A stretch of 60,992 nucleotides of DNA, filler included, from Platydemus manokwari (Eukaryota), in NCBI GenBank assembly GCA_037951405.1. It is 6 parts of 6 records of this genome, joined end to end, with 100 filler letters (N's around TTAATTAATTAA, not from the genome) between each part and the next. Parts side by side here need not be neighbours in the genome. Positions count along the whole stretch, not along the records: positions 22,683 to 33,398 come from JBBMOY011110553.1; 5 more parts are not named here. One strand, written 5' to 3'. The notes beneath the pieces were generated by a model. The model was not told where the DNA came from, made no database searches, and was given only the letters and a program-made list of their open reading frames with translations. The position numbers and the translations under genes are program-made. Shown one piece after another: positions 1-60,992 of the stretch; positions within the stretch are counted from its first letter, which is position 1; every line of letters starts with the position of its first letter.

Positions 1-411
1 AAAATAAATATCTTAATTATGAATTTCTAGAAAGAAAGGGTATAACTACTCATCTATTAAGTTCTAAATTTTTCATAAAACTTATTTATATCGTAATTAA
101 TAATGACGTATAATCTAGTTACCAGTAGAATGGTTTTTCATGAATTACTTTACTTATTGCTTGTGAACAAACAGTAATTTTAAATCTGAAATGGAATAAC
201 TGATATTTTAGTAAATGAAAAATGGAGAATTTGAAAGGTAGCACCTTGAACCTAGACAGTCTTTTATTGTATTGAAGCATGAACACTTATTTTATTTTAA
301 AGATCAGTTATTGATTGGATTTATATTACTATATTTAATATTTATATAGGAAAAGAACACACCAAACCATAATTAATAAATACAGAAATACATATTTTAT
401 AAAACTTTTAC

Positions 412-3400
412 TAATATTCGCTCCATTTCTCCTTTCATTACTTTTAGCTCCTCTTCGAATTTCGTAAGACTTAATTGTCGAAGTATAGGTGCATTTGCAC
501 CTCTTACAATACCAACTAACTGACCACCCTAAAAAAATATAACTAATGAAAAAAATTCTCACACGGACCCCCATAAAAAGAAATGTCGGTTCACATTTTC
601 CTTTATACGCGTGTAAAGATCTAATATTATCAACTTTGACTTGAGCGAATGCAATTCTTGAATCATTGATTTCTGCATGGAGTTTATTAAATAAACTTAT
701 AACTGATTTGCATGGTCCGTTCCAGTCTTGGTAAAGATCCGCGACTTCATAAGATACGAATGTTTAAGAATTAAATAATTATTTCATTAAGTAAATATAT
801 AATTTCAAATTATTAGTAAATAATAAAAGCAATAGCAACAGCAATAATAAATTATAATTAAAACGTCGGAGAAATGTAAGGTTCATCAAGATATTGACGG
901 GAATTATAAAGATAATAAATTAAATATATGAATAATATAATTTTACAATTCAAATTTGATTCTATCATTAATAACACCGACCTCTCAAATAGTCATTGTA
1001 AGATTCAACACAAATGTTTATAATGAAATTTTAGTTTTGAACTTTATATTAACATTTTTATGATTTAATCATTTGAATTTTCATGATTTTGATTTAGATT
1101 AAAAAATTATACTATTTATTCAATTACCGTAGATTACGTGTATTAAGATCTGCCTTTTTTGCAAAAAAATTAAGTCTAAAATCCAGGGGGATCTTAATAG
1201 GTGTAGTCAGCAACTTGGCTTACTGGATCAACCATTAATGCATGTGATTAGCTAGTTTCCTGTCGTTATTCAGATGCTTTATGATGCTACACAACAAATT
1301 GATATTTCAGCTAACAAATTTGTGTGCAATTTTTTGATTCCCGTAAAATGGCTGAAAGGCGAAATTCCTATACTGCAGGATACAAGCTAAAAGTGGTTGA
1401 GTTTGCCAAAATCAATGAGAATAGAGCTGTAGAACGTGAATTTGGGCCTCCACCTACTGCCAAAATGATCTGGACATGGCAAAAACAAGAAGATCATTTG
1501 AAGAAGATGCCTAAAGAGAAAAGACATTTGCCAAAACATGGAGCAAAGTGGCCAAAGCTTGAAGAGGAATTGAAAATTTGGATTCTTGAGCACCGTCAGA
1601 GAGGCATTGTAGTCTCGACCAAGATTGTCATGCAGGAAGCTCAAGCTATCACTGACTTTAAGGGAGGTCCAGTTTGGTTATACAGATTTAGAAAACGTCA
1701 GGGTTTGGTAATAAGAACAATAACAAAATTAGCCCAAGGAATTCCTGAATTCTATGAAGAAAAAGTCCTATCTTTCCACAAATTTGTCATCAGTACTCGG
1801 CAACAGTTTAGCTATGAATTTTCACAGATAGGCAATTAATGACACGCCTCCGAATTTGCATTGTCCTGATAATCACACAATAGATGAGAAAGGAGCCAAG
1901 ACAATTGCTATTTGTACAACAGGTCATGAAAAAAGTCATTTTATCTCTGTTTTGACCTGTATGGCTGATAGTACCAAATTGCCTCCACTATTAATCTTCA
2001 AACGTAAAACCCTGCCTAAAGACAAATTCCCCTAAGAGATTGATTCATGTTCATTTAAAAGAATGGATGAACTTGCAAGGCATGGAATTATGGTTTGATA
2101 AGGTATGGTCTAGACGTCTTGGAGGCCTGTTGAAGAAGAAATCTCTTTTGGATTTTGATCAGTTTATAGGACATTTGAGGGAAAAGGTAAAAAAAAAGGC
2201 TAAAGAACTGAGAACCCAGTTAGCAGTCGTTCCAGGTGGTTTCACAAGAAAATTGCAACCTTTTGATGTCAGTATCAATAAATCTTTTAAGGCAAACATA
2301 AAGGAGGAGTGGACCAAATGGATAAATGAATCTGATTCAAACTTAACTCTATCAGGCCTGTTGAAGAAGCCAACAATCTAACAAGTCTGACAATGGGTGA
2401 AAACTTCATTGGATACCACCAAGAAAGATGTAATCATCAAATCATTTAAGAAAACAGGTATTTGTAATGCCTTGGATGAAGAAACAGAAGATATGTTTTA
2501 CAGAGAAGAAGAATTTCATGGTTTCTATGACGAATAAAGTAATTTAGGTTTTTCTAAAACTTTTGATCTAAAAATGAGGGGGCTCTTAATAGATGTAGGG
2601 TCTTAATACACGTAATTTGCGATAAATAAAAAATTATATAAAATCAATAAAGTTTTGTGATTGATTTGAAATTAAAATACATAAATTCAGTGGAAACTAT
2701 TTTAAAAGTTATTTAATAAACCGATTTATATCTTAAATGAAAGTTATGTTTGAAACCAACTCTTTCAATATTATACACATAAGACTACAGCGCATTGCGT
2801 GATTACTCTCACCATTGATAATAATGTTCTTGTCCATTTTATTAGAAATACTTCAAGTGACTAATTATTTACCGTTACAATTTTTTTAGGATAAATCATT
2901 TATTCAAAATTTATTAAATAAACATTTAACTTCAATATAAATTGTATTTTAAAGGGATTCTAAACCATGAAATAATTAAGAAAATGAATTTAAATATAAG
3001 AACGATTATCTATAATTATGTCAATGGTTGAAACTTATTTACATTTTTAAAAAATACATGTTGTAATCCTATTCTATTCTACCTTTATTTTTTATGAATA
3101 TATAAATAAAATATAAATAAACTCATTTTTAAGGTATCTCGTATCCAAATTTAATTACATTCAAAATTTTTCAGCTTTTTGATAATGATGGTGGTATATA
3201 AATTAAAATAGTGATTATTCGGTCATTTAAATGATACAAATAATTGCTATAGTGTACAGGAAAGTGGTATAAAATATGGAGAGCTAAATTTTATATTTAA
3301 TTTTCATAAAAACATTTATGAAACAAGTTAATCGATTGTTTAAATATCAGGTGACTTAATTATTTTGAAGTCATATTTCAATTTTTTTAATTTGTTACAA

Positions 3401-4176
3401 AATTCCATGCTTCTTAGGATAACATTTAGAAATTACTATATCGACTAAAATATTATAAAAAATGAATGATCATATACCACCATATATATATTTAAAAGCA
3501 ACAACAAAAGTTATACTTCATAGAAAGCTCATAAATCTTCGATATAAGATAAAAATTTCAATTCTTTTCAGATTCTTCTCTGTTTGTTAATATCACTTTC
3601 GACATGAAATTATATTTAAACTTGAGTGATATTAAATACAGAGATGTGAGTATATTTAGAGGTTAAGTACCAGTTAAGGTCTTCACAATTATTATGCCCA
3701 ACATTCCATTTATGATATTTTATTCAATAAATCTTCTCCGTACTCTAATTTTTCAAATAAGGAAGGTCATCTTTATTATTTTATTAATTTCAATTTAGTT
3801 ATTTGTGAAGATTGAATTATAAACATCAGAATTAATACTATTTGTTTATCATTTTATGAAGTTACATAAATCAACATAAATAATTAGATTAGTTAATTAA
3901 CTTTTATAGACACTTCTCTTAACAATCTTGACCTAATTAGATTTAAAATTTTAATACGAATATTTACGTAAATTATTAATACTACCATTTTTACATCTTT
4001 GAGATGACGAACAAAAATGATTTGTAAAATATAAATTAAAATAATATAGAGCTAATTCTTTACAAAATTTTAAGATAACCAATACCAAATAATCCATTAA
4101 ATTTCATAAGCTTGTCCCAATCCTCTTGATTCTCAATACTGGATATAACACTTAACTCAGCCTTTTTTGTACCCAT
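412..4176 (-). CDS. NME8: NME8/NME9 (TXNDC3/TXNDC6)-like thioredoxin-domain protein, N-terminal exons; may continue beyond the left edge of the window
   Basis: Exons 4176-4086 (MGTKKAELSVISSIENQEDWDKLMKFNGLF), 744-569 (VADLYQDWNGPCKSVISLFNKLHAEINDSRIAFAQVKVDNIRSLHAYKGKCEPTFLFMG) and 528-412 (GGQLVGIVRGANAPILRQLSLTKFEEELKVMKGEMERIL). GT-AG introns 745-4085 and 529-568 have compatible phases. The motifs YxGKCEPTFLF and GGxLVxxVRGANAP are characteristic of the NME8/NME9 thioredoxin domain. Either GT at 411-410 is a donor, or the frame reads through to TAA at 399-397. NME8 and NME9 cannot be told apart by eye. Confidence 0.9.
1127..2622 (+). mobile_element. pogo/Tc2-type (POGK-like) DNA transposon, both ends present but transposase disrupted; lies antisense in the large intron of the NME8-like gene
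   Basis: 22-bp TIRs CCGTAGATTACGTGTATTAAGA (1127-1148) and TCTTAATACACGTAATTTGCGA (2601-2622), 3 mismatches. TA on both flanks (1125-1126, 2623-2624). Subterminal direct repeat GGGGG(A/C)TCTTAATAG(G/A)TGTAG near both ends. Internal transposase remnant. Confidence 0.92.
1348..2537 (+). pseudogene. pogo-family DDE transposase pseudogene (Brinker-like DBD, CENP-B-type HTH, DDE_1)
   Basis: Motifs RRNSYTAGYKLKVVEFA, KWPKLEEELKIWI, TGHEKSHF..LTCMADSTKLPPLLIFKRKTLPK and LAVVPGGFTRKLQPFDVSINKSFK. Broken by stops or frameshifts at about 1837, 2033 and 2379. Confidence 0.9.
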
Positions 4177-4177
4177 C

Positions 4178-4244
4178 CTATGAACGACTATGAGAATTCA
4201 AATACTTGTGGTCTATTTAATAAAACAAAACGTACTATACTTAC
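4178..4244 (-). other. Probable 67-nt 5'-UTR intron (or trans-splice acceptor region) of the NME8-like gene
   Basis: Perfect GTAAGT donor at 4244-4239 on the - strand; CATAG acceptor ending at 4178, one nucleotide before the ATG at 4176. Confidence 0.55.
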
Positions 4245-4773
4245 CGATTCTTTTTAAGGTAATTTAAAGTTATTTTTTATTTGTTATCATGTTCTGTAAG
4301 TAAAATTTATGATTTTGTGGGTTTTGTATAAGTTAAACAAGCTATTTTTTTAACCCTAATATCAAAGTGTATAAATGGAAGTCTATAATCACTATTCAAT
4401 ATTTTCTTAATATCTTCCCATTTAAACCAATATTATCTCGAATTTCCAACCCAATTAATTGGATTTGAGCTTTTTTCAACCATTCAATTTTTCTGGACTT
4501 TGGTATTCTATATTTCATTTGAATTTTTGTAGACTTTCTTTTTCATAAACCAGGCATAGTAAAATAAAACCAAAATTATTTCATAACTTTTTTGATTTTT
4601 CATATCTATAAATATACCAATAATGATCAACAAACTATATCTAGTATGAGAAAATACAATAAAATTTTAAATAAGTTTTGAAACGTATTTGAGATTTTAT
4701 TTATGAAAAACTACTACGAGAACACTTTTAAACGATTGTACAAAACAAGAAAACTGAGCAAAGTAAACATAAT

Positions 4774-7700
4774 TTAATTCTTTGTAGAACTTTCCATCAA
4801 TTTTCTAATTTCTTTGTCAAGTTCAGTAATGACTTGATCATGGCTTGTATAAAGCCCAGTTCTCAAAAGAACATCTCTTTCTTCAATTAATCTCATGACA
4901 TGTTCAGTAGTAGCCCCATCCATTCCATTCACATCAATAACTAATTTATCTGATTCGTCATTTAATTTCTGGGAATCCATCTGAGCTTCTTCGCGCAATC
5001 TTAATTACTGATTAAAATATTTTAAAAATGTAAAATAACACTTGTGTAATTCCTGACGGATAATATCTAACTGAGACGATCCACCTGTATTGGAATCATC
5101 CATTGTTTTATACCGCATTTTCAGCTGCTCTAATTCCATTTCTTGTCGGCGTAAATGATCTTTAGATAATTGATCCTGTTTCTGTTTAAGCCTTGTAAAA
5201 TAAATAAAACAAGCAGGAAATAATACTTTATTACCTGGCAACCTCATTTAATGCTCTAACCCATTGCTTTTTATAATGAACTTTGGATTTAAGAGAGGAT
5301 TCTAAGGCTTCTTCTAATTTCAATTTGTCAGATTGTAATTGATTTACTTCACTATGAAGTTTTGTTTCTGGAGTATTTGACTGCTTCGCTTTGTATTGAA
5401 TGAACTCTTTATCAAGTTGCTGATATTTTTGCTGCCAATCATGTGCCTATTCATTTAAGAATATATGTTAAGATACAGAAAAATTTTATAGTTATTTCCA
5501 AAATGTTGTTCAAATTTATTGATTAGATTAATCTGATCTACTTACTATCGAGTCATCTGAGTCTGTCAGAAAATTATATAAATAGACCTTCTATGACATT
5601 TTTCTATAATTTTTGGATGTTGTAATATCAAGATTGTTTCTTAAATATTTTAATTTGGGGTACTTTTTATGTATTTTATTAATGATTGGCTTCATTTTCT
5701 CATTATTCGAATAAGTATTTTATGGACACTCTACATATCATGACTGTGTTTTGTTCGATTTTAACATTTGCCTGCATAATTTGACATTCATTACACGACT
5801 GGTGATCTTTCTAATGTTATGATAAGAAAATTCCGCCAGTACCATGGAATGATATAGGGACCATGTAATATTTGTGGCATAAAATAATACACATTGTTAT
5901 TGGAAATTACAATGAATAAAACGGACGTGAATAAAACATAAAAATCATAGATTAACAGTTCTATTTCGATTAAGTCCAACTGATGACAAAATCGCTTCCT
6001 AAAATCTATCATTGATCATATTTAGTTATTTGTATCACAATTTGTATCATTTGTTCATAATTTTTATGAGCTTTTAATGATAATTGAAATAAATACCATG
6101 GATTTCCAATGTTCGACATGAGAAGATAACATCAAATTTTGATGCTGACAATCTTGCTCTAATCGTCGACTTGCCTCACGTAAATCGGTTGTTTGTCTTT
6201 CAGCTTCTGATTCAAGATCTTTACGTAATCTCTGTAACTCAATTTCTCCTGCTGTCAATTGTCTTTCTCTTTGAGCCAAATTCATAATTGCCGTTCTCAG
6301 TGCTTTTTCTAATTCTTCATATTCAGCCACCTTAACAATATCGAAATAATTTTCAAATTCACGCAGTTATTATTAACCTTTTTCTTTATAAGTATTTCTC
6401 TTTCCTTATCTCGTCTCTTCCACTCTTCTGCTAAGCTTGTCATAGTTTGATTTTCTTTTTCTTTTAAACGTGTAAGAAATGATATTTCTTCCGCTTCTTT
6501 CCATAACTCCAATTCTAATGCAGCCTTATATTCAACATTATTTCGTCCGTCATCCTCATTATTTTGCAAATTACTATTAGACGTACATTTTGTTTTCTAA
6601 ATAAAAATATATAAATTATTATGGAAGAAATATCAGAAAAATAGAAACCTTTTCTGTTTTATGAAGCTCTCTATGGTCTTTTAGAGATCCAAAATCTTCT
6701 AAAGATAGATTGTATACCAATTGCCCAATATAATTAATATCGGATGTTGAATTATTAGTATCAATGATATGACCCACATCTCCGTATGTTAGACAAGCAT
6801 GACCTTTATGGTTTAATATAATACTCATAAAACTGTAGCTATATAAAACAAACCTTTGTGATTTGACTTTTTTCCAAAATTCGATAGAACTTTGTTTAAT
6901 GGTATTTTAACAATTCCCAAACAATGATCTGAATCTTTTGTTTTATCTCTTTCAAAGATCTCCACGATTAAAGGATTGTTAAATAATTTCTTTTCTAACT
7001 AGAAGAATATTAAAGAACGAATTAAAAAGTGAAATACATAAATTTTACTGTTTTTTTAAAAATACTTAAATCATAAAACAGAATAAACACATAAACTAAC
7101 TTTGTGAGATAAAATTTCTATAAGAAAAAACAGCTAATTTGTCTTTATAATTTCTTAACTTGAATTTTAAAGCATCAGGCTTTCAAATTTTTTTAAAAAG
7201 ATCAATTGTAAAATCAAAATGTTTAAATAAAGAAAAGGCTTAATAAACCGTTTCCAACTAATTCAAAAATGTATTTAAAAGATTTTAGAATTTGATATGA
7301 ATAGAGGAAATAAATACAACAATATTTGATAATTGCCCCAATAAAATCATTTTAATACATAAATGACAATGATTGCTTTGAAGGTAGACAGACAAATAAT
7401 TACTGAGTAATATTATACACATACTATTCATATTTACAATGGAAGATTAAAGATAAATTATTTCTCACAACAGAAAATCAATCAATGTTCATAATTTCTC
7501 TATAAATTTTAAAATCTATAATCGTTACGTCATATTCTATAAATGAGATGAAAGTGTATTTGGTTTCATGATGGAATCATTTCGATGAACCTCATATAGA
7601 AAATTTCGACAGTCTTACTTAAAATAAAAACTATTGATTCTTTTTAAATCAAATAAAATCTCATTATTATACAGATTTTCATTAAAAACCCACCAAAAAT

Positions 7701-8927
7701 CAATAATTTAAATGATAAAATTATGCATATTTTTCTTAAATTATTAAAATAATTAATTAATTTTGTTTAATTAAATTATTTTTAAATATCTTGTAGTATA
7801 TTTTTATTTAAGAATACATTTCTACTAACAATTTTATATTAAACACATATCTCGTAAGCTTTTATTCTTTCATCAAACCCAGACTGTATTTTTCCTATTA
7901 AGCAATTTCCTAACAATATTTTGATTCACATTTTTAGAAAGCGTAATCAAACTCAATCTTATGTATTTTGAAAAACATTATTTAAAAACTGCCCATATAA
8001 ATGATGTACAGAATATATCAATATTATATTATTTCAATATTACATAAAAGGCCAAGTACTTGAATATCATATTATATTATCTAATAGTTTCAAAGTGTTT
8101 GATTAAAGAATAATTAAAATAATTACGCTTTTCCAAGTTCCACCAAACTCAAATGCACAATATCCTTGAGGTAACAGAACATCTTGATCTCTGCGAACTT
8201 CGATAGGAGGGTGCGTCATAATGGGTGCAGCGCTACCAAATAAAGGGTAAACATATCTAAAATAAATTAACCCCCATAAAATATATTGTAATAATTAATT
8301 TATAAACCTTGCATAAATTCTCTTAGTATGATCAGCTCTGGCTAAGTTGCGAATACTTCGTAATTCAATTGAATAACACAAGTGATGCATAGATTCTTCA
8401 AGAGTACTGTCGGAAAAATATTCTATGTTTTCATTATTAGATATATCTTTGACAAGATTCAAATTTTCTTTTGAATGACTCTTTGGCAGACGAACATTTG
8501 GTGGGAATTTTTCTAATAGAGAAAGTATTCACCATGAAATCATGGATATGAAATCAAATGAACCTATTGAACGATTTCGTTTTAATTCTTTGACAGATTC
8601 ATTTCCAAATCTTTCAACTCTTTGCAGAACCAAAGATACTTTAATCGATGGCTCATCCTTATTCCAGGCTAATTGCCGTGTTTGCTTTGCTAATGTTTTT
8701 GGATTATAAAACTTATTCACAATAATATAATGAAAAAATTTTAAAAATCGATAATTACATTAAAATGATTTTCCAGCACCGCGGGTTTTTGAAAGGAATG
8801 ATTGACATTATTAAGTAGAGTTGACACTGGAATTTTAGCTATACCTAGAGAATGTTGGTTACAACATAAATGAATCTGAATATAATCTTGGTGCTTAAAG
8901 AACATTTTGAGAATATCCAATGTTGAC
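4774..8927 (-). CDS. CEP120: Centrosomal protein CEP120 (end of C2B, C2C domain, coiled coil); 5' exons not visible
   Basis: Eleven phase-compatible GT-AG exons: 8927-8759, 8711-8564, 8512-8308, 8256-8127, 6998-6854, 6803-6649, 6596-6378, 6330-6097, 5446-5235, 5191-5042, 4999-4774. Diagnostic peptides: [91 protein letters not shown]. Confidence 0.95.
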
Positions 8928-9426
8928 CTTGAAAATGAAAATCATATTAAATTATCCAATCAAACATGATTATTATTGAATCACATTTCATAAATTGGAG
9001 TAAGAAATACAATATTAATTTCAAAATATTAAATCCAAAATTCAAATTGGCATAGGATAAAAAATAAATAAACGAAATGATATAAATATCATTTTATTTA
9101 TAACTATGTTAGAAAATTTCGTTATTTTCAAAATATTTCATCAAAAGCAAGAGCTCATGTGGAATACATGATATACAGCTCCGAGAATTAGCTAAACATA
9201 AAAGAAGTCTAAAAAATTCACATTATGCTATTAAAAGCATTACAAATGATCACAATCAATAAACTACTTATGAGATCTATTGTAATTGCTATTCAATTTT
9301 CTATCAATGTCTTATCTCGATATTTTTCAGATCAAATTCAAAAACGTATCAGTAGGTTTTGATTTTAATTTATTACATCCAATTAAGCAATATACATATT
9401 CAACCATATCTTCTATTGAGGAATAA

Positions 9427-9526
9427 NNNNNNNNNNNNNNNNNNNNNNNNNNNNNNNNNNNNNNNNNNNNTTAATTAATTAANNNNNNNNNNNNNNNNNN
9501 NNNNNNNNNNNNNNNNNNNNNNNNNN
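9427..9526. other. Assembly gap with artificial TTAATTAATTAA linker
   Basis: N44-TTAATTAATTAA-N44, identical at all five gaps. Confidence 0.97.
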
Positions 9527-9800
9527 TTAATTAATATTAAATTAATTACTTAATTTTAAATAAATTGATTGATATTAAATTAATAATTTGATATTAAGTT
9601 AATTAATTAATTAATCGATAGTAAATTAATTAAATGATATTAATTTAATAAATTGATGTCAATTTAATTAAATAATATTAAGCTAATTAACTGATCTTAA
9701 ATTAACTAATTGATATTAAGTTAATTAATTTATGTTAAATCAATTAATTAATATCTAATTAATTAATTAAAATTAAGTTAATTAATCGATACATTAATTT
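9527..9800. repeat. Degenerate AT-rich minisatellite (~19-bp unit like TTAATTAATTGATATTAAA)
   Basis: Repeated ttaatta(a)ttgatattaa(a/g) variants at a contig end. Confidence 0.7.
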
Positions 9801-11826
9801 ATCAGGTTTCTAAATGCGCTTGTATCAAATCGATATCTTTAATATCGCAATCTAAATTTCAAAAGAAGTAGCAATTCTTAGCGGATTGTGGATTTTATAG
9901 AAATAATGATTTATATTTTAAATTTTTCTCACAATAAATTTGGAAAAAAATATCAAAAATATCAGCCAAATGATATTGGAAATAGAGTCTTACAAAAATA
10001 ACCCAGTCCAAATGGTCATATGCATGATTATTGTTAGATGACAACAATAAATAACGCATTTTAGTGATATCCTCCCGTGCAGATTAGAAGAAGATTTTAA
10101 CTAATTATTTTTAACAAAATATACCATTTCATTATTGAATGACATTGATAAATCTGGCAAAGACAAGAGCAGTAATTAGTTCAATCAAGCTCTCATTCTC
10201 TCTCTTTCTAATTTTCCTTTTCCAGAAATCGAAATGAATTTCGTGATCTATTTATTGTTGAACGAAAATAGTCGATTAATATTTTTTTTCTGCGTTATTT
10301 GAAAGTGAAAAATATAATCCAATGGATTTCAGCTTTGATCCCATTCGATAATGGGCTGATTGTAGTGATCTGGGGAAAATATTTTTTTTCGCTTTATTCT
10401 CCTGATTATTTTTGTTAGCCGATCGAGAATTTTCTGGGATGCGAATCGATATTTCCGCACTGTTCAATGGAATGAATAAGGAAAATAAACTTTCAGCTCG
10501 TTGAACTTTCTCTCCATAGAGCGGCTATGGTTGAATAGTTTGCTTTGTTCTTCTGTTTTAGCTAAAGACAATATTGTGAACTTCATTCAATGAGTTTAGA
10601 TTTTCTCTTTACGTACTATTAATTAATTTATCAATGAGTTCTCATTCTGCGCTTCCCTAATTCTCATTAACAATAGAATGAAAGTATTTCCAAATAATTT
10701 GGGAAATTATTTATGGGAATTGGATTTATATTTATTATGGTATTTTATCAATATAATAACTATAACTGTTACAATGATTATTTGATCATGTGAGTATATG
10801 TGATGATTCAACGAACGAGGATGGGGGGGGAAGAAATCCCTATTGACAGAAACAACTATCCACATGCAAAACCGTAATCTAAATCATGTATGTAAAATTT
10901 TGTCACTCTTAATTTTTCAATTTAAGAGCAATTTCTCAACTTCCTATTGGATTCTAATGAAACTTTATAGGTTAGATTATTAAAATGAAAATTGTTTAGT
11001 ATATACCTATAATTTATGATTTCAGTGACTCTATTATTCATATATCCATAATCGAAGATATTCTCTAATTTTATAATTTTCTATTTTATGACTTATAAAA
11101 TCTTAAATTCAGAAAGGAATTCATGTTAGAAACATGAACGTTTTCTGTAAATGAAGATAAAAATTCACTTGATTTGGTTTGGTTTCGTATTAAGTTTTAT
11201 ATTTTTCAAACCAATCTTTAAAATCATGGGAAAGCTGTATTTTTAACGACAAAAATAAAATCAAAATTTTGTTTTAATAAAAATATCTATAGATGGACTA
11301 TTTGTTAGGATTGCTATCGGTTTGACCAGGAAACCTTCATGACACGAGCAGTCAATCTTAATCTCAGTCCCCTTCAGTTCCAACGAATTTATGTAGTCAG
11401 AGTTTATAATTTTATATCTGGATATTCGTTAAAAACCGCTACAGAACCATTAACGAAATCTCGAAGAAGAATTTCAAATAAATCGATTAAGGTTTTGATT
11501 TATATTTTTGCATTTTCTTTCTGTTAAAATGACAATTAATGAGCGAACATGTGATATTAATTAGATATTCTCTCTACTATTTATACTTGTACTATAAACA
11601 TTTAGATAAAGACATTCATCATAAAGTTCTCAATTTTCTTTCGAGTTCTAGTAAAAATCCATTAATAAGAAAATGAAGAAATCTATAAAAATCATCTTGC
11701 GCGAATTTTTCGTCAAATTACTCAATTACTGAACAAAAGTCACTAATTGATTTTGTTTTTCAAAAAATGGTTTCGATTTTCACTAAAATGGAATTATGGA
11801 TTGGAAAAATAATTTATATGTTAAAG

Positions 11827-11942
11827 CAGTGGTTTTCGACCATGGTTCTACCAGTACACTCCAGGGGTTCCTCAATTTCTAAATTTCGAAATTAGAACAA
11901 CGAACAAATGAACGACATATTAAATTCATTTTCGAAAATATA

Positions 11943-12023
<81 letters not shown>

Positions 12024-12583
12024 CACTATTATTATTTCATTATTTTTCTTATTATTTTATTAATATTTATTGTTTAAATATACTAACTTTAGCCTTAATT
12101 AAACTCGCTACATTTGAAAAATCAATTTGTCCTACCACTATTATGTTTGCTTTTATATATTTTCGTTACTGGTTGAAAATGAATATCCTGCAATTGCCCA
12201 GAAAGTGTTACGACTTATTTCGCAATTTTCAACCTCATATTTGTGTGAATTTGGATTTCCAGCTCTGTCAACCATCAAATTCAAGAAACTAGAATGATTG
12301 CTGTCTGCAGAAGATAAACAAGACAGAATCTTAAAGAGTTGTGCAAGAAAATTTCCCACTGAGTTTTTGATAAAAATAAATTTAGTCAATTCAAACATGT
12401 ACAATTTTGTTTTCATTTCATCAACAAACATGTACAATACTCTGAACACATATACTTTTATTAAATTTTGAAAAATAACTGCTGCTTTCTGCATAAAACA
12501 ATTAAATTATTGCACAGTGGTTCCTCGAGCCAAAGGAATATTTTCATGGGGTTTCCATCTAGCAAAAAGGTTGAAAACCACTG
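11827..12583 (+). mobile_element. Internally deleted hAT transposon (Buster/Charlie subfamily)
   Basis: TIRs CAGTGGTTTTCGACC and GGTTGAAAACCACTG. Perfect 8-bp TSD TGTTAAAG (11819-11826, 12584-12591) with central TA. Internal remnant EYPAIAQKVLRLISQFSTSYLCEFGFPALSTIK (about 12181-12280) matches the hAT C-terminal dimerization domain. Confidence 0.93.
11944..12035. repeat. (ATT)n microsatellite inside the hAT element
   Basis: Long near-perfect ATT run. Confidence 0.95.
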
Positions 12584-15500
12584 TGTTAAAGCCACTCGTG
12601 TGTAGGCAAATCTAGTATATCATTATATTTACTCGAAGGTTTGAAATTCTATCAACCAAGGTAGATTATCAAAATAAATAAAACAGAAACACTTGATTAT
12701 TATTGTGAATATTTTATAGTTTTTGATATATAAATAGTTATATGGTCATTTTAACTAATCCATGTGATTTAAAACAGTCTTCAGATGATTCTTTTAAATA
12801 TTATGATAAAATATATATTATGTTGAATGTTTCTAGAATAAATTCGTAATTAATTAAGTAGTAGCTGGAAACAATTATCAAATACAGGAATTATTTCTGT
12901 GAGAAAAATAACAATTTTAAAACAAAATGGAAGAATAAGTGAGGAGGGAAATGAATAAAATGGTTTCAAATTCGAAACAGCTAATTAGCGATTGATGGAA
13001 TGAAGGATTCGAGATTCAATTGGAATCTGGGACCCCGGGCTATTTACGGATTACCTGTTGGAATTATCAATTTTTCAATTAGCAAATCTTAATAGCCTTT
13101 ACAAGTCCCCCAAGAATTATTTGTTCTCATGGAGAATATTAGAATAAATTAATTATTGATATTATTATTGATTTCATTAATAATTTAAGATATTCGAAAG
13201 GTATATAACTATTAATTATTCTCATAATACTATTTATCGAGACATTTAAAGGCTCTAATTTTGAAATATTGTTTTAGTTTAAGAATAAAAAAATCCAATA
13301 TTATCCTTCAAGATGATTTCTTTGTTTTTTAATCTTGAGCGTGATGTATTCTTATTTCGATGAATAAAATTTTGTCTCATTACCGTGGGGTGCATCTATA
13401 GAGACCCGTATTATTTTTCAGATTGTTTTTCGGATATTTCTCGAAATTTCAACTGCCGATTCGGTGATAAATTATGCTTTCAATTAATTGTCTCCTCGAG
13501 ATTTCAGCATATCCATTAATATGATTCTTTAAAAATCATTATGCACTATTGGTGTCATCTGATATTTTATCGATGACCTCAAATTGTTTATTTTTAAAAT
13601 TGATTCGACATTAAAATCATCAATAAATAAATAAATGATGTTTTATTGAGGGTAATGATGACTGTTTCGGTTTTCTCCAAATTTGTGCTTATATATTTCA
13701 AAAATCCGATTTGTAAGGCCATTCTAAGATTTTATAAATCTAAAGACCAGACAATGACAGACTAGAGGAAAGGTTTATAGATCTTCCAGATTCCAATACT
13801 TACTTGAAGTGTGAATTAAAACTTGGCTGAATGAACCAATGACAAAACCAACTATGTTCCACCGGTGTTCATCATCATTATTATTTATCTCCTTGACATG
13901 GCACCTGTTGCTATGGCATTCTATTTCTTTATTATGATTAGCATGCTTGATTCATAAAGTAAATGATTCTTTAATTAATTTCATCCAATCACTGAATCGT
14001 TCTCAATTGATTACTTTCTCAAAATTGCTTGGATCATTTTGAAGAGCAATGAGATTTTTTTTTCTCAAAGGGTGATTCATATCTATTGATTAGTTGAAAA
14101 AAAAATTATTTATTGGTTGAAAATAGAATCAAAAGTAATTCTATTTTGTGGTGAAGTAACGTGGTAATAATCTATTCCATATTTTCCAATGACACATATC
14201 CTACTGAAAGAGAAAACAGAAAATCCATTTATGATTTTTATTGTTTTTATTTTTGTAATACATTTCCGATTTTTAAATCAAGAAATATAAATAAAATGAA
14301 AAAAATTTGAAAATAGAGATTTCAAAATCAATTAATATTTAAATGATAATTTGAAATAGAAAATATATTGATATTTAAAAATATAATTGATCAATATAAT
14401 TTGTTTGAATATTCTTAAATTAGTTTTGTATTTTATTAAGTAGTACAACCAACATGTTGACCACGCTTTTAGATGAGATTATGTGAAGAGCAATGGCAGA
14501 AATGCATACAACAGAATATAGAGATGATAAAAGACATGGATAACAATTAGAGATAAATAAGTTTATAAATAATTCGATAAAGATAGATTTTAGATGGAGA
14601 TTATAGAAAATAAATCAAAAACTCGATAACAGCAAATGTGAAGTAAATCAAAGGTTTTAAATAAATTGAAATCAGAGGATTTTAAAATCAATAAATATCT
14701 AAATGATCATTTTGAATAGAAAACATATTGATATGTTGAAAAATATGTAAACGACCATTTTAATCTGATCAAATAATTTGATTAAATATATTTTTGTGTT
14801 GAACTTCCCATGTCGTTTTTAATACGGCCATAATGAAATACTTAAGAATTATAAATCATCAAGGAAAAACTGGTGAATCTGGGAGTGTCAATTTGTCCTT
14901 TAGTTAATGACTATTTGAATAAAACATTTTGACAGAATCGATCAACAAGGTCTCATTCAACAAAATTAATAAAAGAGTAATTTTATATATTTTGTGACGA
15001 GATTTATATGCACAATATTCTCCATTAAAAAGAAAATATTGATTGTTGAATAAAATGAGCTTCCAAATGTTAGATAATGATTATCTAAAGATATTAGCAC
15101 TGTTAAATAGTTTTTAATAATTTCTAATATTTCGGATTGAACGTTAACAGCTTCAAAAATGAATTTCCGGTACTTGAAAATAGTCCACTGAATTTTAGAA
15201 AATTATATATTTAGACGATATGAAAACATGAAATATTATTTCGGTTACATGAGCAATTATATTTGCTTCACAAAAATCTACTAAAATATTTACATTTCTA
15301 TGATACTCTGGTATAAATTAATTTCATACAAAATAACAGAAGTGGTTACCTAGGAACCCCTGTTTATATATACAAACATGATGACCGACCAATCGAAATC
15401 GTTATAGAGTTGAGATGTCTGTTTGATAAAATATATAAGGCTACACGATGACACATACACAGTGACTGACCAATTCCACTTGACACAAATCGATAACTCC

Positions 15501-17397
15501 AATCGTACCTTTAAATCAAAAGATCGAAAAAGAATTTGCACTCTTGACCATAAAAATGACTATGATAGTGACTTCTTTTCAGTATAAACTAGAGAAGATG
15601 CAAAATTTAATTATACATTTGGAGTTGCTAAATACCACTTATAACTTAGATCAAAAATATTAGTTAACTCTTGTTTAATATTCGTCAATTACTAACACAA
15701 TAGTAAAACAAATATTTAAATCTCATCATATAATAGAAGCGATTGTAGATATTCTTGAAATGGTGAATATGATAAGATATAGATATTCGTTATACTAATT
15801 TTATTATTTCATCATTCAAACAAAAAAAATAAAACAATTTTTTGAAATAACCTTAATTAGATCCCTCTCCACATGCGAGATCGTGATATTTTATATTTAA
15901 TATATTTGATGATTGCAAATCCGGAAACTGAAATCCCAATTTAATATCTTTTTTGTTTATCCTAAAATAAAGGCCACAACTGATATAATTCACTATTGGA
16001 TATTCACAATCAGTTGGTTTTGTTGATTTTGAATCGAAAATTTTGGCTTTTTATTTGAAAACCCAAGCTATTTGGTAGTTTTGGTCTATATTTTTTGTTT
16101 AAATCAATTGGATAAATAATCATATGGCTAAACAACTTGGTACAATTAATCAATTATTCATCTGTGGAATATTGATCTTGTATTTCGTGCTTACTGTTAC
16201 TATCGGTAAAGGTTACATATAACTGTAAGGTTAAATATAAGGTTAAATATAATAATAAGGTTAATATAACTGTATCATATTTCTATTAAAGAATCACACC
16301 CACTGAAGTCAGATTCTAATAATAGTAATAATTTTAAATTAAATCCTTAACGATTTATATATCGCAAAAATTCACTAATTTTTATATAATATTTGAGCTC
16401 CTTTAGATATGTTATCTAAAGTAATATTATAAAACCCAACATGGCATAATAATTTCAAATCCTTCGACTATCTTTGCATATTCAAATTTTTATTGATTTC
16501 TTATTGTGGTTTCTTTAGATATTAAGTTGGTTAAGTATATTTAGTTTTACTTTTTTAGTTTACTTTATAGTTATTTTACAGTAATAATCCAATAAAAAAT
16601 AAATTATGATGGTCAAATGAATTGATCGACAATATATAACAATCAAACAAATATATTGCAATCAAATCATTACCAAAATCCATAAATACAAATAGATGAT
16701 ATGCCTACAAATCTTGTTTCATTTGCCGACAAAGATGAGTTTATCTTATTAAGTCAGAACTGTCAATTTATAGATGGATTGAAGTCGGTCAGTGAAAAAT
16801 TCTCATAAAAGAATGTTGCATTGACGGTCGGTGTGTTACCATAGAAATACATATATATGAACTCGAATATTGTTTCTCAATGCGTAATGTATGAGAAACA
16901 TTAAACTTGCCATTGTTTTCAATGATAATGTGACTATAGTGAGACTCTAATTTAAAATGTTTGAAAAATATATAAAGGTTACTATTGTTGGGTTGCTTCA
17001 TATTTATTTTTGGATATTTTAATTATTGATTTTCAAAATATCTAATTTGATGATGTTGACTTAATCGATATATTTTTTTAACTTCATCCAGTATTTTATT
17101 GTCTGATTTCATCGAATTATTTTTATTTCTTCATTTCTCTGCTCAAGAAATAACCAAATTAATTATTCTTCGGTGAATTTTGCGGCAGGAATTCTTCGAT
17201 AAGTTGTTTTATTATTTTTTGATCTTGTAAGTGTTTTGCTGATCAATGACAAGTGCATTTTTCCAGTCAGGTGTCTTCATTTAGTCGTCTTTATAATAAT
17301 TCCAATATTTATTTCTTAAATTCTAATCCAGTCTTCTAATGATAGGTAAACAATTATCAAATTGTTGATCAATTATTTTTCGAAATATCTAGCTCAA

Positions 17398-17995
17398 GTT
17401 AAGAAAAGGGGTTCTTTGACCTCTTTCGTAATAATAAATTTTCGAGATAATTTTATAATTTTTAAAAAAAATTACAATGTTTGATTTATTTGAATAATTC
17501 AGTTAATATCTCATTTTTTAGGATATCCAATAAGGACAAAATATAGTTTTAAACCAAGTTCATATTTTCATCAAAACACCTCTATATGATTATTTGAGTT
17601 TTAAAATTTACATTTTTTAATTATAACTCGAACTATTTAACTATGGGCATGTTTAATAATATCATTGGCTATTTTATAAAATAATTGTAAAAATTTAGAA
17701 TATCTCTCAATTTGATTTTAATTTTCGCTAATTTTCAATAAATTGCAAATCGACCTATTTTGATATATTTTTCAAATAATCAAATTTTAGGAGTTTTTTG
17801 AGGCTCTTGTGTATTTAATTATTGATTTCAAACAACTAAAATTGTTCTTAAGCACTTAAATGAAAAATTCAAAATATTTTTAAAGAATATAATTAAATAA
17901 ACTATATATAGATTCTTGCAATACACTCAACAAATTAAAAATTTTATTTTAGGATCCTTTTTTAAACTTTAGCGGAAATATCTTAAATAAATCTC
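17398..17995 (+). repeat. Dispersed ~600-bp repeat, family B, copy 1
   Basis: Colinear with 38778-39360, e.g. ataattcagttaatatctca...aataaggacaaaata...ctatatgattatttgagtttt...tgatttcaaacaactaaaatt. Confidence 0.85.
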
Positions 17996-20900
17996 TTCAC
18001 CAATTGAATTAAAGTATATGATCATGTGATAACTGCCCTGACTTAGTTACGATTATATTTAAATTTAATTATTTAAACACAAAAGCCTTTCTCGAAATTT
18101 GATCAAAGATAATTTCAATATAAATCGAAAAATATAAAAATTGAAAACCAATTCATCGTTTACTGTGGCTTACAAGTACTTCGTTTCTGAATACAATTTA
18201 TAATTAAAATAGATCGATAGTTTTTTAACTTATGACAAAGACCACTTCAATTATTGATGTTATCCGTATTGAATTGCATTCTCAATTATAATGCATTACT
18301 GTAAATGAAATTGTTTTTAAAATAAATTTCAAAAAATACGTAGTCAGAATAAATTTAAGAACTTCAAACTACAAAAGTATACTTAATCAAATTATTTAAA
18401 CAAATTTAATTGAGAATTTTTGTATGTATTTTTTTAATAGCCGTCCATTTTCTATTTAAATATTTTATTGGAATCTCTAGATATTTATTTATATACAAAT
18501 CTCTATTTATTTTCCATATTCTGTTCTATAGTTTTCTGTCAATGATCTTCACACAATCAAATCCAAATGAGTAGTTACCATGTTAACTGCTATTATTTTG
18601 TAAAATATGAATTGGAAATAAATCTGTATTTAATCACTAGAGTATATTTCATCAATGTTTTCAAAGAAATTTAATTGATCATTTATCTTTTTTAATATCA
18701 ATATATTTCCTATTTAAAATGATAATTTAATTATTTATTGTTTTTAAAATCTCCATAATTTTCATTAATAATAATATTGAATATAATATCTAATATAATA
18801 TTTAATAATAATAGTTATTTATCATACTTTGATAAATGTCTATTACAGCGCAGTTATTTATTTGGTGAATATGTTTGATATTAAAAAAAAATGTTATCAC
18901 AGCCATACATTTACAAGAACCTCACAGAAATTCATTTCATTTATAATTACATAACCGAAATCAAATCTAATTTCATGATAAATATAACTGCAACGTGATT
19001 ACAATAATCGTTTGTACTATTTTCGATAATTGTATTCACTGTGTTTGCTGATGTCTGATCTTTTCAATTCTGGAATTTACAGAAAATATTTTTTGAAATG
19101 GTGACAAAATTAGTGCGCTTGTTTTTGGGTGAAATTAACTATTGCCAATACTTGTTCATTCTAATCTGTAAACCAAGTTCCCATACGAAATTGTTGTCAA
19201 ATTGTTGTTAATAATTAAAATTCCTTTCGCTTGCTGATCAGACGTCATACATTTTTTGAAATCACAATCAACTGTGTATTTTCTCTTTTAAAAATACACA
19301 ATCGATATCTTTTCGGGGTTTTATTATTATTTCACTTGAAGTATGGTGTGGACTGTTAAGAAAAACGAAAGCAATACATGACAGACAAATCTTGGTGGCT
19401 TCAACGAAGTACTAGAAGAACGTTGTCACTGTCTTTTCCATTCATTTGAGAAGAATTATTAATATTTTCTTAAGTGAAACCATTTGTTGTTGTCGTTTGG
19501 CGAATATCTGCACCTATTACTAGAATTATTGTGTATATAATAACATAATATTGTGTACATAATTATATAATATTGATTATATTAAATATTTTTCATCTAT
19601 TCGAACACAAATAAATTCTTGTTTTGTTCTCTAAATGATCCTGCGTTCCGTATTTCTTTTATATTCGCAGTAAATTTTAAAATTTTGACAAATAGTTTGA
19701 CGAACAATTTAATATCAAATAAATCGATCTAGTTACGTAAAAATATTCCTTTCTTCAGCCAATTGCCCGATTTTGATGAGAAAATAGCCAACAAAAACTA
19801 TTCAAAACAAAGAAAGTACGACATGAAATTCCAGTCACCATTGTTGAAAATGGACCATTTCAAATCATTAGTGCAATCATTGGAGATATTATTTGGGTGA
19901 GAAGAGGTGAAAAATAATTATTTTTCCTTTTTGAATTAATTGCATGAATATTAGAATTTTTAATTAATCGCACTGTTCTGTCGATAGTTGACCACAATCA
20001 GGAATGGCCTTTCTCGTCCATTGATTCATCTGGGGAGTTGTTGTGAAAATTAATTAATGACAATTATCACAATTACACAGTTTCGATCAATGATGGCACG
20101 ATTATTTCAATTGAAATGTTCCATGATTAATTGTTATGTCGGTTTCCAAATGACCCAGGCTTCGTTCTGTCGATTGCCGTTCGGTGTGTGATTGTAGCCT
20201 TCATTAGACTGTAATTAGAATGTTATAATTTCATGCTTTGTCATTCGAGTTTCATAATTTATTAAATTAGTGTTAATAACAGATATTGAGAAAAATATAT
20301 AAATAATATGCCAAAAAGAGACACCAAACAACTATCAAAAGCTTGAATTCAAGATCTAACAAGCTTTTAGTATTGATAATATTATATATAATATTTATTT
20401 TCCCTTGGTTTAATATAATCTAAGTTAAAGGGGTCAAATAACCCCTTTAAGTTTATAATCAAAAGTTTTGGATTAAAATTTAACTTATCCTAAAATTACT
20501 TTTTTTCTGTATACAAATATCTTACAATCTAATATTTTTATATATCTTTTCTTTTCAGTTGATTTTGATAATTTTTATGGCGTTTTCTTCAAATTATCAA
20601 AAGCTCATAAAATTAAGAATTATATTAGCGCCATTAAATTTTCCAAAGAAATTTCAAGGCAATCAAATATTGTATCGATTTTATTCAGGATTTTCAGTGG
20701 GATTTGTTTTTAAATTTATTCAATTCAACAGCAACAGTTCAAAAAAAACCAGAAAATTGAAAAATAAGAAAAAATAAATCCCATTAAAAAATTAAATCCA
20801 ACTCGTTTAATCGATATTTTTATGAATCAACGAATTCTAGCTCAATCAAATAAACAAATTCCTGTGTTTGATAAAAAGAAAAAAAAGAAATGAATGAACC

Positions 20901-22582
20901 GAGAAACTTTGAAGCGCTATTTGTATAATTATCAATTTTCTCCAAACAATTCCAATCTACCTGAAATTTATCCCGAAAATAAAATTTCTTTTCTCTCCAC
21001 TTGTATTTCTAAGCGAGAACCGATGCTGCGTGCATTGAAGATCGATTCCATCATCAAGACAAATAAATATCAGATTTCGTACGGAATATTAATATGGATA
21101 AGAGAAATAAAACGAATAAAATTTGTTTTCCGAAAGATGAAAAATTCATTTCGTTATCATCATATCCCATCAGTTGATGCCAGAACAGTTTGGGTCAAGT
21201 GTCGAGAAGTCTGAGTTGGAGAATTTTTCTCCAGAAGAATGACATATAAATTATGATTTGAATTATTTTCGTCTGGAATGGTTTGAAAAAAAAATTTTGG
21301 TGATGTTTTTATTTTAATAACTGCATTATTATTGGTGAATTAATTCGAATATGATAGATTTTTTTAAATAAAGTTATTATTTCACGAATTTATAAAACAA
21401 AAAAACAGTTCTGCTCAATCATTAATTGTGTAAGCCGCTACTATTTTATGAAGCGCCAATTGTAAACGAATCGAAAAGTCACAACGCATTAAAGTATATT
21501 TTGCAAAATTATTTAACAAATTATTTACTAAAAAATTCCAATTTTAAGTTTTATTCATATAAATCGTCATATCTTCAAGTTCTTTAATTTTCTGTCTATT
21601 CGTAATTATATCCATTAAATTCCCTAAACATTCATCTATATATAAACTTTATTTATTCTATCTTCTTTACATCTTCATAACATACTCTTAAAATCTTCTT
21701 TACGCCTTCTCCACACCTTCCTCGTATCTTCTCTTCTACAATTACATGTAAGAGATCTTAATCCAAATATTTGGTCACCATTTAAGTCACTACTACTTTA
21801 TAAAGCAGTTATTGAAAACAAATCAAAAGGCCATAAGATATAAAATTATATTAAAAGAAATTCAAACTAATTTATATTTTTGATATAAATTCCAATCATA
21901 AATCTTCTACTTTTAATTCATTGAAAAACTCTCACAGATTGATTTCTATAAAATTTTATTTTAATCGTTTTCATAGATATTTTTGTTAATGTTTTATCTA
22001 ACGTAATATTCATTTTAAAATATAATTAAGTTCATTATCAAATACATTTAAATGTTTCTCTGATCACTCGAATAAAACTTCGTTATCTGAATTTATAGAC
22101 GTCTCTTTTCGTGATTTATTACTGAATTATTTTAAAGATATTTTAAAATTTCTTAAGATTTATTTATGATATCGTTTTTGTTCAGAAAATTCATGAGCAA
22201 AATATCACAAAACTTATCAGTGAAAAAATTACAGATATATTTTTGAAGTAGATTTGAATTATGATTATCAAATGATAAAAAGAATTATTAAAAGCCAAAT
22301 ATAAACAACGGGACATTTTGGATTCACTTTTAATCATTATTGCGAAATCGGTTAGAGAATTAGTCGACTTCAATTTGGATTCATAGTTATGGAATAAAGA
22401 TATGGTTATCAAATTTCAAACAAAGCAAGTAAGTCCGTGGTAATTCTCTAACCAACACTGCATATCAAAACTAGCAATACAAACTGGAAATGTTAACAAG
22501 AAACGAGACGAATCTTAATATTGGAAGCTCCATATATATTGTATATATAAAGATATTGATTCTATAATAACAATTGGCCGGT

Positions 22583-22682
22583 NNNNNNNNNNNNNNNNNN
22601 NNNNNNNNNNNNNNNNNNNNNNNNNNTTAATTAATTAANNNNNNNNNNNNNNNNNNNNNNNNNNNNNNNNNNNNNNNNNNNN
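22583..22682. other. Assembly gap with artificial linker
   Basis: N44-TTAATTAATTAA-N44. Confidence 0.97.
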
Positions 22683-22855
22683 TATATTGGTCATTGAATA
22701 GCCGAGCTCGAATGGAGCTTGTTTAAGGATTATTAATTGATTTGTTGTTCATGCGCTTCCTCATAAAATTATGATTTCTGTAGAGTCTGCCGGTAGCAAT
22801 GAATTGTTTTTTTTTGTAATCCTGGTTTGCTAATACCAACAATTATATATTTCAG

Positions 22856-25800
22856 GCAATTATTCTTGCCATCCAAGCTGTAATAAATCTCTATCGTCAA
22901 TAAATATCCCCAATAGATGTTGGTCTGCTAGTTCCAATCATTGTCAAATAAGTAAATAATGATCGAAATTTGCTAAATATCTCTGATGAATCAATTAAAA
23001 TTCAAGGAACGAGATGTGTTCAAAGATTAGCCGATGGTTGTGATTGGTGCTTTTTCCGTCGTTTCCAAAACAGTGTTATTGAAGATTGCTGCAATGAAGA
23101 GTGCTCGGGTGGTTGTTATGGTAACAAAGCATCACAGTGTACTGTATGCATTTATTTTAATTATTCCAACAATAATTGACTTTCAAAATTAGACATGCAG
23201 AAATTACATGAATGATGATACTTGTCTCTTAGCCTGTCCTCAAGAATACGGAAGAGTTAAAAAGCCTCGTTACAAGTTAAGAGTTGGAATGATATGTGCT
23301 AATGCATGTCCAGGTGATACTTCACAGTTTATTTGAATGAAATAACGATTTCAACATAAGAGATATTATTAATTTAATAACGATATTGTGATGGTTCGTT
23401 GACAGAACAATGGGCTCTCCAAAATAAATCAATTATTGTAGCGATTTTTTACGAGCCAGAATTGATTGGAAAAGCAACTTCATCACAGATTAATTTATTT
23501 GCCTATTGATTTTATCAATTGATATCATTATTATTATCGATTGAATATTATTGATTAAATATAAATGATTGATTAAATAAAAAATCGTTGAGCCAATTTA
23601 AAAACAATCAAACCTTGATAAAATAAAAGCGAATATTGAATTATTGATAACAGGGGGAACACACACATACACAAATACACACACACACAAATATATATAT
23701 ATGAAACTCAATTAACATGTATTGATTAATACATCGTGATATCAGCATGTTGATATTGATATGACTTGCATCATTTAGTATAACTCTATCATTTGATTGG
23801 TTTATTTTAATTTCACAGAACGTGGGCTCAATGTTGCTCATTATCATTGCTCTGTATTCATTTCCATAGTGATCATTTTATATTATAATTAATTATTATT
23901 TTATATTTATAACTAAACCCGATAAAATATCGCTCAATTTCTGTGAATTGTTAAAAAATGATTTATCATTGATTTTTTCTGACAATTTCTCCAACATCAA
24001 TAAATCTGCGTGTATAAATATCCCAACAATGGAAATATTTGTTTGTCATAATTTTCATACTAAATAATAATTTATTTATTTTAATATCCCATTGTAGAAA
24101 ATCTCTTACTGGAAGGTGATGCTTGCCTTTACAAGTGTACGAGTCCAGGATTTTATCGGGTTGATGGTAAATGCTTGAAGTGCACAAATTCGACGAATTG
24201 TTCAAGGCGAGGTGTTTATTTTTTATGAATAATTTAATGCGAAAATCTTAAAAATTATCTTCAAGCTCTTTTGTTTTTTTATTATTTTTTAAATTTCTTG
24301 ATGTTTTCGATGTTTTCGATTAACTCCGCATTTTTATTCGACGCCTATTAACAAAATAGAACTATTTGGTTGTAGGTTTTCTCAAAGAATTCCTTTGTTT
24401 CGGTTTTTTAGATCGCCATTATTTGAGCTCTTTGCTTTCCAAAATTATCTCTTCTTGGAAAAATATATCCTTGTGATCTTAGGAATTCCAAAACTAGATT
24501 GATGTTTTTATCATCAAAAATTGCATCTTTAGATAATGGAATTTCTCAATTCGATTTGTACGATATGTACATCAATCTTTTATCTTTCTGTTAGAACTGT
24601 CTTACTATTCATTTTTGCCATCAAATTCTTTATCTGGTGGTATATATAATTGTGATAAGAGATTCACATCAAGTTATCTGTAATCCTTGTTATTTTGCAG
24701 CTCTGGCATTTTACTGTTAATATAAAGATGGTAGCATTAATTTCTTCCTTATCTCTGAAGGCAACCGGGAGACTAGAGTCGCTACTCGATCTAAGATATA
24801 TTGAATTACATATCTTGTGGAACCAATCATTACAGGGCAGTCACCATTAGATGCTATATCACTAACTTCATGTCCATTGATGAACACATCTCTTTCGATT
24901 TCTTTCTCCAAACCATTCAATAACTGGTTTAAAGTGATGTTAAGTGATAGAATGTCCAATACCTCTTGTTATATTTATTATTTCAACATCGTGACCATTT
25001 AGCGAAATCCTCATGTGAAGTTCTTGATACGCTCATTGGCCATCTTATGAATGTTATCGGTTACATCAATTATTTTCATTACTCCTCATATAACTATTAT
25101 TTCGATCGATTTAATTATCATTATGCAATACACAACGCCTTAAAAGTCATAAAAACATTCACCTATGTTCATCATTTATAATGCTCTATAAAATTAAAAA
25201 AAATTAAAAAATTCTAATATTTATTTGACATAAACATTGTTCTGTACGAGGCGGTGGGAATTTCCCTCACCTCGACTTAAAAGTTGTATAGAGTAGTTTC
25301 TTTTATGGCTTCTTCCTTGAGGAACCAGCGACATCAATGGCATGGTTCAGGCTGAAGGGACTCTGAATTTTCAAATTTCCCATTTGTTTTACATCAGGAA
25401 ATAATGTCAAATAGCAGATATTTATTCTCATGTTTGCCCATTTTCATCCAATCATATTTCAGAATGCATCATTGACAATTATCATCAAGATAAAAATATA
25501 GCATTCTACATGACGAAATCAATCCTGGAGAATTTTACAGATTGTGAGCACGTCATTGGAACATTTCATTTCACCGATCAGTCGTTTAACAAGTTGGTTT
25601 TGTTGTTATGATTGTTTAAATATTATTTTAGAAAGCATTAATTCTCATTATATATATGCTTATTGTGTTGTCATGACGACACACCAGTGTTTCCGGCAAT
25701 GTTTCTATGGCAAATATCCAAATGAGACCGCTGATATAAAATTTAAATTTTGACTTGACTTACAAAATGTTGCGTCTCAAATTGACATCATTTTATCACG

Positions 25801-28800
25801 AATTATCTTTATTTTCTGGAAACGTTCCTGATTTGAAATAATTGTTTTAATTAGTAAGACAGGCATTGGATTTTCAAAATATAGTGAAGGCTCAATTTTG
25901 GTATCCTTTAATCAATAATATATGGAAATTTCAAATTGCCTTAAATAACTGATGATAAGCGTTTCGATAATCAAGCCAAGGATTTTTAAAAATTAAAAAT
26001 GTGTGCGTAAAAGTGATGATGGTCTGTTGTTGAATGGTCTATTGAATCGATATTCCCATATTGAATCGACACTCCCATATTGAATCGACACTCCCATATT
26101 GATCAGGTCTTTGATGTATTCCAATTGATAATCAAATTTTCGATAACTTACTTCTTCAAGTTGACAATCTAATATAATATCATTTTCCTTTCTTATCACT
26201 GACAATGAGACGACAATCCATTCTAATCGATGCAACTCAGCATGCCAATAAAATTATAATTTATTTTTCGACTGACGCAAAATCTCCAAAATTTTCTAAA
26301 ACCAAGTGCTAGAATAATAATTGCTTCTCCTGTAACAAGACTGGCTTCATTGGTATCATTCGGTTCTCCACGTTTTTAATTATCTGGCATATTTTTTGAA
26401 ATATCTGATAACTCATCTAGACAACTGGCTTAGTTTTTATTCGAAAATCCTTGAAATCAGATTTTTTTTATCAAATCACTCCCAGATCACATTGCTATAG
26501 ACATTCCTATATCTTTGAATATTATCATTAATAAATCTCTATTAAATCTATATTTGAGATGTTCAAGAGATAAAAATTGACAAATCGGCACTTGTTATTA
26601 GAGAATAATTGAGAGAATAATTGATATCAAGACTCAAGATGCTGATCCGTTTAAAGTTTTGATTTCAAAACCTGAACTGAATATCAAATGCTTATATTTT
26701 TCCAGGCATTTTTCTTATTCCATCGCTAAATCAGATCAGCACCGAATTGTAGATTTAAAAATCCATAAATATTGTTTAAAAAAAACACAATTGCGAACAG
26801 AAAGGCAATCCATGAACATTTTCAAATAAATTAAGTCGACCTGTTCGACACAAAAAACAATTTGACGATCAAAAATCCCACTGAAATTGTTTGTAGGTTT
26901 CATTGATAAATATTATCCCTTGCTGGAGGCTGAGGAGATGAATAATTGAATCATTGTGTTCGGTGTATTCATTTTTAATTATGTATCCCGTTTGTCTGTT
27001 CAGTGGGAATCTGTCGGTGTTAAAAGGGATTCTTCAATGGAAAATGAAATCTCCTATTTATTGGCTGTTTTGACTATTTGTCAGACCGCGACCCTTCTTT
27101 ATTAGTAATTCAAATTGATCAATTTTTCTAACAATAATATTTTAATGACCTGATTTTGTCTGCAATATGATTTATTTTCTCAGTAGTCAAGGCAATATAA
27201 CTGTTCCTATGTTGTACAAGCATTTAAAAAAGGTGAAATTTATCACTGGAGATCTTCTTATTAATGCTCCCAACATTGTGCTTCGAAATTTAACATTCCT
27301 AGAAAATCTGAAAGAAATTCGTCATCGTAACGTCTTTATTACTATTGATTGCAATCGAGATAATCATCACTCATTCAGACCTCACATTTTCAACATCGGC
27401 TGCTTTGAATATCATCCGCACTGACTTGGAATTCCTGGGATTGCGACGATTGGAACATGTTTACGGCAATTTTGAAGAACACAATAACACTAATTTGTGT
27501 TATGCAGATACACTTCCATGGTCAGAACATATACTGAAAAGTCATTCTTTTAAACCGGTTTTCAAGAAATGCAGTAAATAATATGAAAATATTTTGCGTG
27601 ATAATAATCATTCAATGAATATATTGAAATTAGACAAAACATGTGATCCAAAATGTAGTTCATTTGGATGTTGGGGTCCTGGTTCAACGATGTGCTATCA
27701 ATGCAAAGATTTCAGGGCTGGTTCAAATTGTGTGGATAAATGTGACGATGAGCCGGGATTCTATATGGATAAAACAATTAAGGAAGAATCTCTCCTGACA
27801 TATGATAATGGAGTGTGCCTTAAATGCCACTACCTGTGTTTACAGAACTGTTCCGGCCCAAGTGCTATGGATTGCGTCGGGGGTTGTCGCTATTTCATGG
27901 TTATTTTTGAGACAATGAAAATGATAAATTAACTCGGTGGTTCAGGAAGAAAATAAATGTGTCCACCAATGTTCAAATGAATATTACACGGAACAGGGCT
28001 TGTGTATCAAATGCAATGAGAATTGCAACAGAGGAGACTTAAGCCAACCGATTTGTACAGGTAGCAGTTCCTATATTGGGGACGGCGGCTGTTCTTTTTG
28101 TTTAAAATTGATTCGAACAGGTTATTGGCATTTCATTTATCTTTTCCAATAAAATCAATTTACATCAGTTACCAATCGTTATCAGTGCCTTGGTACTACA
28201 GAGTGTCCTGATAGTTTCTTTCCAGTTCAGATAGCTTTTAACATGATTTTACTAAACGGTTCAAGCCGTCTGGTAGATGTATGCATCCCATGTCCTTTTC
28301 CATGCTCAAAATGTCACGGCACATCCAAAAATAATTCCTATTGTGAGCTTTGTTCAGGTTACTGGAGTGATGAAATGTGCGTATCTCAGTGTGATTCAAG
28401 TGAAATAATACACCTCATATATTTACAATCAATAATTATTCTTATTATAGAGAGAATTAGTGCACCTCAGATTCCAACTGTGGGGGGAGCTTGCCCCTAT
28501 TGTCATGATCAATGCCAAATCGGGTGTGACTTTCCAAACAATTCTTCACATTGCAAAGATTGCATAAATAAGCGCCTGATTCAATCAGAAGATATGACAA
28601 AAGTTAGATTTTCTTGTAGATAATAAAATATCGATTTTTAATCAAAGCAACCGTATTAATTCTCACTTGATTCCGGGGAAAATTATGTTTTCAACAAATC
28701 GACCTCTGAGAGATTACTATTCTAGAGAGGTATCTTGCCAACTTGAATTTTATTATTATTATTATTTATTATTATTATTATCATTATTATTATTATTATT

Positions 28801-31800
28801 ATTATTTCTCATAATTAGTGATTCTTCAAAGACACTGTAATCACCTTGATATTAGACTTACGTGCTGCTCCTAACTTTATGAAAATTAAACTAGGATTTG
28901 AAAACAAAGGATATTTATTATCAATCAAAAAAATATTATTAATATTATTAACTATCCGATATATATATAATCTTTCTCCATAATCAAAATAAAATATAAC
29001 GCACCACTGTTGCAGATTACTTGTTCTGAATCAATGGCTGATCTCTTGCAGTGCAGGAAATTTTAATCCAATATTTTCATTCTATTCACCTAAATTTTCT
29101 AATGATTTTTATTTATCCACACGATATCGATTGGTGATGATCAACACTTATTTATTCATTAGTAATGATAATAATAATTATTATTATCTATAATGCTTTA
29201 GTTTTTGTCTAATAATTAGCCAATCCCGGAAAACTTTCTACATCCCAAAGTCCAATATAGCATTGAATCCATTATTCCATAAATTTGCTCTCTCATAAGG
29301 GCGTACGCTTCTCATCTCTTGGTCTTGCGCCTAGATGTTCTCTATACAGATATTTATCGAAAATTTATTTATTTAATAATCCGCTATTATTGCTATTATC
29401 GATTATCATCATTAGTTTATCTGCGTGGACCATTGCCCACTCTCTCATAACTATACATACAAGGATGAGGTATCCAAGAAATTTTATTGTTTATCGAAGT
29501 ATCAACTGAATCTTTTCAATGACAATCAGCGAGCTGCATTCATTAGAAAAATTTTGTTTTTGATTTTGGGACCAATATTGATTTTTCTGCTAATAATGAT
29601 CTTCTCAGTTGCTCGATATTTCTTCAAAATCAACAAGGCTAAATCGATAAACTACTTGAAGTCTCTCTATTCCAACATCTGTGAGCCGGACTCGAGAGTA
29701 TGCTTTCGAAACTTGTTCCAATGGTAGCCATAATGTTACGCACAATTTATAGATCCTCCTAACTAAGAAAGATTTCCCGAATATGAATCGTTTACTATTA
29801 ATACCCACTACAGATCTTATTTTCAACATTCGTGATAAACCTCTCGGTACTGGAGCTTTTGGTGCTGTTTATCAAGGTGTCTGGAAATTCTCATCTGATA
29901 CCAATAGGAAAAGTAACGGCAACAACACATTAGATGTAGCGATTAAAGTGATCCAAGCAAACAGAAATGTATCGATTAATGATATTTTTGAGGAAGCAAA
30001 GGTTATTATTTATAAATGGCGGCATTGGTTAAATTTCTTGTATTTCAGGTGATGGCTTCAGTCAGCCATAAACATTGTCTAAGATTAATTGGAGTCTGTT
30101 TAAAATACGAAATGCCATGTCTGGTTACCACTTTTGTAGAACTTGGAAGTCTAGACAAATATTTGAGAAAACATAAGAACTCACTGTCCAGCTATGATCT
30201 CCTCTCATGGGCTGAACAAATCGCTAATGGGATGGCTTATCTGGAAATGAGGAACATTATTCATCGGTTGGGAGCATACGATATTATCATGCTAAAATAA
30301 ATCCTTATTTCAGAGATTTGGCCACAAGAAATGTTCTTCTAAACAACTTAAATCTTGTGCAGATAACGGATTTTGGTTTGTCTCAGATTCTGCGTGAAAC
30401 AGAAAATAATAATGAAATCGTTATCACTAGTGGACAAGTTCCGATCAGATGGCTTGCTCTAGAAACTCTGATCAGTGGATTATATTCTCATAAAACCGAT
30501 GTATGGGCATTTGGTAACGATTTTTTGACTCATATTAGTATTTAGAAATGGGGCAATGCTTTGTATTTCAGGTGTCACTATGTGGGAGATATTTACCTTT
30601 GGTCAAAGGCCATATGATGATTTGGATGCTAGAGAAATTACACCATTCTTGCAACAAAATAATCGTCTGCCACAACCTGACATATGTTCCGTTGAGCTGT
30701 ACATCCTCATGACTCAGTGTGAGCCTTGTCTTCGAGTAAATCAATAACAATGAAAAGATTATTATTATCATTATTATTATTATTAGTAGTAGTAGTAGTA
30801 GTATACACTAGGTATTTTATAATCCACACAGATGTTATAAGTCACCTTATGAAAACAATTAAATTATAAAGATATTATTTTTAAACTAAATATACACGGG
30901 GAGCAGAATAACAGAAATTTCATTTTTCAAAAACACTGAAAACTATTCATATTATCTCTTCGATATATTAGACATATTTTTGAGCACTTTTTAAATCGTG
31001 GTTAATAATTTGAGTAATCAGCTATGATTTATAAAGAAAATGTCTCAAATATCGTATAAAACATAATATTCGAACACTCTCCCACCGGTTTCACTACTCA
31101 ATGACGCAATTACTGAACTCCAAATTTCAATGGATGAACTTCTGTTACTGAATCAAGCCTTGCGTTTTCTTCTAATAATCGAGTTTTAATGGATTGGTTC
31201 AAAGTGATGAATCAATTGTTTACTTTTAAACACGTCTATAAAACCTCGAACATTGTCAGCTCTCTTCACTAATCATCACTGACTTATTTGCAAACTGTAT
31301 GGCAACCGTTCTATCCACTCTATTATTTATCTCAGCATTATGTAAAGCTGTCTGCTTTAGAGCAATTGGGGGCAATTCCGGATGATCGTTTTAGTTAATC
31401 AGAATATAAAGTGCCAGGGGCAGGTTCTTGTGAAATGGAACAACAGTTGCTCAAATATGTTCAAATGGTTTGTGAGATGCGAGTGAAATGGGATATTTTC
31501 GGATTCAGAACTTCCATAATTCTATAAGATGAGTGATTCGAGATGCTATTCAATACTGGCAAATCGAAATGGATATGAAACTCCTCTTTTATTGTTGGAA
31601 TTGTCAATTGATCAAGCCTGCAAACTTTCAGCAGCAAGCGCTAAATATTCTTGGTAGAATCAAAAGACTTTTTTTGTAATTAAGTTGATTTTCTTCGAAT
31701 GTATTTCATTTTTCGTTTTCTTATTTTCGATTCTTTTATTGCTACTTTATTCCCTTAGGGCGATTTAATTATTCGAAAGTGGTAACTCATAACTAGATAT

Positions 31801-33301
31801 TTACAATTAAACAATGAGTTTTGTACTTACAGAACAGATTATCGAGCATAAATGTGTGTCATCTACCAAATATATCAATGATATACAAAACTGATTCTAC
31901 ATCTCCACGTATTTCAGTAATAAATCAAGTGCTGCATAATTATTTTCCCTTATGAATTTATCAACACATATTCTTCATACGTTTTCAGGACATTATTGGG
32001 AACAAAAAATCATTTGGTGCAACATTTTCTAGCACCACTATTTCAAAATATTTTTAAATTGAAAAGAAGCTGATTAACATAATTATTATCGAATCATCGC
32101 AAGTGTCAAATGGCATGATATTTGAACATCGAACATGATAAATCATTAAACCGCCGATCAATTAAAAATCAATCTTTGTGAATAATGTGTGGGTTTTGAT
32201 AAATGCTTTCATGAGGTGTCAAAATATTTTATCAGTGATTTATATTTGAATTATATTTTCCTCTTGTCCTTCAGGCTGGTACGAAATATCTCATGATCGA
32301 CCTTCATTCGATTTGCTGATGACGACATTATTCGATTACAGTAGGCACTCAACGTATTACTTAAATATTCCTGTGAGATATGTTTTATTCATTGACAATG
32401 ATGGTAAGGTGTTTCTGATTGCAGAATGATCCATGCTTGACATCCTACAAATTCCGAAAACAACGCTTGTCATCTCAATGTAGCTATGAAATGCAGATAT
32501 ATCCAAGGCCTAAAGGGGTCTACAAACAGCAGAGCATGGATGGAACTATTTCCACGATCATTGGCGATTATCAAGATGATATTATCGAATCTTCATTGAG
32601 AAGACAAAGCTCTAATTTTAGCTGGATTTCCAGCAAGTACCGCTGTACAGAAGACATTGGTGGTATTAATTGTGATATTGATTGAATCAATTTATGCCAG
32701 ATTATAGAAAGGAAAAGTAATCTTCTCCGTCAGCAATCAGCTTTGTCAGAAAGCCAAGAAGAGAACGAATCAAGTAAAGAAGCAGGTATTTATTAAAATA
32801 AAATTCGAACAACATATATATATCAATCAACCTTTGAATTGGTCTGATGACCTGATCAATAATTGAGGTACTCAAAGTCAGATCATTATAATGAATATAT
32901 TTTATTTTTATTCATAATTCGTGACCACTTGATATACTTGTTTGTGACCTTAACAAGAGATATTTTTTATAGGCTTATATTGATCTGAAATAGTGAATAA
33001 AGTACAATGAGAGATGTGATGAATATCATCGATTAGATGTTATTTTGATTTCAATAAATATTATAATTATTTATGAAATATTCATCGATTTTATTACTGA
33101 TTGAATATTGATCAATATTATCACTATCATTCATATTGTCGATTGATAATACACATTTATTTATCACATCTCTCATTGGAGTGAGCAATTTATCAATTAT
33201 TATCGATTTTATTACTTTATATTTTATAAAATAATATTTTCCTTAAATTGTTTTTATTTGATTTTTATTAATCAGCGATGATCTCTACACGGCTTTGCTA
33301 G
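22856..33301 (+). CDS. EGFR: EGFR/ErbB-family receptor tyrosine kinase; 5'-partial (signal peptide and L1 domain not visible)
   Basis: Phase-compatible GT-AG exons. Furin-like domain II: 22856-22951, 23007-23143, 23193-23313, 24098-24211. L2 domain (NLTFLENLKEI, LEFLGLRRL, NLCYADTLPW): 25463-25592, 27184-27326, 27379-27573. Extended Cys-rich region (CDPKCSSFGCWGPG): 27634-27899, 27946-28120, 28169-28399, 28451-28602. TM segment ILFLILGPILIFLLIMIFSVA: 29416-29697. Kinase: 29753-30001, 30049-30266, 30314-30513, 30572-30718, 32275-32372. Tail: 32425-32659/32662, 32708-32785, and a probable last exon 33276-33301. The specific paralogue is unknown. Confidence 0.95.
24690..25060 (-). mobile_element. 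Degraded non-LTR retrotransposon reverse-transcriptase fragment in an EGFR intron
   Basis: Frameshifted GHDVEIINITRG...DILSLNITLNQLLNGLE...INGHEVSDIASNGD.PVMIGS...IQYILDRV resembles the I.RGVxQGDPLSPxLFN...LAYADDxVL RT motifs. Confidence 0.6.
26053..26102. repeat. 19-bp tandem repeat (CTCCCATATTGAATCGACA, about 2.5 copies)
   Basis: Read directly from the sequence. Confidence 0.85.
28750..28805. repeat. (ATT)n microsatellite, intronic
   Basis: Read directly from the sequence. Confidence 0.85.
29783..32372 (+). other. Tyrosine kinase domain region of the EGFR-like gene; catalytic residues intact
   Basis: PNMNRLLLI (JM-B-like), [74 protein letters not shown], CW...RPSF. Confidence 0.93.
33005..33178. 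mobile_element. 174-bp MITE-like inverted-repeat element in the probable last EGFR intron
   Basis: Perfect 16-bp terminal inverted repeat CAATGAGAGATGTGAT / ATCACATCTCTCATTG (20/21 when extended). TA on the left flank, GA on the right. Confidence 0.6.
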
Positions 33302-33322
33302 ATATTTATATGCTCCCATATC

Positions 33323-33398
<76 letters not shown>
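33323..33398. repeat. (AAT)n microsatellite at a contig end
   Basis: Read directly from the sequence. Confidence 0.95.
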
Positions 33399-33498
33399 NN
33401 NNNNNNNNNNNNNNNNNNNNNNNNNNNNNNNNNNNNNNNNNNTTAATTAATTAANNNNNNNNNNNNNNNNNNNNNNNNNNNNNNNNNNNNNNNNNNNN
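33399..33498. other. Assembly gap with artificial linker
   Basis: N44-TTAATTAATTAA-N44. Confidence 0.97.
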
Positions 33499-33501
33499 CT
33501 T

Positions 33502-33567
33502 CACACACTCACACTCACACACACACTCACACACACACACTCACACACACACATATATATATATATA
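33502..33567. repeat. (CA)n/(TA)n microsatellite
   Basis: Read directly from the sequence. Confidence 0.9.
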
Positions 33568-34403
33568 GTTTATGAAAGAAAAGTAGATCTATAAGTACAA
33601 GTGTTTTAAGCGAAAGAATAGAAGAAAGATCTTGTCACTTATATTATCATTTTACAACCTCAAGAAATTACTGGTGTTTAAAATGACCTTCATAATAATT
33701 TTTGAATTAATGAATGTTAATTACGTCATCATCATTTTAAGTTGGACCTAGTCCAAACATTCAACTAATTAATTCTTAAATGTCTTCGCAAGCTCTATAT
33801 TGATCAAGAGAGTTAATTACCGTTGCCTGTATTTAAGCTATAATTTTATATATTATTTTGTATTTTTTTATGACTTTAATAATATATATTTTTAAACAAC
33901 ATTTCGTTATTTTAATTTTAGTCAGATATCACTTTATAGTAATAATAATTTTATTTATATTTTTGTCATATTTTACTGTATTATCACATTTACAATTCCT
34001 TAGTAATAATATTATCATAAAATCCACTGAGAGTCCAACAATATTGATTTTTATGTAGTGGATGTAATAAATAAAATGAATAAAGATTTGATAAAAAAGT
34101 TAAAGAATTAACGAATTATCTTTTTTATATTAATGGCTTTTCCAAAGCTTATGATAAGATAAACTGATCATGATGATTTCAATGATGATAAAACGCCGGT
34201 AAATACAGATGAGAAACAAATATGATTTCTTCATAAAAGTATTAGATTTATGGATCCAATAAGATTAAAACAAATAATTTTTATTAAAAAGAAGTGAATT
34301 GTAATAAGAAAAGATTTGAATTTTAATTCGAGTTATATCTACAAATATCTCCGTATAAATTCGTGTTAAGGAAAAGAATTTTAATGAGATGGATCGATTA
34401 TTA

Positions 34404-35796
34404 CTGTAAAATCCCGGATATGAGTTGCAACAGGTATTATCTGCAGAGAGGGTATTATTGATGTGTATTTTTTAATCGATAAGCTGCACCATGAATTAGC
34501 TATTCCTTTTTCATTTTTCTATAATAAACAAATACTTCCGCAAAGTCGCTCTTCAATCAGAACAGATAAAGAAGCAGATCGTCTGTCTGCGAATCTTATC
34601 GAAGACTACTGGAATTGGAATCGAAATTACGCGAATAAGTAGAATAAGAACTTCAAGTATCAGTTAAAAGAATTCGATTACAAGCACATGTCATTGAAAT
34701 TGAAACAGAAACAGAAGTAAAAGTGTATTGTCCAATCATTGCAGGCATACCTGAAATTGTCTAATTACTAGAAAATTTTTACTGTTTTTGTTGTCAATTG
34801 AACGATAGAGCGTTTGTTTAAAAGGTGTTTAAAGATCGAAATATATAAAGGTTAAAATAGAAAATTTTTATTGTTCTAATACAGCGTTTATTGATAAAAA
34901 AATGATAAAAAATAATTTTAAAATATAAACTGCTGCTTTTTTCTGATAAACTAAGAATTTCCTGCAATAATTGACACGATCAACTTTGTTGAGATTAGAA
35001 ATAAATTTTGGATTGACAATCTTATTTGGATTTCATTATTTTCGGTATTTTTTTTTCTTAATAATTGACTAAAAATATATTAAAAAAATCGTAATTTCGA
35101 TTTATTTTCCGCACACATAATTGAAATCGTTTGCGATTTTTTTGACATATCTGCTACCTACGTATATTTGGTCACTGAACTGTTGATTCGAACCATTTTT
35201 AACTCCATTCCCCACTCCTTAAGCCAGAGAATGAAGATCGGAATTTATTGTATTTCAGATTATAATAACTTTTAAAACATCATTTTATTACTTCATAATT
35301 TTTTCTTGATAATGTTTCGCTACCAAATGCTAATTGATTTGATGAAATTTGAGTTTGATTTAGCTTATCTGTGACTGCCGTTGAAAATGAAATTGAAAAC
35401 AAATCCCTGAATGAAGAATCTACTGTTATTAATAACTATACGATGACAAGTGATTTGTTCGACCAAATGTGATTCGTCCATTAATACGATGTACGTATTA
35501 AACGAAAATTATTATTGATGGGCATTCAAACCAGTTGCTGTTTATAAGTAAATGAGAAAAGCCTAAAATTGTTTTTATGAATATATAAATAAATATTTTT
35601 CAATAAACTTTTCAATATTTATGAATCTTTTCTGTATGTTTATTGTGAATATTTTCGGTTGAGTCTACACATATTGTGAAACATAAGTCAGTGTAACGAT
35701 TACAGTCTAAACATTCTGAAAATTTCCATGAATTTCGGTCTGGTATAATTCGAATTTATATTAGACTGGTGTTGATTTGCATCTGAGAAATATTGA
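34404..35796 (+). mobile_element. Highly degraded pogo/Tc2-like transposon
   Basis: The left end TA|CTGTAAAATCCCGGATATGAGTTGCA resembles Tc2-type termini, with a weak inverted counterpart ending at 35796|TA. Internal remnants WIDNLIW and RLRFFDISA resemble pogo W...VW and KLQPLDIS. Confidence 0.4.
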
Positions 35797-36669
35797 TATG
35801 CTCTATTGATAATGAAAGAAATTATAGAAAGCCAATTACCTAATAACGCTGGGAAAATCGTTACTATCTAAAAGCACACAAACGTTCGCGATAACCTATG
35901 AGCATGTCTTACCAGTCATCGGAAATCACTATAAAGATGTTTTTATATTTTCAAGCTTACTAGCATGACAAAAATCTCAATGTGTTAACCATCCAATCAA
36001 AACTTGAGAGCTCATTATATAGGAACTGAAATTGGTAAAATCGAATGAAACTTGAGGTAAACATGTCATCGAGTTTGTAATTGTCGAGTTATTTTGTTAA
36101 ATAACAATATTGATTTATTACAGATTCTTTTTATTTTTATTTGAAAATACCAATTTTTTATTGATGTTTGTTGATAAATAAGTCGTCAATCAATAAATTC
36201 TTATCGAAGTAAGCAAATCAGAATGCTATGGAAGAATTTAATTTAGAAATTTTAACTTTACTGTTTAGGGTATTCAAATATTATATGGAAAAAATTATGG
36301 TTTTACTATTAAAATACAGTAATCAATAATGAAGCGTTTTTATATACATTTTTCCCTCAAATTTTAAGAACTTTAATTTTGTCATTAAAATTGTATCATT
36401 TCGTATTATCAATAAAACACAACTATATTGATGGGGTTGTTGAGTTCCAGTAGTGCAAGTACTTTTATTTTCGCTTTTACAAATATTTCATCGTTGTGTT
36501 TGTTTATTTATTGATTTATTTATCATACCGAATCACGTCTGGTTTTATCCGATCAATTTATTTCTGGTGGTGTTGTCTTGATTTATGGTTTTCAATAAAT
36601 GTTGATCGCCTATTTATAACCCCAATTTTTATGGATTTTTATTTTTCTATATTTTCTTGAAAACGATTA

Positions 36670-37335
36670 TCTCAAATTCGAATCCAAAGCATGGTTACTG
36701 TAAGTTACTAATAATTTGTAAGACACGAATCGAAAACGAACTGAATAGACACCATACAGAATTATTTATTTAAATACAATTATATAAACAAATTAATATA
36801 ATTTTATATAAAATTAAATCATCAAAAACTTAATTCAATTTTAATATCCTCACATCTGTCTTTCTTTAAAATCTTTGATTTGTTTTGTAGTCTCGATTGA
36901 CGCTGTATCGAATACCTTACACATTTATCCACATAAAAAATTACAATTCTTCTATATTTGTTATATCATCTTTATATCGCTTTTCTCTTCACCTTCTCTA
37001 TATATAACTTCTTTTATATCTAATCTGCATCTTCTTAATTCTCTATATAGTCTCAACATCGTCCTCATTCTTTTCCATTAATTTACAGTCATTAATTTTC
37101 TCAGAATCGAATCCTGATGCATGGTAGCCATGTAATCTAATACTAATTTACAAAACACCCATCAAAAACGAAATGGAAAGACACAACACCGAATTATGTA
37201 TTATAATAAAATTATTTAAACCAATTAATATAAATTTATATAAAATCAAATTTTATATAAGTTTTTTAAATGTAAATTTCATATAAAATTAAATCTTTAA
37301 AAAACTTTAATTCAATTTTAACATTCTCTCAGCTG
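36670..37335 (+). repeat. Dispersed repeat family A (~430-500-bp unit, locally tandem)
   Basis: Core aatcgaatcc(tga/aaa)tgcatggt.gcca. Internal direct repeats at 36733-36858 and 37164-37335. Reverse-complement match to 50490-51170. Confidence 0.75.
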
Positions 37336-38777
37336 CCATGTCAGATATTGGGATTTTATTGAATACGAATTCAAATCAATCAAAGAATGTCAATCCAAGA
37401 AAGTATATTCAACCAAAAAATACAAATAAATTTAAAATCATTAATTTTATTTAACATAATTTGTAAAATCTTTAAAATCCCAAATATTTATAATCACCAA
37501 AATTTATTTTAATAAAAATCAAAAAATAAAATTGATAATTTGGTTTGTTTGATGTAATTAGTTATTTCTGTCTATACATCCATTGTGACGTCATTGACCG
37601 CTTAGTCTTTCAGTCGCAGTAACCAGTTCAGATTTCGCTGAATATGTGAACCAGCAAGATAATTAGTGTAATAAATGCTGAACTCAATCTTGCATTTCAC
37701 ACGAATGATTGTTTTAATTTTGCTTTATTATTGAAGAAAGTTTTAACAAAAATCTAAGGTTTTAAATTGAGGAAAGTCAGGCGAATAAATGAAAATGATG
37801 TATTCGTTTCAAAATTCAACTATTAAAAAAATGAAATGTTAGTTCCAATCGGATACGTTTTCCAGTAGAAAAATTATCAGATGCTCTGCCAAATCCACTC
37901 GATAAATTGTCATTTTAAAAGACAATAAGTGTTTCACGAACGATTGAAAAATCGTGTCAAAGCCAATGACATTACAGAAAAATGCAATAAAGCATTAATT
38001 CCTTTGGTTCATCACAGCGACCTGTTAGTCTCGCTGATGCGCGAATTTTTGGAATTGTATTGAATTTTTCCCCAAAATTTGCCCGGGGATGGAGAATATC
38101 AAAACGATGCCTCAAGCAACTGTTAGAAAATGTAAATATTTTATCCACAAATAAAAATTTGTATTCGTTTTTAATATTATTGTTTTAATTGTTTGGATAT
38201 TTCATCAGTGAATTTGCTTAATCAATGGTTTTATTAGAATTTCTATCCAATTGATATTTCAACTGAAAATTTATCAGTAAAAAAACAATCTCATTTGAGA
38301 GAATAGTTTACCAGTGAGATTAAACAATCAATAAATATTTTTCTCTCTCATTTTAACCAAATTGTCTGAAACTAACTTAAATTATAATTTGGCTTTCTAT
38401 GAAATGTTTTAAATAGAGTCTCTTTGAATGGGTTTTTCATCAAAACAAAACAAAAATCTTTTTCAATAAGATTAAATCGAAACACGCAAAACTTATTCGA
38501 CTTTGAAAGTTTTTCAAACGATATCAGCTCCATTGGTTTCTCAGTTAGAAAAAGTTAATAATTTGAATTATTATAACCATAATTAATTTAGTTGTTTTCC
38601 GTAAATTTATTAAATCACAATGCTGGCTTTATGAGATTTACAAATGGAATTTTTTCATTTTATAAATTCTTTTTTTCAATTTGGACTAATCTTCGTTTTT
38701 TTTAAAATAAATGAATGCTAATGACAAAAACGCTAATTCGAATATTTGAATTCATTTTATGTTGTTTTTGGTTTTAG

Positions 38778-39360
38778 TTAAGAAAAGTAGTTCTTTGACT
38801 TACTTTTGTAATAATGAATTTTCGGGCATCAGATAATTTTATAAATTAATTTTATATATGATTGCGATGTCCGATTTATTTGTATAATTCAGTTAATATC
38901 TCACTTTTTAGTATATCTAATAAGGACAAAATAGAGTTTTAAAACCAAGCTCCTATTCTAATCACAACACTTCTATATGATTATTTGAGTTTTCATAATT
39001 TATTCTTTTGAAATTATAAATCGAGTTAGTTAATTACAGAAAATTTTATAAAATAATTCTAAAAATTGAGAGTATGCTCAATTTGCTTTTTATGTTAAAA
39101 AGATATCTTCGCTAATTTTCAATAAAAAAATCTACTTTGATCCGTTTTTCAAATAATCGGATTTGAAGATATTTTAAGGCTCTAGTGTATTTAATATTTG
39201 ATTTCAAACAACTAAAATTTTTGTTAAATATTTAAATTAAATCTTTTTTAAAAGAATATAATTAAAAAAACTATATAAATTTTTGCAACGCACTGAACAA
39301 ATTTAAAAATGTATTTCAGGACCTTTTTTTAACATTAGCCTTGTTCTTAAATAAATCTAC
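38778..39360 (+). repeat. Dispersed ~600-bp repeat, family B, copy 2
   Basis: Colinear with 17398-17995; weaker fragments at about 53970-54035 and 57170-57260. Confidence 0.85.
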
Positions 39361-42300
39361 TTTTAATTTTTATTATTAGCATCATCTAAATACTAAACAA
39401 ATATTTATTTATTGGCTCACTTTATTAAAATTTCTTATAAATGGAAAATATTTTGAATTTTATTGTAAACAACTGGATGTGTTCGTTATTATCAGTCGAT
39501 TATATAATTGAAATTTATAATCATACTAGATCTTAGAAATAATATATTAACCCATATTTTCTCCACAGAGAAATCTCACAAACAAAATATCCATAAATTC
39601 TATAGAATATTTAAAATGTCATTCGTTGTGTCGCAATAAATTCAAGTTATTTTAAAAATTCAAATTCTTTTGATTATTGTTTTATTCATTATGGTGCGTC
39701 ATGTCTATTCAATTTCAACGAATATCAGTAACTGTTGTTTACGATCTACATATTGTGCTTTGAAAACGTTTATAATTGTTATTATCTCGATGATGGATTA
39801 GTACAAAATATTTGCAATATAAGTCATCAAAAGCATTTTTTGTCTTTTATTAAAACATTTGAAGTCAATTTCGTTTTTATATTTAATAAAAATACATTGT
39901 TTCTGATATTTTCAAACAGCTTTTTATTTGTCTTTCTACTTTGAAATGGTAAAATTAGTTCAAATTAATTTTTTTAGTTTAAATTTATCTTACATAATCT
40001 TTATTAAATTTCGATTGATTTTCTTACTGCTACTGAGCCATTTTAACGAATTGGTTAATAAACCAATTTCTCTGTAGTCAGAATAATATTAAACTTAGTA
40101 ATGCTGTTTTTACTATATTATAATTATTAACAGTTATTGTGGAATAAAAGTCTCTTGAAATGTTCAATAATCATACTTCCTGTAGAAAATTGTTTGTCTT
40201 CACCTGCTACTTTAAAAAGTTTGATTGGTTATTTACTATATTATATTAAAGGATAATTATTTATAACCCCTTTATTTAGGATATAATGAAAACAAATCAA
40301 GCAGTGAAAGCAAATCTCGTGTTTAAGTTTATTAAAAATTTAAAATTAAATTAAATTGTTAAGTATATTATCAAATTTAGAAACTAAAGAAATATAAAAA
40401 TTATTCGAAATGCAGTTTGCAGATCATTGGATATCCTTAACTAAATTTCGACTGCTTTAATATTTTTTTGCATTATAAAATGAATAGTTGATCTTGTTGT
40501 CGGGTTGGGATGTGATAAAAATTGCATCTATGAAAAGCAAAAGCTTGTCGAAATGATAAGTAATAAAGTTTGAAAATTTAATTTAAAAAGATCACTTTCA
40601 TTTTCTTTAGTCAAATGTGTCATTTGACCAGTCATTGTTGCTTTGAAAAACCATCCAGATTTTGTCACTTTATGATCACGTATAATAAATTATTAAAACT
40701 CAATACCTAAAATTATAATTGTAAAATAACGGATCATACAAATTCAATAAGATTACCAATCCAAGCTACTCAAAAAACAAAATTTCTAAAAATTAAATGT
40801 CAAATAATATTGGATTTAGCGTCCGAGAGATAAAAATAACGAGAGAAATTATCGACCATTAAACGCCTGGTAGTTGTTCTGGAGAATCGACTTCTTTAAC
40901 AAACTTTCCGCGTGTGCTGTTTTGTTGTCTTGCAACTTTAGTTTTCATTCATTAGAGTCGTTTGAAGAAAAATTTCCGTCTAATTCTTACGTTATAGGGT
41001 TGTCTAGATGTTGGCTGCCTGCTGTGAATGTGCTGAAATTGACGATCGAAATCCAATAAGATATTAATAATTTAAAGGCATATGATTGATAAAAGCCACG
41101 TGAAGGTTGATCCCCTTGTTTCTGAGCTATTTTTGATATACTATGTCACATACTCCACAATAACATATTTATGTCAAAACGAATTTTCTGCTCTTATTAT
41201 CATAACTTTTCTTAAAGGATTATTTGTGTCTGTTGATTAAAAAATTTCAAGTAACGAATAACCAAATCAAAGAATTCCATAGCATTTTTGTTAGAGAAAT
41301 ATTAAAAATCAATATAGATGTGTTTTCTTTTAATCCGACGAGCATTCATGAACTAATTCCTTAAATTGATAGAGTTCCTAGTACTTATGATTTTAAAAGA
41401 TTCGAAAGATACGATATAATGCTACTGAATGTGAAATTACAGGTTATAGACAAGTAGGACGTGGAGACATCAACTATATAATTCCAATATAAAATATTTA
41501 AAACAACACCGAATATTTATTGATTAATAAAAATAATATTTTGATCCAATGATTAAAAAAATGAAAAAAAATAAAATTATTTTATGATTAATTAAATCTT
41601 TCGAATTTTTAATTAAATTTAATTTTCAATTCGACAGTGTGCAATCGATATTGTTTAATGAATAAGATTTCCACGATAAATAAATTAATTAATTTATCCA
41701 TTATTTGTGTGAATTTTCAACAAATAATTTCCTGTTTCTTGAAAACTAGCACTGATGATGGTGAAAAGTATTTTTAAAATCAAACTCATTGCTTCTGATT
41801 TCGTAACTTGATATGACTTTTATTTCCGTTACTGATTGATGTATTTAGAATGTTTATTAGATAAATCATAGTATTACATTTAACCTTTTAAAATGCTACT
41901 CTTTCATCTGACTGCAGTGAACAACGTGAAATCAGTACGATCTGCGATTGGATTGAAAAAATTCAACAATTTTAACACTTGGTCATCATCGTTTGAAAAA
42001 TATTGATTGAGAAATTAATGATAGCCATTGAAAGTTCGACTGTGATTTTATGTATTGAATTTGAATATAAAAAATAGCGTGGAACAATATATAGGTATTT
42101 CCACTAATAGTGAAGAAAATAATACAATAAATGCAGCTTTATTGAACATCTTGTAAGTTTTTGAAAAACGAAATCGCCTAATCTCAAATGAGTATCAAAA
42201 GTAAAAATAAATAAACAAATAATTCAACACAATTAAAAGCAAATAATCACATAATATTTTAGCCTTAGTTATCACAATAAAAGTTAATTTTTATTTTTTA

Positions 42301-42577
42301 TCTGACCACCAATTTCCAAAATCAAACAATTCAAAAGATGACACCAACGATAAAAGAAATAAAGATTTGATTTTAAGTTTATTTAAATTGTCAATTTTCA
42401 TGAAATAAATACTTTAAATAAATACTTACGTGTTGGTAGAATAAATTTCAAAATTCGACATTTGATTAACATTTTATATCTCAATCGATCGTTAAATCAA
42501 TATATGGGATTTTATGAATATTAAAAATCTTATTTAAAAGAATATTTATTAAAAATAATTTTTATAAATATTTAAAG

Positions 42578-42694
42578 CAGTGGTTTCCAACCTGTTGCAA
42601 AGGGGCATATCATTTTTGAATACAAACCAAAAAAGTCGAATAGGTGTCAAAAAATGAATCAGCAGTATACGTAATATATTGATATAATTGTATT
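42578..42694 (+). mobile_element. One end of a Buster/Charlie-type hAT element, cut by the gap
   Basis: Terminus CAGTGGTTTCCAACC, like the other two hAT copies, preceded by ATTTAAAG (NNNTANNN). Confidence 0.6.
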
Positions 42695-42794
42695 NNNNNN
42701 NNNNNNNNNNNNNNNNNNNNNNNNNNNNNNNNNNNNNNTTAATTAATTAANNNNNNNNNNNNNNNNNNNNNNNNNNNNNNNNNNNNNNNNNNNN
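42695..42794. other. Assembly gap with artificial linker
   Basis: N44-TTAATTAATTAA-N44. Confidence 0.97.
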
Positions 42795-43329
42795 CATATT
42801 CTGTTAATTATAATTGTCTATATATTTGTGAATAAATGTCTTTATATTATTGAATAAATGTCTATATATTTATGCATAGGGTTATAATACTCTTTATAAT
42901 AACCACAAGATAAGTTTTAAATCTTAACAATCATATCCTTTATGGTAATAATTTTGATAGTAAGATTTATACTGTGTCTTTAACATCCTTTACACACAAT
43001 AAAACATTCATAACAGTTAGATAAAAATGAGATTTGTTTTAATATTAAAAAACCCGTGTGATTTTTAAATAAAAATAAAATATTGATGGAAGCAACTTGT
43101 GTTTTTACTATAACTATTCTTATCAACAAAAAATATTAATAATATATGGTAACAGCAAAAATGAAAATTAACTGTCTAGACCAATAGATACCTTTAGCAA
43201 CATTTTAAGAAAAGAGTTATAAATTTTCGTCAGGTGGATTGATTTAGAAAACTTTAACTATTTCGACACTTTTCTAGACTTGTCAATTATATATCATCAT
43301 TTTAATAATTTGATAATGTCCAATAAACG

Positions 43330-44340
43330 TGTAGAGAATAGTCTTCGAGTTTCACAACTACAAAGCACTCGAATACCATCCTCCTCCATAGTTCATTTTA
43401 TGACCCAGTCGTTCTCTTAGCCTGTTTCTCTGCAAATCCGTGCAAATTGAAGAATAAGATACTTCATGATAAGAATTCCACCTTCTCTTATCTTATCTTC
43501 ACATCCTATGACTAAGCTTGTGGTTGAAAGAACTTTTCCCTACCTATCCAAAACTTTCTCCAACTACTCCAGGTTCTGATTGCTATTCTCCTAAAAACTG
43601 AATAACTATTGACCTTCAACATACTTTCATATAAGACACTTTGCTGAATCTAGGCTACAATCAACATCTCATGTATTTGAGATCGATTTCCTTGTTCGAT
43701 GCCTCTCTCTGGAACTTTTCCTTCATTATTTTTAGTCTTAACAATACTACCCATATTGCCTCTGACCTTCATTTGAAATATAATATGCAAAAATGGTAAT
43801 TAGAACAGAAACACTTTTAATAAAATTGAAATTTTCATTTTTGTTGAATCTGTTTCTCTCGTTAACCCTTCAAACTATTATAATCATCTTGAAGTTCCCA
43901 TTGGAGAAAATATAAAATCCTATATTTCTGAAACCTTAAACCTATCACTGCTGAGTTTGAAGTCATAGCAAAATCCCATCGTCATCCTTCACAGAAATCC
44001 AAGGTCTTTACATTCTTCGTATTAGGCAAATTCAAATTACCACTTATACTCTTCTATTATCTTGAACTCTGATAATTCTAAAAATCAAACTTTTGATAAA
44101 AAATCCACTCCATAAATGTCTTCTGAACACTTCTTTCTTTTACTCTGCTCTAAAAGGATCTTGAATTACCGATATTGAACTAACTCCTTCTCTTCTCGAC
44201 TACTGTGTCCATAAGTATTGTCTGTGCTTTTTACTTTTTTACCAGTGAAGATGTTGAATTCCGTGGATTCATAATCTCCCAGCTTGTAAACATAGCTGAT
44301 AATTGATCTTCTTTTTCTTTCCGACTTGAAAAATTCTTTA
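43330..44340 (-). mobile_element. Possible heavily degraded Ty3/Gypsy pol (RT/RNase H) remnant
   Basis: Strand-biased, coding-like composition. Scattered remnants EASNKEI (cf. DASxxGIG) and GKSSFNHKL (cf. GRxFxxxTDHKxL) appear in the expected order, with many stops. Confidence 0.3.
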
Positions 44341-47300
44341 CATTTTATAATTTATAAAATTCCTATAATAAAACATGATAAAATGGATTTTTTTTATCGG
44401 TAAATTTATAAAACAAAAAACAGACATTACCAATTACGTTGTAATTGTTGGTAATTCTGCGAAAGACATATTCATGACCTTCTTGAACAATGTCTTCGTT
44501 CTCTTATTGTTGATCCTGAGATGAAATTCCAAAACTTGATTTGATTCTAGGTTCTAAATAAAATGCATAAATTATTTCTTTTCTCTCTTAATCAGAGCCC
44601 TCTTGAGAGAAGACTATAGTGCTTGTGAGAATATTTAAAATTGGATTTAAAAATTTAAGATCATAGTATATATTAAAATTAATTTAATTTTAAAAATATA
44701 TTTATCATATATTTATAATCATAACACTCTAAGTTGAAATTAAGATAAATTTCCCCCAAATTGTTTAAAAATTCTGTTGGAGACCATAGACCGGCTAATA
44801 CTCTACTCAGATAGTGAGGAGAGCAAAGGCGAGAAGACTCCTATCAGCATTAGCTCATCAAATGGAAAAGCAAGATAGTTGAGTTGAAACCCTTGCAGAA
44901 ACCTTTGCAGACAACAGCAGAGGTATAAACATCACAACCATAAACACCCCAAATACAACAATAATACAAGAACAACAATAAAATGCACCACAAACAACAA
45001 GAATAGATCTCAAAGGTCAATGGAACCAATAGAAACCAACCGGTAATGGAAAACATGGGGAAAGAAGAGCTGGACCGTGGATTTAGATGCTTAGAGGACA
45101 GTGGAAGATTCATGGTACTGCTTCAACATGACTGCTCACCAACATTTATTCGTTCAATCCAGATCCAAATATTCAAAGATTTGTGAACATTTAATAGTTC
45201 TAAGTGATATTCTTGTGAGTCCTTGATATTCTTGACAATTCATGGAGGCTCTTTCGATTTATTGATTATTATTTATCTTATGATCAATTTGCAAAAATAG
45301 ATTGATTTTAGTAAGTTTTATACAAAAATATATATTATTATTATTTATTAAAAGTTAGCTAAAATAATTTAGGCGATTTTAATAAAATAAAATAACTAGG
45401 AATAAAAAGAAAATTTAATTAATAATTTTACACGTTGACAAATTGTATAGTGTTTTTAATGACAATAATATCATGCATAATTAAGGAGCAAAGTAAATTA
45501 AATGATAAAAATTTGTGAGAGTAATGGATTATCCTAGGTACAAAGTACCGAACTTCAGCAACTATATAAGGTGATGAATTTTTATCTCAATTTACCCTTA
45601 AAAATTGAGGGTAAAGCGGATTAAATAAATCTGAAAGTTCGACGAAGACTTATAATTTAAAATAGAGCTAATTCGGAAAACTTGAGATTTGTGAAAAATT
45701 ACAATCTATGGCTAATTTGGAGAATTTGCGATGTTTTGGTAAATCTGATTAATAAACTATAAAAGCTTCTCAAAAGGATCAAATATATAATTTTTGATTT
45801 GAAATATTATGGAAAACCGAGAAGTTCTCACGTTCACGGTGAGATAACTAAACCAATTTGTTGAAATAATCTTATGTTTGAGTTAAACTTGCGTGTGTAA
45901 AATTCGTTGTGAATAATACAAATAAAGATTTAAATTCTATGTTGTTATTTGCTTGATCACTTAATTAATCATAAAACTCAACCCAATAAAACAATAGAAC
46001 TAACGTTGTTGAGTTGCTAATAACATCTATTAAAAACATCCATCACAACCCAATAGTTTTTATTAAAAATATAATTTGTTAATTCTGAACTCAATGCCTT
46101 ATTATATTAGTACTCAAGAAACCAAGGCTACTAACATTACATATCGTGCACATACAGAGCACCTTAAACACCTTTTATAAATCATCATTCCTTCCATTTA
46201 TAAAAAATTTATATCTTTTTGCTCAGATAATCGTCAAAATTCAATAACTGATGATTCTCAAAACTTCTTTCCGACGTCTCCTGAACTTAAATAATTATAG
46301 TGTCATTATAACAAAAAATTCTACTTAAATTCCTTCAACCACCATCATAGTTCTAGTGTTAGGCACAAGATAGTAAAGACAACAAAGGAAATATCAATCC
46401 CTTCCAAAACTACAAAAAATCAAACTAAAAAGCCTTTAATTTCTAAGTCAGTCTGTAGGATAATTCCAACCGGAACACGAAGATTCGAGATTTAGTCTAT
46501 ATTAGTATTAATTTTTTCCCGGAAACGATTTAAAGTCACACACCTCAGACAGTAATTAAATGTGTTTTCCATTTTTTACATGCTTGATTCCATATTTTAT
46601 CTTTTATTTCCTTGCAACTTCATCACCGTCACAAATAATCATCTGCTCGATTTTAAAAATGAGACCTTTTATTTGAAAAAGTCGATGTGAAAAACGAATT
46701 TTTTTATTTCGAAAATTTCTCATAGAGTTTCATTTTAAATTTATTATCAATGGCCAACATGATTAATAATAACTCATCAATTATCAATCCTTTTATATTC
46801 CATTTCCCGCTCGCATTTCCATGATTCGATTTCTTTGGTCAAACGTAACGTAAAGCTAATAATATATCTCTCAGATCATCATCGATCAAGATTATTCATA
46901 AATTTAATTAAAGCTAGATTAATTAATTTTCTAATTATTTTCAGTTTGAAAAATTACTTTCAAAAATCATCAATGGAGCGAGCATGTGAAACAGAATAGA
47001 ATATAATGACAGTGGGATTTTGTCAATCTATTTTGGAAATAATTTTACCTACTCTAACCCCATCTATCTGTACATTATTATTTGTAATAGTATTTCTAGT
47101 ATTTTTTTTATAATTTCTAACATTATGTTTACCTAAGCACGGAGAATAAAAGTCTGCGCATGTTACTATGTGACGTAGTCGAGTTAGATTATCAATAGTT
47201 TTCTCACTGGTTAATGAGCTCATAGCCATTTTGTCATGGCAACGAGAAATTGTATTCGCCGTACGGTAAGGTGTTGTCATGCATGCCGCGATAATTAGAT

Positions 47301-49839
47301 TGTGTATGTGGCACAGCTTGGTTGTTTTTTTTCTATTGAAATGAAGTTCATTTCTTTTTTTATGTGAATAATTTCACTTGTTCTCCATTTGCCCGTGATG
47401 TAATAGTAATTCTATTTTTATATATCATTCTGCTAGTAGAGAAAGTATGACGAACAAATAATAAAAGCAAAAATCAATAATTAACTATTTTAAATCCGTG
47501 CAGCGAATTGTCATTTGTGGAAAAAATTGTGAGCCATTAATGATTAAAGAAAACGATAGAGAAGCAATATTGTTTTTGCTAAATGAGACAAAAATAATTG
47601 TTTCCCACATTTGACTCCATGTTGTCATCACACCAACGTAAATGATATCAAAGAGGTGTGGTTTTATTTTTATAATCAACGTTAATATGAGTGATAACTG
47701 AGATTCAATAATAAGCGAGAATTTTCATCACAGAGTTAAATAAATGTGTTAATTATGTTGTTCGATAGCTGTTTAATGGCTTTCAACCTATTTGGTGAAG
47801 TGATTTAGAATCATTCTTTAATTTTGACCAAAACCGAAATGTATGAAGAAGTTCCTCCAACAATGTTTAAAACCAAGCATACCATATCGTCAAAAGTTCT
47901 AAAATAAAACAGCGTAATAAATAAAATATAATGACGATATTAAGATAAAGAAAATTTATTTGAAGGACACGCTCATGTAACAGGACTAAACGATGCAACA
48001 GAGTCCAAATTCCATCGTATTTTTATAAGCATTACATAATAATGATTATCAAGGTTAATAATATGCAACAAGTTTATTGTTATTAATTTTTCCTGAACGA
48101 AGACAAGGTTAGGTTTAAATATGTTGGATATTAGTTCAAAAATTAATTTTAGTTTTGATCTGGCTCCAATGATTGGTGTAAAACTATAAAGCTAATTGGT
48201 ATTTTTAAACTATAAATGAAAATCAATAAATAATTCAATAATCAATAAAATGTAATTCATGCATTGCAATTGTTATAGACTCATTGATATTGAATTCAAT
48301 AAAATTACAATACTAGATAGACAAATGATTATTAAAGCGATGACACATAAATGATATAAACAAGTAACACGGATTTATTATTTTTTATTATAATGAATTC
48401 TAGTTAGGCTATATTAGTTAAATTTTAATGGTTTCTTAAGTCTCTTGTGCTTTTCTGCAAAAGTCATAGTTTTGTTTAATGATTTGAACTAGCGTAGATC
48501 TAATGTCCTCGTAGCCACTAGCCTAATGATTGATTGTAATTGATTTATTTCTCTTACCTTTTTTCGGCTTTTAGTTGGATTAGATCCAAGTCAAATGAAT
48601 TTAATTAATTAATTATTGTAAAAATAAAAAAATATTTAGTTGGTCGTTAAAACAGAATAAAGAAATTGAGTACGATGTCTAAATTTGTACCTAGTTAGAT
48701 AGCTTTGCGAAGATCACATCTGGAAAGGTTTCGAAGTATAAATTTTTTCTGGCTCTTTTGCGATTTGTGAAAGTGTAATTGTTTATGAGCAGTTTTATAA
48801 CGATCAAAGTAATAAAAATAATAATTTTACTGATTTGTTAGATTTTATTTCTTCTGACTTTTGAATCTCTTTCTGATTTAGTATTTTTAAATACTATTTT
48901 TAGGTTCATTAAATTTGATTTTCTATTTTTAGACTTCGTAATTTATTTTACCTATTTTTGGATTTGATTTAATCTATTTTTAGATTATAGGAGATTTTAT
49001 ATATGAATCATTGAAAAATTTGGATGATTATTTATTATAAGGTACGTTACTCCACAACACTGCTTATATCATCACAACTATTTCTTAGATTCAACTCAAT
49101 TAAATTTCACAAGTTAGTCACATCCATTTGGTATTATTAATAATCCCATAGATGTATTCATAACAGTACTCAAGTCCGAAATGATAATTTCAACCCTATT
49201 AGATTTGCTTTGTTATTAAATTGGGGTTATCTCTCATTTCTAGAAATCAAAAGATTTAATTCTTGAATAAATCTTAAGGGAATATCTAGAATTATGTTAA
49301 CGTACCACAATCATATATATGGTTAATAAATCTTTATCGAGTTTTGCTTGCCTATTCAATCCATCAGTATACTATCTCTTATGAGCTGCATCGTTTGAAT
49401 CAGCAAACCTTCATATCAATGACAAATATATTAAAGAAAGCTTTGTTCGATGTTCCTGACATGTATTGTTACATTTTTCGAGATTTAAATTTTTATTCGT
49501 GCTTTTTAAAGTGTTCCTAAGGATGAAACATGTAGCTTAATCAGAAGCATCCCAAATGATAGATAAGGCAGTATTCAGAATATGAAAATATTGGAAACAT
49601 AATCCATTGTGAGATTTACGTTCAGAGATTGAGAAAATTGTGTGTGCTCATTGATAGATGAAATCAATGCAAGGATGAAAAACTCCACTTTGTTATTAAC
49701 TATTTTAGGTCAGACGAAAAAATTGTTTTTAATTTATAAAGATATTCGAAAAAAATATAAAAGAATTCTAAAGAAAAATGCTAATCATCTACAATACAGA
49801 TGCATTATTATACACATTTCTAAAGACTACCACCTATAC

Positions 49840-50214
49840 CAGCGGTTCTCAACCTTTTTTCTATGCAATCCATTTCCCCATTTTTAAGATCTTGGTAACC
49901 ACAAAGAAAATCAGTATTACTAAAAATAAGTCATAACTCATCATATTTGATAAAACTAATTTACAGCAAGTAATGAATTACCTATAATAATAAGATTATC
50001 AGATAATAAGATTACCTATAAAATACTTAACTGTAGTAGTCAAGGTAATTGTAAACAGTATTAGTTTAATCAGCATCACAAACTATTTATTTAACAGCAT
50101 CATAAAACACAACTTTCACAGATAATGGTTTGTACACCCACCATAATTCGGTGACTCCTTTAAAAATGCTTGCCGACCCAATTTGGGATTGCGACTCCAG
50201 GTTGAGAACCACTG
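49840..50214. mobile_element. 375-bp hAT (Buster/Charlie-like) MITE
   Basis: TIRs CAGCGGTTCTCAACC and GGTTGAGAACCACTG (14/15). Degenerate 8-bp TSD ACCTATAC / AATTATAC (6/8, central TA). Confidence 0.85.
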
Positions 50215-50489
50215 AATTATACTGTTACTTAAAATTTGTTTAACCATTGGTGACTGAAACAAATCCCACCCACATTAAACATAAATTTTCACATCATTAT
50301 GATAGAAAAAGACTCTTGACTGAATAATTCGTTGAAATGGACACCTAATCTGAATTTCATGTCACCTTTTGATAAAGTAATAAAGATATCATGGAGTTTT
50401 TCTATCACAATTTGTGAGGAGGTAGAAATTTTCTCTAATCTGTTATTCCATTAGTAAAAATGATGCAAAGAATTTCAAATCTCTTTTCG

Positions 50490-51170
50490 ACAGTGTGAGA
50501 TATTTTAAATGAATTTAATTTTTAATTCAAATTTAATTCTAATTTTATATCAAGTCATATTTATATAAAATTAAATTAATTTGTTTAAATATTCGTATTT
50601 TAAATAGATGATTGGTGTATTGATTTTTCATTTCGTTTTTAATGTGTAGTTCCATGTGGCGACCATGCATTTGGATTCGATTCTGAAAAGATCAACGACT
50701 GAAAATTATAGAAAAAATGAGAAAGATACTGAGACTGTATTGAGAACATATAAAAAATATATAATGGAAGATATAAAGAAGTTGTAGAAGAGATAAATAA
50801 GGGGATATAAAAGAAGATAGAAAAGAAGATAGAAAAGAAGATAGAAAAGAAGACAGAAAAGAAGATATAATGGAGATGTAAAAGAAGGTATTAAAAGATA
50901 GAAAAAGAAGAGTTTTCGTTTAATGAAATATGTAGAGTTTCTGTACAGATGCAATTAACAAAATCAAAGCTTTTAAAGAAAGGGGCGTGTGAGATATTTT
51001 AAAAGAATGAAATTTTTAATTCAAATTTAATTCTAATTTTATATCAAATCATATTTATGTAAAATTAAATTAATTTTTTAAAATAATTGTTTTTTTTAAA
51101 TAGATTTGTGGTGTCTTGACTTTTCATTTCGTTTTTAATGTGTGGTTTTTTAAATAGAAGCGGCTAACAG
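50490..51170 (-). repeat. Dispersed repeat family A, inverted copy
   Basis: About 155-bp direct repeats at 50492-50650 and 50988-51143 flank a purine-rich core with an AAAAGAAGATAG tandem. The reverse complement matches 36830-37175. Confidence 0.8.
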
Positions 51171-51900
51171 ACAGTATTATGTTAAAGAATTGAAGACGAA
51201 TAACGGAATAGCAATTGGCAAATTTCGATAATTTGTTTTTGATTTGAGCTCATTATTTCGCCTTTGCGGAGAAAAGGATATCCACGAAATTGTCTATCTA
51301 AAAGTCTATTAAAAATGTGTTTATCAATTTGGAATACCAGAATAAGTAGTCTGGTTCAGCATGAAAGATAATTTAATCTATTTCCAAATATATTAGCAGA
51401 ATTATCAAGAGAACTTTGAGCGTCCAGTAGAACAATCAAATTATTCTGATCGTATTAAATTGGGATATAAATATTAATTTAATTTCTTGTCAATTGGGAA
51501 TGAACAAATCGTTCAACTTTTCAAGATGGCAGCGTGTCAATCTTTTTTATAATCACGAATCTATTAAATCAACACAAATAAAATTATATAACTTCATAAT
51601 AATTTAAACAATCACTGAGAAACATAAAACACAAATCTATCTCCAGAAGGTTTCTATAAAATGGCATTTTTTGTTTTAATGAAGCAAGTAATAATATTGA
51701 GAAGTTTATACATGAGACTGATTATTCACGTTAGATATTTTCCAGACTCATTCCAGTCTTAATCATATCCATTACTGAACTGACAATTTGAATTTTGAGG
51801 AAACATAATAAATCAATTAAGAATATTTTCGAATTAATTTTGATATCTGTTTTTATAATCGAAAGCCGTTGTAACTGCTCACAGAAAAAATCAATAATCT

Positions 51901-52000
51901 NNNNNNNNNNNNNNNNNNNNNNNNNNNNNNNNNNNNNNNNNNNNTTAATTAATTAANNNNNNNNNNNNNNNNNNNNNNNNNNNNNNNNNNNNNNNNNNNN
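51901..52000. other. Assembly gap with artificial linker
   Basis: N44-TTAATTAATTAA-N44. Confidence 0.97.
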
Positions 52001-54719
52001 ATCTGGCAATAATCATCTAAAATATAAATAATTAATTAATAAGTGCTCTGCAAATAGATTAATATTTATTAATCAGCGATACAATAAAGCTGTCATCAAT
52101 TAAGAAAAAGACCTTTTAATCTAATTATCGTGTAATGATTTTCGGTGTATTAATTTCAAAATTTATATATAATGATATCTTTATCATATTTTCAAAATTC
52201 AATTTAAGATGAAATAGCTAAAATTTAAAATAGCTAAAATGTGTCAGAAAAACAACAATCACAATTTAATGTCGATTATATGTTTTAAGTCTAAATGTCT
52301 CGGTTATCCGGATTCGCGAAGCACTTAGAAATAACTCAGGGCTGCAGAGTGCACTCTAATCGATAAAATAGAAGAAAAAATATTATAATTTAAAATTTAA
52401 AAACGAAGCTATATAAAAAATATGTAGAAAAATATTAAAATCCAAGCCTACGAAAGAAAATCAAAAAGCTAAAATGAATAGATTGACAAAACATAAAAAG
52501 TAATAAAAAGATAAATAAATTTTAAAATTTTCATGTAAAAAATTATTTTTTAATTAAAAATTTTGTTTCGCCACAACAAATTATTTTTGTCTAAACAGCC
52601 TCAGGGTCAATAAAAATTTTATTTCAAAATCTATTTTTAGAAACTACATCATTACTAAAAATAGTGTAAATCAATTTAGCAACTTAAGAACTTAAAAGGT
52701 AGGATGCTGCTAAATTTAGGCACGACGTCTTAAGAATCAATAAAATTAATAACACATAGATGGCGCATGCGACCTACAAAATCACTACATAAGCGCAAAG
52801 AAATTCAGTTAATTAGAACTTGTTTTCACTAGCTCAAAATTTTTAGCTGAAGTTTATTATGATATTCTGATTTATTATGGTACTCTGATTTATAGAAGCC
52901 TGATTTATTAAGAAGCATTTGTTTGAAACATTACAGAAACTTATTGTTATATTCTAACCAAGAAGTGTTGTCCGAAGAATTTCAAAAGAAAAATTATTTT
53001 TTAGAACTAACATAAAAATTTCTTTATCAATTATATTTCTGCCAGCATCCAAAATGATAAGTATATTTAATTTCTATTATTATGTACCTACGGCTATTTC
53101 GATAACTGCATAGTGATTAAAAACTCTAAGGTTCTCACTTATTATCTCTCAATTTCTTTTTACTCGCAGGGGAGTCTCTCGACTTAGTTGGGGACAGCTG
53201 ACTCCTTTCGATGAATAATTTGAACTAAAAATTAGATATTTAATTATCTTCGGTATTTATAAAAGTGAATTTAATTGTTTTAACACAATTTATTTTGAAT
53301 TGACTTGGTTTTATTTAATTTATTTTTGATAATATTTTTCTGAAACTCTATAGCTACCTTGACTATTTATATTTTGACAATTATTATTGTTAAATTCGAA
53401 AAATGCCTACGTATTTGAAATGACTAGATTTTTTTGGGAAATAAAATCCCAACCTTCATTATAATCATTACTATATTATTCGTATTCAGCTGTTTTATTG
53501 TGTTCTTTTAACACCAAAATTTCTATTCTGTTATATTTAATTATATAAAACCCAATCAGTACCATGTTGATAACCTAAATTTAGAAGGCGTCTATAAGAC
53601 CTCTAATAAGACTTAAAAGTGCTTGTTCTTTCATCATCAATGAAATATAAACTAATCCTTCATTTGTTAATTTTTATATTTATCTTGCATTGTTTTTCCT
53701 ATTATTGTTAAAACTCGAGTTTGAAATAAAAATTAATTAATGAAATCATCAGATTTTATAGAACAATAAAGTTTTTAAATAATTAGTTTTATTTTTGAGG
53801 TTATTTATCATTTTGTGAATGTAGATTTAGTTGAAGGTTCACATTCCATCATTGCGAATAACAACAAAATAGAATTGTTAAATTAAGTATTCTTCTTATA
53901 TGATTTCTTTAGTTTTTAAATTTCTAATTTTTTAAATTATAAAAAGATTTAGTAAGCTCCAACATTACTACAGATTTTGCAATGCTCTCAATAAATTTAA
54001 AATTTTAATTTAAGAGTATTTTTCTTAACTTTACTAAAATTTTAATCTTGTTTAAATTACCAAGCATGTGATCCATATGTATTTTTAAACTTGTATTAGA
54101 TGTGCATGGCCACAATTGGAATCTATTATGATGGAAACAAAGAGGTTTTAAAGTAATTTCGTATTAAATTATTAATAGATTACTTGCTAAAAGTAATAGC
54201 TATTTTTTATCAATATTCTAAATTTAGTATAACATTTCTATGTATTTTTATTTAACGAAACTAAATTTGTTTCAGTATTTTGTTGTTTTTATATACACTT
54301 AATTATTTCAGGGCTTTTATTAATTTATTTTATTAATTATTTCTATTCATCAGTATCGGATAGTATCTCGAATCTGCTATATCATAATAGCTATTTGTTA
54401 TTGCATTTTATGTTAATCATAGATTATTAAATAGTCTTTGATATAATAGAAATTCCTAATTACAATTATAGTTGCTGATATTTAATGCGAAATTAATTCA
54501 AATGTATTTCCAATCAGATTATTTACTACAAATTATAGAATGCTTTATTAATAATTTACAATTTTGCATTTCTTACTAAATTCACGAAAGAGAGGTCATA
54601 CTTATGAAAAGGAAAGCAACGACAAAGCTATTAATGTAATAGTTATATATAGACAAGATAATAAATAAGACGCGAAATATCCATGCAACCTATCTACACT
54701 AGATTTTTAAAATAAAGAT

Positions 54720-55120
54720 TCCACCCTGCACATCTAAACACAGACAGGTCGGATATTTCACCGATTCTCAGTGACAAGAACATATTAGATAAGTTTGCTG
54801 AGAATGTGTATGTAATTGAGGATATTGAGTTTGAGAATATGTAGTGTCGTCAATTGTGATGAATATTAAATTGTTGATTTGATTTTTGAAAGCAGATATT
54901 GTGGGAATGTTAAGTGCTCTCGCAGAATTTATTGGTTGACTCATGGATGCATTGTAGGACTGTCGCAGTGGAATTAGCACAAGCAGATTGGCCTGAGAAA
55001 AAAGCGGAATATATCGTGAATTGTCAGTAGGTGTATTCGATTAGCGGTCGTGGTAGAAAATGCAGGCAATATAGACTTAGTCAAAGAGTAGTCAGGGCAG
55101 TGGAGTATAGATCTGAATGT
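54720..55120 (-). mobile_element. Possible 3' end of a LINE (CR1/L2-like ORF2 C-terminus)
   Basis: Translation ...ALNIPTISAFKNQINNL resembles the S..SFK..L C-terminal motif of CR1/L2-group ORF2. Locally higher GC. Confidence 0.35.
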
Positions 55121-58100
55121 AAAATATTGTAGTAATAATTAAAACAGTGGAAAATTTTGGACTATGATTTAGAATATTTTAGTATTATTTAGCATCTAAG
55201 TTGGTAGTAAAAAGAGGTTATTTTCTTACAAAGAAATTTATTTTAATTAAGTGGTACAAGTAATTTTATGAGTAATGATGGTATAATTGAGAATGAATGT
55301 GATTGTTTGCATAAATAGGTGACAATTGTACGTTAATATCATTACTAAAAATGAATAAAAATAAATGGTTTTATGTAATAAGAAAAGTAATTAGATTGGT
55401 GGAATATCTGTGAATTAAATAGTTACTGGTCACAGGACCAGAGATAAAAGGAACCGAGTTTTCGAAAAAGTTTGGAAAAATTAAAATTAATGAAAATCAA
55501 AATGTGTTTAAACTAAAAATGAAATTTTTTCACTAAACTTAAACTATATCGAAACAAGAAATATAATATTAAAAACCATGCATGTGATATGATTCTTGAA
55601 ATCTATCAATGGTGTTTAATCATCGCGACTGTTTAGAAAAATCATCGTCGTAGTCTTATTTTTTATTTTACCAGGATTTTTATTGTTTTTCATTTATTGT
55701 TAAAATATTTTAATTAATTTATTTTGTTAAATATATTTGAATAAAAATATTTCGAATTTGTTTAAACTAAAAATCTTGACAAAAGTATACGCATTTTTCA
55801 AATTTTATTTAAAAATCTTTGCACTTAGCTATATACCATTGTTTTTCAAACGAGGAGTTGCGAATAATTTAACAGAATTGTAATTTCCTTAAGACAAAGT
55901 TGAATTTTTTAACATTATAATGTATAATCTTTTCATAGTCTTCTCTTATTTATATTTTTCAAATTGTATATTTCCCTTTCACGTTGTTTTTAATTGATTG
56001 TACCTTCTCGTTGTCTTGTTAAATTATTTTTAGGGAAGGTTTCTATAGAAAAAGTTTATTTATAGATATTTAAATGTGTTTTTGGAAGAAATTTCGGCGA
56101 TTAATAGAATCATACATTTTAAGAATTTGTTAAACAAAGTCGGTTTATGATTCATCTCGCTACTCGATTATTGTAAATACAAACGTGTTCTTTATTTTAG
56201 TAATTACTGTAGCCCATTTATTAAAACAATTTTTACTGAATAATTCATTTTAATATAAATAAAATGTAGTTTTCCTTTGAAGTTATACTCGTGGTAGCAT
56301 CCGCTAATTAATACATAATATATAGGTAGGATAAATGATACTCAAAGATATTGTTAGGTTTACTTATCGATAACATATTTTTTGATCGCCTACAAATTTT
56401 TCTACACAAGCTTTCCTTCCAGTACCAAAATTACTTTGATTAATATCAGAATTATTTTTAAAGCGATTTTCTTATTTTTCTTCTGGGTTTAAACTATTTT
56501 ATGTTGATTGTGAATAATCAATTCTATTTTCCTATTCCCTATAGGATTTATAAAATAATTTTATTTCAATTTGATTATCCATCGCAAATCCGTAAACTTT
56601 ATAAATTTAATTTACAATTTTCGCCTACCTAAATAACATTTTTTTTTATTATTAATTATTTACTTTTTGTTTTTCAGATTTTATTATAAATTGTATAGAT
56701 TTTATATAGGAAATATAATTTAACAGAGACAAATTAAATATCAAATTCAGTATTTTCTACTTTACATCATATCGACTTTACAATATTAAAAATAATTATT
56801 ATCGATGATATTTGTTTAATAATAAAAAACGAATGTTTAGTTTACAAATATCACCATTTAAAAAAATTATAGGATTTCAGCAACTACATCTTTTTGACTT
56901 ATATGTCAAATTTGTTATTTAAAATTTTATCATTTGTTTAATTATATGTCGACTCATTACAATTTTAATAATTCAATATTTCTTATAACATGATTTCGAA
57001 ATTTTAGAGTATCTCTTCATTTTCTTCTAATGTTAATAGGAGTCCTCACTAATTTTCATCAATTTAATCATTTGACTTGCTTCGATCTTTTCAAATAATT
57101 AGTTTCTGTGAAATTTTAAGGTCCTGATTTATTTGATTTTTTGATTTCAGACTACTTAAGCTAAAAATTCGAAATTTTTGCAACGAATTTAATTGAGTGT
57201 TTCTTTGTCATTTTGAAAAGCACCCTTTAAGTTAAAATTTTCTTTTTTTAACTTTAGCCAAAACAAATGACGTAGCTATTAAAAATCATAAAAAATATGT
57301 AAAAATAATTATTATTGAATTCAAATGTGATGCTGATATGGTTCTTATTAAAAGGTCAATAGTTGATGAATGACTTCCACCAATTATCTAACCTTTACCT
57401 GATGGTATTGCCCTATATTTAAATCAATCGATATTGATTATTTATTGATTGCAATATTGAAAATTCAAATTTTTGTGGTGATTGTATGTATGCAGCTGTC
57501 TTGCTCTAAGAAGTTTGAACAACCAGTGGTTGGTATTAATTGCGCCAAGGTTTTGTAAAGTGTTTTATGTTTAAATTTTAGTTATTGTTAGTCAAGTTAT
57601 CAATTATTATTTATTAGCACTAATGACTTCAATTTCTATTGGTCTCAAATATTTCTATTCAATTCCGTTGTTAATTTTTTGTTTATATCGAATAATTTTT
57701 AAATTAATTGTTGAAAGTAAATAAATGTCGTTCATTCTTATTTAGTATGTAGGATAATCAAAATTGGTTATTTATTTGGCTAATTGATTAAATACTGATT
57801 GAGTTTATTTTATATTAATTGATCGAATAATTTATCATTGTTATTTTTATGTGATGTTTTTATTACATTTTTTGTCATCATTATTTAACAGTGATAAATA
57901 ATCAAAAGAAAAAATAATGAATACATAATTGAGCAAAAGATAACAAATAATGTAACTTTTCATATTAGCATATACATGAAAATCGGATCCCTAGGTCCTA
58001 GAAAAATCATTAAATATAAGAACTTGCATTTCTATTGTGTTTTTGGTTTATTATTTTGTTTGCCTTGCATACACTGTGATGCCAAATCGATAGTAATTCT

Positions 58101-60992
58101 TAATTAACTTGAGCTTAAAAATTTTGGCAACAGTGTATATTTAAAAATCAATGTAGAACATAAACAAACAATGCGATTAACAAAGTATATTATGGTAATT
58201 ATATATGAGTCCATCCAATAGTCTTCTTAACCAGTAATGATTTGATGTAGACTGACTTGTTGACCTTTTCTAATTTTTTTATTTTTGTTTTAATTTTACC
58301 ATAAAATTTAAAAATAAAATTTGCTAAATACATGAAAATATAATATTTTAACTTAATTAACTAAGGCGACAGCGTAATTATACAATTTAATTTCCATGGA
58401 AATATTTATTATTCCACCTAACATCACATGTTCTCATGAACTATGATTTACTATAAATTATTTAGCACAGAATCTACTTTCGGATTTTATCACGAGTGAA
58501 AATACAATTATTCTTTATACGACACAAAATACGAGAACTACTTTGTTTAAACTATCATCTTAAATCTGCTAAAACTTCATTGTTTATGATTTTTAAGTTT
58601 TCTTTCTTAAACTAAATATGTGAATAAATTAACACAGGTCTTTTATTATTTGAATAGCTTCTGGAAATGTCAGTTACAAATATATGTTTATATAAATTCT
58701 TGAGTTTCAGACAAAGGGTGTGCTTTGTGCATAATTTATTAATAACTTGGGATTTCCACCTTTATTCCAAAGTTATAATTAATTATTTACAATTTACTGT
58801 ATAAATATATTCAAATCTTTAATTTTTTCAACACTTTATTGAAGAATTTATATTTCATAATTTATTTTAAGTATTTATATATGAAACCTATGTTTATTGT
58901 TTCCAATTTGGTCCGTGTAATTATTGTTCTTGAAATTGTGATAAACCTTTCCCATCTTCATTCTCCGAGGGATGAAAAATTAAAAACGTAATTGATTTTC
59001 CTTAATCATATTATTAGACATGTCGTCAGCCATCTGTTTAATCTTACAGAAGATCACCTAGCAATTTTGATTCCCATCGATATTGAAGGGCTTTTAATCA
59101 TTTTTGTGAAAAATGATATCATTTAATTAAAAGTTCTAAGCAGCTTTTCCCCAGATCTCATGATCTCCTTTGAAAGTGCCTAGTATTGAAGAAAGTGGTG
59201 TAATGTAGTAAAGTAAATACTATCGAATTTTGATTTTATTAATCTTGAAATATCGTTTACAGCTTTTGATAAACTGTTTGATATCGTTCTCGCAAGTATT
59301 TCGATTATTAATGTGCTATCAAGCAATACAGTTAAAAATATTTTTAATACACAATTATTTAAATAAAATTCCTAAATATTAAAAATAATATTCTCAGAGA
59401 GGTTTAAATAATGTCGTACTTGATAAGAATATTTATAAATTTTATAATTTAAATAATATAAATAAAATAATTGTATAAACATGAATGTTATAAATTATTC
59501 TATTTTCAAGATTTCAAAATCTCTCATTTTTAAAATTAATAATAAGGGTTAATTATTATTTTTCATACTAAGATATATTTTGTTAAAAATTTTTTCTGTC
59601 AATATTTTTCAATTTCATGATGCTATAGATTTTTACTGTTTAGTAATCAATAATAAGTTAATTATCATGAACTTATTATTTTTCTTAAATTAAATATAGG
59701 CTTAAATAAACATATATGAATAGCTTCATATGCTTCATTTGAAATCAATTGCTTTGGTCTCCTTTGATTTTATTATTTTTTGTATTTATTTAGATAAATT
59801 TGCAGAATGACAATGTTAAACTTATTCATTTGTGAACGGTGATTGGCCTATGAGCCTCTTGTTTCACTTTTTTGAATAGTAAACAATGAAATTTTTATTT
59901 TGTTTCGAATAAAGCGGATTCTAATTCACTTTTAGTTTAAGGTCTTCAACCGATTCCTGTGCGAGTGCGTTTCTCTAATCCTTTGGAAATTTATACTTTT
60001 ATTATTGAATCGTTATTGTAATCCTTTGGTTTTATTAATCAAGAAAATGACGTCGTTGCTATTGTAATCCGGAATTTGTGTTTTTATAAGTATATTGCTG
60101 TACATATTATATATATATATAATTGTTTAATTTATTCATACGATTTTTGTTGCTTTCTATGTTAATATTTTAGGGTTAATCTAACTGTTCCATGTGTACA
60201 GAATGCATGGGCATTATTTAATGCACTTAATTGCTCGGTTTTCATTTTCTGATTGTTAGAATTTTAAATTGAAATTAATTTTTAAATATTTAATTTTATA
60301 TAATTGTATTTAAATACATAATTTGGTGTTGTGAGTTTTTAGTTCGTTTTCGATGTGCGTTTTATAAAATAGTAGCGGCTTAGAGTCAATACATAATTAA
60401 TATAGCTTAATTAAATATATGTTCTTTGTGTATTTGTAGATATGGATTTCTTGTTTAATATTTTAATTAATTCGATTGGTATTAATCTTATTATTCAGAG
60501 TAGTAATGGTACGTATGTAACCGATCGTTACGGATGAACTACTAAAATGTGATCAGTGCTTTTAAGTAAGTGGTGTAGGTTACGACAACATTATGATTAC
60601 AAGGCTAGTAATGAATTCGGGAATGTATAAAAAGAAAATGCATGGATCTTTTGTGTGGATTAAGTAAAAGTTCGCTAGTGCTTGATAGAAGTCTTGATAT
60701 CTAGGCGGCGTCGGATGAAGAGATTTCTTTTTTATCGAACCTGGATGGAAAGAGATTTGGAGCTGTTGGTAGTGCTAGATCAAGCGATTCAGAGAAAGAT
60801 CAAGCAACTGATTACCACAACAGCTACTTTCTATTCTTTCCAATATCTTTTCTTCTATATATATAATTAATTGAAATTGTACTTTTTTTTAATCAACTCT
60901 TCCTAAAAATATACTTTAATACCAGGTTGAGTCAAAAGTTATTCATGTTTTTATGCAGGTATTTTATTAACACAAATTGTTATAACGCTGAA

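What the first reader, a model, noticed from the sequence alone, without database searches (positions are those of the whole stretch)
23235..23297. EGFR with a shortened, remodelled dimerization arm
Seen: the domain II module reads C-PQEYGRVKKPRYKLRVGMI-C, 19 residues between the cysteines, all within one exon and strongly basic. Known: the equivalent human EGFR loop is [28 protein letters not shown] (26 residues), and its YNPxxY hairpin drives both receptor dimerization and the II/IV tether. Here seven residues and that motif are absent, while the kinase is intact. Inference: this receptor may dimerize by a non-canonical route (ligand-bridged, obligate heterodimer with a paralogue, or via the extended Cys-rich stalk). 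This is the best candidate in the window for an undescribed mechanism.
Basis: partly seen in the sequence, partly recalled or inferred. Interest (0 to 1): 0.7.

Follow-up and report, generated by a model that had tools for sequence, protein, structure and literature searches.

The report
Flatworm-type EGF receptor with stub dimerization arm
This is a real, apparently working EGF-receptor-type gene from an AT-rich flatworm-like genome whose "dimerization arm" loop is the shortest (19 instead of the near-universal 26 residues) and most basic among about 100 relatives compared. It is the extreme of a loosening of this loop seen in other flatworm receptors, and nothing here shows a new mechanism.

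Summary
Window 23235-23297 encodes C-PQEYGRVKKPRYKLRVGMI-C: 19 residues between two cysteines, inside one exon (23193-23313). The gene is a multi-exon EGFR/ErbB-type receptor with domains II, III and IV, an extra Cys-rich stalk, a TM helix and an intact kinase.

The module assignment is correct. All six framework Cys/Pro positions of the exon are invariant in a 36-sequence alignment. The flanking exons align to the modules before and after the arm.

In 94 EGFR-family proteins, from vertebrates, arthropods, molluscs, annelids, echinoderms, nematodes and flatworms, this loop is 26 residues in 75. Every shorter case is a flatworm paralogue group: 24 in flukes and Mesocestoides, 21 in Fasciola.

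The window's 19 is the shortest. Its 7-residue gap sits at the hairpin tip (the YNPTTY region), and its net charge of +5 is the highest. The preceding domain II loop is also the longest seen (12 versus 7-10).

Loss of the motif is common in flatworm EGFRs. The II/IV tether is not expected in any invertebrate. Non-canonical dimerization is inferred, not shown.

I rate it a new variant of a known kind, of moderate interest.

The parts
22856..22951 (+). Exon E1: start of domain II (C-HPS-C ... RCW ... NHCQ). Domain I lies beyond the left edge of the piece.
   Evidence: ORF frame and AG/GT sites read. Weak BLAST matches to the start of domain II in homologues.
23007..23143 (+). Exon E2: domain II modules just before the arm (..CCNEECSGGCYGNKASQCT).
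   Evidence: Pfam Furin-like, profile positions 29-75. PDB phmmer aligns it to ErbB2 205-240, directly N-terminal of the arm module.
23051..23086 (+). Pre-arm loop, equivalent to human C199-C207. It is 12 residues, longer than in any homologue compared.
   Evidence: The loop is 7-10 residues in 94 EGFR-family proteins.
23193..23313 (+). Exon E3: the arm module (equivalents of C227-C236, C240-C267 and C271).
   Evidence: C2, C11, C15, P16, C35 and C39 are invariant in the 36-sequence alignment A2. Arm modules of 22 homologues hit 23196-23312 by tblastn.
23235..23297 (+). The finding: the Cys-to-Cys dimerization-arm loop, 19 residues, net charge +5, with a 7-residue gap at the hairpin tip.
24098..24211 (+). 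Exon E4: domain II modules after the arm (ENLLLEGDAC..KCLKCTNSTNC).
   Evidence: tblastn and BLAST matches to the post-arm segment of flatworm receptors.
25463..25592 (+). Exon E5: last Cys of domain II and first turn of domain III (..NFTDCEHVIG..). Two further in-phase acceptors lie upstream, giving exon starts at 25415 and 25418.
   Evidence: Only the start at 25463 gives the canonical Cys spacing.
27184..27326 (+). Domain III exon a (..ITGDLLI..LRNLTFLENLKEI..). The start may be 27187.
   Evidence: Pfam Recep_L_domain, E=6e-6..
27379..27573 (+). Domain III exon b (..LEFLGLRRLEHV..NLCYADTLPW..).
   Evidence: Pfam Recep_L_domain, profile positions 57-110. Splice sites read.
27634..27899 (+). 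Domain IV exon a.
   Evidence: Pfam GF_recep_IV, E=1e-12. PDB best hits are ErbB3, ErbB4, EGFR and LET-23 ectodomains.
27946..28120 (+). Domain IV exon b. It includes the 10-residue loop (27973-28002) at the position of the 21-residue tether loop of vertebrates.
28169..28610 (+). Further Cys-rich stalk exons (invertebrate 'domain V' type). Limits are approximate and at least one short intron lies inside.
   Evidence: Stop-free Cys-rich frames. BLAST matches to the stalk of flatworm receptors.
29416..29697 (+). Exon holding the last Cys-rich module, the TM helix (29551-29610) and the juxtamembrane start.
   Evidence: Best BLAST matches are to group A flatworm receptors.
29753..30001 (+). Kinase exon 1: juxtamembrane PN..LL.I segment, GTGAFG (29846-29863), VAIK Lys (29945-29947).
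   Evidence: Pfam PK_Tyr_Ser-Thr..
30049..30266 (+). Kinase exon 2, ending in H-R(D).
   Evidence: Pfam E=3e-22. PDB best hits are EGFR and ErbB4. 66-72% identical to flatworm group A.
30314..30513 (+). Kinase exon 3: (R)DLATRN, DFG (30369-30377), PIRWLALE.
30572..30718 (+). Kinase exon 4.
32275..32365 (+). Kinase exon 5 (CW..RPSF..). The 3' limit is approximate and tail exons follow.

Best explanation
The piece carries most of a multi-exon EGFR/ErbB-family receptor tyrosine kinase gene of invertebrate (flatworm) type that looks functional. In domain II, the beta-hairpin 'dimerization arm' has lost 7 residues at its tip and is strongly basic, and the loop before it is 4-5 residues longer than in any relative compared. 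That much is shown. What follows is inferred. A stub of this length can hardly reach across to the partner's docking surface, so reciprocal arm exchange probably adds little to dimer formation. The receptor would then be held in its active dimer by other contacts. These could be the rest of domain II, the membrane-proximal Cys-rich domains, the TM and juxtamembrane segments, and the asymmetric kinase dimer. Alternatively it could pair with a paralogue that supplies one full arm, as in the one-armed HER2/HER3 dimer. The feature is the extreme of a relaxation of this loop seen in other flatworm EGFR paralogues. It is not an isolated invention.
For: Gene identity: Pfam finds Furin-like, Recep_L, GF_recep_IV and PK_Tyr on successive exons. 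PDB best hits are EGFR/ErbB for both the kinase and domain IV. All splice junctions read are in phase, and the Cys framework is canonical. Arm: the loop is 19 aa, against 26 in 75 of 94 relatives, 24 or 21 in flatworm group B, and never fewer than 21. Two alignments put the gap at the hairpin tip. The C-terminal half, KPRYKLRVGMI, aligns 1:1 with NPEFKYRLGNL in flukes and [11 protein letters not shown] in human. Net charge is +5, against -3 to +4 in 53 distinct arms. The pre-arm loop is 12 aa against 7-10. Function of the arm elsewhere: arm mutations abolish dimerization of human EGFR and of LET-23 (PMC4465127). The contact residues are Y246, P248 and Y251 against F230, F263, A265, Y275 and R285 (PMC1618406). 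Here the equivalents read F263->V, A265->M and R285->Y. One-armed dimers exist: the HER3 arm is not engaged in HER2/HER3 (bioRxiv 10.1101/2021.05.03.442258).
Against: There is no structural or biochemical test. A 19-residue loop can still form a short hairpin, and a Tyr (Y19 of the exon) may align with Y251. Domain I and the ligand are unknown. No paralogue from the same genome was available. Orthology is unresolved: exon-wise placement is inconsistent.
Confidence: 0.5

Rival explanations
1. The mechanism is canonical. The shortened loop still forms a small hairpin that docks on the partner's domain II, which has co-evolved with it. Dimerization is arm-mediated as in human, fly and worm EGFRs.
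For: The disulphide that closes the loop and the C-terminal strand (K-x-R-V-G) are conserved. An aromatic residue (Tyr) and a Gly suited to a tight turn remain in the stub. The docking-side residues have also changed, as co-evolution would predict. Group B flukes keep arms of 24 or 21 residues in otherwise conserved receptors.
Against: Seven of about 15 hairpin residues are gone, and none of Y246, P248 or Y251 can be placed unambiguously. No relative among 94 has so short a loop.
Confidence: 0.25
2. The loop has a new function. As a basic surface patch it binds a polyanion (heparan sulphate or another glycosaminoglycan) or an acidic partner or ligand, and this bridges or regulates receptor pairs.
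For: Six K/R in 19 residues give the highest net charge of 53 distinct arms. VKKPRY fits the XBBXBX heparin-binding consensus; the consensus is from my own knowledge and the match is read directly.
Against: Short basic motifs arise easily by chance in an AT-rich genome, where Lys codons are favoured. No homologue supports the idea and no test was possible.
Confidence: 0.1
3. The feature has no functional meaning. Either the gene is a decaying or redundant paralogue under relaxed constraint, or the in-frame 21-nt shortfall is an assembly error.
For: The ectodomain is very divergent, only 25-45% identical to any relative in each exon. Expression was not verifiable.
Against: All exons examined are open and all junctions are in phase. 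The Cys framework is intact and every catalytic kinase motif is present. An exact in-frame loss that preserves both closing cysteines is not what misassembly typically gives.
Confidence: 0.07

Closest known systems
Human EGFR/ErbB1-4 (e.g. P0111; PDB 1IVO, 3NJP, 1M6B)
   Same: Same order of domains II-III-IV-TM-kinase, same Cys framework in the arm module, and same kinase catalytic motifs. They are the best PDB matches for the kinase and for domain IV.
   Different: The arm loop is 19 residues, not 26, and lacks YNPTTY. The domain IV tether loop is 10 residues, not 21. An extra Cys-rich stalk sits before the TM helix.
Invertebrate EGFRs with a proven arm: C. elegans LET-23 and Drosophila EGFR
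   Same: Invertebrate architecture with additional Cys-rich region(s) and no vertebrate-type tether loop.
   Different: In LET-23, dimerization depends on the arm (PMC4465127). The nematode and arthropod homologues compared here have 26-residue arms, with a single nematode at 28.
Flatworm group A receptors (S. mansoni SER / Echinococcus EmER type: P0165, P0164, P0170, P0008)
   Same: They are the nearest relatives of the kinase exons K1 and K2 and of the TM exon (66-72% identity in K2). Their arm motif is already degenerate.
   Different: They keep the 26-residue length and end the loop in ..KY-N-F-H-D-I. The window ends in ..K-L-R-V-G-M-I.
Flatworm group B receptors (S. mansoni 'putative receptor tyrosine kinase' P0159, Opisthorchis P0013, Paragonimus P0156, Mesocestoides P0175, Fasciola P0011)
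   Same: They have shortened arms (24, or 21 in Fasciola) with the gap at the tip. They share the R-x-G ending of the loop, the two-residue C-xx-C spacing before it, and the ..EGD.C motif after it.
   Different: The window is shorter still (19) and much more basic. Its kinase exons are not closest to this group. Membership is unresolved.
HER2/HER3 heterodimer
   Same: It is a precedent for an active ErbB dimer in which one arm is not engaged.
   Different: Both human partners still possess full-length arms. No partner is known for the window's receptor.

Membership tests
EGFR/ErbB receptor tyrosine kinase family | Ectodomain order L domain, furin-like Cys-rich, L domain, GF_recep_IV Cys-rich, followed by a single TM helix and a Tyr kinase | tested here: met
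   Pfam hits lie in this order on successive exons. The TM helix is at 29551-29610. Domain I is off the piece and could not be seen.
EGFR/ErbB receptor tyrosine kinase family | Kinase domain closest to EGFR/ErbB kinases, with intact catalytic motifs | tested here: met
   PDB best hits are EGFR and ErbB4. GTGAFG, VAIK, HRDLATRN, DFG and CW..RP are all present.
EGFR/ErbB receptor tyrosine kinase family | Domain II Cys framework, including the disulphide-closed loop at the C240-C267 position | tested here: met
   C2, C11, C15, P16, C35 and C39 of the exon are invariant across 36 sequences.
EGFR/ErbB receptor tyrosine kinase family | 26-residue dimerization arm with aromatic and Pro contact residues (Y246, P248, Y251) | tested here: not met
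   The loop is 19 residues with a 7-residue gap at the tip. It is 26 residues in 75 of 94 relatives. This is a conserved functional feature. It is not a criterion used to define the family.
EGFR/ErbB receptor tyrosine kinase family | Binds EGF-type ligand between domains I and III; ligand-dependent dimerization | not testable with these tools
   Domain I lies outside the piece. No ligand or biochemical data are available.
Flatworm EGFR group B (short-arm paralogues) | Orthology by phylogeny, together with the shared shortened arm | tested here: inconclusive
   Exons E2 and D3b place with group B. K1, K2 and TM place with group A. K3 and K5 place with P0010. All placements have weak support.
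Flatworm EGFR group A (SER/EmER type) | Orthology by phylogeny; 26-residue arm ending in ..F-H-D-I | tested here: inconclusive
   Identity in K1, K2 and TM is highest to this group, but the domain II characters differ.
Insulin/IGF1 receptor family (Cys-rich domain without an arm) | L-CR-L followed by fibronectin III domains; kinase closest to IR/IGF1R | tested here: not met
   GF_recep_IV and a further Cys-rich stalk follow domain III. The kinase is closest to EGFR/ErbB. IR-like proteins P0199 and P0200 scored far lower than EGFRs in the profile search.

The most novel reading that the evidence does not exclude
This would be a natural EGF receptor that has given up arm-mediated dimerization while keeping an active kinase. 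It would use its short, highly basic loop, together with the enlarged neighbouring loop, as a new interface, for example one bridged by a glycosaminoglycan or an acidic co-factor. That would be a mode of ErbB activation not described so far.
Probability: 0.08. Interest if true: 0.75.

Novelty: new variant of a known kind. Interest (0 to 1): 0.4.

Why it matters
The domain II arm is treated as the conserved core of EGFR ectodomain dimerization from nematodes to humans. In the relatives compared here, its length is fixed at 26 residues across most animal phyla. A receptor with an intact kinase but only a stub arm is a natural deletion experiment. It could show how much of ErbB activation needs the arm, and whether paralogues divide labour as HER2 and HER3 do. 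If the host is a parasitic flatworm, divergence of this surface from the host's EGFR also bears on selective targeting. As it stands, this is a sequence-level oddity inside a known family, and it belongs to a trend already visible in other flatworm receptors.

Tried and rejected
(1) Wrong module assignment: rejected. Two independent alignments, and the PDB and Pfam positions of the flanking exons, agree on the assignment.

(2) An alternative or mutually exclusive arm exon in the introns: none found.

(3) A compensating unpaired cysteine for a covalent dimer: rejected. The Cys pattern of domain II is canonical once exon E5 starts at 25463. The two upstream in-phase acceptors would add Cys, but they are not favoured.

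(4) A proprotein-convertase site in the loop: considered and set aside. Pro follows the KK pair and the P4/P1 pattern is not canonical. This is my own reading, with no tool test.

(5) AlphaFold2 on the arm exon alone with a 36-row alignment gave pLDDT 47.9 and is uninformative.

(6) PDB phmmer with the arm exon alone found only a chance ribosomal-protein hit at E=0.26.

(7) Identifying the organism or the gene's own protein failed. No database protein exceeds 72% identity in any exon.

(9) Exon-by-exon tree placement gave inconsistent, weakly supported results.

(11) A literature search for the dimerization arm in flatworms found no description. The only paper holding both terms is a 2006 ErbB evolution study, and its arm discussion covers vertebrate receptors.

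Full report
**What is in the sequence**

The piece 22683-33398 has 31.6% G+C and contains no N. Its + strand carries a multi-exon gene.

Translating 23193-23321 gives an arm module with 19 residues, PQEYGRVKKPRYKLRVGMI, between two cysteines. The Cys codons are 23235-23237 and 23295-23297, which are exactly the finding's coordinates. The exon runs from 23193, after an AG, to 23313, before a GT.

Pfam places the following families on successive exons: Furin-like, Recep_L_domain, GF_recep_IV and PK_Tyr_Ser-Thr. PDB sequence searches give EGFR and ErbB4 as best hits for a kinase exon. For a domain IV exon they give ErbB3, ErbB4, EGFR, ErbB2 and LET-23 ectodomains.

The exon before the arm aligns to ErbB2 residues 205-240, the module directly N-terminal of the arm.

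I read the splice junctions by hand. All of them are in phase, and the introns are 46-60 nt or 0.8-1.6 kb long. The exon table is in the parts section.

The kinase has GTGAFG, VAIK, HR|DLATRN (split by an intron), DFG, PIRWLALE and CW..RP. The TM helix lies at 29551-29610. Domain I lies beyond the left edge of the piece.

**Is the module assignment right?**

Yes. In a 36-sequence MAFFT alignment, C2, C11, C15, P16, C35 and C39 of the exon are invariant. A second alignment of the module alone agrees. Arm modules of 22 homologues hit 23196-23312 by tblastn, and nothing arm-like lies in the adjacent introns.

**How unusual is 19?**

I collected relatives with one full HMMER search using a kinase exon and three word-index searches.

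Source names show that the set spans:
- vertebrates;
- insects, spiders, ticks and scorpions;
- an oyster and other bivalves, an annelid and a nemertean;
- a sea urchin, a crinoid and a hemichordate;
- nematodes;
- flatworms: flukes, tapeworms and Macrostomum.

The arm loop lengths in the 94 proteins where the pre-arm and arm modules could be parsed are as follows:

| Loop length (residues) | Proteins |
|---|---|
| 26 | 75 (41 distinct loops) |
| 24 | 13 |
| 21 | 2 |
| 27 | 2 |
| 28 | 1 |
| 29 | 1 |

An earlier count on 69 proteins gave the same picture.

Every loop shorter than 26 belongs to one flatworm paralogue group, called group B here. It includes Schistosoma, Trichobilharzia, Opisthorchis/Clonorchis, Paragonimus and Mesocestoides at 24, and Fasciola at 21.

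Group A is the SER/EmER type, found in Echinococcus, Schistocephalus, Schistosoma, Calicophoron, Paragonimus and Fasciola. It keeps 26 residues but has mostly lost YNPTTY. Group C (Hymenolepis, Anoplocephala) also keeps 26.

The window's 19 is therefore the shortest seen. Its net charge of +5 is the highest, against a range of -3 to +4 for 53 distinct arms.

**Where the residues are missing**

Both alignments place the 7-residue gap in the N-terminal strand and tip of the hairpin, the region of Y246, P248 and Y251. The C-terminal half, KPRYKLRVGMI, aligns residue for residue with NPEFKYRLGNL of flukes and [11 protein letters not shown] of human EGFR. Group B has a 2-residue gap at the same tip and Fasciola has 5, so the window continues a series.

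The partner-side residues listed in PMC1618406 are F230, F263, A265, Y275 and R285. Here their equivalents read Y, V, M, L and Y. L275 is common in invertebrates, and R285 is lost in all three flatworm groups.

A second length outlier sits next door. The loop equivalent to human C199-C207 (23051-23086) is 12 residues, against 7-10 in 94 relatives.

**Tether**

The domain IV loop that holds the vertebrate tether contacts is 21 residues in the vertebrate homologues. It is 10-12 residues in the invertebrate ones and 10 here, at 27973-28002. A tether is therefore not expected in this receptor, whatever the state of the arm.

**What it probably does**

Mutating the arm abolishes dimerization of human EGFR and of the constitutively dimeric LET-23 (PMC4465127). 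So the arm is functionally conserved in the best-studied members.

A loop that has lost about half of its hairpin is unlikely to reach the partner's docking surface. My best reading is a functional receptor in which arm exchange contributes little. Dimerization would then rest on other contacts, or on a paralogue that provides one arm. The HER2/HER3 structure shows that an active dimer can form with one arm unengaged.

This part is inference. A canonical mini-arm remains a serious rival. The basic loop contains VKKPRY, which fits the XBBXBX heparin-binding pattern, so a polyanion-binding role is possible. It is also speculative, because an AT-rich genome favours Lys codons.

I looked for an unpaired cysteine that could give a covalent dimer and found none. 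The domain II Cys pattern is canonical when exon E5 starts at 25463.

**Whose gene, and which orthogroup?**

No database protein matches any exon at more than 72% identity, so the species' own protein is not in the collections. The nearest relatives are all flatworm receptors.

Exon-by-exon identity and fragment placement disagree with each other:
- K1, K2 and TM sit with group A.
- K3 and K5 sit with an unnamed protein, P0010.
- E2 and D3b sit with group B.

Domain II indel characters lean towards group B: the two-residue C-xx-C spacing, the R-x-G loop ending and the ..EGD.C motif. I leave orthology open.

**Limits**

This is why no multimer or domain II model exists.

Expression, read support and the organism could therefore not be checked.

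The result is unaffected.

**Verdict**

The gene is a new variant within a known family: the extreme of a flatworm-wide loosening of the EGFR dimerization arm. I found no description of this in the literature searched. Interest is moderate.

Noticed in passing
window 23051-23086: The domain II loop before the arm, equivalent to human C199-C207, is 12 residues. It is 7-10 residues in 94 EGFR-family proteins. From my own memory of the human dimer, this region also touches the partner, so both neighbouring loops are remodelled.
   Followed up: partly
window 25415, 25418, 25463: Exon E5 has three acceptor sites that are all in phase with the previous exon. Only the start at 25463 gives the canonical Cys spacing. 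The two upstream starts, which form a NAGNAG-like pair, would add about 16 residues, including extra cysteine.
   Followed up: partly
window 27973-28002: The domain IV loop at the position of the vertebrate tether loop is 10 residues. It is 21 residues in vertebrates and 10-12 in the other invertebrates compared.
   Followed up: yes
window 28750-28806 and 33323-33398: Long trinucleotide arrays: (TTA)x19 inside an intron, and (TAA)x25 running into the right edge of the piece. There is also (AC)n at 23661-23693 and a 19-bp unit repeated 3.3 times at 26040-26102 in the 1.6-kb intron.
   Followed up: no
proteins P0011/P0158 (Fasciola) and P0112/P0209 (Macrostomum): Apart from one nematode (Ditylenchus, 28), flatworms are the only group in the sample where arm length departs from 26. 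Fasciola has 21, the other group B members have 24, and Macrostomum has 27-29. This suggests the arm is under relaxed or changed constraint across the phylum.
   Followed up: partly
protein P0010 (UniParc UPI000807932F, 1344 aa): An unnamed EGFR-family protein about 32% identical to every flatworm group, with no close relative in the word search. It is the best match to the window's kinase exons K3 and K4. Its source organism could not be found.
   Followed up: partly
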